Assembly: GCA_963720565.1 (NCBI GenBank)
Contig: CAVRFW010000009.1
Location: 32,001 to 96,000, forward strand
Source of the DNA: Candidatus Bathyarchaeota archaeon
GTDB lineage: Archaea; Thermoproteota; Bathyarchaeia; Bathyarchaeales; Bathycorpusculaceae
Direction of reading: 5' to 3'
Length of the DNA stretch: 64,000 nt
Within the stretch, counting starts at the first letter, position 1; each line of letters begins with the position of its first letter. The notes beneath the pieces are model-generated. The model made no database searches, was not told where the DNA came from, and was given only the letters and a program-made list of their open reading frames with translations. The position numbers were made by a program, and so were the translations under genes. Below, one piece after another: positions 1 to 64,000 of the stretch.

Positions 1-187
1 CTTTGAGGAAACCTCCAATTTCCTCGCCACGTAACCATCTGCAAAATCCGTGCCTACCACGAATAGAAACAAACTATCCGCAACAAAAACAAACCCGTTG
101 TGAAGTGAAAGAATTAGAAAAGGCAAGACCAAAAGACGCTGGACGCTGATAACCAACGGAAAATAGCTGCTCTTCCTGTGCTTCCCA

Positions 188-766
188 CTACGTTGGGATT
201 TCTCTTCCTGCTTGCTCAGCGAGTTCTGTTGCACTCTTATTTCCTTCATTCGGCGCCATGCTAGTCAGAGCTATTTCGCCTATAATGTTACCGTTTGCAG
301 CAAGCACCAATTCCGAGACTTTTGCTTTGCTGCCCGCCGCATCTCCAGCAGCAAGACCCACCAGCACAACATCAATTCCTTCAAGGTCCCCCATTCTCTC
401 GATTTGCCGCGTTGTCGGTGAATCTGGCTCCCCACCGTAGGTTGAAAAGCAAAGTACCAGCAAGTCGTACTCCGAGGGTTCACTCGGAGCCTGAGTGCTT
501 GGTGTGGCAATCTCCACTCGCCAACCATTTGACACAAGACCTACCGTGAACGCATAGGCTACATCGTGCGCAAAAGAAGACAGACCAGGATGATACAATA
601 CAAGCGCTGTTACGCCACCTCCTGGGTTTTCAACAACTACCTCGGTGACTACATCAGTGCTGATTGCATATGCCATGTACGCCAACAAAGAGGCCGAAAC
701 TACAAACACGACCAGTAACGAAATCAACAGAATTCTCTTCCATCTTTTTCGGGGCCAAAGTTTCAA
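188..766 (-). CDS. Membrane-anchored flavodoxin-like fold protein
   Basis: Basic N-terminus and TM helix, then flavodoxin-like pattern (ALVLYHPG...YDLLVLCFSTYGGEP...VVLVGLAAG). Start moved to TTG at 766, which follows GGTG. Confidence 0.65.
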   Translation of the reverse strand: MKLWPRKRWKRILLISLLVVFVVSASLLAYMAYAISTDVVTEVVVENPGGGVTALVLYHPGLSSFAHDVAYAFTVGLVSNGWRVEIATPSTQAPSEPSEYDLLVLCFSTYGGEPDSPTTRQIERMGDLEGIDVVLVGLAAGDAAGSKAKVSELVLAANGNIIGEIALTSMAPNEGNKSATELAEQAGREIPT

Positions 767-1077
767 AGGTAAACACCAACTACTTGTTGTTCTCCAATTG
801 GCTATAAATTTTGCGAGCTCAATTCCCTGGTGCATCATTGAAGACTTATGATTTCGCTGAACTCAGAGAAATCAGAACCTCAGTATTAGCAGAATTTGGG
901 GTTTTCGAACAAGGCTCCACAAATTGTAATTTTGGGAAAGCCCGCTAGAATCTCGCTATCAAACGAATTTTAGCCTGCACTATCAAGGACGCTGGTCAAA
1001 ATGTGTGGTAGCCATAAATAACAAAGCAACAAGAGAATACTAAAATAGTAAAAAAACAATAAAATGCCGAGCAGGTT

Positions 1078-1575
1078 TTGAGTGTGAAAACAGAAAAGGA
1101 ATTTTGGCTAGTAACCATGCTTATTGTTGCAGCAGCAGTTTTTGCAGTCGTCGCATATTTTCGTTGGCTCAATTTCGGTTTCTTGCTGGGTCCATACCGT
1201 ATGAATCACTGGGTATCTTGGATAGCATCATTCTACATTGCGTTGGCAGTGCCAGTTTTTTCCGCGTTAAGACGGCGATCACCTCTCAAGACGAGGGCTC
1301 TCCTAAGAATTCATGTGTACGGCAATCTGATTGCCTTTCTACTAATATCGATTCACTTCGCAAGCCAAGTTTCCAGACAACCCATTCCCGACTTGGGAAC
1401 AGGTATAGCATTATATGTCGTCATGCTTATTCTCACTATCACAGGTTTCTTTAACAGATTTCGAATTTCAGCACTCCTTAAGCCTCAAAACAATAGGTTC
1501 CTTCATGTCAGCGTAGCGATATCCTTCTTTATCATTATAGGAATACACATTCTCCACGGCATTGGAATAATCTAG
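1078..1575 (+). CDS. Integral membrane protein, cytochrome b / ferric-reductase-like TM domain
   Basis: About 5 TM helices with two His pairs 14 residues apart (RIHVYG..SIHFA; FLHVSV..GIHILH), typical of bis-His diheme ligation. Confidence 0.55.
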   Translation: MSVKTEKEFWLVTMLIVAAAVFAVVAYFRWLNFGFLLGPYRMNHWVSWIASFYIALAVPVFSALRRRSPLKTRALLRIHVYGNLIAFLLISIHFASQVSRQPIPDLGTGIALYVVMLILTITGFFNRFRISALLKPQNNRFLHVSVAISFFIIIGIHILHGIGII

Positions 1576-1688
1576 CGCTGAGTCTATTTCCTTCTCTTTC
1601 TTTGCGCTTCAGATCTGCATTACTAGCAATCGATAAAAATTGGAGAGTTATAAAAGACTGATCACTGAAAATACCGGCTGATCAGTGC

Positions 1689-2318
1689 ATGTCAATAATC
1701 GGTTTAGATCTGGCAGGATCCGAAACTCGACCCACAGGTTTCTGCCTCCTTTCTGGCATGAAAGCAGAAACAACTATGCTATACACTAACGACGAGGTCC
1801 TCAGAAAAACACAGGAAAACAACCCACGAGTAATCGCCATTGACGCCCCCTTGAGCCTTCCAGCAGGAAGAAAATCATTGGATGATAGACAAGGTGATCA
1901 TCTCAGAGAAAGCGAACGAGAACTTCTAAAACATGGCATAAAGCTTTTTCCTGTTACGCTTGGACCGATGAGAAAACTCGCCAAACGAGGAATCTACATC
2001 AGAGGCATCTTCGAAAGCAAACATTACACTGTAATAGAAGCTTACCCTGGAGGCGCGCAAGACATCCTGCGGATTCCCAGAAAAAAGTATGGTACCGACA
2101 AGTTGAAGGCTGGCTTGGAGCGGCTTGGAATTGAAGGGTTGAAGGATGGGCTTAGTGATCACGAGCTAGACGCCGCAACTTGCGCTTTCGTTGGGAAACT
2201 CTTCTTGGAAGGCAAAAGCATAACCTACGGAGCACCCGGACAGGGCATCGTAATGCCAAAAGGGGAAAAAGCAGTATCAAACCAAATCAAGAGGAAACAT
2301 ACTTGCAGACAGAGGTAG
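1689..2318 (+). CDS. DUF429 family predicted nuclease (RNase H-like fold)
   Basis: IIGLDLAG, IAIDAPLSLP, IEAYP and HELDA motifs. Confidence 0.8.
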   Translation: MSIIGLDLAGSETRPTGFCLLSGMKAETTMLYTNDEVLRKTQENNPRVIAIDAPLSLPAGRKSLDDRQGDHLRESERELLKHGIKLFPVTLGPMRKLAKRGIYIRGIFESKHYTVIEAYPGGAQDILRIPRKKYGTDKLKAGLERLGIEGLKDGLSDHELDAATCAFVGKLFLEGKSITYGAPGQGIVMPKGEKAVSNQIKRKHTCRQR

Positions 2319-2333
2319 TCTTCAAACTGAAAG

Positions 2334-3041
2334 TTAGCTTAGCTTAAAATAGATGCGTCTGTTGTTCTTGCCTTTATTCTCTGTTTTGACAAGCTCGACC
2401 TTTCCTATCTCACGCAGGTTTCTAATATGGGTTCCACCGTCAGCTTGCTTGTCTAACCCAACGATTTCAACAATTCTCAGAACTGGCAGGTTAGGGGGAA
2501 ACGCCTCAGCCATCTTAACCACGCCGGGAATTTTCAAGGCTTCTTCCCGAGGCAACTCGTACCATCTCACCTCGATATCCTCTTCGAACAACTCATTCGC
2601 CCTAACAAGATACTCTTCCAGGATTGTTCTGTCAAACTTTTCGAGGCTGAAATCGAAGCGCACGTGGTCTTCTTCAAGCTGATTGCCCGTTATGAGCGCT
2701 CCCGTGCCCTTGTTTAGTAGAGCCGCAAGAACATGAGCAGCGGTGTGACTGCGCATAAGCTTGTATCTTCTTTCCCAGTTCAAGACGCAGCAGACATCGT
2801 CGCCAGGCTGCAAGCCAACATGGTCAACTTCATGGCTAATTTCGCCTGAGAACTTTCCAACATAAACCACATTGAAAACCTCGCCCTGTCTGATTATCCT
2901 GCCAGTATCATGCGGTTGACCTCCGCCTTTGGCATAGAAAATCGTCTTATCCAAAGTCACGTATTTTCCGTCTTTGACAGAAATCACAGTCGCGCGCACT
3001 TCCTTCAGGTAACTATCAACCAAGAACAACTCTTTGAGCAT
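2334..3041 (-). CDS. alaXM: Alanyl-tRNA editing protein AlaX-M
   Basis: FYAKGGGQPHDTG, HTAAH and DGGTH Zn-editing motifs; 235 aa. Confidence 0.92.
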   Translation of the reverse strand: MLKELFLVDSYLKEVRATVISVKDGKYVTLDKTIFYAKGGGQPHDTGRIIRQGEVFNVVYVGKFSGEISHEVDHVGLQPGDDVCCVLNWERRYKLMRSHTAAHVLAALLNKGTGALITGNQLEEDHVRFDFSLEKFDRTILEEYLVRANELFEEDIEVRWYELPREEALKIPGVVKMAEAFPPNLPVLRIVEIVGLDKQADGGTHIRNLREIGKVELVKTENKGKNNRRIYFKLS

Positions 3042-3168
3042 GATGTATCCCGCTAAGATTGTAAGTATTCATTCGCTGAAAACTCTATATCAACTTTTGC
3101 GTCTGCATTCCATGCCTAAATTGACAGTCGATCCAGAAAGGCGACCTCTGCAGAACTCGTGTCAGATG

Positions 3169-4092
3169 TCAATTCCTCAAAGTTGCGTTTCTTTTCCTAA
3201 ACAAAACGATTGCGATAAGTATGATTACAATAAAAAGAACGGCTGCAACTACTATTTCAACCGGCATTTTTGCAGTTGAGACTGGAGGAACCGCAACACT
3301 TTCCATTAGGGGATACCGGTCTCGGTTTTGAACGTCGATTATGTATGGTGTGTCACCAATTCCGTCGTCATCGGCATCTGTACCGTTATAGTTGCTCCAG
3401 TAGTTGCCTTGCTCGCCATAATCCCAATTGTGTATCGGTTCACTCGGGTTGTACTCCTCGCAGAAACAACCGCTGAAATGGACAACGTTGTCTATGAAAC
3501 TGTTACGCGAAAGAATTATGCTAAGAGGTGTATTTCCGGGCGTGTTGACACCGAAAAAAACACCTTCCTCATTACGAGCTACATGATTCTCGAGGATAGT
3601 GTTGAAGTCTCCTGAGAGCAATATTCCCACTATGTTATCTGACACCGAACATCCTGCAACCGTGTTGTTCGCCGTCCAAATGTACATGCCAATGTAGAAA
3701 TTTCTGATGTTCAAGTTCTTAATTGTCAAGTTATGCCTGTTTTCATTCGCTAAGTCTATTCCTATCGTCCAAGGTACTGCCGTTTCATTGAATTCTTGGT
3801 ATGGTCCATCCCCCACTACCCATTGGTCTGTCCTTGTTCCGTTGTAGGTTCCTTGAAGAGCGTAGCCAGCACCGTCAATTACGATGTTATCTTTGTCTAC
3901 AACAATCTGGGCGCAAAGGTTGTCGGTAAACTTGTATACATCACCGTTGCGCTGTATCGGTACGTTGGAAGGCTCGATGCTGCCGTCGGATAGAATGCGA
4001 ACTGTCATTAAAGACAATGAAGGACTCGCATTTGCCCCAATCAAAAACGCGGAAAGAAACAATAGCGTCAAAGTAGTTGTCAGGATCTTCAT
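3169..4092 (-). CDS. Secreted NosD/CASH parallel beta-helix protein with C-terminal membrane anchor
   Basis: Signal peptide, NIVIDGAGY, beta-helix repeats, GNYWSNYNGTDADDDGIGDTPY, C-terminal TM and basic tail. Confidence 0.85.
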   Translation of the reverse strand: MKILTTTLTLLFLSAFLIGANASPSLSLMTVRILSDGSIEPSNVPIQRNGDVYKFTDNLCAQIVVDKDNIVIDGAGYALQGTYNGTRTDQWVVGDGPYQEFNETAVPWTIGIDLANENRHNLTIKNLNIRNFYIGMYIWTANNTVAGCSVSDNIVGILLSGDFNTILENHVARNEEGVFFGVNTPGNTPLSIILSRNSFIDNVVHFSGCFCEEYNPSEPIHNWDYGEQGNYWSNYNGTDADDDGIGDTPYIIDVQNRDRYPLMESVAVPPVSTAKMPVEIVVAAVLFIVIILIAIVLFRKRNATLRN

Positions 4093-5720
4093 GCCTTTTC
4101 CGCCGTGTTGTTTTTGTTTTCTGTTTCTTGTACTAGCCAGTTTCGCGATTTGAACACCGTTTTTCCAGCTACTTTCACTCTTAGAGTATCTTCATACGGG
4201 CACATTTCGACGCAACGCATGCAAAGCAGACACTCAGAAGTGGTCACGTCGCCGCCCTTTTTCTCGTAAACTTCGGTTACTTGAGTGGGACAGACTCTCT
4301 TGCAGACACCACATTTGGTGCATTTCTCCTCCACCTTATCCAGTCGGATACCGGCAAATCGTTTGAACGGTGGAAAACGATTGAATAGGGCAATCAAAGC
4401 GCCCATGGGGCAGATTCTGCACCAGGCACGTCGGAAGAAGAAAGCTGTTACCGTCACCAAGCCCAACACAAACAGGTTCAGCGATGTCAAGTAGAAACCC
4501 ACCTCGTAGAAACTGCCCGTTGTCGCCTCCGTAAGCCACTCTGGTCTCATAAGCCCCACAGAAGTCTGCAGCATCACGCATAATGGCTTCATCGGACAGA
4601 CTTGACAGAAAGGGGCTGCAAAATAGGTATAGATGAAACCGCCTTTTTCTGTTCCAGGAACGAGCTGGGCGTCAGCTATAGCTTGCAAGCCAAAGATGGC
4701 ACTCAAAACTATGATGAGGGCTAGAATAACGTAGCCAAGCTGATGGAACTTCTTGTTGAAATGGTCAGACAGACTCCGGTGTTCTATCTTCAACGCCTTT
4801 CTGAGACGCGTGATTAAGTCCATGTACAAGCCGAATGGGCATATCCACCCGCAGAAGAACTTCCCCACAAGCATAGATAGCAGGATTACGGATCCCAAAA
4901 CAACTGCTAATCTCATCAAGCCCGAAGAGACGTAGTCTACTCCCCAGCCGCGCCCAGCATCCCAGAATGGATACAAGTACACTTGAAGCTCCCAAAGCGC
5001 GCAAGTCACAGTTTTCCCGCAGGGATAATAGCAGCCAAGAAACGGAACTGGAAAACCGTCAGGCATCGATATGCCCAACACGTTTGTCGCAATCAAGTAT
5101 TCATGCGGGGTAATCTGTTCAGCAGGCACCGGCACGACTCGGTGATCGATAAACATCCCAAAGAAAATGAGAAACACCAAACCTATCTGAACAAGCAGCC
5201 GCAAAGAACTGACGCTTCTTGTCTTATTCTTCCTGCCCGTAGCTATCGCTACCACTCCAACGCCCATCGAGATTGCAGCTGCAGATATCAGAGAATAATT
5301 AGGCTTGTAAGGAGGCAACGAAGGCATCGGCAGCGGAGCTAACGGATCAGCAGGATTAGTCACGTTCGCGTACAGCCTGTCACATATGTGACCATAGATC
5401 GGAAAAATATTCCAGTATCCAGCCATGTCCAAGGTCTGAGTAACCGAGAACTCACCCGTCTCAGCATCAGCAACGACAAACTGATCTATCCAAGTGTAAT
5501 CCGGCCGGGTAAACGTCACTCTTACCGTCACGTTCGGTTCTACTGGGCAGATTTGACCCGTCACGGTAACGTTTTCGTTTATGTTAACTTCCGTTTCACT
5601 TATTTCTGCAGTAATGTGTGGGCCGTAACAGCCAGTGGCAAGCGAAAAATCGTAGACACTAACAATATATAGAGATAATGTGATTGCGAGAGCAAAGCAG
5701 AGAACAGTTCGCTGTTTCAT
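4089..5720 (-). CDS. NapH/NosH/MauN-like membrane polyferredoxin with N-terminal extracellular domain
   Basis: FCGWICPFG, FCQVCP and WCRICPMG motifs plus two C-terminal CxxCxxCxxxCP; signal peptide from MKQRTV (5720). Confidence 0.85.
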   Translation of the reverse strand: MKQRTVLCFALAITLSLYIVSVYDFSLATGCYGPHITAEISETEVNINENVTVTGQICPVEPNVTVRVTFTRPDYTWIDQFVVADAETGEFSVTQTLDMAGYWNIFPIYGHICDRLYANVTNPADPLAPLPMPSLPPYKPNYSLISAAAISMGVGVVAIATGRKNKTRSVSSLRLLVQIGLVFLIFFGMFIDHRVVPVPAEQITPHEYLIATNVLGISMPDGFPVPFLGCYYPCGKTVTCALWELQVYLYPFWDAGRGWGVDYVSSGLMRLAVVLGSVILLSMLVGKFFCGWICPFGLYMDLITRLRKALKIEHRSLSDHFNKKFHQLGYVILALIIVLSAIFGLQAIADAQLVPGTEKGGFIYTYFAAPFCQVCPMKPLCVMLQTSVGLMRPEWLTEATTGSFYEVGFYLTSLNLFVLGLVTVTAFFFRRAWCRICPMGALIALFNRFPPFKRFAGIRLDKVEEKCTKCGVCKRVCPTQVTEVYEKKGGDVTTSECLLCMRCVEMCPYEDTLRVKVAGKTVFKSRNWLVQETENKNNTAEKA

Positions 5721-5941
5721 ACCTACCCTCACTATTGCATGTATAGTTTTGCCATGTTCATATAAGTTATGCATTCTCCATCCAATCACTGGTATTTACA
5801 TTTCATGCAGATTAGAAAAGAGACGATAAAAGGAAGAGCGTCTAGCTAAGTCTATGTCGACTTTCTCTTTCTATTGTCCGCCCGTTTGCCTTTGCTTCTC
5901 GAACGGCAGAATTTTCTGCTGGAATAATGAGATTGTGCTGT

Positions 5942-6691
5942 TTAGGCGCGCATTCGTTTGAAAGCTTGGATTCCGATGATGTTTGCAATTAAAGTGAAGC
6001 TGACTATGATGATTATGTTTTGAAGGGTTCCAAAATACTGCAATCCAATTAGTATGCTCCTTAACACGTCTACAATGTAGGTTAAGGGGTTAATACCGCT
6101 CAACGTTGCAAGGTAGATGTTCAAATCTCCAAGTGGGTACAAGGCACCAGACAAGAAGAAAAGCGGAAATATTACAAAGGTGGTTATCAACTGGAAACCT
6201 TCTGGAGAAGTCATGAAACTGCCTATTGTGAGGCCGACAGCGGTTAAACCTGCCGCAGCAACGGCCACCATCAACAAAGTCAAAAAGACAGATAAAACTG
6301 TATAGTGTATGCCAATTACCACACCGAAGACAAGGATTATCACGGCTTCTACAAGAGAAAAGGTCACTCCCCCTAACACCTTGCCCAGGAAAATTGAGGA
6401 TCTACTCAAAGGGGTTACGAGTATCGCTTTTAGCAGATCGATTCTCCTATCCCAGACTAAGTAAGCGCCGTAGAAAATGGATGAAAACAAAAACGTCTGC
6501 ATGAGTATCCCTGCGAAAATGTATTGCGAATAGTTCTCCACACCTGGAATAATAACCGAAGACCCTAAACCACCACCGAAGGCCAATAGCCAGAGTATAG
6601 GATTGGCAACGGCAGACACAATTCTAGGTTTTTCCCTGAAAAACGTGAGCATCTCTCTTTGCCAAATAGCATACACACCTGCCCAATTCAT
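5942..6691 (-). CDS. ABC-2 type exporter permease (DrrB-like)
   Basis: Six TM helices, FFLSGALYP and NPLTY motifs; overlaps the ATPase gene. Confidence 0.9.
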   Translation of the reverse strand: MNWAGVYAIWQREMLTFFREKPRIVSAVANPILWLLAFGGGLGSSVIIPGVENYSQYIFAGILMQTFLFSSIFYGAYLVWDRRIDLLKAILVTPLSRSSIFLGKVLGGVTFSLVEAVIILVFGVVIGIHYTVLSVFLTLLMVAVAAAGLTAVGLTIGSFMTSPEGFQLITTFVIFPLFFLSGALYPLGDLNIYLATLSGINPLTYIVDVLRSILIGLQYFGTLQNIIIIVSFTLIANIIGIQAFKRMRA

Positions 6692-7659
6692 GCTTTCTCC
6701 ACGCTCTCTTGAACTATCTTCTCAAACCATCCACTCTCGCCTTCATCTCCAATAGTTCTGCCAACCCAGCGCAGAAAAACATCATTCAGAGTCGTGGTCC
6801 TCACTTCCACGGACTCAATCTTGCCAACGACTTTCAGAATCAGCTGCAGATTCTCTCCAACATCTTCAACCGAAATCTTTGTTTCCGAACCGTCCTGTTT
6901 GATGTTTCTCACAAAACCTAGTTTTCGCAGCTCATCCACACGTGAAGTTTCAACTCCCCTAATTGTCACAAGATCCCCTCCCAAAGACTTCTTCAGTGCC
7001 CTCGGTGAATCTAGAACGACGATTTTACCTCGGTCAATTATTCCAATGCGGTTCGCAAGAGAATCCGCCTCTTCCATGTAGTGCGTCGTCAGCAGCACCG
7101 TCATCTTCAACTCTTTCACGAGGCGGATTATGTAGTTCCACATTTTCTCCCTACCTCGCGGATCCAATCCCAAGGTTGGCTCATCAAGAAACAGCACCTT
7201 AGGCTTGTGGATGAGGCTTCTCGCGATCTCCAACCTTCTCCTCATTCCACCAGAATAATGCTTCACAAGATCATCTTTCCTATCTGAGAGCTCAACGAGT
7301 TCAAGCGCCTCCTCAATTCCTATGCTAATCTGCGCTTTAGGTATGCCATACATCATAGCGTACAGCTTGATGTTCTCGTAGCCCGTTAAGAGCTCGTCGC
7401 TGCTGGGCTCCTGAAAAATTATCCCAATAGACTCTCTAACCTTCTCTGGTTGCGCTAAAACATCAAAGCCATTCACCTTTGCAGTGCCCGACGTGGGTTC
7501 CAACAACGTGGCAAGCATCTTAATTATCGTTGTCTTGCCAGCGCCATTCGGCCCTAGAAGGCCGAAGACTTCACCTTCGTCAATGCTAATGTTGAGGTTT
7601 TCAACCGCGGTCAACTTTCCGTACTTTTTAGTCAGGTTGAAGGTTTCAACGACAGGCAT
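6688..7659 (-). CDS. ABC exporter ATP-binding protein (DrrA-like)
   Basis: GPNGAGKTT, YSGGMRRR, LFLDEPT, TTHYMEEA. Confidence 0.93.
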   Translation of the reverse strand: MPVVETFNLTKKYGKLTAVENLNISIDEGEVFGLLGPNGAGKTTIIKMLATLLEPTSGTAKVNGFDVLAQPEKVRESIGIIFQEPSSDELLTGYENIKLYAMMYGIPKAQISIGIEEALELVELSDRKDDLVKHYSGGMRRRLEIARSLIHKPKVLFLDEPTLGLDPRGREKMWNYIIRLVKELKMTVLLTTHYMEEADSLANRIGIIDRGKIVVLDSPRALKKSLGGDLVTIRGVETSRVDELRKLGFVRNIKQDGSETKISVEDVGENLQLILKVVGKIESVEVRTTTLNDVFLRWVGRTIGDEGESGWFEKIVQESVEKA

Positions 7660-7823
7660 GACTATGAAAATAAAACATGCCTTTAAAAAACGTATGTGCT
7701 CGTATTTTCAAAGAATTGTAACAGGCAACCGCTACCCTGGACTATGGCAAATCTGCCAGACTGAGGAATTGCAAAGACTTTTGACAAATATTCATATTAA
7801 AGGGAGAAGCCCCAGATTGCATA

Positions 7824-8726
7824 ATGAAACATACGCACAGACCGAAACAAGATTCAATTTCAAACATGCATGAATACAGAGGTGTCTCCAAAAATAGGCT
7901 TGTTCTTGCCATGTTAGTAACTGGGTCTGTAATGGTCATCGAGGTTTTGGGAAGCCTCATAACAGGTAGCTTAGCCCTAGGCAGCGATGCTAGTCACATG
8001 TTCACCCACCTTTTCGCCCTGGCAATCAGCTTTGCGGCAGTAATCATAGCCTGCAAGGAGCCTTGCCATCATAGAACATACGGTTTCTATCGAGCAGAAA
8101 TCCTCGCAGCACTTTTCAACAGCATTTTTCTTTTCGTCGTTACAGCCTACATTTTCCTACAAGGAATAGAACGTTTACTCCATCCTCAACCAGTACTAGG
8201 CTTGGACATGCTTATCGTTGCACTGTTTGGTTTGGCTGCAAACGGGTTAAGCATACTTATTCTAAGAGGAAGCGTAAGAACTGACCTAAACGTCAAAGGC
8301 GCTTTTCTTCATATGTTCGCCGACGCAGTCTCCTCAGTGGTTATAATACTTGGGGCAATTGCGGTTTCCTTAACAAATTGGTACATCATCGACCCACTCC
8401 TGGCAATAGGCATTTCCATTCTAATCCTATCTTGGGCTTGGGGCCTGTTCAAAGACTCTGTTAACATCCTACTGGAAACTGCGCCAAAGGGTATGAACAT
8501 CAACGAAATAAGTCATGAACTGAAGAAAGCGCTGCCTGAAATTGAAGAGATTACTGATATGCACGTTTGGGAGATTACTTCCAACATGTATTCTTTAACA
8601 GCACATGTCAGCATTAATGCAAGCGACTACAGAAAGAGCCGGGAAGTTCTGGACAAAATAAATGATTTGCTGAGCCAGAAATACAGCATCGAACACACAA
8701 CAATCCAGTTTGAGCTCATGAACTAA
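7824..8726 (+). CDS. Cation diffusion facilitator (CzcD/ZitB-like)
   Basis: SLALGSDASHM, TYGFYRAEIL, FLHMFAD, MHVWEIT, HTTIQFE. Confidence 0.9.
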   Translation: MKHTHRPKQDSISNMHEYRGVSKNRLVLAMLVTGSVMVIEVLGSLITGSLALGSDASHMFTHLFALAISFAAVIIACKEPCHHRTYGFYRAEILAALFNSIFLFVVTAYIFLQGIERLLHPQPVLGLDMLIVALFGLAANGLSILILRGSVRTDLNVKGAFLHMFADAVSSVVIILGAIAVSLTNWYIIDPLLAIGISILILSWAWGLFKDSVNILLETAPKGMNINEISHELKKALPEIEEITDMHVWEITSNMYSLTAHVSINASDYRKSREVLDKINDLLSQKYSIEHTTIQFELMN

Positions 8727-8871
8727 AAAACAAACTACCCTTCCTATCCTATGCCAAGTGTTTTCGTGCTGACTCAAGAGAATTCAGAGATTAGTTTCAC
8801 TACTGGTAGGTACTCTTTATGTAATGCGGTAACCCTGAACCCTTCTGATCGCTAGTGGCGGTGCAACGAAA

Positions 8872-9138
8872 ATGATTCAAATTTCCCCCTTCGTAATTCT
8901 GCTCGCAGTCGTCAACATAGGTTCACTTATGTTCTTCGGATTCGATAAGCTAAAGAGTAAGAGTGGAGGCTGGAGGATTCCGGAATCAAGACTTCTTCTA
9001 GTAGCCCTCGTAGGACCTTTCGGCGCGTACATCGGTATGCTGCTCTTCAGACACAAGACTCGCAAGACCAAGTTCCTTCTCGTCCCGCTTTTCGTGTTCA
9101 TACAAATAGGGTTGATAGTATATTTACGCCTCATATAG
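8872..9138 (+). CDS. DUF1294 family small membrane protein
   Basis: DKLKSKSGGWRIPE...FRHKTRK signature. Confidence 0.85.
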   Translation: MIQISPFVILLAVVNIGSLMFFGFDKLKSKSGGWRIPESRLLLVALVGPFGAYIGMLLFRHKTRKTKFLLVPLFVFIQIGLIVYLRLI

Positions 9139-9436
9139 CTTCATGCGCACAATGCTGAAATCTTTCCAGCCCCAAAACCGCCGGAAAATCCTCTGCCTCC
9201 GAAAACTTTGATTTTCAATTGAATTCCGACTGTAAAGATCCCCATTAATGATGAAAACAAATCGAATCCAAACGGTCTCTTTAATTCAAGCCCTTTCTTC
9301 AGAGCTTCCATTCCGTCACGACATCAGGCACTGAGCCCTCGCAATAGTGTTATGTATGACGTGCTCTTCCAGCAACAAGCTTAAATTTTCCAACATTCTT
9401 ATTTCAAACTACAATATTTGACATGGAGATACTGTT

Positions 9437-10336
9437 ATGAATCTGCTTTATCGAGGAAAAACAAAAGATGTTTTCACCAGACCGGACGGGAATCTAGAAT
9501 TTCACTTCAAAGACGATGCCACAGGCTACATGGCGGACGGGAAACCAGTGTTTAATTCTGGTTACGATCAAGTTGTTGGGCAAATTCCTGGGAAGGGAAA
9601 GATTTCATGCAAGTTTACGGAGTATTTTTTTGACTTGTTTCGAGAAAAAGGAATTCCCACAGATTTTGTAGAAATGGGATCCGAGCCAAACGTTATGGTT
9701 GTGAAACCAGCCAAACTCTTAGGCTTAGCAAACCAGGCAAAAGACTTCAAAGGTTCAGACGAAATATACGGTCTTGAAACCGTTTTCAGAAACGAAGTTA
9801 TGGGAAGCTGGTGGAGAAGATACCCATCTCAAACTCCTGGAAACAAACTGGAAGTCGTGGAATTCTACGCAAAAGGGAAAGCAGGCGAACCAGACATTCT
9901 GATGGTTGACGACGCTCTGGTTCAACTGGGAATGATGAATCAAAAGGAAATGGAAACAACAAAAAGTAGGACAAAACAAATCGGCAAAATACTGTATGAA
10001 GAATTCCTGAGAAGAGGTTTTCACATGGTCGATGGAAAAATGGAATGGGGAAGAGACGTAAAAACAGGCGAAATAATCCTGATTGATGACTTGTCGCCTG
10101 ACACTTTCCGCGTCTGTGAAGGCTACAACCTTGACAAAAACGGAAACTGCCAAGTAAACAAACAGTGCATAATGACTGACTACCGCCAAACATCAAGATT
10201 TGTGCGATGCTCAAACTGCAACGAATTCGTGGAAGTCCCAGGAGACTTCAAAAGATTCATAGAAGCCAAAAACATCTTAAGCGCTGATCCAGCAGGCTTA
10301 AAGAAATTGGCAGAGGCCTTCAAGCTAAAGCTCTGA
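9437..10336 (+). CDS. purC: SAICAR synthase with Cys-containing C-terminal extension
   Basis: LLYRGKTKDV, FHFKDDAT, IPGKG, DGKMEWG, LIDDLSPDTFR. Confidence 0.85.
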   Translation: MNLLYRGKTKDVFTRPDGNLEFHFKDDATGYMADGKPVFNSGYDQVVGQIPGKGKISCKFTEYFFDLFREKGIPTDFVEMGSEPNVMVVKPAKLLGLANQAKDFKGSDEIYGLETVFRNEVMGSWWRRYPSQTPGNKLEVVEFYAKGKAGEPDILMVDDALVQLGMMNQKEMETTKSRTKQIGKILYEEFLRRGFHMVDGKMEWGRDVKTGEIILIDDLSPDTFRVCEGYNLDKNGNCQVNKQCIMTDYRQTSRFVRCSNCNEFVEVPGDFKRFIEAKNILSADPAGLKKLAEAFKLKL

Positions 10337-10474
10337 CACAAAAAACTCAAATGCCGAAGACTGGTTGTAGACGCCATCCTCATTTATACACTTTAAAGTA
10401 AATCCTGTTCAGCTAAGGTAAAATAACTGTAAAAATGTGCATGTGGACCGAATTTGGCCCAAGATTGCAGGTGA

Positions 10475-10603
10475 CTATTTCTTTCCTTTCGAAAGTTTTG
10501 TTGGAAGCGAAACCTGCTTTTTCTGTTTCCTCTTTTGGTCTTTTTCTCGCTGCAATTTCTTATGTTGTTCCAAACCTGCAGCTTTCTTGTCTCTTCTTGA
10601 CAA
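10475..10603 (-). CDS. 42-aa Lys/Arg-rich small protein (not in ORF track)
   Basis: Hand translation MSRRDKKAAGLEQHKKLQREKDQKRKQKKQVSLPTKLSKGKK; TTG start preceded by GAGGTG. Confidence 0.55.
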   Translation of the reverse strand: MSRRDKKAAGLEQHKKLQREKDQKRKQKKQVSLPTKLSKGKK

Positions 10604-10779
10604 ATTCGTCCACCTCGGCAGGCAGTAGAAGTATTACGCATTCTAAAATGTTGTCCCTATTGTGGCCTAATTTCCCCTAATTATGGGGTTCGATAATTAT
10701 CTCAACAAAATTTCAAACGGAGAATTTCCAGCGAGGTTGAAATAATGTTAATGTACCGTTGCTTTTCTTAACGATAGCT

Positions 10780-11028
10780 ATGACTGGAAAGACTAAAGTG
10801 GAAGGGCGAAAGAGAAGAGAGAAAATTCAAAATCACTTCTGGAACATAGTTAACTGTGACGAACACATTTCACTGCCCATGCTAAAGGACGCAGTTAGAA
10901 AGGAATTCAATTACAAGGACGACAGATTAGTCCACGCCCAAATCAAACTTCTGCAGACAGAGGCGAGAATAAGAATTCAAAGCAGAGTCAAAGTCTGGAT
11001 TAAGAAACCACAGGATAATCAAATGTGA
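10780..11028 (+). CDS. Small basic hypothetical protein, possibly winged-helix
   Basis: 82 aa; helical region followed by a beta-hairpin-like IRIQSRVKVWI; fills the intergenic gap. Confidence 0.55.
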   Translation: MTGKTKVEGRKRREKIQNHFWNIVNCDEHISLPMLKDAVRKEFNYKDDRLVHAQIKLLQTEARIRIQSRVKVWIKKPQDNQM

Positions 11029-11102
11029 CAGAATCATTAAACAACCGAAAATCTCCTATCATGTTAAAATTAGACCATGTCGTCATGGTTTAGAAAAAGG
11101 GT

Positions 11103-12293
11103 TTGAAATTGCAGTATCGTAGAATGGGTTCATTGGATTGGAAAGTGTCGGCTTTGGGGTTCGGTTGCATGAGGCTGCCACCCAGAAAAATCAACAGATT
11201 ACGAGCCCAAACTGAAAAATCAATCGAACTAATCCGTTACGGAATTGACTTAGGCATCAACTACATAGACACTGCCTGGCCATATCATCTGGGCGACAGC
11301 GAAAGAATTGTTGGAAAAGCATTGAAAGGCGGTTACAGAGACAAAGTCTACCTTGTCACCAAACTGCCGCTGTTTATAGTCACAAACACCAAGCATTTCG
11401 ACAGCTATCTGAAAACCCAGATGAAAAGACTCCAGACAGACCACTTAGACGCTTACCTATTTCACGCAGTAAACCAAGGTCAATTCGACAAAATAAAAAG
11501 GCTGGGACTAATCAAGAAAATGGAAAATGCAAAGAGAGAAGGGTTAATCCACAACATAGGCTTCTCGTTTCATGACACACTTCCAGTGTACAAGGAAATA
11601 ATCGACTACTACCCTTGGGACATCACCCAAATCCAATACAATTACATGGACACTGGGATTCAAGCAACAACAGAAGGACTATCATACGCACATAGCAAAG
11701 GAATTGCAGTAGTGGTTATGGAACCATTGAAAGGAGGAACTCTAGTAAATCCTCCACAAGAAGCACTAAACATAATCAATTCAGCAGAGAAGAAACGAAC
11801 CCCTGCAGACTGGGCCTTGCAGTTTCTCTGGAACAAGCCCGAAATCTCAGTAGTACTCAGTGGAATGAACACCGCGAAAATGATACGAGAAAACTGCGCA
11901 AGTGCTGACAACTCTGGGATAAACTCACTATCCCCCAAAGAGCAACAGGTAATTCAAAAACTCACAGAGGTGTTCAGAAAAAAGACAGCAGTTCCATGCA
12001 CAGCCTGTGGCTATTGTATGCCTTGCCCTCAAGGAGTCAACATACCTCAAAACTTCGCCTGCCTAAACAATTTAACCCTTGAGAGAAGCCGTTTTCGACG
12101 AATGCAGTCGCGGGGAGCTTACAAAAAACTGAGAAACAAAAAAACAGAAGTTAACCATGAAAATCCAAACGGCAACGCCACGCTTTGTGACAAATGCGGA
12201 GTTTGCGAGCAGAAATGTCCCCAAAAAATCCATATTCGCCAGGAACTTGAAAAAGTAAAACAGGAACTGGGCAGACGCAGCTCACTCTTCTAG
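11103..12293 (+). CDS. Aldo/keto reductase with C-terminal 4Fe-4S domain
   Basis: LGFGCMRLP, NYIDTAWPY, GFSFH, MEPLKGG; CTACGYCMPCP and CDKCGVCEQKCP. Confidence 0.92.
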   Translation: MKLQYRRMGSLDWKVSALGFGCMRLPPRKINRLRAQTEKSIELIRYGIDLGINYIDTAWPYHLGDSERIVGKALKGGYRDKVYLVTKLPLFIVTNTKHFDSYLKTQMKRLQTDHLDAYLFHAVNQGQFDKIKRLGLIKKMENAKREGLIHNIGFSFHDTLPVYKEIIDYYPWDITQIQYNYMDTGIQATTEGLSYAHSKGIAVVVMEPLKGGTLVNPPQEALNIINSAEKKRTPADWALQFLWNKPEISVVLSGMNTAKMIRENCASADNSGINSLSPKEQQVIQKLTEVFRKKTAVPCTACGYCMPCPQGVNIPQNFACLNNLTLERSRFRRMQSRGAYKKLRNKKTEVNHENPNGNATLCDKCGVCEQKCPQKIHIRQELEKVKQELGRRSSLF

Positions 12294-12302
12294 TAAGGCT
12301 AA

Positions 12303-12764
12303 TTAACCTTGAGTTAGTCTTCCGGCGAGTTTAGCGCCAAAATCTCGGCAACTTCGTATCAGTTCATCTTCTTTTTCGTCTTCATCGCTAATTATCCCAG
12401 GAACCAACTTCATTTTATGATGAAAACCAAAAGATAATTCCAATAGTCTAAGGCATTCTATTCCGTCAGTTTGGCACCCAGCAGAGGTGAAGCATCCACC
12501 TACTTTTCCTTCAAGCGAAGATGTTGCCCCGTAGAAGCATATTGACTCATCAACTAACTTCTTAATTGGCCAAGCCATATTGCTGAAGTAAGTTGGGGAA
12601 CCAATAGCGATTCCGTCGAACTTGACTAGGTCGGCAACGTTAAAATTCTCCACTCCTTTCAGGACAGCTTGCACCTTGAGCGCATTAACGGCTTCGCAAA
12701 TGTTCTCTGCCATTCTCTTCGTTTTACCTGCTTTAGAATAGTAAACGACTAGTAATGATTTCAC
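12303..12764 (-). CDS. Flavodoxin / WrbA-like FMN-binding protein
   Basis: YYSKAGKTKRMA, GSPTYFSNM, GKVGGCFTSAG. Confidence 0.88.
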   Translation of the reverse strand: MKSLLVVYYSKAGKTKRMAENICEAVNALKVQAVLKGVENFNVADLVKFDGIAIGSPTYFSNMAWPIKKLVDESICFYGATSSLEGKVGGCFTSAGCQTDGIECLRLLELSFGFHHKMKLVPGIISDEDEKEDELIRSCRDFGAKLAGRLTQG

Positions 12765-12841
12765 CCTAATTCATCCTCAACCATTAGAGTAAGACGTTTG
12801 GGCTTGAAATATCTTCTGCAGTGTCCATAGAAAAATGGGTT

Positions 12842-13291
12842 CTAGGTTTTCTTAGGTTTTCTTTTTAGCGGCAGCAGCTTCTTAACGTCTTCTGCATCTC
12901 TTGCCGAGTACAGTCTAATCCATAGCCAACGTCCGTCATGTAACTGTTTGGTGTCTTCGATTAGCTTGTGCATCTTAGGGCTCAGTTCGTTTTGCATTGA
13001 GAGAGCTTTCGCTGATTCTTCTCTGCCCAGTATAAGGAGAATTCTGACAGATCCCTTTTCAGGGGTGAGTGTCACAAGAGTCTTGCCACTCTTGCGATAT
13101 CGAACGTCCCATCCCTGTTTCTTGTCAAAAATCATTTCAGGTGTCATGTCATAGCTATCGCGCAGAAATGTTCTAAGCTCTTTCCAAGCTTCCACTGCTC
13201 CAGAATCTTGTATGAAATCTGAGATTTCTTTTTCATCAGGGCTACGAGTTCCATCAAGCATCCTTTGATGCTCTGCTGCCACGATTTCCAC
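12842..13291 (-). CDS. DUF3788 family protein
   Basis: GWDVRYRKSGKTL...HDGRWLW...LKRKP pattern. Confidence 0.75.
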   Translation of the reverse strand: MEIVAAEHQRMLDGTRSPDEKEISDFIQDSGAVEAWKELRTFLRDSYDMTPEMIFDKKQGWDVRYRKSGKTLVTLTPEKGSVRILLILGREESAKALSMQNELSPKMHKLIEDTKQLHDGRWLWIRLYSARDAEDVKKLLPLKRKPKKT

Positions 13292-13428
13292 TCAACCTTC
13301 AACTACTCCAGTTTCTGTGCATTATTATAGCTTTTTCGTAGACGCAGAAGCCAGAGCAGCAGCACGCGCTACGCCCTTCACGGTCAAAAACTCGCCAGTT
13401 ACCTGAATCTGACGCAATGAAGATGGAC

Positions 13429-14178
13429 TCACTTCTTCTGTTTCTTAAGGGCTACTAAGGTTATGCCTATGATGGATGCCGTTCCTATGGCTGCTGTGGA
13501 GTAAAAGCCTTCTGGTGGGACGATCATTGATGTGTTTGTCGGCCAAGGTGATAGGGTGGGTAACACTGTGGGCGAGGGTGCTTGCGTGGTTGAGGGTGTT
13601 GGCGTTGGGGTTGATGTTGGATTAGGCGTAGTTGTGGAGGTTGGAGTTGGTGAGGTTGTTGGTGTTGGCGTTGCCGTAGGTGTCGGTGTCTGGGTTGGAT
13701 TTGGTGTTGGTGTGGGTGTCGGAATAGGAGTGGGTGCAATCCGGGAAACGTAAAGAACCCACGAGGAAGGATTGAACTCGTTTTCGTCGTCATTGATCGT
13801 TGCGTATTTCCCGTCAACAACTGCTTTGTTTACATTCAGAAAATGGGTTTCATTGAAAGCCAAATATGCTACACAGACAAGCCACTCTTGGTCGCTGTCT
13901 GTCTCACTTTCATCACTAACGTCCAAGTAAACTGTCTTGCCGTCAAGTAAGCTTGTCAAATAGCTTTTGGATTTCGAATAACCTATTTGGCGATAATCCG
14001 GAGCGTTAATATCAGCAAGTCTAACCGTCTCTCCGGTGGCAATTTCAAATGTGTCTCCATTAACCACATTTTCCACTACAGCTTCATAGTCAATTTCTCC
14101 GTTAACATTGAAAACGTAAATGCTGGATACAAAAAGAGATAGGGCTAAAACGAAGAATAACCCTAATCTACCTTTCAT
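13429..14178 (-). CDS. Secreted thermonuclease (SNase)-fold protein with PT linker and C-terminal anchor; catalytic site degenerate
   Basis: Signal peptide, VVNGDTF..VRLADINAPD, PT repeats, PPEGF-TM-KKQKK. Confidence 0.8.
   Translation of the reverse strand: MKGRLGLFFVLALSLFVSSIYVFNVNGEIDYEAVVENVVNGDTFEIATGETVRLADINAPDYRQIGYSKSKSYLTSLLDGKTVYLDVSDESETDSDQEWLVCVAYLAFNETHFLNVNKAVVDGKYATINDDENEFNPSSWVLYVSRIAPTPIPTPTPTPNPTQTPTPTATPTPTTSPTPTSTTTPNPTSTPTPTPSTTQAPSPTVLPTLSPWPTNTSMIVPPEGFYSTAAIGTASIIGITLVALKKQKK
13545..13740 (-). repeat. Coding Pro/Thr low-complexity linker
   Basis: PTPIPTPTPTPNPTQTPTPTATPTPTTSPTPTST within the SNase-like gene. Confidence 0.85.
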
Positions 14179-14298
14179 TATCCTACCCCAAACCGAGTTG
14201 GGTCCCAATGTTTATAGCACTTATTTCGATTTCCAGAATAAAGAGAGTCCAAGCCTATTTCTAGACGGTTACTATTACGTAGATAAATAGTGCATAAG

Positions 14299-14338
14299 AA
14301 AAAAAGGGCTAAGCACGAATTCACAACTACTTCGTGCT
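14299..14338 (-). terminator. Hairpin plus T-tract after the 21-aa ORF
   Basis: AGCACGAA-N11-TTCGTGCT inverted repeat followed by T7 on the minus strand. Confidence 0.6.
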
Positions 14339-14402
14339 ATTTCCCCGTCTTTTCGTCGTGTTTCTTCTTTTTCTGTTTATTCTTTTTTGCTAGCGAAGGC
14401 AT
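14337..14402 (-). CDS. 21-aa Lys-rich peptide (not in ORF track)
   Basis: MPSLAKKNKQKKKKHDEKTGK; GGAG upstream, TTTAATAG TATA-like box near 14460, terminator downstream. Confidence 0.5.
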   Translation of the reverse strand: MPSLAKKNKQKKKKHDEKTGK

Positions 14403-14624
14403 ACATACGACTCCGTGAACTAAACCTGCAATCTACCATAGTACTGAAGATGCCTATTAAAGTTGACCGCTAAGACGAAAAGCCGGAGCCATTAAATAAC
14501 TTAAAAGTCCAAGTTTTGTTGAGTTTAGTTCCCTCAGGGAGGCATCTAAAACCATCTAAAGCACATGCTGATCATTAAACTCTTAAATAAGTGGGTTTTC
14601 AAATCATATGGATGGGCGTCACTT

Positions 14625-15023
14625 ATGAAAGGTTTTAAGTCCAATATTGAGAAAGCCACTTTGAAAAACAAAGATTTTAGACATGTGCTCTACACGGGCA
14701 AATACAGTCAGCTAGTGCTGATGACTCTTAAGCCAGGTGAAGAAATAGGCGAAGAGGTTCATAAGACCGTCGATCAATTCTTCAGGTTCGAAGAAGGTGT
14801 AGGCTCAGTCTCAATAGACGGTGTTAGGCAGAAAGTCACTGATGGAGATGCCGTCATAGTACCCTCCGGAGCGAAACACAACGTTATCAATACGTCAAAA
14901 ACGGTGGAGCTCAAACTGTACACTATATACTCGCCGCCAGAACATCAAGACGGCACGGTGCGCAAAACAAAAGCAGACGCACTTGCTAAGCCAGAGGAAT
15001 TTGACGGCAAAACAACGGAATAG
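14625..15023 (+). CDS. Cupin domain protein
   Basis: GEEIGEEVH..DQFFRFEEG, VPSGAKHNV, YTIYSPPEH. Confidence 0.9.
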   Translation: MKGFKSNIEKATLKNKDFRHVLYTGKYSQLVLMTLKPGEEIGEEVHKTVDQFFRFEEGVGSVSIDGVRQKVTDGDAVIVPSGAKHNVINTSKTVELKLYTIYSPPEHQDGTVRKTKADALAKPEEFDGKTTE

Positions 15024-15149
15024 CCCTCCGCCTTCTTTATGCGACGCACACACGCGCTGTGGTTACCTCGTAGATGGGCTTGTTGTTAGATTAGGTTTCA
15101 GGCCTTGGCAGGCTTGGCAGTGCCTGCTTTTTTACTGATTCCAAACTTG

Positions 15150-15341
15150 TCATTTTTTGCTTGTTGCACCTATCAGAATGCCGATGGCAACGGCAAAAGA
15201 TGCTATGGCAAAAGTCTCGTGATGCAGGTCTGTAAACTGAAACCAAACTCCTATTGTTTGGAATTGGTCGCGCATAATGAAAAACCCTGTAGCTATGAAG
15301 AATAGCACTTCAAGAAGAATAGTGATTCTGCCCCAGTTCAT
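15150..15341 (-). CDS. Small two-TM membrane protein
   Basis: 63 aa; two hydrophobic segments flanking DLHHE; K-rich end. Confidence 0.55.
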   Translation of the reverse strand: MNWGRITILLEVLFFIATGFFIMRDQFQTIGVWFQFTDLHHETFAIASFAVAIGILIGATSKK

Positions 15342-15421
15342 TGTATATCAACCTGCCAACTTCAACAAAGGTTCAAAATAGAAAAGGGTTTTCCTGTTTT
15401 CATCAGAAATTAATGTTACTC

Positions 15422-15661
15422 TTATAGAGAGCAATAGTCTGCTTTGTGAAGAAACAGCGACTCCAATAACAAGAAATAGAAATAGCAGTCAAAGATGGAG
15501 CGTAAGAGCTCAACGTAAAGTTCATCATTCGTAGAGCTTTGCGCAGTTACTGGCGGCTTTGTGTTCTTTAGAAGCTTCTTCAGAAGTTTTTTCTTGGGAA
15601 GCTTTGGCTTCTTAACTCTCACATCTGTTGTCAAGTCGTTTCCCAGTACTTCTATACTCAA
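15422..15661 (-). CDS. Hypothetical protein with Lys-rich N-terminal half
   Basis: Occupies the gap between co-oriented genes; no family recognised. Confidence 0.3.
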   Translation of the reverse strand: MSIEVLGNDLTTDVRVKKPKLPKKKLLKKLLKNTKPPVTAQSSTNDELYVELLRSIFDCYFYFLLLESLFLHKADYCSL

Positions 15662-15730
15662 TTTTGTCTCTTAGTTCTAATCACGCCTGCAAGATGAATA
15701 AGAAAACAAGTTCGTTTCCGATTTCTCGTG

Positions 15731-15937
15731 TTACTCTGGGCTTTCCACGCGTGAAGGGTCTTTGGTGACTTTCAGGGTCTTCCATCCTCCAAAGAAGTCC
15801 TTCTTGTAGAAATGGAATAATCCACATACGGGGCACCTCAAGATTCTTGTTCCCTTTTCCATGTCTATTTCATACAATTCTAAATCATTACCACAGTCAT
15901 AGCACCCGCGAGTATGTGTTTTCGCATTTGACCCCAA
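15731..15937 (-). CDS. Small zinc-ribbon protein
   Basis: CYDC...CPVC; GGAG upstream of the TTG start. Confidence 0.75.
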   Translation of the reverse strand: MGSNAKTHTRGCYDCGNDLELYEIDMEKGTRILRCPVCGLFHFYKKDFFGGWKTLKVTKDPSRVESPE

Positions 15938-16019
15938 GTTTGCCTACTCCTTGCCGAACGATAATGTAGACTCACTGTATAAAATCTTACTCGAGACGCT
16001 TCCTAAGAAACGTTGAATT

Positions 16020-16400
16020 TTATGGAAGTCTGCTTTCCGCTTCTGAATCTATTTTCTGCAGAAGTTTAAGCACTTTCCACCCTCTTTTCGCAACGCGGCT
16101 TCCCTCAAGTTTCTCTTTTGCGCAGCAATCCTCGTCCACAACGATCCCTTTTTCCTCATCGAAAACTACGGGATAAAGGCGACAACCCAAGGGTCTGGAA
16201 CGATAAACTTTGCATCGTTTATTCTCAACATTGTAGAAAAAGCAGTGATCATGTAGGTTTCGCAGTTTAGGATAGCCTTCCTCGTCAAACGCAACAAAAG
16301 AGTCCTTGCTGTAGCCTTTTTGTTCCAAACGCTCAATATCGTTTTCAGAAAGTAGCATTTCGGTTTTTATGCAGCAAGCTCCACATCGCAGACAATGCAT
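16020..16400 (-). CDS. YkgJ family (CxxCxxCC) cysteine-cluster protein
   Basis: CLRCGACC...CFFY...CKVYRSRPLGCRLYP. Confidence 0.88.
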   Translation of the reverse strand: MHCLRCGACCIKTEMLLSENDIERLEQKGYSKDSFVAFDEEGYPKLRNLHDHCFFYNVENKRCKVYRSRPLGCRLYPVVFDEEKGIVVDEDCCAKEKLEGSRVAKRGWKVLKLLQKIDSEAESRLP

Positions 16401-16515
16401 AAACGTATCTTATTCTGCATGTATTTCAGCTTTTATCAGGCAAACTCCATAGGGCTTCAACCTTGAACGCGAAAAAGCTTTTAGGCGTATTATCTTAAGT
16501 CTCATTTTGGTTTAA

Positions 16516-16926
16516 ATGACGAAAATAACGAGAGTTGGAGTAACGTTTCCCCCGGACCTCCTCAGAGACTTTGACGAAATAACAGGCAAAATGGGGTATG
16601 AGAGCCGCTCCAAAGCTATCCAAGACGCAGTTACCCTTTTTGTATCGGAAAGAAAATGGATTCGGGAAGACGAAAACACCCTTCAAACAGGGATTCTGCT
16701 CATGGTCTACGATCATGACGTCAGAGGTTTAGAAGCCAAACTAACTGAAGCCCAACACGAATATTCCAAGCTAATATCTTCAACTCTGCACATTCACGTA
16801 AGCGAACACGACTGCCTCGAAGCAATCGCCGTAAGGGGCAAAGCCTCTGATATCCGAAAACTCGGAGACGAACTTGCCACAAAGAAAGGCGTAAAAATAC
16901 TCAAGACAATGATTGCGACCGTCTGA
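16516..16926 (+). CDS. nikR: Nickel-responsive transcriptional regulator
   Basis: RHH N-terminus (RVGVTFPPDLL..SRSKAIQDA) and Ni site motifs YDHD, STLHIH..HDCLE. Confidence 0.92.
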   Translation: MTKITRVGVTFPPDLLRDFDEITGKMGYESRSKAIQDAVTLFVSERKWIREDENTLQTGILLMVYDHDVRGLEAKLTEAQHEYSKLISSTLHIHVSEHDCLEAIAVRGKASDIRKLGDELATKKGVKILKTMIATV

Positions 16927-16994
16927 GCCGGAATAAAACATTAACTTAGCCGTTCTTTCTTCAGGAGGCCGCTCAGTTCCCGTACGTGCATCAC

Positions 16995-17786
16995 TTATCG
17001 TGACGGGAGTGTCCTTGACCAATCCTGCAGTTTTTTAGCTCCGAGAAAAGCTTGGCAATCGCGGGCGGTTCCAGACCAGCTAGATCCTAGGAGCTTCATA
17101 TCCTGTAGAACCTCAGAAGTTTTTCCTTCGCCAAGCATAGATCCTTGGCTGATTACGACCACTCTGTCCGCTAGTTCTGGAAGTGCTTCCACATCATGGG
17201 TCGACACCAACAATGTTGCTCCTTCTTTATTCAACTCGTTAAGCATACCGATGAGGCCTCTCCTGGAAATGAGATCTAAGTTTGCGGTAGGTTCATCGAG
17301 AATTAGAAGCTCAGGCTTCAAAACTAGGGCAGTCGCCAAAGAAGCCTTCTTCTTCTCTCCGAAGCTTAATCTGTGCGGTGGGCGATTTTTCAGATGGTTA
17401 ATGCCGATCTTTGTAAGGACCTCCTCGCTTCTTTGTTTTATTTCAGCTTCGGGAAGTCCAAGGTTTTTCGGTCCATACTCAACATCTTCAGTTACGCTTT
17501 GAGTGAACAACTGATCATCTGGATCCTGAAAGACCACGCCTATTCTTCGCCTCAGTTTCGGGAACTCTTTTGATGATGTACTCTTCCCGAAAACATTTAT
17601 TGCCCCTTTCTGAGGGGTCAGAAGCCCAGCCATCAAGAGCATGAGCGTGGATTTTCCGGAGCCGTTGGGACCTAGCAGTGCAACTCGTTCTCCTTTGAAG
17701 ATTTTGAGAGATACTCCTTCTATGACATTGACTCCCGAGGGATAGCTGAATTGGACATCTTCGACTTCAATAATAGAATCGCTCAC
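16995..17786 (-). CDS. nikO: ECF transporter ATPase (NikO/CbiO); C-terminus disturbed by indels
   Basis: GPNGSGKST, FQDPDDQLF, LSFGEKKK, LILDEPT. The expected AGLEPPAIAKLF continues in another frame near 17080. Confidence 0.88.
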   Translation of the reverse strand: MSDSIIEVEDVQFSYPSGVNVIEGVSLKIFKGERVALLGPNGSGKSTLMLLMAGLLTPQKGAINVFGKSTSSKEFPKLRRRIGVVFQDPDDQLFTQSVTEDVEYGPKNLGLPEAEIKQRSEEVLTKIGINHLKNRPPHRLSFGEKKKASLATALVLKPELLILDEPTANLDLISRRGLIGMLNELNKEGATLLVSTHDVEALPELADRVVVISQGSMLGEGKTSEVLQDMKLLGSSWSGTARDCQAFLGAKKLQDWSRTLPSR

Positions 17787-17798
17787 GGAAATGGTCTC

Positions 17799-18611
17799 CT
17801 ATAGAAACACAAGTAACCCCAGAAAAAGACTTGCTGCTGTGCCGAATAGGAAATCGCGTAGTCTGAATGTGGGAATAGGAGATTTGACAATGTGATCCAC
17901 TCCAAATCCCCTCGACTTCATCGCCAAATAAACTCTTTCTGACCTTTCATAAGTTCGAATGAACAGAGTCGCAAGCAACGCGCCAGAACGTTTGAGGCTT
18001 TCCAGACTTGCCGTGCGTCTATTCACGTAGGTTCGAGCTTCCTTGGCTAGCAGAACCTTTTGAAGTTCATGAATCGACACAAAGAAGTAACGGTAGGTCA
18101 AGCTAAACAGCTGAATCACAATTGAAGGAACCCTGATAGTAGCAAGTAATCTCAGTATCGCGTTAAAGCCTGTTGAAAGTGTAAACAAAGTTAAAGATGT
18201 CACACAGAACCAAACGCGAACGGAAAAAACCAGACATCTCTGCAATCCCTCAAACGTGATTGACAATGTGAACAATCCTATGTCAGCGCTGAGAACAGGA
18301 CTGCCCGAAGTTACAAACAGCATTGGCAGCGAGATTACAACAGCAAACACGGGAATCAAAAAAGCCCTCGTCAGAAAGCTCCTCAAGGGAATCTTGGAAA
18401 CTAGAGCTAAAACTACCGGAATAATGCAGAGAATAACCAAGTAAGGAAGCCACACTATAAACAGTGCCATGACTATCATAAAAACTGTCACAACCAGTTT
18501 AACCAGAGGATTGAGAGACTGCAAAAAGCCCTTGTTGCTGCTTAGGTCTTCAACGCAAACTAATGTTTCAGCAGATGACACAAGGTCTTTTAATGAGGTT
18601 GACAATTTCAT
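17799..18611 (-). CDS. nikQ: ECF transporter T component (NikQ/CbiQ)
   Basis: LQSLNPLVKL, YRYFFV, RTYERSERVYLAMKSRGF. Confidence 0.9.
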   Translation of the reverse strand: MKLSTSLKDLVSSAETLVCVEDLSSNKGFLQSLNPLVKLVVTVFMIVMALFIVWLPYLVILCIIPVVLALVSKIPLRSFLTRAFLIPVFAVVISLPMLFVTSGSPVLSADIGLFTLSITFEGLQRCLVFSVRVWFCVTSLTLFTLSTGFNAILRLLATIRVPSIVIQLFSLTYRYFFVSIHELQKVLLAKEARTYVNRRTASLESLKRSGALLATLFIRTYERSERVYLAMKSRGFGVDHIVKSPIPTFRLRDFLFGTAASLFLGLLVFL

Positions 18612-18615
18612 CCTG

Positions 18616-18927
18616 TCAACTGTCCTGTCCTTTCTTCTTAAGCAGATTAGCAACAACTAGCGTGACCGTGAAGATCAATAACATCGAAGCAATACCCAGG
18701 AGAACGCTACCCCACACGCTGTCAAATCCTGGAATCGTGTATTCGGGGAACGGCGCCTCCAAAATGCTCTCTCCAGAGACTCCGAGTCTTTCAGCTTGAA
18801 CATCCAGAGTTTCTAACGCATAAGAAAATACAAAGTTGCCGATAACAACAAACACTGCTGCCACTGCAAGGCCTACAGCCACTGTTTTTCGATTAAGACT
18901 TTTTACGAAATCCCCCTTAGCTTTCAT
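18616..18927 (-). CDS. nikN: NikN / PDGLE-type accessory membrane protein
   Basis: Two TM helices flanking ETLDVQAERLG..APFPEYTIPG; lies between nikM and nikQ. Confidence 0.75.
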   Translation of the reverse strand: MKAKGDFVKSLNRKTVAVGLAVAAVFVVIGNFVFSYALETLDVQAERLGVSGESILEAPFPEYTIPGFDSVWGSVLLGIASMLLIFTVTLVVANLLKKKGQDS

Positions 18928-18930
18928 GAT

Positions 18931-19626
18931 TTACACACTCCATTGTTCAACTCTTTTAGAAACCTTAAAAAACGGAAGGTCTTTCAAGATAGGACTTTTG
19001 CTCAAGACATCAGGTCTCAATTTCAGGAGCGTTGCTATCAAAACCACGGTTACTATGCCTTCAATCACACCAATTACAGAATGATTAATCGCCATGGCGG
19101 AAACTGCAATGTTTAGTCCGTAATGAAAAGTCGGAACTGAAAAACCAAGCTCCACACCAGCAAACATAGCGCTGAGAACATCAGATGCAAAAGCTGAGAC
19201 AAAAATCCACGCGAATAGTCCTCTGCCTTTTGTGACCTTGTTGAAGGCTAGAATCAAGAGGGCGGGTACGAAAACGCCGACTACGCCCATGTTAAAGACG
19301 TTGGCGCCTAACGCGGTTATTCCTCCATCGCCGAACAGGAAGCATTGAAGAACGAGAATAATGCTCATTGAAACGCATCCTGCATATGGACCAAGAATTA
19401 TTCCCAGTGACGCGCCCCCCAATAGATGGGCAGTGGTTCCGCCTAATATTGGGTAGTTAATCATCTGCGCGGCGAAGAAGAGAGCAGTAAGCAGACCCAT
19501 TATTGGCACTTGACGCTCATCCAGACTGTTCTTAACTTTCCTGAAGGAGATTATCCAGAAAACAATGGTTGTCGCGAATGCCGCGATGGCGATTGGAAGG
19601 CTCAAGAAGCCGTCTGGTATGTGCAT
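18931..19626 (-). CDS. nikM: ECF S component NikM/CbiM
   Basis: N-terminal MHIPDGFL metal-binding motif, GTTAHLLGG, GDGGITALGAN. Confidence 0.92.
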   Translation of the reverse strand: MHIPDGFLSLPIAIAAFATTIVFWIISFRKVKNSLDERQVPIMGLLTALFFAAQMINYPILGGTTAHLLGGASLGIILGPYAGCVSMSIILVLQCFLFGDGGITALGANVFNMGVVGVFVPALLILAFNKVTKGRGLFAWIFVSAFASDVLSAMFAGVELGFSVPTFHYGLNIAVSAMAINHSVIGVIEGIVTVVLIATLLKLRPDVLSKSPILKDLPFFKVSKRVEQWSV

Positions 19627-19656
19627 TTCGTTATCGATATCTCCTGCGTTGTTCCG

Positions 19657-19688
19657 AGGTAATACTTTTTTTCAGTATAGTATTACCT
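19657..19688. promoter_or_regulatory. Putative NikR operator upstream of nikM
   Basis: Perfect 10-bp inverted repeat AGGTAATACT-N12-AGTATTACCT (GTAATA-N16-TATTAC) abutting a minus-strand TTTTAATAAA TATA-like box. Confidence 0.8.
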
Positions 19689-19879
19689 TTATTAAAATCT
19701 TGTTGTCTTGCTCGGCTCTTTTACCCATTAGCGCCCCTTTTTTCCGATTAATCGCAAGGAAAGCGCTCCAGCAGCGACGTCAAATAATTGAAGGTATTAC
19801 GAAGAAGAGAAACGTGTTACTGCACAGCTGAAATAACATAATGCTACGGTGGCAGGACGAGGATCATTTGAACATGTGT

Positions 19880-20665
19880 TTATGTTTTTCTAAATTTTGC
19901 AGCTCGGTTCGCGATCAATGTAGCCATGGCACCTGCAGCTACTCCGCCATCTATGTTAACAACAGCCAGCCCCAATGAACACGATTGAAGCATAGCCATT
20001 AGTGTACTTAATCCTTTTTCTCCGAAACCGTAGCTGTTTGAGGTGGGAACCGCAATTACAGGAACATCAACCATGCCCGCCACAACAGAGGGTAGTGCAC
20101 CTTCTCTTCCGGCGACTGTTACAACTATGTCGACATCTTTCATGATCATTTCTTTTAGAGGTTGCATTAGTCGGTGAATTCCAGCCACGCCCAGATCGTA
20201 TGCTGAATAGACTTCGCAGCCCATCTCTTCCGCAATCACCCGCACTTCTTCAGCAACAGGAATATCCGAAGTTCCCGCGGTCAAGAGCCCAATCCGGCCG
20301 CCGGTTTTCTTAATGACAAAGCCTTTCTTCTTGACAACAGCCATTTTTGCTTTGTCATATACTTTTATTACTGCGTCCTTTGGAACCGCGCTTTTAATGG
20401 CACGCATTTTCCTCCCGTCGCATCGACTAATTATCACTCTTCCGTTCTCTTCCAGCATCTTTAGAGAGATTCCGACAAGATCACTCGTCGATTTACCCTC
20501 AGCGAGAATAATTTCAGGGATGCCCTTTCTGCACTCTCGGTTAGCATCGATCCTCGCCAACTCCCCTACCTCTGCAACCGCGAGCACTCGCACAAGTTTC
20601 TCAGCTTCAGCGAGGGATAGCTCCTTTTTCGCAACCTTTTCCAATATCTCTTTTAGCGTGTACAT
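19880..20665 (-). CDS. larB: Nickel-pincer cofactor biosynthesis protein LarB
   Basis: GIPEIILAEGKS, TAGTSDIPVAEE, DLGVAGIHRL, VIAVPTS. Confidence 0.93.
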   Translation of the reverse strand: MYTLKEILEKVAKKELSLAEAEKLVRVLAVAEVGELARIDANRECRKGIPEIILAEGKSTSDLVGISLKMLEENGRVIISRCDGRKMRAIKSAVPKDAVIKVYDKAKMAVVKKKGFVIKKTGGRIGLLTAGTSDIPVAEEVRVIAEEMGCEVYSAYDLGVAGIHRLMQPLKEMIMKDVDIVVTVAGREGALPSVVAGMVDVPVIAVPTSNSYGFGEKGLSTLMAMLQSCSLGLAVVNIDGGVAAGAMATLIANRAAKFRKT

Positions 20666-20746
20666 TTTCAATTTACTTCTTGAAGACCGCAATTAATATA
20701 TCATTTACGCTTAATTTTTCATATCAAGCGTTTACGTGGAATCTAG

Positions 20747-21997
20747 ATGTCAGAAACTGGTAAAATAGTTTTTATTGATTGCCAAGTAGCCGGGATTTCT
20801 GGAGATATGTTTCTAGGCGCCCTAATAGATTTGGGAGCTGACGTTGGGAAGATCGTTTCTGCCATAAAATCCTTGGAATCTGGGGGCTACGGCTACAAAG
20901 ACATCAAAGTCGACATCAAACATGTCATGAGAAAAGGATTCAAGGCCACCAGAATTGATGTTACAGCGGAAAGCACATCGGAAAAAAATGCAAGGGAACT
21001 CATAGACATCGTAGAAAACACTGCAAAGAAGCTTAAGCTTTCTGAAAAGGCAAGCAAGTTCGCTTCAGATGTTATTCACACACTTGTCGAGTCGGAGACA
21101 AGTCTTCATCGCAAGAATCTGGAGGACGCCCATCTTCACGAAGTAGGTCTAGTCGATACAATCGCAGAAATAATCGGTTCTGCAGTCGCCATGGAAACTC
21201 TGGGACTGATCAACTCCAAAATTTACGCGTCACCTGTTTCTGTGGGCGGAGGTCTTTTCAAGTTTTCACATGGCACAATGTCCAGTCCAGCACCTGCAAC
21301 TCTATCGATATTCGCATCAAAGAATTTTCCGATAAAAGGCGGACCTGTAGAATCAGAACTAGCAACACCAACAGGAGCATCACTTCTGGTGAACTTGACG
21401 CAAGAAGTCAGTCGTTTCTATCCAGAGATGACTCCAAAAAAGGTGGGTTACGGTGCAGGATGCAAGGATTTTGAGGAAATGCCAAACATTCTCCGCATTA
21501 CCGTGGGTGAACCCTTAGATCACTGGCTATTGAAAGATGAGATAGCTATTCTCGAAACCAACCTTGACGATGTTACTGGTGAAATCGTCGGAAACTCGGT
21601 AGACACGTTGCTCCGTGAAGGCGCAAAGGACGTGAGCATAATCCCAATGTTCACAAAGAAGAATAGGCCTGGTCAAATTCTCAAGGTTGTGGCTGACCGA
21701 AAAGACGTTAAACACCTTTCAAGAGTTATTATGGAAGAAACAGGAACGCTGGGTGTAAGGGTGTACCCATGCGAAAGACACATTGTTAATAGAGAAAAAC
21801 TTCTGGTAAACGTGCAAATCGATGAAACCAAAGAGCGCGTCGCAGTGAAAGTTGCCAAAGATAATAGCGGCAAGATTATCCACATCAAACCCGAATACGA
21901 AGATGCAAAGAGAATAGCTGACAGAACAGGCAAACCCCTCAGAGAAATCATCGAGCTGGTGACAATGAAAGCCAGAGAAGTTCTGCTGAAAAAGTGA
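20747..21997 (+). CDS. larC: Nickel insertase LarC (full length, single ORF)
   Basis: AGISGDMFLGALID, HLHEVG, ELATPTGA, ETNLDD, TKKNRPG, KPEYED. Confidence 0.95.
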   Translation: MSETGKIVFIDCQVAGISGDMFLGALIDLGADVGKIVSAIKSLESGGYGYKDIKVDIKHVMRKGFKATRIDVTAESTSEKNARELIDIVENTAKKLKLSEKASKFASDVIHTLVESETSLHRKNLEDAHLHEVGLVDTIAEIIGSAVAMETLGLINSKIYASPVSVGGGLFKFSHGTMSSPAPATLSIFASKNFPIKGGPVESELATPTGASLLVNLTQEVSRFYPEMTPKKVGYGAGCKDFEEMPNILRITVGEPLDHWLLKDEIAILETNLDDVTGEIVGNSVDTLLREGAKDVSIIPMFTKKNRPGQILKVVADRKDVKHLSRVIMEETGTLGVRVYPCERHIVNREKLLVNVQIDETKERVAVKVAKDNSGKIIHIKPEYEDAKRIADRTGKPLREIIELVTMKAREVLLKK

Positions 21998-22823
21998 TTC
22001 TGATGAAGGTTCAAAACAGGAAACTTGGGGAACTAAAACGCTACATCAGAGAGAAAGGAAAAAACGGCGTTGTAGTAGCCTTCTCAGGAGGAGTCGACAG
22101 TTCAACACTGGCAGCCGTAAGTCACAGTATTCTAGGGGAGAAAGCAGTAGCTGTAACCGCAAAATCCCCAACATACACGCCTGAAGAGCTAACGGAAGCA
22201 AAGAAATTGGCAAAAGAAATTGGAATCCGACTGTATATCGTACACACCGACGAACTTTCAATTGAGAGTTTTTGTGCGAATCCCGAAAATCGTTGCTACT
22301 ACTGCAAACAAGAGCTCTTAAAACGCATTAAAGCAGTGGCGAACGAGCTCGGGTTCGAGACAGTCTTCGAAGGCACAAACTTCAGCGATTTAGCAGACCA
22401 CAGACCAGGCTTCAAAGCTGTTCAGGAAATGAAAAGTGTGCTCAGTCCTTGGGTAGATAACGAGTTCACAAAAGAGGAAATACGCGCACTTGCTGGAAAA
22501 ATAGGGCTCTCTGTCCAAAACAAACCGGCCTTGGCATGTTTGGCATCAAGGATACCTTACAACGAACGAATCACAGTTGTGAAACTGAGAGAATCGCAAG
22601 AGCAGAACGAACAATAAGAAGACTAACAGGTGTAAGGCAAATCAGAGTTAGAGATCACAATGGGCTAGCTAGAATTGAAGTTGGGAAAGACGAGAGAAAA
22701 CTGCTCACATCCGTTGAAATGATGAACAAAATAGTCGCGGGTTTGAAAAGACTCGGCTTCAAATACGTAACCATCGACCTAGAGGGTTACAGAACAGGGA
22801 GTCTACTCCACGCGTTGGAATAA
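21994..22823 (+). CDS. larE: ATP-dependent sulfur transferase LarE; frameshift near 22587
   Basis: AFSGGVDS, RCYYCK, DHRPG, ACLASRIP, then IRVRDH..ARIE..DLEGYRTGS in the next frame. Confidence 0.92.
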
Positions 22824-23146
22824 CCAATCTGGATCAAGTATGGACAATATATGGTTGGATTCAGCCAATTAGTTTGGTCATTATTATTTCGTTTATGTAT
22901 TTGCCCAATCTGAAACTTTTTTTTTGGAATTCTGCTACTCAGAATAACACTTCTACCGTATTTGATATTGAACTTCCTTGTAACTTTCCCCTTTTTCGTG
23001 TTAGAACCTCGCCTACTACTGTCAAGGATCCGCAAGCGCGCTCGAAACCTGAGGTTGGGCTAGTCAAAGAATAACTCGAGGAACTGACCGAAAAACCGTA
23101 GTTTCATATCTTTCTTTTTTCGGATTGCAGGTGTCTCAGAATACTT

Positions 23147-24406
23147 CTAATATCCTCCCTCTCTCTTAGGTTCAGCTATTCTGAAAACTGTGATAAGCAG
23201 CATCGGAATAGCCAGCGCCATTGTCAGGTAGAATGGTAACTGAGGGGTCAAGTTATAGAACAGGTTTCCCAACAGCATACCTGTTCCAGTAAGTATGTAA
23301 CCGACGAAGTTGACTCCCCCATTGATTTTTCCTCGTTTTTGGGGCTCAACTAGGCATGCAGAAATAGCCATGGCTGAAGACATCATGAGAAGATGCACTA
23401 TGCCCATTAATGCCATTGAAACCATAACGGTGTATATGTTGCCCACGACGAACAGCAGCAACGAAACAACAAGCAGTAATGGCCCAATGGCTAGCGGAAG
23501 TTTCATGCTTACTCTGTCAACTATTTTTCCAATAGGATAAGAAGCCACAATCATAGTTAGAAGCATTGGAATGTAAGCTAGGAACCACTGATCCTGCGCG
23601 ATTCCCAACACATCTCTAGCATACAACGCGTTTATGACGTTTGTCAACGCAAAGGAGAACATGGTTATCACTTGAACTACAAACAGCCAGGAAACGGTTC
23701 GTGGAACGGCCTTCCACACACCCAAGCTTTCTTTGATAGCTTGTGGATAGTATGAGACAAAGTACTTGAACCGCATCTTCTCCGTATTCACGATAGTTTC
23801 CTTAAGTTTCATCCGCCAAAAAGCCGCTGCAATGAACAAGACCATTACGACCATGTAGACAGCTTGCATGCCTCCAATCAAACCGAGGGTAACAACCAGA
23901 ATTCCTCCGATTACAGTTCCAGGTGTGTTGAAGGTGCCGTGAATCATTTGAATAATCGAAGACCCTACTCCCCTATTTTCTGGCGGAAGAGAGTCCTGCA
24001 CCATCGCAAACAGTGCTGGCTGATAAATCAGACAGAGACTCTGTATTATTGTGCCAATTAATATCAGGTGCCACGGTGACGTGAAAGTCCAAAAAGGCGC
24101 AATTGCGAAAAATAGGTAAGACACTGCTAATCCGAAGGTCATTGTCGTGATAAGCCAACGTCGACCGAACTTGTCGGCAAGGAAGCCGCCTGGAACAGCC
24201 ACAAATGCCATGGCAAAATAGTTGGCGAAACCAATTATTCCTAAAGCCAATGGAAACGCGTTTCCGCCCAAAGCATCAACATATTGCTGATAGTAAGGAA
24301 CAGGCATCTCCATTCCTATGTCCATCAGTATCCAACTCACAACGAGAATTAGGTAGTTACCTCCTACGAAAGAAAACTCGCGTTTGAGAAGGCTCCGTAG
24401 TCCCAT
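23147..24406 (-). CDS. MFS transporter
   Basis: About 12 TM helices, GFLADKFGRR motif A; likely start MGLRSL. Confidence 0.9.
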   Translation of the reverse strand: MGLRSLLKREFSFVGGNYLILVVSWILMDIGMEMPVPYYQQYVDALGGNAFPLALGIIGFANYFAMAFVAVPGGFLADKFGRRWLITTMTFGLAVSYLFFAIAPFWTFTSPWHLILIGTIIQSLCLIYQPALFAMVQDSLPPENRGVGSSIIQMIHGTFNTPGTVIGGILVVTLGLIGGMQAVYMVVMVLFIAAAFWRMKLKETIVNTEKMRFKYFVSYYPQAIKESLGVWKAVPRTVSWLFVVQVITMFSFALTNVINALYARDVLGIAQDQWFLAYIPMLLTMIVASYPIGKIVDRVSMKLPLAIGPLLLVVSLLLFVVGNIYTVMVSMALMGIVHLLMMSSAMAISACLVEPQKRGKINGGVNFVGYILTGTGMLLGNLFYNLTPQLPFYLTMALAIPMLLITVFRIAEPKREGGY

Positions 24407-24567
24407 TTTGTTCTCTCTTTTCTGGAGACATGAGGGACGCCAATTTAAGCCTTGAGTCTTGACCTCTAAGACAAGAAACAAGATGTTTAGCCTAACGCAA
24501 CTATGGCGGACGAAAAACAGCGAGATACTGCGCTCGCTGTAAATAGGTGATTCTTCAGTTTCGTTTC

Positions 24568-25050
24568 TCAACCTTTTTGCATGTACTCAAGAGTTTTCTT
24601 GTATAGGTACTCAAAGTGTTCGCCAAAGGTCTTGTCTTTTCTTTCTTTTCTCATAACTATTATCCAAGGTTGGAGTTTTGTCCAATTTGAAATAATATAC
24701 GCCCCTAGTCGGTCAACAATTACGTCAATGTCCACCAACTTCTTGGAAATCAAGAAGCCAACTTCTTCGAAGAAAGCTTCGACCTGGTATAGGTAATCAT
24801 TGGTCTCGAAATTCTCCTCTACCTCGAGCTTGTACTTTTCTAAACTCTCGAACTGAAAGTCCTTTTCAACCCACCTAAAGGCTTTGCGAAGCTCGTCTTT
24901 TTCTGCCCATTCAAATAGCCTCATGGAAATCTCCAAATCCTTGTGTTTGTCCATGTGTCTAAGTTCGATAATAAAGAATACCGCTGCAGTAATACCTGCC
25001 AAAGCAGAAAGAATAGCTGCTCCCTCAATTATTGTTACCAATGAAACCAC
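24568..25050 (-). CDS. DUF4760-like protein with N-terminal TM helix
   Basis: FFEEVGFLI...W..LQPWI...FEYLY pattern. Confidence 0.65.
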   Translation of the reverse strand: MVSLVTIIEGAAILSALAGITAAVFFIIELRHMDKHKDLEISMRLFEWAEKDELRKAFRWVEKDFQFESLEKYKLEVEENFETNDYLYQVEAFFEEVGFLISKKLVDIDVIVDRLGAYIISNWTKLQPWIIVMRKERKDKTFGEHFEYLYKKTLEYMQKG

Positions 25051-25234
25051 CTGAATTTGCTTGTTTTCTTGGGCAGGCCCGAATATTTTAGCATTACTGC
25101 TATTTGCCTACACTGCGGATGCTAGTTGGAACATGGTGCTAATCCATTTTGTGAGGCAAGAATCATTGGGTGCTACGATCTCCTCGGCTTTATCTCTCTA
25201 ATTATGCAACATTATTGCGGATATTCTGTTCCGG

Positions 25235-26150
25235 TTAGTGCACTTTCAAGTGCGTGCTCCGAACTCGCGGGTCTCTACTTGCTATTTCAAGTGCTTTGAA
25301 TGCGCTTTTTTCTTTGTCTTTTATCTCCAGCATTATATCGAAATCAAAAGGTTCAGTTTGTTTCAGGAACAGCCTAAAATCTTCTTCGTCAATTGTTTCA
25401 GCATGTTGTCTTGGCAATCCGCCCGGTTCTTGAGAACTGTAGTCTACCATTGGAATACCATCTCGTTTTTCGTTCCACGTTTTTTCAGAAAGTTCAAGAG
25501 CCTTTCTCTTCTATTTGCATCGAGTTGTTGATCTTGTGGTGAAAGGCATCAAAAAGAACCGGAATATGTATCTGCGCACTTATGTTGAGACAATCATTCA
25601 GATTATACATTTTGTCATCATTCTCTATTACTAAGCGTTTCTGCGTTGAACTGTCAAGGTCGTGGAATCTGGATACAAACCTTTCGAGGCTTCTTTTTTT
25701 GTCTTCATAGACTCCGCCGACGTGTATTTGAATTTTTGAAGAAGCATCCAGTTTCATCAAGTCAAATATGTCAGCATGGTACTTGAGTTCCTTTTCACTT
25801 CGTTCAAAGATTTCTTCTCTAATGGAGTTGATTAGGGTAAACTGGTCTGGATGCATCGATACTCGCATTCTGTTTCTGACAATGAATTCGCCGATTCTCT
25901 CAAAATCACCTTTGAAATGTTCTTGCCAGTCAAAATTGTTAATTGGATGCGAAGCAAAGGGAACTATGTCTGAGGTTATTCTAAAGAAAAGTAGATCATG
26001 CTCAACGTTAAATTTGAGTATTCTTTGCAGGCAGATCAAATTGTTCTTAACGGTTTGTTTAATCCGGCTCTCAGAATAGGATTTCAGCCGGAAAGTCCTG
26101 CCTGAGCTGCAACCAACCGTCAGATTGATGCAGGGATAGCCAATTCTCAT
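25235..26150 (-). CDS. uvsE: UV damage endonuclease UvsE; frameshift near 25502
   Basis: MRIGYPCIN, PFASHP, SMHPDQF, IENDD, FDAFHH, then IPMVDYSSQ..HA..IMLEIKDKE in the next frame. Confidence 0.9.
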
Positions 26151-26250
26151 TTTTCCATCGTGCCTCTAACTCGTCTTCATCTACTTTGCTAGTCGCTTCT
26201 ATTGAAGGTTTTAGAAGAAACTGAATTAGTAACTTCTTTCTCCGCCTACC

Positions 26251-26276
26251 AAAAAAAGATGGGGCTTGATTGCCCC
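26251..26276 (-). terminator. Hairpin plus T-tract after the ATP-cone gene
   Basis: GGGGC-N6-GCCCC followed by T7 on the minus strand. Confidence 0.55.
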
Positions 26277-26525
26277 TCAGTTTTTCTTTGCTGGTTTTTT
26301 ATAGTTCTTGTAGGCTTCTGCAGCCTTTGCGTCAAGTGGGGTGAGTTCAACAATAACCCATCGCCTTATGAGGACAGTCGTCGTACCGGACTTCACCTTG
26401 CCTGCGATTTTGCCGGCGACCTTTTCTGCATGTTCCTCTTTAGCTCCAGCCTTCTTGACAGAAGCCTTCAGTTTTTCTTTGTCAAAATCTTCAGAGCGCT
26501 TCTTCACTTTCACCAAAGAAATCAC
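26277..26525 (-). CDS. Stand-alone ATP-cone domain protein
   Basis: VKKR-SEDFDKEKLKASVKKAG...TT..IR..V..EL...AAEAY. Confidence 0.75.
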   Translation of the reverse strand: MISLVKVKKRSEDFDKEKLKASVKKAGAKEEHAEKVAGKIAGKVKSGTTTVLIRRWVIVELTPLDAKAAEAYKNYKKPAKKN

Positions 26526-26680
26526 TGTAACTATGTATCTTTCAAGCTAATTTAAGACTTTTCACATGCAACAGTCTGTCCTGCTTTTGCTATCATGAAA
26601 AGAAGACAGGTTGCGTAATCTATTCAAGCTTACCAGAATGACAACGCTTCAAAAAAAGGAAGGAGGAAAGAGCTAAGGGT

Positions 26681-27343
26681 TTACGATTGTCTGTCTTGCG
26701 CTTTGAGGCTTGAGGCGTTTGTTGCGAATCCAGAGGGCAATTCTGGAAAGTTCGCAGTTACTTTTTGTTCAGCTACCGCCGCTGCCTCTGCGAGTATTTT
26801 GGCTGTGTCTTCATTGACATTGTTGAAGTTCATTGTCATTCCAGCTCCTGATCCTGCGTCAAACATTATTCCACTGAGCATGTTGCCGATTTCGCCGAGT
26901 TCACTCTCTGCCTCGGGAATTACTCCCGGGATGCATGAACCAACGGACCTAAGAACGCCTATGGCTGGCGCTAGGTTCGCTACCAAATCGCCGAATTCAG
27001 TGCATGTTCTAAGTCTCAGCATAACTTGATCAAGGGCAAGTCTTGCGTTCATTGTTAGCTTCGCCATTTTGCGTACTTCAGCGAGCTCGTTTGCGTAGAT
27101 GTTTGCGTGGGCTGTGTCATGTTTGGTGTAGGCGTCCACAAGTTTTGAAAAAAGCACTTTGTCTTTCTGGTTGAAGCGTTCGGATGCGCGGTCCATGCTG
27201 GCTAACTGAATCTCCAAGCGCTTAGTTGCGTAGTCCAAGCGAGGTTTTAGAGCTGGGGCTGGACTAATCGACCCCTTCAAGCTATCTGTGAACGAAGTCT
27301 TTTCTTTTTTGCTTTCCCATTTCTTAGCAAAACGTTCAGACAA
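26681..27343 (-). CDS. cdvB: ESCRT-III / CdvB-like (Snf7 family) protein
   Basis: ANIYANELAEVRKM..ARLALDQVMLRLRT..FGD..LAPA..IPEAE..ILAEA..FPELP. Confidence 0.85.
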   Translation of the reverse strand: MSERFAKKWESKKEKTSFTDSLKGSISPAPALKPRLDYATKRLEIQLASMDRASERFNQKDKVLFSKLVDAYTKHDTAHANIYANELAEVRKMAKLTMNARLALDQVMLRLRTCTEFGDLVANLAPAIGVLRSVGSCIPGVIPEAESELGEIGNMLSGIMFDAGSGAGMTMNFNNVNEDTAKILAEAAAVAEQKVTANFPELPSGFATNASSLKAQDRQS

Positions 27344-27774
27344 GTTAACATCCTCACGAACGAAAAACTACACACGATGTACTTATGCATTATTAACATG
27401 AGTCAAATACGCAGGTATATACGTTTGAATCTCAGGCTCGAAATTTACCTCAAAAATCATTTTCGTTGGACTTTGCGCACGATTTCATAAACACCTGAAT
27501 GAGCACGCAGCTGTCAGCAAGATTAATGAACGTCGAGATCAAGGTTGAGTTGAGCTGGAAAGGCACAACCTGTCCCAGACACTCAGCCTGCTTCGCCCAT
27601 TACTCCCAGAATGAAGTCGTTGCTCTTGGCGAAAACAGACTATTTTGAGAACAAGGAAGATTGTATGTCTAAAAACGAGCTTGAAACCTTCATCGTACTC
27701 TTGCACATCTATTCATGGCGCTGCAAAGCAAAAGTAGTGAGTACGACAGTGGCAAACTTCGAGTGTAGCTTCTC

Positions 27775-29661
27775 TTAGGTCTTTTCAAGCTTCCCACGTA
27801 TCTTGTCTATGGCGTTGTCGACTTCGCCCAGTCCTAGCTCCCAAAGAGTTTCCGATTTGGGTATGCCTGTTTCGTCCCAACCGGCTTGTTTGTAGTATTC
27901 GCGCACGTTCTTGTGTACTCTGTCTCTATTGGTGGTTTTCCCCTTGTAAGGTCCTGAGGGCAAGGGCTCATAGAATCTGCTCGGATTGTCGTCATCAAAT
28001 TTTGGGTTCCACGTCAAGTCTGGTCCTCCCAAAAGCAGTAGTGCTCTTTGTATCTGCAGAGTTTTTAGTCCCCCTCTGTTGCCCATTTTTTGCGATTCAA
28101 ACTGAGCCCTGTGACTGCGTTGTAGAATTCGAACTTGAAATCCTTAGCCAAACCAAACGTGTTAAAATTGCATATGACAGCTGAATCATTGAAAATTTCC
28201 CATATTTCGCTGTCAACTCCTTCAAAAGGCAGACCAGCCAATGAAGTGTGATCACCACACTGCACAGAACACGCATAGCCAATGTCTGTTACAAAACTTT
28301 TGCCGCTTCGAATTCCATGAGCCCCAAGTCCTATTCCTTTGCTTTGTATTGCATACTGCAACACTTCTCTATTTTTCATCTTTCCTATACGCAGAGCTGC
28401 CCGATAGGTCCCCTCAGCCAACAAATCACCTATTCCATCTCTTGCCGCAATTTTTCTCGTTAGAGCCGCAAAAGCCTCAGTGTCGCCCCATTTCAATTCT
28501 ATTCCATCCAAGTCTTCCTTGGATAGAATACCTCTCTGGAACAGTTCAGCGGCAAAACCCAAGACGTTACCAGTTTGGATGCCACACAAGCCCAGGTCAT
28601 CAACAAGCGAAGACAAGAACACGTTCTCTTCAGGAACAAACACGCCCAAATTGGGGCCAAGATATGCCTGCAATTCATAATCCGGATTATCAGTAATTGC
28701 GCCTTTGAATCTTCCCACTTTTACGTAGGCTATTTTCAGGCAGTTTGTGGGACAGCCAAAATCGCTCCAGGCTTGCTTCACCCAAACTCGGTTTTCAAAC
28801 TGGTCTACACCATAACCCTTGTTGTTATGCCATTCCTCCTGCCAGTTCCGGACCGGCTCAGAGCTCGTTTTTGCACCGAAAGTGTAGCCGCCTCCGCCAG
28901 TGCCCCACCTCCGCCACAACACTTTGTCGTAGGCATTTCTGTTCACAAGGTTAATCATCTCTTTGACCCTTTCTTAGGTCAGCTATCTCGGGCAAAGGAC
29001 CAGTTCCCTTAACTGCAATCGCCTTGAGCCTTTTTGAGCCCATGACAGCCCCGTAGCCGCCGTAGCCGGCTGCATGTGTCCATTTGGCTACCACTATGGC
29101 CGTTCGGACTTTGTTCTCCCCTGCGGGTCCGATATAAAGCGACGCCGGTTCTTTCCAAGCCCCGTAAGGCTTGTATCGTTGATCCAGCAGGCGCCTGCAT
29201 TCCTTGACAAGTCGTGTGTTCGTTTCTTTGCCATCTTTTCCCCACATATTTTCCGCGTTTCTGATCTCCACGTCCGAGTCCTTTATGAAAAGGTAGACGG
29301 GTCTTTCTGCCTGCCCCGTTACGATTATGCCATCGTAGCCGGCGCATCGCAACTCGACCCCGAATTCTCCCGCAACTGTAGAACCGACAACTCCATTGCT
29401 CTGCGGAGACTTGGCTGAGACGCAGACTCTTCCTCCCGGGAAAAAACCAGTTAGCGGTCCAGCTAGAAAAACAAGTACATTATCTGCCCCTAGGGGGTCT
29501 GTTTCCTCCCACTTGTCGATTAACCTGTCGCAGAGAATTTTTGCAGCCAGTCCTCTTCCTCCTAAATAGTCCTTTAGCAGTGCTTCATCAAATCTGGTTT
29601 CCTTCATGTTGCCGCTTGAAAGATCAACTTCCAAGAATTTCCCTGTGTAACCTAGAATCAG
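27775..29661 (-). CDS. Tungsten-containing aldehyde:ferredoxin oxidoreductase family, WOR5-like large subunit; indels near 28975 and 28085
   Basis: GYTGKFLEVDLS, YLGGRGL, SPQSNG, GAVMGSKRLKA, SSEPVRNWQEE, PDYELQAY, LLLGGPD..PLPSGP. Three ORF pieces are collinear; start codon uncertain. Confidence 0.88.
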
Positions 29662-30197
29662 AGGAATTCCTCCGCTTTTTCACCATAGAGTTTCGTGGCA
29701 AGGTTTGCAGTTGTCTCTTCCGGAGTGCGCGCATAGAGCTTGTACGCATGGCCTTCTCTTTCAACGGTTTTGAGAACTTCCCATCCCCCTTCTTGACAGA
29801 CTTTGGTGCATTCTGGATCACCCTCACAAAGGTCACAGATAACTGCTTTCTTCTTGGTGGGGTGAATGTGGGGAATTCTTCCCGGACAAGCTGCTATGCA
29901 TTTTCCGCAACCAGTGCATTTTTCTTCGTTGACCAAAACGGCGCTGGTTTTCCTGCTTACTGATAAAGCCTCGAAGGGGCAGTCTTTGACACAAGGGTAA
30001 TCTTCGCATTGTGTACATAGGTGAGGAAAATCCGATCCCGGAACTAGCATAAATACTCGTACACGAGATGCCTCAGGCCAAATCCTGTTCTCATGATGAA
30101 GCGAACATGCAATCTCACATTTTCTGCACCCACTGCATTTGGAAAGGTCCCGAGCTATCCAAATAGGCTTAGTTTTTGTTTCTGCCAACTCCGCCAT
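29658..30197 (-). CDS. Polyferredoxin small subunit (WOR5-S / DmsB-like)
   Basis: CSGCRKCEIAC, CTQCEDYPCVKDCP, CTGCGKCIAACP, CDLCEGDPEC; IWPEASRVRV. Confidence 0.9.
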   Translation of the reverse strand: MAELAETKTKPIWIARDLSKCSGCRKCEIACSLHHENRIWPEASRVRVFMLVPGSDFPHLCTQCEDYPCVKDCPFEALSVSRKTSAVLVNEEKCTGCGKCIAACPGRIPHIHPTKKKAVICDLCEGDPECTKVCQEGGWEVLKTVEREGHAYKLYARTPEETTANLATKLYGEKAEEFL

Positions 30198-30304
30198 CCT
30201 CTTGTGCTAAGAACATTCGCCCTCACCAATTATTTAGAATTTCTCCGTAAATTAAACTTCCAATTAAGCAAGAAGGTAAAGAACCCAAAGTGAGGATTTG
30301 CTGA

Positions 30305-31328
30305 TTATGTTGACTGTGTTTTTTGTCTTTCTTTTTGTTTTTTGAGGGTTACTATGATAGTGGCAGCGACAACTGGTACTCCTAGTGCGACTGCAGCGTA
30401 GACAGCTTCCGGAAGTATGGTATTTGTTTGTGTTCCCGTGGGTTCAGGTGTTGGAGTAGATTCAGTGTTTGACGTGGGTGCGTTTGTTGGTGTAGACATC
30501 GGGGAGACCGTAGAGGCGGGCGTTAGGGTAGGTATGGGAGTAGGTTTAGTAGAAGGAGTTGGAGAGGGCGTTTGAAGCTCTTGGTTCTGCGCGTAGAGGT
30601 TTAGTGCGTAGGCGGAACCGTAGAGTGTTCCGTTTCCGTAGACAAGTATTCTCTTATTCACCAGTGCTTCTTTCACGGCTGCTTCAGTCCGATTTTCAGC
30701 TAGTAGGTATGTCCAGTAGTTTGATATCCCTTGCAACCAGGTTTCATTGTGGAAGTCATGGCCTAACATGTAAATGTAGCCTGACTCCAAGGTCCATGCC
30801 ATAGATTGATCTATTTCCCATCCATCTATGTAGCTTTCATCCTTGTAGTTTTGCCAGTTATTCCATGAAAACCAAGCATGAGCAACTATGCCAATGCCGT
30901 TTTGCGCATGAATTGAATCAAAGATAACCGGGATTTCTACATCAGAGTCTTCAGCAAAACCGACGGACTGGTTGGTGAAAAGAGCTATGACGTGTTTGTA
31001 AGACCCGTCTGGCCATGAGCAGGTCACTTCTTCTCCGCAAACCACAGTCAACCCAACTTTCTCGCCTTCAGAGGCGGCTTCTGCATAACCTGCAACCGTG
31101 GAGTGATCAGTTACGGCTAAAACATCGTAACCCGCGTCTTTGTAAATGTTCACCAATTGCGCCGGAGTGTAAGTTCCGTCGCTGTAGGTGGTGTGAGCGT
31201 GAAGGTTCACTTTCAAAACTTGATAAACATCCGTTTGATTTGCGACGTTCTGGGCTGTGACTGCAAAACAGACTGAGAAGAATGAGAGCGTCAAAAGAAC
31301 AACCAGAACAACTCGTGTTCTTTTTCAT
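30305..31328 (-). CDS. Secreted PHP-family metallophosphoesterase with PT linker and C-terminal anchor; indel in signal peptide
   Basis: NLHAHTTYSDG, AVTDH, GEE, VAH, GHDFH. Removing one A after ATG 31328 gives the signal peptide MKRTRVVLVVLLTLSF. Confidence 0.85.
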
Positions 31329-31509
31329 CCAACCACAGCCTGACCGTACTGCGCCATGAAATTATTCATCTGACTTTGATGTCAGCCTTCTATGTTGCAG
31401 AAATAGCTCTTAATGCTTATGGAACTGTCTTCTATCGCGCAACCTGAAGACTGCTCTGCGTAAGCAAAAACTAAAAGGAAACTGAGACAACAATTATTGT
31501 TGAGTAACA

Positions 31510-31866
31510 TTGACTACTACGGAGATTGGTTGCTGTGGTGCATACTGCAAAACTTGTATTGACCAGCAGAAGCGGAAATATCCCAACGAAAGAACCTGTC
31601 GCGGTTGCAAGTTGGGATATGATTCCGGAGAGAGGGATCTAAGCAAGGTCAAATGCGGGATCAAAATCTGCTGTTTCAAGGAAAGACGGTTGGAAACTTG
31701 CGCCGATTGTCAAGTTTATCCATGCATGATTCTGACCGAGTTTTGGAGCAAAAAAGGATGGAAATACAAACAGTACAAGAAGCAACTCGAATTCATCAGA
31801 AAGAATGGCTATGAGACATTTCTGAAGAGAGCAAATGAATGGAAAGGTCCATATGGAAATATCTGA
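31510..31866 (+). CDS. DUF3795 family Cys-rich protein
   Basis: GCCGAYCKTC..CRGC..CGIKICC..TCADC..YPC. Confidence 0.85.
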   Translation: MTTTEIGCCGAYCKTCIDQQKRKYPNERTCRGCKLGYDSGERDLSKVKCGIKICCFKERRLETCADCQVYPCMILTEFWSKKGWKYKQYKKQLEFIRKNGYETFLKRANEWKGPYGNI

Positions 31867-31975
31867 ATCGGATAGTTTGCGCATCTTTTCAAGACCATTC
31901 ACACTGGGAACTGGGAATCCAAAGAGACTTCACTGTAATATTGCACGTTACTGTACATTCTGTTAGGGCGGAGTC

Positions 31976-32945
31976 ATGTTGAAGGATATTGTCAAATGGC
32001 TTTTGGAAGGAGAACCCTGGGTTGAGTATAGAACTCGTGTAGATTTGCTGAAGCAGTCGGAGAGCGAACCCGAAGTAGTGAGTGCAAGGAAAGAAATGAT
32101 TAGCCGCCCGAAAATTCAGTTACTGTTGGAAGAACTGACCAACTGGCCAGGAACAGTCTTAAGCAGCCACAAAAGTGCAAGTCAGCCCTTCCACAAACTG
32201 TCCTTTATTGCAGATTTGGGACTTAAAAAAGGCGATACCCACGTTAATGAGATTGTTGAGAAGATATTCGAACACAAATCTGATGAAGGACCTTTTCAGC
32301 TTCCAACGATTATTCCTAAACATTTCGGAGGCTCAGGCAATACCGAATGGGCATGGGCTTTGTGCGATGCTCCAATAATTATTTACTCCTTAGCAAAGCT
32401 TGGGTTCACAAAGGATGAAAAAATCCAGAAAGCAGTCAAAATACTTGGTCAGTGCAGTTCGCGAGAACGGCTGGCCTTGCGCTGTCTCAAAGGAACTAGG
32501 CAAGTTCAGGGGACCAGGAAGAAGGGATGATCCGTGCCCTTACGCAACCCTCATAATGCTAAAAATGCTACTTCAATTTGAGGAATGGAAAGGGAGTAAG
32601 GAAGCTCGTGCGGGAACAGAGTGCCTTCTAGATTTGTGGACCGAAAGTAGAAAACTGCATCCTTATTTGTTCTATATGGGAACAGATTTTAGAAAACTGA
32701 AGGCGCCATTCATCTGGTACGACATACTGCATGTTTTGGATACCCTGTCCCAGTTTGACTGGTTGAAAAAAGATTCGAGAACACAAGAGATGGCGGAGAT
32801 AGTAATGCAGAAGGCTGGACCTGAAGGGAGATACACACCTGAATCAGAATGGAAAGCGTGGAGAGGCTGGGATTTCGGACAAAAAAAGGAACCTTCCAGA
32901 TGGCTAACATTCCTGGTTCTAAGAATTATTGAGAGAATTAGGTAG
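31976..32945 (+). CDS. Conserved hypothetical protein, alpha/alpha-toroid (prenyltransferase-like); frameshift near 32440
   Basis: WLLEGEPWVEYRT..L; second part GWPC..GPGRRDDPCP..FYMGTDFRKLKAPFIWYD..PSRWLT. Confidence 0.7.
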
Positions 32946-33055
32946 GACCAAATTGGACAGGTTGCTCAACTTAACGCGCATTAATTGAGTAGAAAAATTT
33001 TTAAAGTAACTTGAATAAACAAGCAAACGTCAAATCAAAAGGAGAAAGGTTTGAA

Positions 33056-33832
33056 ATGAAAACTACTTACTTAGTCGCTTTTTGCATGCTCATGCTTTGC
33101 AGTCCAATCATAGTAGGAATCGCCAAAGCGGGCAACGCAGCTTATCCGCTGACGGAATATCAATGGGCAGCTGGAGCTACCATTGATGGAAAATGGACCA
33201 CTGCCGACGAATGGACAGATGGCCCAGAAATGACAATGTCTAACAATGCGAAATTCACGTATAATATGGACTTTACTACATTTACTATACAGTGGCTTGT
33301 CGAATTTTTCGCTGACAGCACAACGGATACAGGAGATTACTGGCAAATTTGCCTTGACCCAGACAACGGCGGGGGTACCGCTCCTCAGACAGACGATTTT
33401 AAGATAGAAATTCAAGGACACACTACTCTAAAACTCTACAAAGGAACTGGCACAGGCTGGACCGAAATTTCCCCCGAAGCAGGCGAACTAACATGGGCTA
33501 ACACGATAGATGTATCTCCTTGGAATAGCACTGCCCACTGGATTCTCGAATTCTCTGACCCCGACAAAACTACCGGTACCGTACAAACCCCTCAACCGCC
33601 AAACGGTATGAGGGTTGCAGCTTACGATGCAGCCACCGGCACACTTGCATCTTGGGCACCAAACAGTAACGCTGACGTTCCAAACGAGTATGGAGTAATC
33701 GCAGGCTATTCACAAACACCAATACCTGAAGGCTTTGGCATAGGAGTTGTAGCGCTGCTTTCCTCTGTTGCGGTTGTAGCTAGCTTCTTCTTGCTGCGAA
33801 AGCGTCCCAACCCACAGTTACAGCTCAGCTAA
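33056..33832 (+). CDS. Secreted acidic beta-rich surface protein with PEF-like C-terminal sorting signal
   Basis: Signal peptide, TIDGKWT..EW (CBM9/DOMON-like start), ends IPEGF-TM-RKR. Confidence 0.8.
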   Translation: MKTTYLVAFCMLMLCSPIIVGIAKAGNAAYPLTEYQWAAGATIDGKWTTADEWTDGPEMTMSNNAKFTYNMDFTTFTIQWLVEFFADSTTDTGDYWQICLDPDNGGGTAPQTDDFKIEIQGHTTLKLYKGTGTGWTEISPEAGELTWANTIDVSPWNSTAHWILEFSDPDKTTGTVQTPQPPNGMRVAAYDAATGTLASWAPNSNADVPNEYGVIAGYSQTPIPEGFGIGVVALLSSVAVVASFFLLRKRPNPQLQLS

Positions 33833-34101
33833 GATGAGAGAAACAAAATTCGCACCCGACGCGCGGGGAACATAAACTCCAAATCCCCCTTCTTTTCCTC
33901 TATCACTTCTCTAGACTAAGAACCAGAAAAGCACGGAGACAAAGGTGGACAGAACGATTCTATAAGAAGCCTAAAGAAGACGTTTCATCGGCTTGAGGCG
34001 TCCATGGTATGTTTTATATATCTGGTCATTCGAACTTGAAACCCAAACCGCGAGGTTTGCTCCGGAACTGCGTAGCCAAGAAAGAAAGGTCAGGATGTAA
34101 C

Positions 34102-35148
34102 ATGAAAGACACGCATTGGGAAGATAAACGCGTAGTAGTTACAGGTGGCGCGAGCTTCATAGGCAGCCATCTGGTCGATAAACTCGTTGAAATGGGCGCA
34201 AACGTCACCGTTATTGATGATTTCAGCAGCGGTACACTCGAAAACCTTTCTAAATCGCGGCATAGAACAAAAATAATAACATTAGATTTGGAGTGGTGCG
34301 GTCTAGGCGCAGTCGTTGATGCCTTCAAAGACCACGAGATTGTTTTCCATCTCGCCGCAACCCATGGGGGCAGAGGCTACATAAATACGCATCCTGCAGA
34401 CGTGAGTTCCAACTTCGCCATAGATCATCACGTGTTCGAAGCCAGCTTGAAGACTAACGTTGAAAAAGTAGTTAGCGCAAGCAGTGCATGCGTTTATCCT
34501 CCCAAACTACAAGATATGACCGATTCAACCTATCTCCTCAGGGAAGAAGATAGCAACCCGTTCAAACTGAACGAACCGTTAAGCGCTGACTTGGAATACG
34601 GCTGGGCAAAATTAATCGGAGAAATCGAATTAATAGCCTTCATCAAACAATATGGACTAAAAGGTTGTAGCCTTAGATTCGTTACTGCGTACGGGCCGAG
34701 AGAAAACGAAACCCACGCTATAATAGCATTAATATACAAGGCGTTTGAAAAGATGGATCCCTACCAAATTTGGGGTTCTGGAGAACAAGATAGGGATTTC
34801 ACATACGTGTCTGACATTGTTGAAGGCACAGTGAGGGCAGCAGAGAAAGTCACCGATGGAACTCCGATAAACTTGGGAACAGGCGTCAGATACAAAGTTA
34901 AAGACGTGGCTGCGAGAATTTTTGATGCTATGGGCTGGAAACCTGACAGAATAGTTTTTGACACTTCCAAACCAGTGGGTGTCGCTACGAGAGCCCTGGA
35001 CATAAGTAGAGCTAAAAAACTTCTAGATTGGGAGCCTATAATAAGCTTGGAGGAAGGTTTGCGGAAAACAATTAACTGGTATGTGACCACGCATGCGCGG
35101 AAAGGGTTTGTTGACGAGAAAGTGCTCATGGAGCGCTCAGCCGGATGA
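34102..35148 (+). CDS. NAD-dependent nucleotide-sugar epimerase/dehydratase (GDP-mannose-3,5-epimerase-like)
   Basis: TGGASFIGSH, HLAATHGGRGYI, SSACVYP, YGWAK, RDFTYVSD. Confidence 0.9.
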   Translation: MKDTHWEDKRVVVTGGASFIGSHLVDKLVEMGANVTVIDDFSSGTLENLSKSRHRTKIITLDLEWCGLGAVVDAFKDHEIVFHLAATHGGRGYINTHPADVSSNFAIDHHVFEASLKTNVEKVVSASSACVYPPKLQDMTDSTYLLREEDSNPFKLNEPLSADLEYGWAKLIGEIELIAFIKQYGLKGCSLRFVTAYGPRENETHAIIALIYKAFEKMDPYQIWGSGEQDRDFTYVSDIVEGTVRAAEKVTDGTPINLGTGVRYKVKDVAARIFDAMGWKPDRIVFDTSKPVGVATRALDISRAKKLLDWEPIISLEEGLRKTINWYVTTHARKGFVDEKVLMERSAG

Positions 35149-35894
35149 CAGAGAAACTAGTGGACACTTTTACTTCAGAGGTTGGGCAAGCTGAAATTGC
35201 TGTACTCATGCCCATACATAATGAAGCTGAAACAATAGAAGAGTCTGTCACTGAGTTCTACGATGTCATAAGCCCCAAAATGCCGCTGGAACTTGTCTTA
35301 AGCGAAGACGGAAGCACGGACAATACAGAAAGAGTAATTGAAGAATTGAGCGGAAAGATACCGTTGAAAGCTGTCCTTTCAACTTCACGTAAGGGCTACG
35401 CAGGCGGGATAAAGGATGGTTTGAAACTTGTCAGAGCCGATTATGTGTTGATAACAGATTCTGACGGGCAGCATGACCCGAAAGATTTCTGGAAGCTCTG
35501 GAACTTACGCGAGAAATATGACGTTGTGAGCGGTTGGCGAATAGAGAGGGCTGACGCCTTTCACCGGAAGGTAATGTCTAAACTCTTCCAACTTGGGATA
35601 AAGAACACCTTTAACCTCCCGAATTTGATGGACACTACCGCTCCATTTAAGCTCATGAAAACAGAGATGGCTTCGGAAATAGCTGGAAAATGTAAGTATA
35701 TGAGCGAAAGCTTCTGGAACGAATTCTCAGTAAGGACACACTTCAGTGGTTACACTATAGGAGAGACACCGGTTACCCACCGTTATAGAGCAGATAAGAG
35801 TGCAACTCGAGTCTATAAACCATCTAAGATTCCAAAAATCGTTCTTGACCAACTGAGAGCCATGAACAAACTTAAACTAGAACTCAACGTCTAA
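35145..35894 (+). CDS. GT2 glycosyltransferase, polyprenol-phosphate sugar synthase-like
   Basis: MPIHNE, EDGSTD, TDSDGQHDP, VSGWR. Confidence 0.9.
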   Translation: MTEKLVDTFTSEVGQAEIAVLMPIHNEAETIEESVTEFYDVISPKMPLELVLSEDGSTDNTERVIEELSGKIPLKAVLSTSRKGYAGGIKDGLKLVRADYVLITDSDGQHDPKDFWKLWNLREKYDVVSGWRIERADAFHRKVMSKLFQLGIKNTFNLPNLMDTTAPFKLMKTEMASEIAGKCKYMSESFWNEFSVRTHFSGYTIGETPVTHRYRADKSATRVYKPSKIPKIVLDQLRAMNKLKLELNV

Positions 35895-35902
35895 AGGAGC
35901 AA

Positions 35903-36970
35903 TTGGGCTATATGACTGGGTTTGGACGCGCCAAGATCGTTATCCAACTTGTCATAGGCATCGCAATCCTATTGTGGCTGCTTCAACTTGCGAATTCAAG
36001 CGAAGTGCTAACGACAGTCCTACAGGTCAACCCTCTGAACCTGATAGGCGCAGTTGCATTCTTCGTTACAGCTTCAACCTTCGTGGCTCTCGCACTTTGC
36101 ACCACTCTTAGGAACTCTAATCCAACTGTGCCCCTTAGGAAAATCCTGATGGCCAGTTTTGCTGGGCAATTATTAAGCGATGTGACTCCGGTTAGATCAG
36201 GGTACTTCATGACGCCTGTTTTCCTTAAACAGTTAGCCAGCATACCAGTTGAACAAGGCATGACAGGAGTTCTTGCCACAGGAGGCGTCAACTCTCTTGT
36301 TAAAGTAGCGATGTGCCTTGTGGGTTTAGTGTATTTTTCAAGTTATTTATCCCTTCCAGCTGAAATCACAAACGCGTTAGTCGTCGGAGTTACGGTTCTG
36401 TTTGTTGCAGGTTTATTCTTGCTGCTGCTTATGTTGAATAGACGCCTGTCAAAGCTAGTTGTAAAGCTTGAAAAGACACCGCTGATCGGAAAGAGACTAA
36501 GCAAATTCATTGAAATGTTTAGCAATGTTCAACAGGAAGGACGAAAAATTCGGAAATCTTTGATATTCGTTGCCATTCTGGTATTATTATCTTTAGTTGC
36601 AAATGCCACAGCGTTATACTTGGTCTTTAACAGTGTTTGGTATCCTTCTCTAAAACTGCTTGACTTCTTTTTCCTAGCTTCTTTTGCATCTGTCTTAACC
36701 TACATTCCAATTACTATCGCGGGCTTAGGTGTGCAAGAGGCGGGCTATGTTCTTCTTCTTAATTTGTTGCTTGGGTTCCCTCTCTCTACTATTAACCCGA
36801 GGTTTGTTGCTTTTGCGTTGATAACAAGAGCGTTGTTCACGGGAACAGACATAATAGGCGTTGGCCCACTGCTATCGGCAGGATTCAAACCCAAAGGTAA
36901 AGACCCGTTCAAAGAGGCAAACTACACTCAAATTGCTACTTCAACTTTTTCTGGGTCCCAGCAGTTATAG
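35903..36970 (+). CDS. LPG_synthase_TM / flippase-like membrane protein
   Basis: DVTPVRSG and PITIAGLGVQEAG motifs; multi-TM. Confidence 0.82.
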   Translation: MGYMTGFGRAKIVIQLVIGIAILLWLLQLANSSEVLTTVLQVNPLNLIGAVAFFVTASTFVALALCTTLRNSNPTVPLRKILMASFAGQLLSDVTPVRSGYFMTPVFLKQLASIPVEQGMTGVLATGGVNSLVKVAMCLVGLVYFSSYLSLPAEITNALVVGVTVLFVAGLFLLLLMLNRRLSKLVVKLEKTPLIGKRLSKFIEMFSNVQQEGRKIRKSLIFVAILVLLSLVANATALYLVFNSVWYPSLKLLDFFFLASFASVLTYIPITIAGLGVQEAGYVLLLNLLLGFPLSTINPRFVAFALITRALFTGTDIIGVGPLLSAGFKPKGKDPFKEANYTQIATSTFSGSQQL

Positions 36971-39366
36971 AATCTTATGTCTATAGCTACATTGAAGCTT
37001 TCTTTGAACGTTTCTGTTCTATCAAAAATCAGGAATGTGAAATATCCTGCTCTGTTTATTTGCCATACAAATGATGGATCTTCAACATCTGAGATGTTCT
37101 CTGATGGAACAGACCATTGCATTACAAGTTTGGATTTGTCCATTAGACTTGTGTTTCCTGTTTCTGTAATTATTCCATTCCACAATTCCACGTCGAACAA
37201 ATGCTCAGAACTCCTGAATGTAGCTGTCATTAATCCTTCTCTGTAATCAGCTGGAACGGGGATGTGGAATTGGGCGCTTGGCGACCCAGTTACGTTTGTT
37301 ATCGTTAAATTAATTGTCACATGTTTTATCGGCGGTGCAAAGTCTTTCTCTGCGAAGGATGCATAAATTGTTTCTTCTTCGATGGGTCCAACATGGTAGA
37401 CTGCTGTCCCGTTTTGTCCAACATAAACAGGAGGAAGATATTCTGGATCGCCTAAATATCTCGTGAGAACGCTCCATTCATAGGCTAGGGGCATTCTTAT
37501 TTCTGAGGGAGTTGCCCAGGGGATGCTCAGAAAATATGACACGTTCCTTTCCCTAAGGAAGCTTATCCCTTCTTCAATGGTGTCCAATTTGTAGAGAGGA
37601 GCCGACTCGTTTCCATCAAGTTGCAAGACCTCGCGTTCAAGATAGTATTCTTTTATATCGTATGTGGCGATTCGGGCATCTTTCGGCGTGTTTTCATTAA
37701 TCCACTTCCATGCATCCCCCTCTTCAAACACTTGTATAAGGTAGCTCGACTTGTCGTTACCAAGAGTGGGTGTGGGTTTATACGAGTTTATACTTGGAAG
37801 AACTGGCACAGTCAAAATGAGAATTAGCCCTATCAGGATCATGGGAGTTACACTCTTAACTACATTACGAGTTGCGAGAAGCATTCTAGTGCATTCAGAT
37901 AGAATAATTGCCAGCGCTGGCATGGCAATAACTAGATAACGAATAAATGGGATATGCGTTGCCATGATGACAAGCCCGACGAGCAGCAAATAAGAAGGTA
38001 AAATTAGAAGGAACAGTTTTCGCTTGGTGAACATGAGATAAACGATTGCTGATAGCAGGATTACTGATCCTATCTTAGAAACTACGCTAAATAACCCAAA
38101 TAAAGGAACTTTTGTCCAATTCTGAAAATGTTGCATTGTGGAGTTCAGCAACATCGAGTCCAAGTATTTACCGATGCCGAAAAAGGGGTAAAGAGGATTT
38201 CCCAACAATACCAAGTTTCGCATAAACCATGGAAAAACTATGAGAACTGCCAAAATGGCTAGCCAAGTGAAACGCTTAACAGATATGTTTCTCTTCACTG
38301 CATAGAGAAGCAGAAGTCCGAAAGAGAATACGCCTATAAAACTTGTTAGCGCTGAAAAACAGCAGAACAATGTTCCCACAAGTTCGTATTTTTTTGCTTC
38401 AGCATCATTCGAATGATATGCTTTGAAGAAGAAGAACGCTGACAAAGTTAGCATTAGGGTTAAGCACATGAGGTAAGTTTCCTGAACAAAGACTTCCCAA
38501 AAGGTGGGCATGACGCTTAATATTAGCATGGCAAAAACGGAAGCTGTCCTGTTCTTGGTCATAATCATCGCAAATTTGTACGTAGCAATCATCGTTACCA
38601 AACCGAGCATTGGCTGGAGTATTCTGAAGTAGAAGTCATTGGAACTTCCGGCGAAGGTGTACAAGTAAACCGCAAGTAGTTGAACGCCTGGGGGATAACT
38701 TGCGCTCATTTCCAAACCAATTGATGGACCAGCAATAAGCGGTATGGTGCCCTTTTCGAATATGATTCTTGCATAATTCACTCCGTATGCTAGTGAATCC
38801 CACTCTATAGGGGGATATGCTACTGTCTGGTAAAGTGCAATGCAGATATACACTCCGATAACAATCAAAACTGTTACTTCTAAGATGTTGGATTTTGTTA
38901 TGTGCATCCTTTTCTTTTCTATGCTCAGCTTATAGCAGATACTCGGTTTCAATCCTCTGTAGAACGTGCCCAGCAATAAGGTAAGAAGAAGACTTACTTG
39001 GGTCAAGAGTACCGTCGGAAATGATATTTCCCATACAATTCCAATCAGAATCATCATCACATATGTCGTTCCAAACCCTAAGCCGACAGAAAGCAGCGCC
39101 CTCTCTGTAGCGTCCAATCCGTATCTAACCAGAGTTAATGACAGCAAGAAACCGTTGACTAATATGAAAATGAAACCTGTCCATCCAAAATCAAAGGGGA
39201 TTGTCTCAATAGGAGCTTGAAAAATATTTGGCATTGTGAAATCCGAAGTTGGATAGTTAAGAATACCGAGAATGCCTGATAATACTAAAACTATCATTAT
39301 CCAGATGATAAGCATAGCATCACGGTCACGCGTGTTGCTCGACCTCCATTCCATAGCTTTTTGCAT
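36928..39366 (-). CDS. GT-C fold membrane glycosyltransferase (ArnT/PMT-like) with extracellular C-terminal domain
   Basis: More than 10 TM helices, EWDSLAY loop motif, YPPG, WFMRN...GNPLYP, AWKWINEN. Confidence 0.8.
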   Translation of the reverse strand: MQKAMEWRSSNTRDRDAMLIIWIMIVLVLSGILGILNYPTSDFTMPNIFQAPIETIPFDFGWTGFIFILVNGFLLSLTLVRYGLDATERALLSVGLGFGTTYVMMILIGIVWEISFPTVLLTQVSLLLTLLLGTFYRGLKPSICYKLSIEKKRMHITKSNILEVTVLIVIGVYICIALYQTVAYPPIEWDSLAYGVNYARIIFEKGTIPLIAGPSIGLEMSASYPPGVQLLAVYLYTFAGSSNDFYFRILQPMLGLVTMIATYKFAMIMTKNRTASVFAMLILSVMPTFWEVFVQETYLMCLTLMLTLSAFFFFKAYHSNDAEAKKYELVGTLFCCFSALTSFIGVFSFGLLLLYAVKRNISVKRFTWLAILAVLIVFPWFMRNLVLLGNPLYPFFGIGKYLDSMLLNSTMQHFQNWTKVPLFGLFSVVSKIGSVILLSAIVYLMFTKRKLFLLILPSYLLLVGLVIMATHIPFIRYLVIAMPALAIILSECTRMLLATRNVVKSVTPMILIGLILILTVPVLPSINSYKPTPTLGNDKSSYLIQVFEEGDAWKWINENTPKDARIATYDIKEYYLEREVLQLDGNESAPLYKLDTIEEGISFLRERNVSYFLSIPWATPSEIRMPLAYEWSVLTRYLGDPEYLPPVYVGQNGTAVYHVGPIEEETIYASFAEKDFAPPIKHVTINLTITNVTGSPSAQFHIPVPADYREGLMTATFRSSEHLFDVELWNGIITETGNTSLMDKSKLVMQWSVPSENISDVEDPSFVWQINRAGYFTFLIFDRTETFKESFNVAIDIRFYNCWDPEKVEVAI

Positions 39367-39374
39367 AGTTCACC

Positions 39375-42333
39375 TTATCCGGTTCCTCCAATGGAGATTT
39401 GTAGTTCCACTTTTGTATCTTCGGCGAAATCCTCCCTCAACACTACAACAATTGTGTATAAACCTGTTTTCTCGACATTCCAAACCAGTAAAGGATTAAT
39501 CTCCCCAGCGACTATCGAGTTCGGGGACCTCGCAGCTAGTTCACGATGTTTCCACCATTCTGTAGTTTCTGAAGGTTCAATGACGCCTTCAAAGACCTCG
39601 ACACATATTTCTTTTCTATACGAGTTGGTTTGAACCAACACTCTATCATATTTGTCCAGAATCGGGAGGTATACCATAATTGTTGGAGGGGAAGTTTTCT
39701 CTGTCATTTCGCTTTTCAAAGAATAGAGTGAGACTTTTCCTTCGGCTTGAAGAGGTCACAGCCTCTATCTTGCTTATGGCAAAATCTTCGTTGTATGCGT
39801 GAAGTGCAAATTCCGTGAATTCTTTCTTGCTGACTGGAACCAAAAACTCGCGAACCTTCCATTCTCTCGTATCAGTTTTCTTGATGAATGTGTATTCAAA
39901 CCATTCTTTTGAGTATTCGTTGTATAGGTATATGCTCAGTTTATCTGTTCCTGAATCATAGTAGGTTAGCTTTACGCTAGTCAAGTTCGTTGTAACAACG
40001 CTGAATCTCGGAGAATCGCTTCCGGCGACAACAGACTGTACAGTGTTTCCGTTAACTGAATGAGGCTCACTCCATCCATCTTGACTAATTGCAATGGGCA
40101 TCGTAGAGTTTGCAGTTATATCTGAAACTTCAGCTGACCAAACACTATAGATTCTAGGGTAGCCATCGTAACTGATTTTGGGAAAAAATGGAGTTCCCAG
40201 AAACTGTGCCATTGGAAGTATGTCAAAGTGACCGTGTTCACGAGCCCAATCAACATCTAGAACGTATTTCACGTTCTCGCTGTTGAGATATTCAAGTATG
40301 CCGGATAAGCGGGAGATGTTATAGAGGTGCCGAGCTTCCCATCCGTCAAGGTAGAAGAAATAATCGTTGCTACAGTTTTTGACATAATATATTCTATTTT
40401 CGATTGTGGCAACTTTTTCGCCTTCATTCAAGTTTTCGTTAATCCATTCCCATGCTTCTGCCTCTGGGAACACGTTCTTAAGTGCAAGCCAGGTTTCAGC
40501 GTTTGGATTTTCTAGAAACCACAAATAGTTGTCACGTGGTTCATCTTGGATGTTATCCATTCCCACTTTGCCGCCCATGATATATGTTAGGCTGGGAAAC
40601 ATGAAAGCTACAATTAGTACTACGGTTATGCCCATCCTCAGCAAATCGGTTTTGCGGGGGAAAGGTATCTTGATTTTTGTTCGATTAAGTTTAGTTTTTG
40701 ATTGATTAGTAGTGGGATTGTCCTGTTTTGCGCATTTCTCTAGTGCTTTTAAGATAGGTAAGGCGCTAAGAAGTGCAAAGCCTGGCAGTGTGAAGACTAT
40801 GTGCCGTGGAAACCCCCATGTTATTCCGCTGAGAACGATTATGCTCAGCGTTGATGGCCACGCCAACAACAACCAGAACTTCTTGCTTTGAGTCGGAACA
40901 AATGTTATTCCTAGTATAGTGAGCAAGGAGATGGAAGGAAAATGCGTTTTGTACGTGAAAAAAATAATGGTTTTCAGCAGTAGGGGCATTTCGCCTCCGA
41001 AGAAAGCCGCCGTGGCAGATCGTCTTAAGCCTCTGAGGGTCGTCTCCATTATTAACGGGTCTATGTTTATTCCGCCAAGCACAGTATAACCAGTGGGGTA
41101 GATGGGATTTCCGAGCAAGACTAGATTTCGAAGATACCAGATTCCGCCAATTACTAGAGTCGATGAGATTAGCAGCAGGACAGTTTTTGTGTTTGTCCTG
41201 AACCCGTTCTTTTCTTTGACGAAATAATAGATTAAGGCGATAATGAAGAATGGTGCAAGATACAAGGCCAAGTATGAAGTTAACAGGGCAAACCCGTAGA
41301 ATACTCCGCTGGAAATCCAGTATCGGGATTTTGCTCTGATTATTGCAAGAAATAGAAACAGAACTGAAACAGTCCCAAAGAAGGTGAGGGTAGAGTAGCT
41401 GGTAGCAAAAATTGAATATCGAAAGAATAGAGGCGTCATTATAAGCAACAATGCCGACAATATCCCGTACCTTTTTCCAGCGAGAACTTCTCCGATTTTG
41501 TAGGTTGCAAGAACTGTTAGAATGCCCATAACAGGGGGGATGGCTCTCAGGTAGAAGTCTTCGATTAAGCCTATTTGCGTGTAGTAGTAAGCCCCGAGTG
41601 CAGAAAATAGAGGAGGAAAATTAGCACTCATTTCGATACCGATGGAGGGTCCGGCTATTACTGGAATGCCATGATTGTTGAACATGATTACAGACATTAC
41701 CGCATGGTAGACTGTGGCATCCCAATGTGTGATGACCGTTAACAATGCATGATAAAAGATGAAAAAGAATATTGTTACGATAGCGAGGCAGGCTAACAAC
41801 CACAGTCCAAGGTTGCTTGGTCTTCTAACTTTCCCCATGGTGAAATGGGCCTTGAGGAACTCGCGTGTTGAAGCTCTAAATTTCCCTTTGTGTCTGCGGA
41901 AACCTATCAAGAGAAGACCAGCCCCGACAAGTATGATGACTACGTTTAGCTGCAGTTGAAACAGGTTCCAGCAAATCCCCAAGACGATGGTTATTAAGGC
42001 TGTTAATCCTGTTCCCAACCCGAGCGCACTTATGAAATTGATGACCGGGTCTTTTTCATCAGCCAATAATGTGTTGGATGAGATACCTCCGAGAATTAGA
42101 ATTTCAACTGTTGCCAGAAAGGCTAAAGGGGCACCATCAATTTGAACCGGCATATAATTGATAGTTGGGTTGGCTATCCAAGATGCAACTCGTTGAAATG
42201 CTGCTAACCATGTTTGGTTTGTGTAGACATACACAAGCCAGGCAGAAACCAGAGAAATCAAGATTGACAGCGGCAGTATTAGGGTGGGTGTTGTTTCTTT
42301 CTTGTCTGGTTCTGGCATGGCTTGGTTTTCCAT
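39375..42333 (-). CDS. GT-C fold membrane glycosyltransferase, paralog of the neighbour; frameshift near 39730
   Basis: HWDATVYH, FPPL, WYLRN...GNPIYP, AWEWINEN. ORF 39375-39719 resembles the neighbour's C-terminal domain. Confidence 0.8.
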
Positions 42334-42683
42334 GTTAAGGTCTCACTATTTTTCGATTATTGATTGACTTGAACGTGCGACAGCCGATTTGGAGAGCCAT
42401 ACTGTAGCTTGCAGGCATCAGCATTAGAACCCCATTGCCCAGTTGCCCTCAGTTCCGTAGTTGAATGGAAGTTTATTTAAAACCTCTGTTTGTAGTCACG
42501 TCACCTTTCCAACATTGCGCTTGTAGAATGTCAACACCAATGATTTTAAACTTCCAGGAAGCGCGAATCACAATCTCTATACCCAGCTGTTTTGTCCTCC
42601 AACCATTCAGGGAAATTCCGTAGGTAATCGACAAACTCGGGATTTGAGTTCTCAAAGCAATCAGAAGGCATCGCCCTCGTGAT

Positions 42684-44684
42684 CTAATAGATCACCTTGA
42701 TGACCCAAGCATTGTTTTCATTGAATGCAAGCTCATAATGAGGACTGCTTAGGAATAGATACGCATCATAGTTGTTTCTCCATTCTTGAACTTGAGCACT
42801 GACGCTATCGCTGAGATATATGTATGAGATATTGTATTTCTTCAAGATAGATAATGCCTCTGACGAGTTAGGATGTTTTGCGACGATAATGCTCTCATCT
42901 TGTCTTGCAAACATAATATTTGACCATCCAACTTCGGATATGCTCAATAACGGCATAACAATACGTCTGTGGCTGATTGTAGGTATCCAAGTACTTGGAG
43001 TTCCAATCCAGTGATCGTTGAAGATTACGGCGTTTTCATTTGTATTGTGCAAAATCCAAATTATTGCATTATAGTCGGCGGTAGCCATTCGGTTTGTTTG
43101 AAGACCGCTCACAAAGTCGTTGGTGGTTTCAGGTTTCCAGAATACGATCGTTGCTCCGAGAATAACTGTGGAAAAAAGAAGAGTTGCTACGAGAACAATG
43201 TGCCAATTAGTCTTTATCAGTTTGTATGAAGAGTTTGGAACTCTTTTCTTAAGGAAGTCATAAGCTTTGACAAAACCAATTCCGGTCAACACCGTAAAAG
43301 GCAATGATAGTGTGGGATTGAGGAATGTCCCTGATTGGAGATAGTACCAACCTGGGAAGTGAATCTTGAATATTTCATTCAATATTAGAAGAAATATGCT
43401 GAGAAACCATGCTAGGAGAAAGCTGCCAATTCTCCTTCTGACCCTGATAAGGAGTAAACCTAAAATCCCGAAAAGGAACAACCAGTAGCCATAATACATA
43501 AAGATGTTTGCAGAACCGATTTCACTTCGTAGCGAATACTTTTCAAACCACAACAAAAGCGTCTCATATTCCCTTGTGGGAACTTCAATTGTCAACCTAT
43601 TAAGAATGTTAAGAACCCACGGGGAAGACAGCGTAATTCCACTGGTAATGATTGCTGTTACCCCCAAAAGGCTTTCTTTCCTTTGTTTAAAAAAGATCAA
43701 TCCAAATGAAAAGAACAGAATAACAAAAAGTGTAGCGGTTATGAATGAAAGGGTGTAGGTTAAGAACAGACTTGCCAGTGTGATGCCTGCCAGTATTAAC
43801 AGTTTGCATTTCCCGGTAATTGAATAGAGATATGAAAAGAGTAGCAGACTCAAAGTTAATGATAACCCGACCAGTGCTGGAAATCGACCCGTAACTATCA
43901 TTTGATAGAAACTAACTGAGAGCAGAGCGGAGAAAATTGCTGAACAAAGTGCAACTCTGTAGTCATTTAATACTCTGCGTGTTAGGACAAATATTTCGCC
44001 ATGAATTATAGCAAAAAATGCCGAAAAAAAAGAAACAAGAGCTGGCATGGATACTGCTGGGTCCAGGAGGTAGAGAAAAGCTATTACTGACGGGTATCCT
44101 GGCGGATACGTGAATTGGGATTGCTCAGGAAAGTATGGTGCCCAAGATTGCGGTATTTCACCCTGCTGAACAATCATGGTCGCAGCCAATGTAGATGTAG
44201 CTGGATCATCACCCATGGGGATTAAAATTCCATTTTTTGGAAATGGAACAGATATTAGAACAATTGAAGCAATAATAGAAAGTATCAGGATAGAATATTT
44301 AGAAGAAAAGGTAAATGACCTGCAACTTGCTTTTCGCAGTTTCCCTTGTTTCCAAGAATATGCTAGCAAAGGAACCGATAATAAGAGTGTAGCTGTGATG
44401 ATCGCATATTCATTTATTGGCACATTTAGTAGTGTTAAATAGAGTGCCATCAATGACGTAAACGCTATTCCAATTACGGGGGAAAGAATTACTCTTTCTA
44501 AGAGGTCGAATTCGTCTGAGACTATCGCCTGTAGAATTGAAAAACCCGGAAGAAACAAAATGAATAAGACCCTGACCGTGACCGAGAGGGCAGCCGTACC
44601 TCCGACTAAGAACACAACAAGAACTAGAAAAAAACTAAGAACTATAGGTGCAAAATTTGGTCTTTGCTCATATCGGAGGCGCAT
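42684..44684 (-). CDS. GT-C-like polytopic membrane protein (DUF1616-type N-terminus)
   Basis: LFLPGF..LERVILS, GDDP loop, YPPGY, DYNAIIWI..NT, ILKKYNISYIY. Confidence 0.75.
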   Translation of the reverse strand: MRLRYEQRPNFAPIVLSFFLVLVVFLVGGTAALSVTVRVLFILFLPGFSILQAIVSDEFDLLERVILSPVIGIAFTSLMALYLTLLNVPINEYAIITATLLLSVPLLAYSWKQGKLRKASCRSFTFSSKYSILILSIIASIVLISVPFPKNGILIPMGDDPATSTLAATMIVQQGEIPQSWAPYFPEQSQFTYPPGYPSVIAFLYLLDPAVSMPALVSFFSAFFAIIHGEIFVLTRRVLNDYRVALCSAIFSALLSVSFYQMIVTGRFPALVGLSLTLSLLLFSYLYSITGKCKLLILAGITLASLFLTYTLSFITATLFVILFFSFGLIFFKQRKESLLGVTAIITSGITLSSPWVLNILNRLTIEVPTREYETLLLWFEKYSLRSEIGSANIFMYYGYWLFLFGILGLLLIRVRRRIGSFLLAWFLSIFLLILNEIFKIHFPGWYYLQSGTFLNPTLSLPFTVLTGIGFVKAYDFLKKRVPNSSYKLIKTNWHIVLVATLLFSTVILGATIVFWKPETTNDFVSGLQTNRMATADYNAIIWILHNTNENAVIFNDHWIGTPSTWIPTISHRRIVMPLLSISEVGWSNIMFARQDESIIVAKHPNSSEALSILKKYNISYIYLSDSVSAQVQEWRNNYDAYLFLSSPHYELAFNENNAWVIKVIY

Positions 44685-44890
44685 TGAAAGTACCTTTTCA
44701 GCTTCCTACTGAAACATTTACCTTCTGTAGGGGCTACTAATAGTTAAATCCTTACTAATTCAAGTTTTTCCAGTAGCGTATATTTGCCGCCTAGACTTAA
44801 CACGGGTTTTAGTCAAACAGCAAGTTTTATTGCTGAAGCTTAAAGTTAAGTGTGATAGGCATTAAGCATGTGGTAAGAGGTTCGGTGACG

Positions 44891-46039
44891 TTGAGGAAAC
44901 ACTGGTTTCACATATCCTTGATTCTATGTATTGCTCTGCCGATAATGACGTTAGTTTTTCTAGATTACTATGACTTGGAGGGTTATAACTACCGTTATAA
45001 CGGTGAAACAGGGAGCTTTGAAAGCTGGCCTAACATGTATTTTAATGAAAGCTTTCTTTTCGAGTTGACTTGGAAAGGCCGCATGTTCCTGCTGGTGTTT
45101 CTTTGGATTCTTTTGGTTGAGTCAGCAATTGATTGGAAAAAACTTATGGATGAAAAACCAGAGAGTCGCAGCGTTATGCTTGCTTCCATAGTCTGCGCGT
45201 TTATTCCGACGGTGTATGTGTTGGCGACCAGTTTTTTTGGGTTTGATTTGACAGTTTTGAGAATAGGGCAGGAGGTTTTTGGTATTCGAAGTGTCACCAG
45301 TGCGAATGAACCTTGGGACTTTCTGCATTTGCAATGGCCTATATCATGCGAGTACATAGTTTTTGCAGTGTTTTTTATTGGCGCGGTAATGTTGGCTTAT
45401 AGAACTAAGGGATTGAAAAGCCTCTCCATTTCTTTAGCTCTTCTCGGAGGAATAGGCGTTGCATACATGTTTGACACTATTTACCCCTTTGGCATTTTTC
45501 GACCTCTTCAAGCGTTTGCTCTTCCCACGTCTGCGGTAGCCGCTGCCCTCTTTGACCTTTTGGGATACACGGTGCGGTTAGTTTTTCCAGTATACAGTGT
45601 TGAGTCTTATCTTCCAGCTTTAACGGTTACTGCGGGTGAAAGAACCGCTTCTGTTACAATTGCCTGGGCTTGTGCGGGGGTTCAAAGTTTGCTGCTTTAT
45701 CTTGTGATAATTCTTGTTTTCTTCAAGAAAGCGGATATTTCAGCTTTCCGGAAACTGGCGTATTTTATTATAGGCCTCTTCGGCACTTTCTTTGTGAACG
45801 TTCTCAGGGTGTTCTCGATTCTTATTGTTATGCTCGATTATGGCAAAGAGGCTGGAGAGATTTTCCATAATACATATGGCGAAATATACTCTGTCATCTG
45901 GATTTTGCTGTTTATCCTGCTGATTGGTTTTATTGAAAGATTCATGTTGGTCGAGAGGACAAAGCATGCTTTTCACATGGTCAGCGATTATCTTGGAGCT
46001 GCAAAAAACAAGATTTTTGCGCTGCGGCGTCAACTTTGA
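44891..46039 (+). CDS. Exosortase/archaeosortase family protein
   Basis: Multi-TM with Cys-Arg-His triad: IAWACAGVQS, VNVLRV, IFHNTYGE. Start TTG after GGTGA. Confidence 0.88.
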   Translation: MRKHWFHISLILCIALPIMTLVFLDYYDLEGYNYRYNGETGSFESWPNMYFNESFLFELTWKGRMFLLVFLWILLVESAIDWKKLMDEKPESRSVMLASIVCAFIPTVYVLATSFFGFDLTVLRIGQEVFGIRSVTSANEPWDFLHLQWPISCEYIVFAVFFIGAVMLAYRTKGLKSLSISLALLGGIGVAYMFDTIYPFGIFRPLQAFALPTSAVAAALFDLLGYTVRLVFPVYSVESYLPALTVTAGERTASVTIAWACAGVQSLLLYLVIILVFFKKADISAFRKLAYFIIGLFGTFFVNVLRVFSILIVMLDYGKEAGEIFHNTYGEIYSVIWILLFILLIGFIERFMLVERTKHAFHMVSDYLGAAKNKIFALRRQL

Positions 46040-46097
46040 CTCTGTTTTTGTTTTGTGAATATTTCAGTTTCGTTTTCTTTTGATACTAATTAGAATG

Positions 46098-47264
46098 CTA
46101 AGTCTTTCCGTACTTTCTAAACAGTAGTATTCCTACAAGCAATGTAGCAATGCTTACAACCGATACCACTATGATGTCCAGCATTATCGTGGGACTGTTT
46201 ACTGGTGCTCCCCTCAAAAACAGAGAAGTCAAGGCGTCGGTTACATAGTAGCTTGGAACGAACTTGCCTGCGGACTGGGCAACTGCGGACAATGCGGAGC
46301 CAACGAAAGTCCCCAAAAACATTTGTGGCATTATAAAAATAAAAGCTAATCCTGTTGCTGCTCCTGATGATTTTGCCAGGGTCGCGGTTATCAAGCCAAA
46401 CCCCACGTTGCAGAGAGAGAAGATCAAGACTATGACGAAAGCCACCACAAATGTGACAGCGTCACCCTTTGGACGATAACCAACAATGTATGCCATTAGA
46501 AAAACAATAACCGCCTGGACAAGAGCACTGACCATGTTTGAAATGACTTGACTAGACATTACTTCTGATGCAGTTGTGGGTGTGACCATGATTCTTCTCA
46601 GCAGTCCAGACTCTCTGTCATCGGCAAAAGACTGTGCAACTATCATAATTAGAAAAATTGACGCAAAAGCGAACAGTCCAGGTGCAAAAAACTCGAATGT
46701 TGTCGTGATGGTTGCTTTAACCATAGAGGGATTGCTTATTTGAACGGGTATAGCTGCTGACTTGGTTTGTTTTCCAAATATGGTTTCAGTTAATGTCTGC
46801 TGGATTATCGGTTGAATTGCCTGTGTGGCAAACATTGACCCGCTGTCCACATAGACTTGAAGGGTTGTGTTGACCCACTGGTTCGGCTTGTCTGGTGCGA
46901 GCCAGTACGAGCTGCAACTTTGTTCGAAATCTTCTGGAACCTGAATTATGGCTGAGATTTTTCCCTGTACAAGATCGGTCTGTGCAGTCTCGTTATCTGG
47001 ATAGAATTGAATCTCCAGAATTTCTAGCTCTGTGAGATTTCCAATTAGAGATTGTGTCCATATCTGACTTTGCTCAGCGGGGGCATCGTCTACTACGCCA
47101 AGAATGTAAGTAGCTGACTGGCTTCCACCAATTCCGCCGAAAGCTAATCCAAAAGTAAGGGTCATTACTGCTGGAAAAAGAATAATCATGAACAGTACTG
47201 CTGGCTCTCTGATTAGTTTTTTCAAATCCTTTCTGGCGAGAGCAAAGACTCGTTGGAAATTCAT
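46098..47264 (-). CDS. ABC-2 exporter permease with large extracellular loop
   Basis: ARKDLKKLIRE, GVVD, DRESGLLRRIMVTP. Confidence 0.9.
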   Translation of the reverse strand: MNFQRVFALARKDLKKLIREPAVLFMIILFPAVMTLTFGLAFGGIGGSQSATYILGVVDDAPAEQSQIWTQSLIGNLTELEILEIQFYPDNETAQTDLVQGKISAIIQVPEDFEQSCSSYWLAPDKPNQWVNTTLQVYVDSGSMFATQAIQPIIQQTLTETIFGKQTKSAAIPVQISNPSMVKATITTTFEFFAPGLFAFASIFLIMIVAQSFADDRESGLLRRIMVTPTTASEVMSSQVISNMVSALVQAVIVFLMAYIVGYRPKGDAVTFVVAFVIVLIFSLCNVGFGLITATLAKSSGAATGLAFIFIMPQMFLGTFVGSALSAVAQSAGKFVPSYYVTDALTSLFLRGAPVNSPTIMLDIIVVSVVSIATLLVGILLFRKYGKT

Positions 47265-47265
47265 G

Positions 47266-48012
47266 CTACACTTCTTCCCTTATCTTTCGGCCTGTCAGCC
47301 TTATGAAGACCTCTTCCAGATCATTTGCTTTGAACTCGTCCTTAAGTTGCCTCGGAGAACCTAAGGCAATCAGTCTACCGTGATCTATTATTCCGATACG
47401 ATCACAAAGCTCCTCTGCCTCTTCCATGTAGTGCGTGGTTAGAATAATCGTTTTTCCTTTCTTCCTTAACTCTCTGGTGAAATCCCAAACTGCGTGACGA
47501 GACTGAGGATCCATTGCAACAGTAGGCTCGTCGAGAAAAGCTATCTGGGGATCATGAACCAATGCCATGATGAGATTAATCCGCCGCTTCATTCCCCCAC
47601 TGTATTTTCCCAAGCGTCTGTCCGCATCTTCCCAAAGCCCCAGCTTTTCAAGAAGCTCATTGGTGTTCTTCTTCAGTTTCTCCTTGGGCATTGTGTGGAG
47701 ATTTCCAAACAACTCAACATTTTCTCTTCCAGACAAGAAGGGATAAGCTACTGCCTCCTGCGGGCAAACTCCAATAATCCTCTTGACCTTCGCAGCTTCT
47801 TTTAGGACGTTCAGGCCTCCAACATAAACCGAACCGCTGGTTGGCTTCAGCAAACCGCAGAGCGTGTTTATAACAGTTGATTTTCCCGCGCCATTCGGCC
47901 CCAACAAGCCGAAGAGTTCACCTTTCTCAATTTTGAGGCTGATTCCGTCTACCGCAATGACGTCCTCGAAATTCTTAGTCAGATTTTCTATCGCTATTTC
48001 TGACTCTTTCAA
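47266..48012 (-). CDS. ABC exporter ATP-binding protein
   Basis: GPNGAGKST, YSGGMKRR, FLDEPT, TTHYMEEA. Confidence 0.93.
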   Translation of the reverse strand: MKESEIAIENLTKNFEDVIAVDGISLKIEKGELFGLLGPNGAGKSTVINTLCGLLKPTSGSVYVGGLNVLKEAAKVKRIIGVCPQEAVAYPFLSGRENVELFGNLHTMPKEKLKKNTNELLEKLGLWEDADRRLGKYSGGMKRRINLIMALVHDPQIAFLDEPTVAMDPQSRHAVWDFTRELRKKGKTIILTTHYMEEAEELCDRIGIIDHGRLIALGSPRQLKDEFKANDLEEVFIRLTGRKIREEV

Positions 48013-48223
48013 TTCTTTCTCCTTAACTCAGAAACTACCGATAGACTATTTATCACTTTTCACCTCACCCGAACCTTCAAGTGGTCCCATCAGCCTTATA
48101 GGCGGAATCTGATGTTAACTTGGAAGAAAGAATAGCTGGTCCACAAGAAAAAGAGGTTGACTCTCCCTTGCTTCATCTTGATAGTGAATCGTGGGGAAGG
48201 CGGACTTGAAAGCTTGAATTCTG

Positions 48224-49073
48224 CTAGGATGTGTTTCTTTGTATGAATGCTTTTACAGCTACGGCGAGATTTTCACAGGCAATTCGCCGATCGTTCTTGG
48301 AACTGTCAATATCTAAACCTTCAATCTGCTTTTCAAGATTCTGCTTCTCTTCAATCATGACTTGTTTCTCGTTTTCGTATTCATCCCCAAGTTTTCTCTG
48401 ACTCTCATGAAAATTCCTATCAACCAATTCCAGTTCTTTCCTAGCGGAATCGAGTCTTGAAACCACATCTGTCATTTTCTTGGCCTTGGCTCTTCTTGAA
48501 GCGAGGCTAAAAATGTTTGCTTTGATTTGTTTGGTCTGGTCAAATTCTTGTTCAAGTTCACTTACAACTCGGGTTAAACGCTGATTTTCACTGTTCCTTC
48601 TTGAGGCCAGGTTTCCGGACGCAGTAGCGTATTCCATGTCTCTCTGTGTTTGAAGCTGATTCTTTTCTGCAAGTTTTCTTACGGCTTCTCCAAGAACAGT
48701 CTCTTCGCGTCGTCTATTGGCAAATTCTTGCTCAATAATTGAGATTATTCGTGAGCGCTCGTTCTATGAACCAATCGTCAAGTTTGACCGCTGGATTTGA
48801 CTCAAATTCAGATATGACGCTTTCAAGGCTGATTATCCAATCATTAAAATATTGGCTGAATGGAGAAAAAGCAAAGATCTGATTTCCCAAACTTTGCAGT
48901 CTATTAAGCGTTTTTTCAACAATTTTTTCGGCTGTGGGACTCTGGTCCTCTTCTATAACATATCTCTCGGCGGATCGGTGTTGATGTCCTTTAGTTTTCG
49001 ACTTTTCGTGGTGCGTTTTCGATGTTGCTCGTCCGGTTCCATGCCGTGCGCTCCTTTGGGGTCGATAGCTCAT
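48224..49073 (-). CDS. Coiled-coil hypothetical protein with basic N-terminal tail; frameshift near 48760
   Basis: Two collinear pieces: R/K/H-rich N-terminus, LGNQIFAFSPFSQYF, then heptad-rich region. Confidence 0.6.
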
Positions 49074-49158
49074 TTCGCGAACCTTCCTATTTCGTGATGA
49101 TTAATGTGATTTTAATTGTTAAGAGTTTCTGCTACCCTCAAATCCTTGTTACCTAAGG

Positions 49159-49800
49159 CTAAAGCGGATATCTGCATGGAACAAGCTTGCAGAGCATCCC
49201 GTGAGCGCTCTTCTTTCCCAGTTCAAATGCCTTCAAATTCTGTTCAACCGTTTTCTTCGGTACCGCGTCTGAAATGCTCTCTCTAATGAAGTTCTCCTCA
49301 ACTGGAAACGCTTCAAGTGCCGATAAACACCCGAGGAAAACCGTGTTTTCAGTGTTTATGTTTCCGCTTTCTCTAGCCAGAGCCAAGGCATCAACCACTG
49401 CTATCTTGTTTGTCCATTTCCTCAGGTTTGAAACGACATCTTCGAGTGTAATGTACTTCGTTCCTTTCGAAGCAACAATTCTTGCGGTTTCTACCGGCGG
49501 ATGCATAACCCTGCTATTCATAAGAACTATTCCATCCTTCTTCAAGTACTCCAAGTAACGCAGAGCTTCGATAGCTTCAAGTGCCAGAAGTACATCTGCC
49601 CCTCCATAGGGAATAAGAGGAGAAAACACGTCTTCGCCAATTCTCAAATGCACGGAAACAGCTCCGCTTCTCTGGCTCAGCCCGTACATTTCCCCAGTGA
49701 CTACCTTCCTGCCCTTCTTGACACATGCGTCACCTATCACGCTCGTTAAAAGCACAAGTCCCTGTCCGCCGACACCGCAAATAAAGATGTTAAGACTCAT
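49159..49800 (-). CDS. iorB: Indolepyruvate:ferredoxin oxidoreductase beta subunit
   Basis: GVGGQG, GLSQRSGAV, EALRY, NLKAFELG. Confidence 0.92.
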   Translation of the reverse strand: MSLNIFICGVGGQGLVLLTSVIGDACVKKGRKVVTGEMYGLSQRSGAVSVHLRIGEDVFSPLIPYGGADVLLALEAIEALRYLEYLKKDGIVLMNSRVMHPPVETARIVASKGTKYITLEDVVSNLRKWTNKIAVVDALALARESGNINTENTVFLGCLSALEAFPVEENFIRESISDAVPKKTVEQNLKAFELGKKSAHGMLCKLVPCRYPL

Positions 49801-51698
49801 TTTTCCGCCTCCACACGTTTTATTGACTGAATCGGGCAGAGTTTTGAGCAGACAGAGCATCCATCGCATATATCCGCAGAAATTCGCGGTTGTTGTTCAT
49901 CATCAATTTCATACGCCGGACAATAGAATGTTCTTAAGCAAACATACGGTCTCTTGCAAATTTGCTTATCAACATAAAAAGGAACAATCTTTTCGCCCCT
50001 TCTCCTTTTATTCCGGTCGCCGTATAGAGCGCACTCTCTTCTGGATATAACAACAGCAAGTCCATCGTACTCCAATGCCTTTCTGAACACTTCTACATTG
50101 TTCTTAACGTCGTAAGAGTCTACTATCTCGAGGAATTCGACCCCTATTGCCTTGCAGATGTTCTCTATGGAAACCTTTTTCCCCTGTCGCCCACCAGCCG
50201 TGAACTCGGTTGATGGATTAGACTGCTGTCCAGTCATAGCCGTCACAGAATTATCCAAAATCACTAATGTGAACTTGTTTCCGTTGTGAACTGCGTCGAT
50301 GAGCGCAGGAATAGCCGCGTGATAGAACGTAGAGTCTCCAACCGCCGCCACAACTCTCTCTTCAATCACATGTGACAAACCATTAGCTACTCCTACTGAA
50401 GCGCCCATGCAAAGAGAGCTATCCGTCATCGATATTGGCGGGAACACCCACATAGAGTAACAGCCTATGTCATTCGAAAAGTAATGCTCTTGCCCCTTAG
50501 ACGCTTGAATTCTAAGCGCTTGACTAAGCGCGACGAATGTAGCCCTGTGTGGGCAACCTGCACAGAACGTTGGATACCTATCCGGGATTGTTGACTTGAA
50601 CTGTTTCGCCTCTTGGACAATCTGCTCGTATCCAGGGTATGCAATATCTAGTGCCGCTGCAATTCCCTTGGCAACGATGCTGGGGTTGTATTCCCAAGCC
50701 TCTGAAAAAGTCCCTGAACTCTTTCCGAAAATCTTAAGTGACGAGTTGATGTCCTTCGCCAAAACGAATATCTCCTTTTCCAAGTAAGGTGAAAGCTCCT
50801 CGACGACAATTACTTCATTCAAGGTTCTAATGAAATTGGCTATTGTTTCTTTGGGAAGCGGGTAAGTGGTACCTAGTTTCAATATTCTGACTTTGTCGTT
50901 GAGGTATAGCATCTTCAATGCTTCAAGCACGTAAAGGTACGAGACAGAAGACGTTACAATTCCAACCTTAGACTCCGAATTATGTGTTAGATTGAACTCA
51001 GACTTCTCAAACTCTTGCAATAATCTTGCCGAACGCTCCAACATCCTAAGCTTCTTCTGTCGAGCAACTTCTCCGAGTGTTGTGTACTCTTCTTTCAACT
51101 CTTTCCACTTGACTTTCTTGAATTCGCTCCTTTCTATGTTGTCTAACTTGACGATTCCGCTTTGATGGTTTACCCGTGTAACCGTGCGGATTATCACGGG
51201 AACCCTGTGTCTTTCCGAGATTTCGAATGCTTTTTTTACCATGTCCTTAGCTTCTTGAGGCGTAGAAGGTTCAAGCATAGGCAAGTAAGTGTTCGGTGCG
51301 AAAAATCTGCCGTCCTCCTCTGACTGAGAAGAGTGCGCATGGGGGTCATCCGCCATGACTATGACAAGTCCTCCCCTCACGCCAGTGTAGCCGAGGACGA
51401 AGAGCATGTCAGAAGCAACGTTTGCTCCGACACTCTTCATGGCTGTAAGGCTTCTTACACCGGCAAAAGCTGCGCCTGCGCATATTTCAAGGGCAACCTT
51501 CTCGTTAGTGGCGATTTCCATCTGATAGTCAAAGCTCCCCAGCGCGTCGGAAAAAGTGTCCAGAATTTCTGAAGCGGGTGCACCTGGATAGAAAGCGACG
51601 ACTTTTACGTCTGCTTCCAATGCGCCCCTCGCAATCGCTTCATTGCAGAGCATGAAAGCGTTTTTGTTTTCTTTAGATAGCACGTCTTTTAGAACCAT
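49797..51698 (-). CDS. iorA: Indolepyruvate:ferredoxin oxidoreductase alpha subunit
   Basis: NEAIARGA, NEKVALE, FCAGCPHR, DIGCY, GDSTFYH, DNSVTAMTGQQ, C-terminal ferredoxin. Confidence 0.95.
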   Translation of the reverse strand: MVLKDVLSKENKNAFMLCNEAIARGALEADVKVVAFYPGAPASEILDTFSDALGSFDYQMEIATNEKVALEICAGAAFAGVRSLTAMKSVGANVASDMLFVLGYTGVRGGLVIVMADDPHAHSSQSEEDGRFFAPNTYLPMLEPSTPQEAKDMVKKAFEISERHRVPVIIRTVTRVNHQSGIVKLDNIERSEFKKVKWKELKEEYTTLGEVARQKKLRMLERSARLLQEFEKSEFNLTHNSESKVGIVTSSVSYLYVLEALKMLYLNDKVRILKLGTTYPLPKETIANFIRTLNEVIVVEELSPYLEKEIFVLAKDINSSLKIFGKSSGTFSEAWEYNPSIVAKGIAAALDIAYPGYEQIVQEAKQFKSTIPDRYPTFCAGCPHRATFVALSQALRIQASKGQEHYFSNDIGCYSMWVFPPISMTDSSLCMGASVGVANGLSHVIEERVVAAVGDSTFYHAAIPALIDAVHNGNKFTLVILDNSVTAMTGQQSNPSTEFTAGGRQGKKVSIENICKAIGVEFLEIVDSYDVKNNVEVFRKALEYDGLAVVISRRECALYGDRNKRRRGEKIVPFYVDKQICKRPYVCLRTFYCPAYEIDDEQQPRISADICDGCSVCSKLCPIQSIKRVEAEK

Positions 51699-51805
51699 AA
51701 ATACAGTTTGTCTTGACTGGTAATAAGTTTAGTGCAAGCAGCGCGTTAGAGAGAAAAGGTGTTGAACAACGATATATTTAAACGCCTTACATCAAGATAT
51801 TAATT

Positions 51806-53332
51806 ATGAGCAGTAACGAGGAACCCAAAGTCGATCGCTTTATTGCTTACAATGTTCTGAAGAAGAAGATAATTGACTCTGACTTTTGCACGCTCTGCGG
51901 AGCCTGCGAAGCAGTCTGCCCCGTTAACGCTGTCCAGATTGAAGGGGACCAAGTTAAGCGAGTGCACAACTGCGCCGACGACTTAGACTTGTGTCCAATA
52001 TGCTACGAAATCTGCCCACACTCAGAAGCGCTTCTCCTAAGAATCCTAAAGAGAGTGTCAAAAGCTCCACTAAAGAACGAAGCTTTCGGTTACTATCGAA
52101 AAATCGTTATCGCACAAGCAGCGGACGAGAACCTGAGAGTTCAGAGCAGTGGCGGTGGCGTTGTTACCGCCCTCTTGAAATTTGGCGTGGAAACCAAGGA
52201 GTTTGACAGCGCAATAGTATCTTCTGCAGAGCAAGAGAGTCCATCTACGCCTAAGGCATCGGTTGCTTTGGTTCCTGATGATGTAATTTCAGCAATTGGC
52301 AGCAAGTTTTTTCCTTCTTCAGTTGCAAAGGCTTACGGAAGCGCAGTATTGGGGTACGGAAAAACAAAGATTGCCTACGTCGGGGTTCCCTGCCACACCC
52401 GTGCCCTTCGCAAAATAGAAGCTTGGCAACATAAGATAGGGCAGAGTCTGAAGATAAGCATCGGTCTATTCTGCTTCGGAACCTTTTCACACGCTCCTCT
52501 GTTGGAGCATTTGGAAAGAAAGTACAAGATTAATGCTGCAGACATTAAGCAGATACGTTTATCAAAAGATTTTGTGATTCACACAGCCAAAGGCATCGTA
52601 AGAATTCCACTTCAGGAGATAGAAGAGCATATTATGCCTAGTTGTGGTGTGTGTACCGATTTCACCGATGAACTCGCCGACATTTCCGTTGGAGGCGCAT
52701 ATCCACTGGAAGGATGGTCTACAGTGATTATCAGAACTAAGATTGGAGAAGACTTCTTCAACACAGCTGTGGAAAAAGGGGTTCTGAAAGTTCAACCGAT
52801 AGAAGACCAGCCGAGTGTTTATGAACGAGTCATTCGAGCAGCAATGCAGAAAAGAACTGCTGGACTCAAGAAAGCCGGAGAACTCGAGAAAACCTATGGA
52901 TACACTTTTGTATCTACGATTCCGCTTAGAGAAACCGAATCTCTCGCTCGTGTAAAAGTTGAGGATGTTATGACTCGAGATGTCGTAACAGTAAATGAAA
53001 AACTAACAATCGACAAGCTACTGGACTTGATGGTGAGGGAACACCACTTCGGATACCCAGTTCTTGATGAGAAAGGTGATTTGGTTGGAGTGGTAACGTT
53101 GGAAGAGGCTTCGCAGATTGAAAAGCAGAAGAGGCGCGAAATAAGAGTTGAACAAGTAATGCGCAGAAAAATTGTCACAGTAATACCGGGCGAAACCGGA
53201 CTTGACGTCTTCAAGAAGATGAGCGAGCAAGAGATGGGCCGCGCGGTTGTGGTTGACCCGAACAACAGCTCCCAACTGCTTGGAATAGTTACCAAATCCG
53301 ATCTAATAGAAGTACTATTGAACCAGTCATAA
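51806..53332 (+). CDS. FrhB/FdhB-family F420-binding subunit with N-terminal ferredoxin and C-terminal CBS pair
   Basis: CTLCGACEAVCP; SGGGVVTAL, GSKF, VGVPCH, IGLFC, CGVCTDF..ADISVG; then VEDVMTRDV..YPVLD..GIVTKSDL. Confidence 0.88.
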   Translation: MSSNEEPKVDRFIAYNVLKKKIIDSDFCTLCGACEAVCPVNAVQIEGDQVKRVHNCADDLDLCPICYEICPHSEALLLRILKRVSKAPLKNEAFGYYRKIVIAQAADENLRVQSSGGGVVTALLKFGVETKEFDSAIVSSAEQESPSTPKASVALVPDDVISAIGSKFFPSSVAKAYGSAVLGYGKTKIAYVGVPCHTRALRKIEAWQHKIGQSLKISIGLFCFGTFSHAPLLEHLERKYKINAADIKQIRLSKDFVIHTAKGIVRIPLQEIEEHIMPSCGVCTDFTDELADISVGGAYPLEGWSTVIIRTKIGEDFFNTAVEKGVLKVQPIEDQPSVYERVIRAAMQKRTAGLKKAGELEKTYGYTFVSTIPLRETESLARVKVEDVMTRDVVTVNEKLTIDKLLDLMVREHHFGYPVLDEKGDLVGVVTLEEASQIEKQKRREIRVEQVMRRKIVTVIPGETGLDVFKKMSEQEMGRAVVVDPNNSSQLLGIVTKSDLIEVLLNQS

Positions 53333-53406
53333 CAAACACCAAAACAGGACCAATTGGCAACCCAAATGTTAAGCGTTTCCTGATCGAACTTGAAAGGGGG
53401 TTAGGC

Positions 53407-54186
53407 ATGCCTTTCAGAGCAAGAATCAAAGAAATTGCAAAGAAAAACGAGTCCAACATTGTCTTAGCGCTGGATTTCCCATTTCACAATCCAGAAAAAC
53501 GCGGAGAGCTTTTCGGCAAAGCACAGAGTGTTCTGGAGTCTGTTCATCCATACATATGCGCTGTGAAAATAAACCATCATCTGGTTCTTCCTCTCGGCAC
53601 TTTTGAAGGGGTCCAGCAACTCGTAGAGAAGATTCATGAGGAAGGACTGCTAGCAATCATGGACTGCAAAGTAAACGATATAGGCTCAACGAACCAGGTC
53701 ATAGCTGAATATTATTACTCTGCAGGTTTCGATGCGCTCATTGCAAATCCGTTCGTAGGCTGGGAGGAAGGATTGCAACCTATCTTCAGCGTCGCGCGAA
53801 AACTTCAACGTGGTGTGATACTTCTAACGTATATGAGTCATCGCGGAGCAAATGAAGGCTATGGTCAGACAATATACGACTTGGAAACAAATGCAAAGGG
53901 CGCACAATACATTTCTTTCGCAAGAAAAGCCCTAAGATGGGGTGCTGATGGCGTGGTTGTAGGAGCAACATACCCCGATAAGATAAGGGAAATACACGAG
54001 ATACTGAAGGAAAAGGTGCCTATTTACTCGCCTGGCATTGGTGCTCAAGGTGGGGCAGTGGAGAAAGCCATGGATGCTGGTGCAAATTACCTTATTGTAG
54101 GGCGTGAGATAACTCTTGCAGACAACCCTTCAGATAAAGCAAAGAGATTCAAAGAGTCAATTAAACATAAAGTCATATTCGGATGA
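53407..54186 (+). CDS. pyrF: Orotidine-5'-phosphate decarboxylase
   Basis: LALD, DCKVNDIGST, VVGATYP, PGIGAQGG, IVGR. Confidence 0.93.
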   Translation: MPFRARIKEIAKKNESNIVLALDFPFHNPEKRGELFGKAQSVLESVHPYICAVKINHHLVLPLGTFEGVQQLVEKIHEEGLLAIMDCKVNDIGSTNQVIAEYYYSAGFDALIANPFVGWEEGLQPIFSVARKLQRGVILLTYMSHRGANEGYGQTIYDLETNAKGAQYISFARKALRWGADGVVVGATYPDKIREIHEILKEKVPIYSPGIGAQGGAVEKAMDAGANYLIVGREITLADNPSDKAKRFKESIKHKVIFG

Positions 54187-54211
54187 AGGCTGTCAGAGAT
54201 TTGCTTGGAGC

Positions 54212-54367
54212 TTATCGGCCACTGCGTTTCTCCCAGAGCTCTTTTTTCAGCAGATCCCTAACCGATGATCTTATTACTGAACTTCTGCTTGGATACATGT
54301 TAGCTCGCACAAGCTCGTCCAAACCTTCGAGATAAGCCTCTGGTAGAAGAACCGTTACAAGTTTCAA
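54212..54367 (-). CDS. 51-aa ribbon-helix-helix (CopG/CdrS-like) regulator (not in ORF track)
   Basis: MKLVTVLLPEAYLEGLDELVRANMYPSRSSVIRSSVRDLLKKELWEKRSGR; GAGGAGG upstream. Confidence 0.85.
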   Translation of the reverse strand: MKLVTVLLPEAYLEGLDELVRANMYPSRSSVIRSSVRDLLKKELWEKRSGR

Positions 54368-54385
54368 CCATTTCCCTCCTCAATT

Positions 54386-54403
54386 ATGTTACGCATATAA
54401 CAT
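54386..54403. promoter_or_regulatory. Palindrome between TATA box and RHH gene
   Basis: ATGTTA-N6-TAACAT just downstream of minus-strand TTTTATAT. Confidence 0.5.
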
Positions 54404-54522
54404 GTGACAAATATAAAACTTGACATGGAACGGTGACCTCTACTTTCTTAACCTCCAACATGTTGGAGTTATTGCTAAAAACACAGTATAAGATGGCGCA
54501 GGTTGTTATAAATTATTCATTT

Positions 54523-54981
54523 TTAAGGGTTGTATTTTTCGCAGTACACTTCTGCAGTTGGATAAATTTCGCTCACGCGTTGAAACCGTTTCCTAGCGTT
54601 GATTTTGTCCTCGGTCTTAACAACATCACTCATCTTGCTAAAGCGCTCAGTCTTGCCGTCTTCTCGTTTTCTTTCAATCTTTATGCAGTCCTTAACCATG
54701 CAGCTTAACACGCAGGCACTGCAGTACACACATAGCTCGTCAATAACCCCCACCTCGCCTGTCTTCCAGTAAAGTGCGCTTGTAGGACATGCCTTAATGC
54801 AGAGCTTGCATTCTAATCCCCAGCATGTTCGTTTGTCGATACTGATTTTTCCTTCTGGAAAATATTCTTTCACACCAGCTGTGGCTAACATCTGTTCTCG
54901 CTGTTTCTTCTTCGTCCCCTTTTCTTCCTTTTCCAAGAGCAAACCAAAAATGTCAATGGACGGGGCGCTCTTCTCAGGCAT
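54523..54981 (-). CDS. 4Fe-4S dicluster ferredoxin-like protein
   Basis: CWGLECKLCIKACP and CVYCSACVLSC. Confidence 0.85.
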   Translation of the reverse strand: MPEKSAPSIDIFGLLLEKEEKGTKKKQREQMLATAGVKEYFPEGKISIDKRTCWGLECKLCIKACPTSALYWKTGEVGVIDELCVYCSACVLSCMVKDCIKIERKREDGKTERFSKMSDVVKTEDKINARKRFQRVSEIYPTAEVYCEKYNP

Positions 54982-55197
54982 CTGAAATCCTCATTAAACC
55001 ATCGCAGCTTACAGCGTATAATACTCATGAATTATAATTACTTATCTCAGCTCAACTTTGGAAAAGATCATTTGAAGAGTCAGGGCAAAGAGTAAACATC
55101 TTGACGACATTCATCCAATAGACAAGGTGTTTGTAAAGCAAAAAAATAAGTGACAAAAAAATTCTGTTTTCTATGGAAACCGGATTAAGCTATGAGC

Positions 55198-55335
55198 TTA
55201 ATATCTTCGCGGCGGCCTTCTTTTGGCGTAGCACTCTCGGCAATAAACTGGTCTGCTTCCGTCTGGCTTGAAGGGAACGTCACATTCCTTTCCACAGTCG
55301 GCGCAGGTTGCCTTGTGCATTTCTTTCTTATACAT
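55198..55335 (-). CDS. CxxC-x17-CxxC zinc-ribbon small protein (not in ORF track)
   Basis: MYKKEMHKATCADCGKECDVPFKPDGSRPVYCRECYAKRRPPRRY; GGAG upstream. Confidence 0.9.
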   Translation of the reverse strand: MYKKEMHKATCADCGKECDVPFKPDGSRPVYCRECYAKRRPPRRY

Positions 55336-55564
55336 TATGTTGTTTCAACTCCTCTGTCCTGTTATGTGCAAAATACTTTTGCACAATTGAGATATGAAGC
55401 ACTATGTTTTAAACTTATCCACGTTCTAATGCTCAATTTCTATGATGTCAGATCTGGAAAGAATAGTGTTGAAGAAATTAGGGCTATTCCGGAGTCTTTG
55501 CTGCGCAAGGTTTTTGAGAAATCAGCAATTTTCATTAAACAGAAATACATTAGATTAATCAGAT

Positions 55565-56209
55565 GTGCAGTTGAGAAGAATTAACTTTGTAATATTCGGG
55601 TGCATTGTTGTTTCTCTTGTTTTCTGGTTTACCAACCCAGACCTCATACTGGAACATCTCGCCTTCAGCGGAGATAACCTGATTCGAGGAAGAGTCTGGA
55701 CGATGATTACCTCCCTTTTCATCCACGCCGACCCCCTTCACCTCATTGGCAACATGCTTTTTCTCTATGTATTTGGCAATACAATAGAAGAGGAACTAGG
55801 ATCTAACAAGACAATAGGCGCATTTTTCTTTGGAGGAATCTTATCTTTTCTTCTCAGTCTACTGTTTTACAATCCATCGGTTCCCTTGATCGGAGCGTCA
55901 GCGGCTATATTTACACTTGCTTCAATAGTCATGCTTACTAAACCTCTTAAATTCTCGATTATACTCTTTATGCCTCAGGGTCTCGTGGCCATTCTCTATT
56001 TCGTCTACAACGCGATCGCCGTGTATTCTGGAGCTGAAGGTAATGTAGCATACATCTCCCACATGATAGGTTTCGCAATAGGTATTCCCTTTGGGCTGTC
56101 ATGGAGCAAAGACTGGATTAGAAATCTTCTAATAACCTTAGCACTGTTGGCGGCATACATCCTTATAGTAATCATTCTGGTTCCCTATGTTCTCAGCTTG
56201 ATCACATAA
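55565..56209 (+). CDS. Rhomboid intramembrane serine protease
   Basis: FIHADPLHLIGNM, GASAA (Ser), AYISHMIG (His). Confidence 0.92.
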   Translation: MQLRRINFVIFGCIVVSLVFWFTNPDLILEHLAFSGDNLIRGRVWTMITSLFIHADPLHLIGNMLFLYVFGNTIEEELGSNKTIGAFFFGGILSFLLSLLFYNPSVPLIGASAAIFTLASIVMLTKPLKFSIILFMPQGLVAILYFVYNAIAVYSGAEGNVAYISHMIGFAIGIPFGLSWSKDWIRNLLITLALLAAYILIVIILVPYVLSLIT

Positions 56210-56322
56210 ACACAGTTCTGGCCTCTGCAAAACAGCTAGGCATAGTAACGACAATTGTGCGCGTCCTCAAACATATTCCTTATAACCAAGATAGTGCACC
56301 CTTCAAAAGGGCGAAAGTAAGA

Positions 56323-56508
56323 ATGTGTGAATTTAACGTCATCCTCAACGGAAAGACACTCTTCAAAGATGTAGTATACGCCAAAGTCGAAGGCAACAAC
56401 GTTACTGTTAGGAACGTGTTAGGAGAAGCCAAACTATTCCAAAACTGCCTGATAATCGAAGTCGACGTAAACTCAGCCCGGCTAGTTCTGGAAGCCTTGA
56501 AATCATAG
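56323..56508 (+). CDS. CooT-family nickel-binding protein
   Basis: N-terminal MCE, DVV, NVLGE; 61 aa. Confidence 0.75.
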   Translation: MCEFNVILNGKTLFKDVVYAKVEGNNVTVRNVLGEAKLFQNCLIIEVDVNSARLVLEALKS

Positions 56509-56590
56509 AAGCCCAGATGAGCAACCTCTTTCACATGGAGCTCAACCATTGACTGTATGCGCTCTTGACTGCCAGAGGCGGTGAAAGCGG

Positions 56591-56857
56591 TTGGCGTTCT
56601 ACGTATACATACTTCTGTGCATTGATGGAAGCTTCTACACCGGTTACACAAAGAATATTCAAGTAAGAACACGACTCCACGTCAACGGCAAAGGCGCTAG
56701 GTACACGAAAGCTCACAAGCCACAAAAAGTCGTCTATGTTGAGCTCTTTGATTCTACTGCAAAAGCTATGAAGCGTGAGAAAGAGATAAAGAAGATGTCA
56801 CATAAGCAAAAGCTCCAACTTGTCAACTTCCAAAAAGATGATGAACAACCTAAGTAG
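56591..56857 (+). CDS. GIY-YIG nuclease (UPF0213/YazA-like)
   Basis: YVYILLC.DGSFYTGYT..R..H..GKGARYTK..AMKRE. Confidence 0.9.
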   Translation: MAFYVYILLCIDGSFYTGYTKNIQVRTRLHVNGKGARYTKAHKPQKVVYVELFDSTAKAMKREKEIKKMSHKQKLQLVNFQKDDEQPK

Positions 56858-56913
56858 TGCTTTGTTGGAGAAAGTTTGATAAAAACGTTGAAGAATTATT
56901 ATTTGGTGATCTT

Positions 56914-57387
56914 ATGCCAACAAAGAAGCGGTCTTGGAACGAGAAGCTAAATGAAAGCACGGGGCTTCCCCGAGTAGAGAAAATCACAGACAAAATGAGC
57001 AAAAAGTGGGGAGAAGGTACGGTTGCAATTCCAGCCCCCATAGAGGTGGATGAGATAATGCGGGGAATTCCATCAGGAAAATTAACAACCATAAATGACA
57101 TACGTTTTGCCCTCGCAAAAAAACACAAAGCCACCATCGGTTGCCCTATGACTACAGGTATATTCGCATGGATCGCTGCCTATGCAGCAGACGAGAGAAA
57201 ACGATGCGGTGAGAAGAACATAACGCCTTACTGGCGAACGTTAAAATCAGGAGGCTTATTGAACGAAAAATATCCAGGCGGAATCGAAGCGCACAGACAA
57301 CTCCTGGAGAAGGAAGGGCACACTATAGTTGCCAAAGGAAAGAAATTCATGGTTCTCAATTACGAAGAATCCTTAATCCACATGTGA
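56914..57387 (+). CDS. MGMT/ATL-like alkylated-DNA binding protein lacking the catalytic Cys
   Basis: IPSGKLTT, CPMTTGIF, TPYWRTLK, LLEKEGH. Confidence 0.8.
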   Translation: MPTKKRSWNEKLNESTGLPRVEKITDKMSKKWGEGTVAIPAPIEVDEIMRGIPSGKLTTINDIRFALAKKHKATIGCPMTTGIFAWIAAYAADERKRCGEKNITPYWRTLKSGGLLNEKYPGGIEAHRQLLEKEGHTIVAKGKKFMVLNYEESLIHM

Positions 57388-57405
57388 AAAGACGGCGCAA
57401 TTTTG

Positions 57406-58650
57406 TTATGCTATAAACCATAATGCCAAACCAGTGAATACTGGTATTAGGATGTTATCGTTTACTGGCAAAGGCAACCATTCGACGGTCATTGCAACCG
57501 CAGCGCCAATTAGAGCCCAAAATGGAGATATGTAGACTGACCCCGCCAAAAAGGCAAAAAAGAAACCAGCTAGCGACCCCTCCAGAGTTTTGCCTTTGTT
57601 AAACGGTAGAGGTGTTCTAGAAATGAGTCCTCCGAAAATTGATGCTGTGCTATCGCCTAGAGCAAATATGGCAATGGCTGCGCTACTTGCGGGAGCGGGA
57701 AACAACAATAATGCTGCAAGTATGCCTATTGCAAAGTATATTGGTGCAGCTGCAAAATCGTACATTTCTGATTGAGAAGCTGCACGACGTGTTATAGCTG
57801 AAATAACCGGCAGATTCTTCCCGTCTAACCTTGACAATTCGGAAACAGCATAAAGCGTTATCACTCCGAAAATCAGCAAAGCAACAATTGGCAGACCGAT
57901 AAGGCTGGAGATTAATGGCACAAAGAATCCTGAAGCGTGAATTGCCTCCCTAACGAAATCATTTCTAGAAAGAACTGGTTTCTTCTTCGGTTCTCCTGTA
58001 ATGACCGGCAGGATTTTGGAGAGGTGCCCTGTAACTACATCGTCGGCTTTGATACGCAAAAGGAAGTCTGGGTTGTATCCTATCTTGAGGGTTTCGGGAA
58101 GAAAAATTGAAGCGTTGTTGCGATCATCAGCCACAACTGCGCAGTCAGATGGACTCAGCCCTTCAGCACTTATAGCTTGAGAAAAAACCCGGAGTTTTCC
58201 GTTCGTTTCTATGACATCACCCCAGATTTCACCAGTCAATGTCCCGCTGTTTGCACCCACTTCAAACCCAAACCCGCTGTCTGCCCCGACTGTGTTGGCT
58301 AGTCTTTTGACAAGGGCATCCGGTAATCCTGAGCTTATTAGCGCAGTTTTGCAGCCTACTGCTCTAAGCTGGTTAAAAACTTCTCTGACATGTGGCATTA
58401 GGGGAATTCTATCAGCAATCTGCTCAAGGAATTCGATTTTCGAATCTCGTAAACACATGAAACTGCGTTTTAATGCCACTTTCAGTGTGATGGCGCCTAC
58501 CTGATAAAGAAACCCCGCAAAAACTATCTTCATCAGTCTTGAAATACCCAAGCTTTTGCCCGCTTCAAAGAAGAATCGATTTTTCGAAATCAGCACTCCC
58601 TCAACATCGAAGACTACAAACAACGGTTTTCTGGTTTTTGCCATCTGCAC
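57406..58650 (-). CDS. Fusion of SerB-like HAD domain and CTP-dependent polyprenol/DAG kinase (SEC59/DGK1/VTE5) domain
   Basis: VFDVEGVL, ALISSG, LTGEIWG; then REAIH, ALGDSTASIFG, KGKTLEGS, NDNILIP. Confidence 0.85.
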   Translation of the reverse strand: MQMAKTRKPLFVVFDVEGVLISKNRFFFEAGKSLGISRLMKIVFAGFLYQVGAITLKVALKRSFMCLRDSKIEFLEQIADRIPLMPHVREVFNQLRAVGCKTALISSGLPDALVKRLANTVGADSGFGFEVGANSGTLTGEIWGDVIETNGKLRVFSQAISAEGLSPSDCAVVADDRNNASIFLPETLKIGYNPDFLLRIKADDVVTGHLSKILPVITGEPKKKPVLSRNDFVREAIHASGFFVPLISSLIGLPIVALLIFGVITLYAVSELSRLDGKNLPVISAITRRAASQSEMYDFAAAPIYFAIGILAALLLFPAPASSAAIAIFALGDSTASIFGGLISRTPLPFNKGKTLEGSLAGFFFAFLAGSVYISPFWALIGAAVAMTVEWLPLPVNDNILIPVFTGLALWFIA

Positions 58651-58794
58651 GTGTTTTTCACATCTGCTGAACTGTACAGCTTAATTGCAAGGGGCTTAAA
58701 TTTGTTTTACAGTTAGAATGGATTGCGATCCATTGGGCAACCCGTGCTGCTAAGATGTTTGACTGCAAATAGTGCTTCCTTTTATCTGTTCAAT

Positions 58795-60126
58795 TTAGAG
58801 GGTTTCAGTTGTTTGTTTTAGGGGGCATCCTGCTCCGCATGTGTTTAGGGTTGGGCATTCGTGGCATTTTTCTGGCGCGTATTTTCTTTGGCGAATTTTT
58901 TGGCAGGTTGGGTGTTGCCAGATGGTTTGCCAGTCATCCGTTAGTATGTTTCCCAGCGGGGCTATATTGTAGCTTTGACAGGGGATAACTGTGCCGTCGG
59001 GTTCGGTTGCCATGTTAATTCTGCAGGCGCTACAGGTTTTTAGTCCCAATTCGAGTTCCAGAGGATTAAGTTCGCAGTATTGGGTTGGCGTGTACCAGGT
59101 GAACTCCATGCCCAAATGTCGCGCTTTGGTGGTTATGCGTGTTAGGATGGGTTCTAATGTGGACTTCGTTTAGTGCGAAGGTTTTAGCTACTTCGGGTGC
59201 CTTTCCTGAATAGATTAGGCTGTTGCAGGCGAATTGTTTGAGTCCTAGACCATGAAGGAAATCTATTGTTTGTTCAATGTCTTCCACGTTGTATTGGTTT
59301 AGAGTGGTGTTGCTGATTGTGTAGATTGGCGTTTCGATTGCGTTTTTAAGCCTTGTATGGTTTCTTGCCAAGCTGCCCGGAGCGTCGGTTATTTTGTCGT
59401 GGATCTGAGGATTGTGGGATTCGACGGTTATTTGAATGTGGTCTAAGCCTGCGTCTATCAGGGATTGGAGGTAGGTTTTGTCTTTGAGCTTTCGTCCGTT
59501 GGTGACTAATCCGCTGACAAGTTCCCTTTTCTGGGCATGTTCAATTAGCACAGGTAGGTCCTCTCGTAAGGTGGGTTCTCCGCCTGTGAAAACCATGTGC
59601 GGGATGCCTATGTCGTGGAGTTTGTCAATGTAGCTATCCATTGTTGGGTATTAAGTTCGGCAGTTTGCTTGGGACCTCCGGCATAGCAGTGGATGCATCT
59701 GTTGTTGCATTTGTAGGTTAAGGCGAGGTCCATTCGGTAGGGTGCGCTTAGCTCTTTTTGGAAGGGTTCGATTTTTTGTACGTTTAGGTATGAGACGGGG
59801 CAAACGTCAGGGGTTTTTGCGAAGGTGTTTATGGTGTATAGGGTGTCTTGGTAGTCTTTGTTGGCAGTCTTCTGCGTCGACTTTGTAGTGTTTGAGGATG
59901 TTTCGGACAGTTTGTTGCTGGGTTTCGCCTCTGGTGAAGCCGTGGACGATTTCTGTTGCAGTCTTGTTTAGGAAGAGGACTCTCGACGCGTTAATTACTA
60001 GAACACTTGAACCGTCTCTTTCAAGTCGCAAGTGAAGGCGAAGTCCAGCGTATGTCACCTTCTTGGACCTTTAGATGATGAAGCACTTCTCTGAGGTTTG
60101 GGATGGAGTTTTTCTAGGATTTTCAT
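58795..60126 (-). CDS. Radical SAM/SPASM enzyme with N-terminal RRE/PqqD-like domain; several indels
   Basis: CNNRCIHC at 59686-59709, FTGGEPTL, VTNG, SPASM CSAC..PC..CHECPTLNTCGAGC, N-terminal VLFLNKTATEIV. ATG 60126 follows GGAGGTG. Confidence 0.88.
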
Positions 60127-61794
60127 TCAGTGAGCACCTCCGCCAGCACATGCACAAGCGCAACTCACGCAGGCGCATGCGCAGGCGCATGAGTGGCAGG
60201 CGCAGACGCACGATTGTTTGTTTATTGATTGGTTGCTTGGGGGAGATTGGAAGGGAATGAGTTGGTTTGCGAAGTCTTGGATGTTTTTGACCATGTTGTT
60301 AGCAGCTGATTGTATGTTCTAGGACTACGGTGTTTGCGAAATCCTGTCCTGGTAAAGTCGTTGGTTTGGTGGGAATCGGGGGTGTTGTTGTTGAGGGCGT
60401 GGTAGTTGAGGGAATCGCTGGCCCTGAGGGGCTGCGTGGAATGTTCCAGTACCACCACCAATCGGGTTTGGGAGTGATGACCGTTCCAGGTGGAAAGATT
60501 GTCTTTAAATTGGTCGTCGAATTTTTGGTCAGATAGGAGCCAATCTATGTTTTGATTTAAAGCGTCGCCTTTTAGCTCAGGGGTTTGCGCGTTGGTGACT
60601 TGTTTCCAAGCTGCATCGACTATGGATTTGTAGTATTTTGTTGTGTCTTCTCTTGAGTAACCGCGTAACCTTTGGTTTACAGTGGTCACCAATCCTTGGT
60701 ATGTGAGGGCTAAGTGCTTTTTCATTTAGAGTTCCGTCGGGTTTTACAGCTGATAGGTAGTCAATTTCGTAGTATCGAGGTTGGGTAGGTGTTTCTGCAG
60801 TAAGTTTTTGTGTTTTCTCCAGTTTCAGCAGGGGTTCAGTTTGTGTTACCGTGACTAGGCGTTTTAGGATTAGGCCGTAAAGGATCATGGTTAGGACGCG
60901 TATGGGTTTTTGGCCCAGAACTAAGCCGGCTTCCACCGCAGTTAGGGTGCGGTTGGCTCCTAGGGCTTCAACGGATATTTGGGGTTTGGTGTAGGTTGCT
61001 TTGGATAATGCGATGAATACTGCTACAATTACAGCTGCGACTACCACAAAGGCGCCTATCCCAAACAATAGTTCGATTAAGTCGAGTATACCTCCGCCAT
61101 TTTGAGGCGGAGTTGGGCTAGGTGCGGGTGAGACATAGGTTTCTGGAAATGAGACACCTGCGGCAAAGGTTTGTTCAGCTTGCCAAGTGGGTCTTTCCCA
61201 GTAAACAGCCGTTCTATTATCCTCAGTTAAGAATACGTTGTCAAAGGGCAAGTTTGAGGGATATAATACTTCGGTTGTTTGGACTCCAAAGGGCAGAATT
61301 ATTTGCAGACGCAGGTCTTCAGTTCCTATTGAGCTTGCGAATGTGCTTGGGAAGAACTGCATACCCACATTTCCAGGGTTTGTTTCATCCGAGAAAACCA
61401 TGTTTGGTACCGTTGCGTATGCAAGGAAACTGATTGGTTGGTTGAGAATTATGGGTTTTTTTAGTGTAATGTCGATGCCAATTGGGTATAGAAGAGCGTT
61501 CTCGTATTCCAGAGAGTCTCCAGCCGCAGTCTTCTACAGCTTGGATTTGGTAGCCTGCTTTGGGCATGCCTAGTGTGAAAATGCCTTGGGGTGATCCTGA
61601 AAGGTATTGAAAAGTGATGTTATAGAAGATGTTTAGGCTGACCAGTCGTGGTTGATTTCGACTCTTACCCACTCTTGGGTTACGCTGTAGGTGACGCCTT
61701 GAGCCGAAGCGAAAAAGGAAAACGAGAAACTTGCTAAGAGACACAAAAGAGCCACTAACAGGATGGTGTACGTGTGTCTCTTAGGCTTTACCAT
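60127..61794 (-). CDS. Membrane-anchored protein (DUF2207-like ectodomain) with C-terminal Cys-Ala repeat tail; several indels
   Basis: Signal peptide MVKPKRHTYTILLV, ectodomain, one TM (FGIGAFVVVAAVIVAVFIAL), cytoplasmic part, ends SCVCACHSCACACACVSCACACAGGGAH. Confidence 0.75.
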
Positions 61795-62136
61795 GTGGGC
61801 TCCTCGGTTAACTCGAATTTGTTTCCGCAGTAGTCACAGGTCACGAATGGTTTTCCATCAACTATGACAGTCTTTGTTGGGTCAACGATAGCACTACAGT
61901 TTGGGACAGTGAATTTTATTTATTTTAAGCGGACCAGTGACAGTCAGGGTCTGTTTGATTTCTATGGGTTTCTTTTCGCGGGTCAAAAAAATCATTCCAC
62001 CAGCAACTGCCAAGAAGGCTAAACCTATTAGGAAATATGTGAATCCGAGGTTTGCTGAAATCATAAAGACTAACCCTAAGAAAACCAGAACTACTGCAAC
62101 TATGTAAACAAGAATTTTGCCTGCGCCTTTTACCAT
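61788..62136 (-). CDS. Small two-TM protein with C-terminal zinc ribbon; frameshift near 61900
   Basis: Removing one base gives CPNCSAIVDPTKTVIVDGKPFVTCDYCGNKFELTEEPTW; its stop overlaps the next ATG. Confidence 0.75.
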
Positions 62137-62407
62137 ACCATTTCACACTTCAGAATAGCTATTTAGCTGATTGTTAGCTATAACACTTTTCCAAAAACGA
62201 AATGTCAGAAGCTTACTTCAATTTGCTTATTGCATAGCGGTCCGTTGGGGCTGGGTGCTTCTTGCAGGATAGCATATTTCGATTTAGAAGAAAGAATCGC
62301 GGGTTTTGCGGCAGATGGTTAAGAAGAAACTGCTCGAAATCCACTTCCTTACAAAAACCTCTTTCTAAAGCATATACAGAACAAGAGTTGGTACGCGCAG
62401 ACTGTAG

Positions 62408-63857
62408 TCAAGAATGTGGAGTCCTGCTAAACTCCTCCTTCTCCAAGTGAATCGCTGCCACCGTAGCGTTTACGTTTTTGTCTTCAACTACGATTATTAT
62501 TTGGGAAGTATGAGGTGCAAAGATTCCTCGCTTTATGTTTATTCCTCGGATGGCGCTGATGGCTGTTGAAGCTACTCCTGGTGAGTCTTTCATTTTGTCG
62601 CCAATGAGCGTGACAACTCCTAAGCCATATTCTATTTTTAGTTTTTCGTCAAACCCCTTCAGTTTTTCCTCATTCTTCTTTAGAAAGTCAGAGTCCAAAA
62701 ACAAAAAATCTCGTAGTCTCTCTCCTGTTTCGAGCGTCTCAGCGCCCAAGTCCATGAAGTCGTTGCGTTTCTCCCAGATTCTCAACGAGTCTTCAAGGGA
62801 ATGACTTTTCTCGTCATTCATAGATAATATAGCGCATCCAGCCTTTCCGGTTAAACACTTTACAACCTCTCTGCCGCTTGTCTCTGACTGAATAGTTGAG
62901 TACTTCTCAGGTTCATCTATCGGAACAATCTGCAACTTCTGCATGAATCGCCTTGCCATTGCGATTGCTGGACTCTGAACAATTTTCATGCCCATCATCG
63001 AGGCTTTGTGTGCTTCGTTGTAGGTTAGAGCAGCTACATGGTCAGTTTTCTGCCCTTTTACAACCTTCGGATCAGCACTTTGCACTGGCACATCCTTAAA
63101 CAGAAGTGTGTCAGTCTGATATCTACTCTCCAAAAGACCTGCAACGAAAACCGCAGAAAGATCTGAGCCTCCTCTACCCAAAACTGTCTCTAGTCCGTCA
63201 GGGGTTACGCCTAAGAAACCAGCGAAGGAAATGATTTTGCCGCCTTCCAAAGGCTCGACCAAAGTATCCAATCTCTTTTTGCTTAGCTCGTAGTTCGGTG
63301 TTGCGTCCTCAAAATTATCATCCGTGACAATTGGCCACTTTTCCACAGGTATGCAATAAGAGTTTAGGTTGTTGCTCTTCATAATGTAGTCTGCTAGTGT
63401 CGCCATCGAAAGCTCACCCCCTAGGGTAAGAACTTTTGCTTTGACACTTCCACTGAAGCGCTTGTTGACCGATTCAAGTGCTTCCTCCGTCTGCCTCCTG
63501 CAGTCTGCCACACAAGACAACGCTTGCCTTATGTACTCACTTCTAACATGCTGCTTGGCAATATGCTCATAAATCTTAAAAACCGCATCAACTCCGATGG
63601 GCGTTGACTGGGCGTAAGATTCCCCAATTCTGATCAGTGCATCGGTGCAACCAGTTGGCGCAGAGAACACCACAACTGGACCAAAATCGTCCTTTGTTGC
63701 AAGTTCCTTTATGCGCTTTGAGAATTTTCGTAATTCCTCTGCCTTCGGCATCTATTAGACTGCCGCCAAATTTTGCCACTGAAGTCCTATTCTTTAAAGT
63801 CTTATCCTCCTGACCCAATTTAGCAGTCTTACACCTAGCTTTATTAGTTTTCTTCAC
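62408..63857 (-). CDS. Aspartate kinase with ACT domain; frameshift near 63720, start uncertain
   Basis: VAKFGGS in one frame; VVVFSA, GGELS, LGRGGSDLSA, KDV..ADP and ACT domain in the other. Confidence 0.88.
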
Positions 63858-64000
63858 TGAAAAGCTGTTACGGTTGTCAAACGATTCTAATAATTGCGAG
63901 GCAGGTCTGTAAACTAGATGCCCTATATGCTGAATAGGTTTGGGAAAGAATCTTTTCTTAGGGCTTTGGGTAGATACTGGTTTTTAGTAGCTTTGTCGTC

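Follow-up and report, generated by a model that had tools for sequence, protein, structure and literature searches.

A bathyarchaeal gene cassette suggesting antibiotic-type crosslinking chemistry on a Cys-tailed membrane protein

The cassette and its state in the window

The window (the whole stretch of DNA analyzed, 64,000 nucleotides of contig CAVRFW010000009.1 from a Candidatus Bathyarchaeota archaeon) contains a cassette of three genes (Table 1). The genes are tightly coupled, as an earlier note on this DNA had pointed out: genes 1 and 2 overlap in ATGGTAA (61794–61788), the TGA stop of gene 2 (60129–60127) directly abuts the ATG of gene 3 at 60126, and GGAGGTG is present at the junction. 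The cassette is genuine, since the tail protein (gene 2) and the enzyme (gene 3) co-occur across genomes. A downstream HAD/kinase-like gene was rejected as a member because only some loci of the family have it. At the listed cassette loci, there is no short precursor gene (with ORFs from 55–60 amino acids upward listed) and no recurring protease or exporter; no MNIO (DUF692)-type gene was noticed as recurring in the ORF lists.

TABLE 1. Positions of the cassette features in the window
Feature	Position	Strand	Basis or remark
Three-gene cassette	58795..62136	-	all genes on minus strand
Gene 1, ~115-aa membrane zinc-ribbon protein	61788..62136	-	sequence, one indel near 61906
Gene 2, ~555-aa single-pass membrane protein with Cys-Ala tail	60127..61794	-	split into several pieces by indels
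Predicted signal peptide, N-terminal hydrophobic helix ending Ala-Ser-Ala	61702..61794	-	sequence; helix 7–28 in model
Beta-sandwich ectodomain (approximate limits)	61130..61701	-	structure-model fold match
Transmembrane helix	61000..61089	-	model and sequence; Arg/Lys next in most homologs
YxxPx-hydrophobic motif, predicted RRE recognition sequence	60976..60993	-	conservation, co-fold contacts, motif class
Folded, mainly helical cytoplasmic domain (approximate limits)	60260..60950	-	between recognition motif and tail
Cys-Ala tail, putative modified core	60127..60210	-	10 Cys in 21 residues, then Ala-Gly-Gly-Gly-Ala-His-stop
GGAGGTG, Shine–Dalgarno-like candidate for gene 3	60135..60141	-	within Gly-Gly-Ala codons ending tail
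Gene 3, RRE–radical SAM–SPASM enzyme, ~440 aa	58795..60126	-	split into several pieces by indels
RRE (PqqD-like) domain (approximate limits)	59830..60060	-	PqqD match, model, co-fold
CxxxCxxC, SAM-binding cluster motif	59686..59709	-	sequence
SPASM region, eight Cys in window copy	58825..59076	-	Pfam match, sequence

No gene of the three has an open frame in the window copy: the 3.3 kb of the cassette contain about a dozen single-base indels that break the frame, most of them insertions. Of 44 queries compared with a sister genome, two are cassette genes and one matches partially, over 52 residues; among the other 41 genes, only 2 show a frame switch, and one further gene has a stop at the alignment end. 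The indels at 59345–7, 59370, 59745, 59869, 60054, 60319, 60501, 60711, and 61906 are reversed in near-strain contigs (12 of 42 rows). These contigs come from four independent runs with strains ~90%–99% alike; no run contained half of the sequence words, so that the runs represent near strains rather than the source strain. Because the near-strain contigs are without them, the indels are probably assembly errors. A decaying pseudogene cluster in the window, with the system elsewhere unaffected, is unlikely. It would fit the clustering of the indels in the cassette, the enzyme gene of the sister genome and the G068 cassette, which are likewise in pieces, and the patchy presence of the cassette, even inside genera. 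However, the in-frame stretches are 87%–96% identical to relatives (vs. ~80% for other genes), every catalytic motif is present, and the near strains in the four runs (the source strain not among them) lack the indels. Intact versions of the genes encode 112–118 (gene 1), 538–559 (gene 2), and ~447 (gene 3) amino acids.

The protein of gene 1 has two hydrophobic helices, a four-Cys zinc ribbon (CxxC...CxxC), and a C-terminus with EEPxW; a membrane Zn-ribbon protein with EEPxW had been recognized in the earlier note. The four Cys, Glu111, and Pro113 are invariant (16 rows), and no named family was matched.

The tail protein, its relatives, and its occurrence

For gene 2, the sequence and the structure model uphold the order proposed before: a predicted signal peptide, an ectodomain, one transmembrane helix, and a Cys-rich end predicted to be cytoplasmic. 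The N-terminal helix is a probable signal peptide. The ectodomain fold resembles ribophorin I and the noncatalytic N-domain of M1 aminopeptidases (Z 15.8, rmsd 2.8, 179 aligned; 6c26_1); a peptidase role was rejected because the match spans only this noncatalytic β domain. We infer that the C-terminus is cytoplasmic. The model of the cytoplasmic domain (pLDDT mostly >90 for residues 281–440) is weakly like GOLPH3/Vps74 (Z 6.4, rmsd 4.3, 158 aligned), a predicted likeness that may be just a common arrangement; no Pfam GPP34 row occurs among the matches of the tail-protein family members.

By its sequence, the tail protein appears to be a distant relative of the DUF2207/TIGR04222 proteins. Of 81 members, 5 match PF09972 (best E 2e-4), 4 match PF20990 (best E 1e-4), and 7 match TIGR04222 (best E 6.7e-6). 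The Pfam DUF2207 score of gene 2 is 19.3 bits, below the gathering cut-off of 24.4, as are all the scores seen, and DUF2207 clusters occur among the Atlas neighbors of the tail protein. TIGR04117 (the CXXX-repeat radical SAM target) is matched by none of the 81 members at E ≤ 0.1. In type-B proteins, the tail is shared and the ectodomain is retained, while the cytoplasmic domain is replaced (hhalign 97.7%). A type-B zinc-ribbon fusion was considered as a Rosetta stone for gene 1 and set aside: only 25 columns align (probability 82%), and these may be a generic ribbon.

The tail itself, with the 10 Cys within 21 residues (counted from 60210) reported earlier, contains the only CACACA in the six frames of the 2.09-Mb genome. 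Over 131 rows, the conservation of its last 16 columns is 0.92, vs. 0.43–0.44 for the folded domains. The number of Cys varies between 7 and 10, with 4–5 residues beyond the last one. Most of the invariant tail columns are Cys, and the Ala and Gly between them are equally invariant. At the DNA level, there are 32 versions among 43 tails, with synonymous codons free to vary, and DNA slippage as the origin of the repeat was rejected. A Shine–Dalgarno cause of the Gly-Gly-Gly end was likewise rejected because the end persists where the enzyme gene is upstream or elsewhere (L042, L054, L085, L090, L093, L049, L104, and L111). The acceptor motifs C-x-x-(x)-D/E/Q/T are absent: The tails consist of Cys, Ala, Gly, Ser, Val, and His, with Asp in single rows only. 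The Cys core is the terminus of a 500–620-residue membrane protein and not part of a short free precursor with leader and core.

In Bathyarchaeia, the tail protein and the enzyme are present in 48 of 251 genomes, adjacent in all 48; three discordant genomes have lone genes, cut by contig ends. In Chloroflexota, the tail protein occurs in 17 of 201 genomes, always with the enzyme (17/17), which is adjacent in 16 (center genome included). The earlier note would have been contradicted by Cys-tailed homologs commonly without a radical SAM neighbor, and this is not borne out: When DNA was scanned for tails first, the enzyme was found at 41 of 46 type-A loci, and in all four genomes checked without an enzyme neighbor an orthologue is present elsewhere (E ≤ 2e-143). 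The genomes are related, and the counts are therefore not independent events. Carriers belong to Bathyarchaeia, Asgard Heimdallarchaeia, Methanomassiliicoccales, Chloroflexota, Planctomycetota, Bacillota, and others, with many anaerobic bacteria. The bacterial cassettes add a class I methyltransferase and a catalytically dead enzyme paralogue; in the genome of the window, this methyltransferase query gave generic matches only (45 bits at best). The pairwise identities of enzymes and tail proteins correlate (ρ 0.77, 42 pairs), an observation explained by kinship and for that reason not taken as support.

The enzyme and its predicted docking site

The product of gene 3 is an RRE–radical SAM–SPASM protein. 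Family matches, motif, and model fold agree with the PqqD/RRE-like N-terminus, CxxxCxxC, and SPASM domain described before. In the pieces of the window copy, PqqD (PF05402) is matched at E 2.5e-4, just below the Pfam cut-off, and Radical_SAM and SPASM at 3.5e-16 and 2.6e-11; PF04055 and PF13186 are above cut-off for the enzyme. The RRE model has three strands and three helices (E27–50 and H52–101 at pLDDT 86–97). Over its whole length, the model matches SkfB, SuiB, and CteB, and the best PDB match is the sactisynthase SkfB (6efn; profile E 1.6e-31, fold E 7.5e-18). The 25 best NCBIfam models, maturase models included, all score below their cut-offs; the top scores, far under, are those of the heme-pathway enzymes NirJ2, AhbD, and AhbC. 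The StsB model gives 79 bits (cut-off 625) and the SkfB model 80 (cut-off 300).

In an alignment of 47 enzymes, the three Cys of CxxxCxxC are invariant, as are C362, C380, C418, C421, C427, and C431 of the SPASM domain. Further Cys are present at 348 (46/47), at 365 or 370 (45/47), and at the terminus (26/47). Those at 348 and 365/370 could occupy the open iron site of auxiliary cluster I. With the six invariant Cys, the extra ones are enough for both clusters, and therefore the open iron site expected of thioether synthases is not established. At the six catalytic-site positions (taken from the available part of PMC10288494 and mapped by motif adjacency), the residues are Y,T,T,T,Q,S in 47 of 47 enzymes (the third in 42) and in 20 of 20 type-B enzymes. 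The identity is 3/6 to SkfB (positions 1, 2, and 5), 2/6 to StsB, and 1/6 to either CteB or PqqE; the CteB-type profile F,F,T,S,H,Q is likewise identical at 1/6. Position 4 is Thr, vs. Ser in CteB, StsB, and SkfB, and position 6 matches none. Together with the SkfB match, the active-site residues appear to point to S–Cα thioether chemistry.

The same pair could perform another radical chemistry: S–Cβ links to Ala (a radical route to lanthionine-like bridges), epimerization of every other residue so that D and L alternate along the tail, or the oxidation or desulfuration of Cys. The strict alternation of Cys and Ala would suit it, as would acceptors too few for a simple hairpin, auxiliary clusters that are perhaps fully ligated, an active-site profile at most 3/6 identical to any characterized enzyme, and an archaeal precedent, CrpC, that yields ranthionines (PMC13692751, in the part available). 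Nevertheless, positions 1, 2, and 5 are as in SkfB, the best match by sequence and fold, and the predominance of Cys among the invariant tail columns favors sulfur chemistry. We regard such other chemistry as rather unlikely.

Just inside the membrane, the juxtamembrane stretch of gene 2 is more conserved (0.63) than the folded domains (0.43–0.44), and its motif has Tyr in 130 and Pro in 124 of 131 rows. The type W/Y/LxxP-L/I is a published class of RRE recognition sequences (PMC12710340). Enzyme and tail protein were co-folded with a stand-in pair from locus L041, not the window copy: The ipSAE is 0.84 (best of three controls, 0.00); the pass mark was attained by 116 of 157 solved pairs and 2 of 215 mismatched ones. 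The runs share at least 42% of contacts, with a partner pLDDT of at least 68. The lowest-error contacts are between β3/α3 of the RRE and the YxxPx-hydrophobic motif, ~260 residues away from the tail, and the Cys-Ala tail of the L041 pair makes no confident contact. In this co-fold, which had been suggested as a check with the tail as ligand, the predicted docking fell on the juxtamembrane motif and not on the tail. A cognate recognition sequence is thus predicted in the neighboring gene product, with the motif, an internal one on the membrane side, at the RRE cleft. The co-fold pass may stem from resemblance to solved RRE–leader complexes. In the last 170 residues of the type-B proteins, none of 21 has a Y/WxxP-hydrophobic match, though the tail is shared. 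Strict co-occurrence in two phyla and the co-fold make the tail protein most likely the partner of the enzyme. A RiPP-like maturase with the tail as its substrate, as first proposed, has kept its partner, with docking now predicted on the internal motif.

An RRE with a canonical recognition motif is the mark of peptide-modifying enzymes. This argues against an unmodified polythiolate metal or Fe–S site in the tail, with a docked enzyme that would load it, sense it, be regulated by it, or act on a small molecule at the membrane. The density of Cys is metallothionein-like, the partner has a zinc ribbon, His occurs in related tails (L036; type B), and the NirJ2, AhbD, and AhbC scores, although far under cut-off, would fit such a site. 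A flexible chelator, however, would not need Ala and Gly as invariant as the Cys, and we consider this reading improbable.

Proposed mechanism and known systems

We lean toward a mechanism in which the target of the enzyme is the cytoplasmic Cys-Ala tail, crosslinked while part of the intact membrane protein; the cassette suggests a putative antibiotic-type crosslinking chemistry on a membrane protein. From hydrophobicity, basic residues, and the model, gene 2 would be inserted with the ectodomain outside and ~290 residues inside. The RRE of the soluble enzyme would clamp the conserved YxxPx-hydrophobic strand just inside the membrane, a predicted binding like that of lasso, PQQ, and StsA leaders. 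The folded cytoplasmic domain would be a spacer of 260 residues, and flexibility in a linker of Ser, Gly, and Pro would allow the tail to reach the active site. By the active-site profile and the analogy with StsA, the 5′-deoxyadenosyl radical would abstract the α-hydrogen of an Ala or Gly residue, and the thioether would be closed by a Cys of the tail, in repeated rounds. The resulting sactionine tail would be rigid, with multiple crosslinks, and would probably form a hairpin turning at the Ala-Gly or Val-Ser break of the repeat; with 7–10 Cys and only 4–5 residues after the last, an StsA-type hairpin cannot use all Cys. In the last and weakest step, doubtful by itself, the retained tail and the zinc-ribbon partner would together be the part of an envelope sensor that binds soft metals or proteins in the cytoplasm.

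Retention is the point at which an ordinary sactipeptide pathway would differ: there, the membrane protein would be a giant anchored leader, and a housekeeping or intramembrane protease would free the last 20–30 residues as the active product. A low-complexity linker does precede the tail, the tail pLDDT is <50, three tail fragments were scored as precursors by RODEO, and the bacterial methyltransferase and dead paralogue are typical tailoring extras. But the tails show no conserved cleavage motif ahead of them in their alignment, proteases and exporters do not recur at the listed loci, and even the type-B proteins, with another cytoplasmic domain in its place, retain the ectodomain (hhalign as above). 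Release of a peptide is, on balance, quite unlikely.

More tentatively, and with considerable doubt, the preferred crosslinking of a retained tail might be extended to a class of bacterial and archaeal envelope proteins, each its own RiPP precursor. Such proteins would have an internal lasso-type recognition strand and, as a substitute for the leader, a folded cytoplasmic domain of 260 residues, and the Cys-Ala repeat would become a ladder of up to 7–10 thioethers, never cut off. The ladder would serve a transmembrane sensor as its working output on the cytoplasmic side, where the zinc-ribbon partner would read or hold it; in bacteria, the dead paralogue, which keeps its RRE, would compete for or scaffold the docking site, and the methyltransferase would finish the tail.

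If crosslinking occurs as proposed, the substrates of RRE-guided radical SAM chemistry, short peptides and small soluble proteins, come to include integral membrane proteins, and a core can lie 260 residues and one folded domain away from its recognition site. Precursor mining with size filters would miss or truncate such substrates. A core in which Cys and Ala alternate, with as many as 10 Cys, may give an undescribed crosslink topology on a portable tag. The cassette is also a direct test case for the old idea that the Gly/Ser/Cys tails of DUF2207/TIGR04222-type membrane proteins are modified, for which the Tyr and Pro of the juxtamembrane motif offer a two-residue handle.

To our knowledge, typical DUF2207 proteins have Gly-rich tail ends without Cys, and no maturase. 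Radical SAM thioether bridges within a protein subunit are made by QhpD in QhpC of quinohemoprotein amine dehydrogenase; unlike the tail protein, QhpC is a small subunit with an N-terminal leader and Cys-to-Asp/Glu links. The available part of PMC13692751 cites QhpD/QhpC as a precedent. The following comparisons likewise draw on the available parts of the sources. The DUF2207 family (S. mutans SMU.243; PMC10457818) shares its architecture with the tail protein. TIGR04222 membrane proteins linked to MNIO (DUF692) enzymes have Ser/Gly-rich, Cys-containing C-termini proposed as substrates of RiPP enzymes (PMC12452194); they resemble the tail protein in being membrane-bound with a Cys-containing C-terminus and in weak homology, and differ in the enzyme class, the predicted periplasmic and variable tails, and the loose linkage (a third of genomes without the enzyme).

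In the literature searched (with subscription journals, bioRxiv supplements, and the figure supplement of PMC10288494 outside its scope), no experimental characterization of the cassette was found, and no main text has the 10-letter tail motif. The earlier statement that no characterization is known thus stands for experiments, but not for prediction: in the 2023 supplement of PMC10288494, three rows of SSN group 40 ("Other Uncharacterized") are tails of the cassette family, listed as predicted precursors. The entries are 82–175-residue peptides, each placed next to one or two radical SAM accessions; neither the membrane protein nor the recognition motif is included, and a term search of the main text available finds no mention of these peptides. 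The precursor mining in that work discarded genes >600 bp.

The closest precedents are CrpC/CrpA, acting on a soluble protein, and StsA/StsB. CrpC of Methanococcus voltae (TIGR04463) is a radical SAM thioether synthase on a whole archaeal protein (PMC13692751); TIGR04463 is not among the 25 best NCBIfam models for the cassette enzyme. Both are archaeal RRE–radical SAM–SPASM proteins, and the putative target here is also the C-terminal Cys-rich part of an adjacently encoded whole protein. CrpA is a soluble 29-kDa protein that has repeats of 17 residues and ranthionine motifs of the form C-x-x-Q/D and is engaged via its N-terminus (PMC13692751, where the word "membrane" is absent from the text available), whereas the substrate candidate here is a 550-residue membrane protein with internal recognition and only Ala, Gly, Ser, Val, and His near its Cys. 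StsB/StsA, BlaB/BlaA, and SkfB share with the cassette a WxxP/YxxP-type RRE recognition (predicted for the cassette), a Cys-Ala-Cys-Ala-Cys core (linked to Gly in StsA), and a Gly-rich end, and the first two catalytic-site positions of the hairpin sactisynthases are likewise Tyr and Thr (PMC10288494). Their precursors, on the other hand, are short free peptides with one to three links and a recognition sequence ~15 residues before the core, instead of 260.

Linkage of the tail protein and the enzyme

The tail protein is strongly matched in 50 of 251 Bathyarchaeia genomes (that of the window included) and the enzyme in 49 (E ≤ 1e-60); both occur in 48, always adjacent. In the three discordant genomes (G169, G166, and G063), the contig ends at the gene. 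Genome G287, with a weak N-terminal match alone, is left out of the tail-protein count; a protein similar to G000:C10:5895-7646 (see table) explains that match. In Chloroflexota, the tail protein is present in 17 of 201 genomes, all with the enzyme (adjacent in 16), these counts, like the preceding ones, coming from related genomes and so not representing independent events. One more Chloroflexota genome has a weaker enzyme match alone (E 3e-80), with size and span like those of the dead paralogue (an enzyme relative without CxxxCxxC).

A scan for the tail as a DNA pattern gave at least 120 loci, 80 with flanks (79 after removal of one duplicate). Among the loci listed, the 80 motif matches comprise 46 of type A (tail ending at the stop codon), 26 of type B (tail continuing), and 8 chance matches, L080 being placed with these by eye. 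Within the listed type A loci, the enzyme is found in 41/46 and the zinc ribbon in 38/46 (33/35 and 31/35 with full flanks). Four of the five type A cases without an enzyme in the locus were searched genome-wide and all have an orthologue elsewhere, which in one genome adjoins a second tail gene; the fifth, L055, runs into the contig end. Listed type B loci contain the enzyme in 24/26 and a broken piece in one; for L070, searching its genome gave no enzyme match. The flanking of such tails by enzyme and zinc ribbon across phyla, which the earlier note proposed to check, is observed, and Cys-tailed homologs do not commonly lack a radical SAM neighbor, either in the Bathyarchaeia and Chloroflexota counts or in the tail-first scan.

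Type A records include archaea (Bathyarchaeia, Methanomassiliicoccales, Heimdallarchaeia) and bacteria (Anaerolineae, Chloroflexia, Planctomycetota, Polyangiaceae, Hydrogenedentales, Sabulitectum, Acidobacteriota). Type B records are Bacillota where named, save one Chloroflexia record. The L041 record, titled Nanoarchaeia, holds a cassette very close to the lineage of the window (mis-binning or transfer). In L073, one enzyme gene is flanked by two tail genes.

Full-length dead paralogues, 22 in number, adjoin the enzyme and keep the RRE; most SPASM Cys are also lost. They are found in Chloroflexota, Planctomycetota, and deltaproteobacterial records. In L054 the two may be fused, whereas L085 and L093 have dead paralogue and tail protein in separate frames. 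A class I methyltransferase, sometimes on the opposite strand, occurs in 19/46 listed type A loci (two placements uncertain; examples of the gene include L179 and L180) and tracks the enzyme gene even where the latter is apart from the tail gene. It accompanies tails ending in Gly-Arg (18 loci) or Gly-Val (one) and is present in 0/5 loci with Bathyarchaeia-type endings. In type B (L084, L044, L047, and other Bacillota loci), the ectodomain and Cys-Ala repeat are shared and the helical cytoplasmic domain is absent; the tail continues with Ala-Gly-Cys (as Ala-Gly-Cys-x-x-Lys) and 20–40 more residues, and in 6/21 proteins a zinc ribbon lies within the cytoplasmic portion. Their enzymes, usually upstream, are homologous to those of type A, with a short, Twitch-like Cys set. 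The L036 locus is a sister system with a different repeat unit.

Features in the window and in compared genomes and loci
Location	Strand	Feature	Remark
Window 57406-58650	-	HAD-type hydrolase fused to multi-TM domain	HAD part alone matched Pfam
Window 62408-63850	-	Aspartokinase with ACT domain	One frameshift near start
G000:C10:5895-7646		568-aa membrane protein (genome of the window)	Ectodomain weakly related; coiled-coil end without Cys tail
L168:2134-3417		Second enzyme gene copy (G120)	Shorter; apart from any tail gene
L174:710-1552		Zinc-ribbon gene	Two tandem copies ahead of tail gene
L043:4123-5313		Dead paralogue	Also at 21 other loci
L054:1548-5030		Dead paralogue and tail protein (Thermoguttaceae record)	Single open reading frame, about 1160 codons
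L043:5292-6041		Class I methyltransferase	
L078:1266-2015		Class I methyltransferase	
L036:1196-2989		DUF2207-like relative	Tail (Cys-His-Ser-Ala)n, then coiled-coil protein

The copy in the window

The gene junctions, the stretch of 21 residues with 10 Cys, and the Shine–Dalgarno-like heptamer reported earlier are all in the sequence at the positions noted, and a six-frame search finds the CACACA motif at a single place in the whole genome, the cassette tail. The cassette genes are not open: when aligned with G002, the sister genome (86.5% DNA identity), they are interrupted by about a dozen single-base indels that break the frame, most of them insertions. Of the non-cassette genes compared with G002, 2/41 show a frame switch, and the damage is therefore local to the cassette. 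At nine listed places, contigs of four independent runs reverse the indels, and in-frame pieces are 87%–96% identical to relatives. Decay of this one copy is unlikely, even if those contigs come from strains about 90%–99% alike, the source strain not among them, and if the G002 enzyme gene and the G068 cassette are likewise in pieces; assembly error is the likelier cause. In L167 (G068, rated 100% complete), zinc ribbon and part of the ectodomain were not found in the locus, and that cassette is likely in true decay. The aspartokinase frameshift is probably an assembly error of the same kind. The HAD gene lies after the cassette in several genomes with the tail-protein family; its multi-TM domain presumably resembles a dolichol/phytol kinase or cytidylyltransferase.

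Tail protein, enzyme, and predicted docking

The tail-protein model (pLDDT 82.5) begins with an N-terminal helix and a beta-sandwich (32–218); a single TM helix with basic residues after it leads into a folded, helical domain, and the linker and tail that follow are disordered. The beta-sandwich resembles ribophorin I as well as a domain of M1 aminopeptidases that is not catalytic (Z 15.8, rmsd 2.8, 179 aligned). Matches to DUF2207 and TIGR04222, which stay below the cut-offs or carry no cut-off support, point to a distant relationship. Over 131 aligned rows, the top-residue frequency averages 0.92 in the last 16 tail columns versus 0.43–0.44 in the folded domains, a value that gives no rate of tail loss since most rows were picked for carrying a tail; the tail codons vary although the residues are kept. 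A profile search gave 974 clusters at 50% identity; among the best 150 representatives, nearly all full-length matches end in the tail and two continue beyond. We consider release of a small peptide from this end rather improbable, and likewise a tail acting as a metal-binding site without modification. A second conservation peak directly follows the TM helix, with Tyr268 (130/131), Pro271 (124/131), and Ile/Val/Leu/Met at 273 (119/131).

The enzyme is modelled with confidence (pLDDT 90) and has the RRE, radical SAM barrel, and SPASM domain attributed to it. Its best solved match is SkfB, by profile (E 1.6e-31) and by fold, followed by SuiB, CteB, and PqqE; none of the best 25 NCBIfam models reaches its cut-off. 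The six catalytic-site positions, as defined in PMC10288494, read Y,T,T,T,Q,S; all except one are invariant across 47 type A enzymes, and 20 type B enzymes have the same residues. SkfB shares three of these, StsB two, and CteB and PqqE one each. This profile leans toward S-Cα chemistry, short of proof; against an easy S-Cα reading stand additional Cys that might occupy both auxiliary clusters. Other radical chemistry on the same pair has a small chance.

Enzyme and cytoplasmic part were co-folded from the intact cognate pair of L041 (tail protein 54% identical to that of G002). The ipSAE is 0.84 in three runs and 0.00 for the best of three controls, with contact agreement of at least 42% and partner pLDDT of at least 68; in the benchmark, 116/157 solved and 2/215 mismatched pairs reach the mark. 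Contacts with the lowest error link strand 3 and helix 3 of the RRE (46–54, 88–95) to partner residues 284–289, where the YxxPx-hydrophobic motif has its Pro and hydrophobic residue. The tail makes no confident contact with the enzyme in this co-fold; the RRE is predicted to dock on the internal motif, not on the tail. PMC12710340 places FusE, McjB, PqqD, and StsC in the recognition class W/Y/LxxP-L/I. The pass may derive from likeness to solved RRE–leader complexes. Conservation of the Tyr and Pro is evidence separate from the model.

Proposed mechanism and known systems

With linkage, conservation, and domain content observed and RRE docking on the motif predicted, we lean toward a mechanism in which the RRE would anchor the protein at the membrane surface, the barrel would link tail Cys to Ala/Gly alpha carbons, and the crosslinked tail would stay attached to the full protein, whose C-terminal side is presumably cytoplasmic. 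More tentatively, the tail might serve an envelope sensor as its output, binding a soft metal or a partner, purely by analogy with CrpA, induced on pyrite (PMC13692751), with bufferins, described as copper chelators, and with a stress-sensitive DUF2207 knockout (PMC10457818).

In the open literature covered, neither the membrane protein nor the cassette turned up as the subject of a paper; in the PMC10288494 supplement, three tails appear solely as truncated "Other Uncharacterized" precursors. As in CrpC/CrpA, thioethers would be placed on a whole protein, a proposal by likeness; the RRE recognition class and Cys-Ala core are in common with StsB/StsA. The cassette, which would work like CrpC/CrpA and StsB/StsA, belongs to neither: it lacks a short precursor and an acceptor motif with acidic residues, and its enzyme reaches no model cut-off.

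Follow-up and report, generated by a model that had tools for sequence, protein, structure and literature searches.

A peculiar cysteine-rich sequence is encoded in the archaeal DNA analysed here, a stretch of 64,000 nucleotides from Candidatus Bathyarchaeota archaeon that we refer to as the window. Read on the minus strand, positions 60210-60127 translate to CVCACHSCACACACVSCACACAGGGAH followed by a stop codon, with three CxCxC(xC) blocks separated by HS and VS. An earlier sequence-only reading had described these blocks correctly, leaving the strand unnamed. The locus raises the question of whether this tail is a selected protein segment, whether it exists as a free peptide or as part of a larger protein, and what the radical SAM gene beside it does. 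The analysis places the tail at the C-terminus of a membrane protein, in the following arrangement of features (window coordinates).

61788..62136, minus: protein of ~115 aa with two transmembrane helices and a C4 zinc ribbon; its gene and the start of the membrane-protein gene share 7 nt
60127..61794, minus: whole gene of a type I membrane protein (~550 aa, including a signal peptide), carrying several single-base indels here (from relative P0001)
61140..61700 (approximate), minus: extracellular beta-sandwich, like the N-terminal domain of ribophorin I/DUF2207 (fold match and sub-cutoff PF09972)
61006..61071 (approximate), minus: single transmembrane helix (sequence; helix 236-261 in the model)
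60958..60993, minus: juxtamembrane YxxP motif YTKPQISVEALG, putative RRE recognition sequence (conservation and predicted docking)
60480..60950 (approximate), minus: cytoplasmic helical domain with weak GOLPH3/Vps74-like fold and weak TIGR04222/DUF2207_C likeness (structure comparison)
60350..60460 (approximate), minus: flexible Pro/Thr/Ser-rich linker, preceded by a WWWYW patch (sequence; low pLDDT)
60253..60349 (approximate), minus: two amphipathic helices with QDFAN copies at 60346-60332 and 60279-60265 (model and hydrophobic moment)
60319..60319: extra base, a putative assembly error that cuts the tail from its gene
60127..60210, minus: Cys-Ala tail with 10 Cys and C-terminal GGGAH-stop, putative radical SAM substrate core
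58795..60126, minus: RRE (PqqD-like)-radical SAM-SPASM enzyme, broken by indels here, with its ATG immediately after the stop codon of the tail; landmarks are the RRE strand RVLFLN (59983-59966), CxxxCxxC (59709-59686) and SPASM (~59076-58825)

Results

The tail motif is beyond chance, since the pattern CxCxC..CxCxC matches the source genome (2.09 Mb, six frames) at the tail only and since, among the fetched loci, 104 distinct DNA sequences specify one identical 13-residue tail core, every synonymous codon being used. Selection at the protein level, previously argued from mixed codons, is thus supported by the synonymous variety of the relatives; the argument does not hold for the window itself, where eight of the ten Cys codons are TGC. 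In alignments of both close and distant members, Cys and Ala of the tail are invariant. The number of Cys is 5-10 across members, in CxC spacing, and Asp and Glu are absent from the window tail. Plasmids and viral contigs gave no match, and no RNA sample was listed as containing the sequence.

As assembled, the tail belongs to a 55-aa ORF (60294-60127) that starts from the ATG at 60294 and lacks an SD-like run upstream, as had been noted. A free precursor peptide made from this ORF would be in line with the 14 short tail-bearing proteins on record, and with the 3 of 135 related loci whose tail frame is closed before the motif. Against it stands the extra base at 60319, close to the indel earlier suspected near 60320, which none of the four runs aligned to the region has in its contigs (these represent relatives, mostly 90-96% alike, other than the source sample) and which is also missing from the three intact relatives L001, L035 and L002. 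The tail frame is continuous with the upstream protein in 128 of the 135 loci (3 off contig, 1 unseen), and Met is found at the column of the ATG in just 7 of 72 relatives. The short proteins come from contigs below 4 kb (13) or are marked partial (1), and 13 of them begin inside known C-terminal sequence of the membrane protein. Given the absence of the extra base in the four runs and the continuous frame at 128 loci, the apparent 55-aa ORF is an assembly artefact, and a free peptide is scarcely credible. Alignment of the homologs thus decides for fusion, which the sequence-only reading had favoured, with the tail frame conserved. The occurrence of the tail in 120 of 120 proteins from a search restricted to 481-2000 aa is not counted as evidence of fusion.

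The gene cassette contains ~13 single-base indels in 3.3 kb, compared with 3 switches of frame over 59 other gene matches to orthologues elsewhere. Pseudogene decay of the cassette was considered and rejected: purifying selection is normal (dN/dS versus L035 of 0.075 and 0.11; relatives, 0.06-0.12), nonsense codons are absent, and 0 of 172 near-invariant positions are changed. Considering this selection and the intact near-invariant sites, the indels more likely stem from local assembly error than from decay. Between 58800 and 61950 of the window, the ~13 indels coincide with a strong strand skew (GC ~+0.27, AT down to -0.35) that is limited to the cassette.

In intact relatives, the membrane protein comprises, in order, the signal peptide, beta-sandwich, transmembrane helix, a short disordered stretch, helical domain, Pro/Thr linker, two helices and the tail. 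Relative P0001 (548 aa) shows 92% identity over 84% of a 274-aa query fragment. From the membrane topology, the tail is expected to be cytoplasmic. The ectodomain has the ribophorin I lumenal fold, as judged from comparison of its model with yeast Ost1 (Z 15.5, rmsd 3.0, 178 aligned), and this fold is also common to the N-domains of M1 aminopeptidases (Z 13.4). The C-terminal helical bundle of ribophorin I was not detected, PF04597 giving no match to the (CA)n members. Relationship to DUF2207 stays below threshold, with PF09972 reaching 23.9 bits at best (cutoff 24.4) and PF20990 giving no match; the same is true for TIGR04222, at 17-19 bits for two members and 33.5 for a (CHSA)n sibling family (threshold 43). 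Except for a zinc-ribbon insert in one protein, no Pfam or NCBIfam model matched the (CA)n membrane proteins above cutoff, and the CXXX-target models of NCBIfam did not match them. The cytoplasmic domain model aligns to 3kn1 with Z 6.4 (rmsd 4.3, 154 aligned) and to 2zih with Z 5.4 (next, 3.5), both values below the reliable range of the structure-comparison tool. Foldseek returned no match to this model at E<=0.001, nor did hhalign match the cytoplasmic alignment to one DUF2207 protein; the weak link to DUF2207_C is drawn from position, together with an Atlas lead of 0.89. The two QDFAN-bearing helices span residues 221-237 and 243-253 in the model, with hydrophobic moments of 0.39 and 0.56.

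Several relatives vary this architecture. P0183, from a cluster named from Theionarchaea, has a C4 zinc ribbon inserted in the cytoplasmic domain (residues ~315-342) that resembles the ribbon of the small upstream protein, which hints that the membrane protein and the zinc-ribbon protein might act together. The members at L140:1363-3480 and L141:1225-3117 have an extra domain of ~85 residues C-terminal to the Cys-Ala tail, and 12 residues are inserted in them after the YxxP strand, ahead of the helical domain. As a module, the ectodomain is mobile: tail-less proteins have it fused to beta-helix-like repeats, and members of ~770 aa contain it twice (P0238, P0259, P0139). Two Bathyarchaeia proteins (L116:2045-3727, L117:3148-4881) exhibit the ribophorin I layout, and L117 passes PF04597 (50 bits; cutoff 25); they are possible archaeal counterparts of the eukaryotic OST subunit.

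The enzyme, intact in L002 with 442 aa, has a radical SAM domain (PF04055, 98 bits; cutoff 29.5) and a SPASM domain (PF13186, 43.7 bits; TIGR04085, 46 bits; both above cutoff). The CxxxCxxC motif is found in 100 of 100 enzymes, being the pattern used to select them. The N-terminal RRE matches PqqD at 18.5-21.6 bits, slightly below the cutoff of 23.4, and its substrate binding is a prediction; its best NCBIfam match is the lasso PqqD (E 1.5e-4). Best solved relatives of the enzyme are SkfB, PqqE and SuiB (E 2e-28 to 1e-20), and its top NCBIfam scores involve NirJ2, PqqE and MftC-like models, the best at 149 bits against cutoffs of 265-850. Among the best 25 matches for each of three enzymes, none was above cutoff for PqqE, MftC, NirJ/Ahb, SkfB, AlbA, PapB, TIGR04463 or the CXXX-repeat system. 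In the SPASM region, seven Cys are invariant and two more are frequent (C362, 66 of 72; last Cys, 60 of 72), with C340 (72 of 72) and C362 representing extra conserved Cys. The window's subclade has Cys at 357 in place of 362 and lacks the last SPASM Cys.

Coupling of the genes is tight. The enzyme lies immediately downstream of the membrane protein in 30/30 and 17/17 genome loci and in 3/3 named loci, as well as in 71 of 80 metagenome loci that had been found by tail patterns. The other nine comprise five loci with no room, two without a closed tail, one with the enzyme upstream and one with none downstream and no upstream sequence. The zinc-ribbon gene is present in 98 of 111 scored loci, the remaining 13 being without upstream sequence. 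Across 251 genomes of the class Bathyarchaeia, both genes occur in 48 and neither in 200, the three discordant genomes all having the locus at contig ends; related genomes are not independent in these counts, and presence is patchy within genera. The membrane protein is found in 50 genomes, two weak matches having been removed as other proteins, and the enzyme, at E<=1e-75, in 49; the cassette is carried by ~1/5 of the Bathyarchaeia genomes searched (50/251). Among Thermoproteota outside the class, the enzyme is adjacent in five of five genomes. The earlier suggestion of a link to RRE/radical SAM chemistry is supported by the adjacent enzyme gene, its domain matches and the co-occurrence.

A profile search with the membrane protein gave 1005 clusters with E<=0.001 as cutoff and 302 with 1e-30; of 149 newly listed clusters, 124 have the tail and the other 25 are mostly truncated or ectodomain only. 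L004, considered as a family member, was dismissed as a spurious match. Members on record come from Methanocella, where the cultured Methanocella sp. CWC-04 is a carrier, and from Theionarchaea, Thermoplasmata, Zymogenus and Thermoanaerobaculia. Two Actinomycetota samples (151 and 121 genomes) contained no (CA)n member, just DUF2207-type proteins and five (CHSA)n siblings. The latter (L149, L163-L166; 5 of 121 genomes) are homologous membrane proteins with a (CHSA)n end and a WxPP motif, the gene immediately downstream encoding a related radical SAM enzyme. At tail-less DUF2207-type loci, a CxxxCxxC ORF was absent in 13 of 13 short loci.

Elsewhere in the window, the gene at 62408-63857, which we take to be aspartokinase-like, is split by one indel near 63716. 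Two ORFs at 56591-57387, presumably GIY-YIG-like and MGMT-like, are separate here and fused in L001. Large multi-pass membrane proteins, which we assume to be glycosyltransferase-like, cluster at 36928-46039 together with a gene at 44852-46039 that is presumably exosortase/archaeosortase-like.

Two elements come into question for recognition by the RRE. QDFAN occurs twice after the Pro/Thr linker, as had been noticed, its copies lying in different frames as assembled. It adjoins the tail, in the usual position of a leader, and its F-A-N positions are fairly conserved among archaeal members; on these grounds it could be the leader that the RRE recognizes, as was proposed previously. The doubled QDFAN is found in 65 of 120 close relatives and in 0 of 121 distant ones, of which one has a single copy. 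It is absent in the (CHSA)n sibling family, where the related enzyme is present and WxPP aligns to the YxxP motif. A similar helix, alike in position only, precedes the Gly-rich end of tail-less DUF2207 proteins. Moreover, QDFAN is helical, whereas the ligands of RREs are, with a single known exception, beta-strands (PMC12710340), YxxP and W/Y/LxxP being characterised recognition sequences bound in that form.

By comparison, YTKPQISVEALG has Y, P, E, L and G invariant in 38 of 38 sequences of an unselected alignment; among distant members, Y is kept in 45 of 45. The strict pattern YxxPxxxxExxG is present in 120/120 close and 89/121 distant members (missing in 32), as opposed to 48 of 4820 shuffles (1%); the relaxed pattern Y/W-x-x-P/A or Y/W-x-P covers 95 of 100 anchored distant members. 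Only 1 of 14 tail-less DUF2207-type controls has the YxxP motif. Disordered in the model of the lone membrane protein, the motif forms a strand in the predicted complex of the L002 enzyme with the whole cytoplasmic part, both candidate elements being present. The complex scored 0.86, against 0.15 for the best of three controls. The mark for this score is attained by 116 of the 157 solved pairs and by 2 of the 215 mismatched ones; the L002 complex is outside that calibration, having its own alignments and ligands, with the rows of alignment A4 picked by YxxP and the tail pattern; its pass may reflect likeness to solved RRE-leader complexes. Runs share at least 66% of contacts, with partner pLDDT at least 71. 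Residues 39-46 of the RRE are paired to the YxxP strand in the complex, 40-46 being among the surest contacts, and six tail residues (278-283, CACVSC) touch invariant residues of the enzyme core and a SPASM Cys. QDFAN residues are unnamed among the contacts, which is no evidence against their contact; the RRE cleft is occupied by YxxP in the prediction. YxxP just below the membrane therefore appears to be the grip point of the RRE in the model. The earlier assignment of this role to QDFAN is probably wrong and a QDFAN leader is a very remote prospect, while a secondary contact of the QDFAN helices with the enzyme is possible.

Discussion

The tail is understood as part of a three-gene cassette (a TM-zinc-ribbon protein, a type I membrane protein and an RRE-radical SAM-SPASM enzyme) in which the enzyme's probable substrate is the full-length membrane protein, modified at its cytoplasmic Cys-Ala tail. 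Fusion and invariance of the tail, coupling of the genes and the domains of the enzyme enter this explanation as observations. To proceed, the reaction would have the RRE bind the YxxP strand just inside the membrane, ~260 residues N-terminal to the tail, with the flexible linker predicted to let the tail reach the active site, where the enzyme would covalently change the tail of the intact membrane protein. As a counterpoint, adjacency and a predicted complex fall short of biochemical proof of modification.

Provided that the tail is the substrate, staples linking Cys sulfur to Ala carbon as thioethers are our guess at the chemistry, one that could slightly more readily prove wrong than right. 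The choice follows from Cys and Ala both being fixed, from SkfB as the best solved relative, and from the precedents of CrpC and QhpD. Counting against thioethers, the top family scores are those of NirJ2/PqqE/MftC-like enzymes, far below cutoff. The extra SPASM Cys may also fill the open iron site whose retention has been proposed for thioether synthases of the CrpC type (PMC13692751).

There are two further ways to read the tail. It could be an unmodified, metallothionein-like segment for binding metal or Fe-S, a role that the sequence-only reading had also considered, with the enzyme loading, building or sensing the cluster. Consistent with that are the 5-10 Cys in CxC spacing, the zinc ribbons in the neighbour protein and within the domain, and the possibly full ligation of the auxiliary clusters. 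Yet the spacers of metal-binding CxC motifs are usually variable, and here Ala is as invariant as Cys; these alanines and the dedicated enzyme would go unexplained. Metallothioneins are free small Cys-rich proteins and the tail is fused in 128 of 135 loci. RRE and YxxP moreover belong to peptide-maturase machinery, as the accessible part of PMC12710340 indicates, and we regard metal binding by an unmodified tail as improbable. Alternatively, the membrane protein could be a giant precursor whose tail, once modified, is cut off as a small free RiPP, in keeping with leader-plus-core logic and with a low-complexity Gly/Ser or basic linker ahead of the tail as potential cleavage zone. The loci read have no conserved protease or exporter beside the cassette, folded ecto- and cytoplasmic domains would make a costly leader, and some members (L140, L141) continue with a domain beyond the tail, so that tail release is a quite remote alternative to modification in place.

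There exist mechanistic analogies to known systems, and the cassette is best described as working like CrpC/CrpA or QhpD/QhpC while belonging to neither; it also falls outside DUF2207 and TIGR04222. In Methanococcus voltae, CrpC/CrpA (TIGR04463) likewise pairs an archaeal RRE-radical SAM-SPASM enzyme with an adjacent Cys-rich protein, and CrpC demonstrably introduces thioether (ranthionine) links into a protein; however, CrpA, of 29 kDa, has its leader at the N-terminus and C-x-x-Q/D repeats, as compared to a 550-aa substrate with internal motif and (Cys-Ala)n tail (PMC13692751). TIGR04463 is not among the best 25 matches listed for the present enzyme, and at ~2% Cys the membrane protein falls under the 5% screen given in the accessible text of PMC13692751. 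QhpD/QhpC share RRE-dependent thioether formation on a protein subunit, but QhpC is a small subunit with N-terminal leader and Cys-Asp/Glu links (as far as the same source is available), and the present tail is without Asp/Glu. SkfB, PqqE and SuiB have the radical SAM core and SPASM/twitch in common and act on short free peptides. Sactipeptide and ranthipeptide systems employ a short precursor with N-terminal leader, unlike the present 550-aa protein bearing the tail in 128 of 135 loci. Their SPASM has seven Cys and an open AuxI site; the present enzyme has seven invariant Cys plus C362 (66/72) and the last Cys (60/72), which may or may not serve as ligands. With the RRE of lasso-peptide/PqqD type (YxxP or W/Y/LxxP; PMC12710340, in the text available), motif and predicted beta-strand pairing are shared; the motif is here internal to a membrane protein and separated from the core by ~260 residues and a folded domain. 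The TIGR04222 proteins, to which the helical domain has weak sequence similarity, are likewise membrane proteins whose Gly/Ser/Cys tail is the proposed substrate of a peptide-modifying enzyme encoded nearby. According to the accessible part of PMC12452194, that enzyme is an MNIO and not a radical SAM enzyme, coupling is loose, the tail is predicted to be periplasmic and the substrate role is a proposal. DUF2207 proteins (PF09972/PF20990) share ectodomain, transmembrane helix, helical domain, pre-tail helix and Gly-rich end, but are multi-pass and lack Cys tail, YxxP..E strand and enzyme.

Regarding the role of the whole protein, its layout could be receptor-like, which is a guess; a DUF2207 mutant of Streptococcus mutans exhibits stress defects, according to the portion of PMC10457818 available. 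The matured tail might stay on such a receptor-like protein as a metal-, sulfur- or redox-responsive module or as a docking handle, though this guess is rather unlikely to hold. A broader scheme, tentative and on the unlikely side, would unite a superfamily of receptor-like membrane proteins in which the docking strand for the RRE is internal, the Cys-repeat tails, (CA)n or (CHSA)n, can be swapped, and each tail has a radical SAM enzyme of its own. On (CA)n, the enzyme, its auxiliary clusters fully ligated, would perform a modification new to RiPPs (e.g., a radical lanthionine ladder or a new sulfur/metal cofactor) that is kept on the protein and used in transmembrane signalling.

Lastly, the tail system is real, conserved and undescribed in the literature searched. 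No description of the system or its chemistry was found there, subscription papers being mostly outside reach, and a term search of supplements of PMC13692751, as far as available, gave nothing relevant to it. With the docking motif located, a minimal test substrate can be made of motif, linker and tail. Precursor-mining tools that seek short ORFs miss recognition in the middle of a chain. Few cases of RiPP-type radical SAM chemistry acting on whole proteins have been demonstrated (QhpC, CrpA), and the mechanism proposed for the cassette, if true, would add an integral membrane protein whose recognition sequence lies mid-chain.
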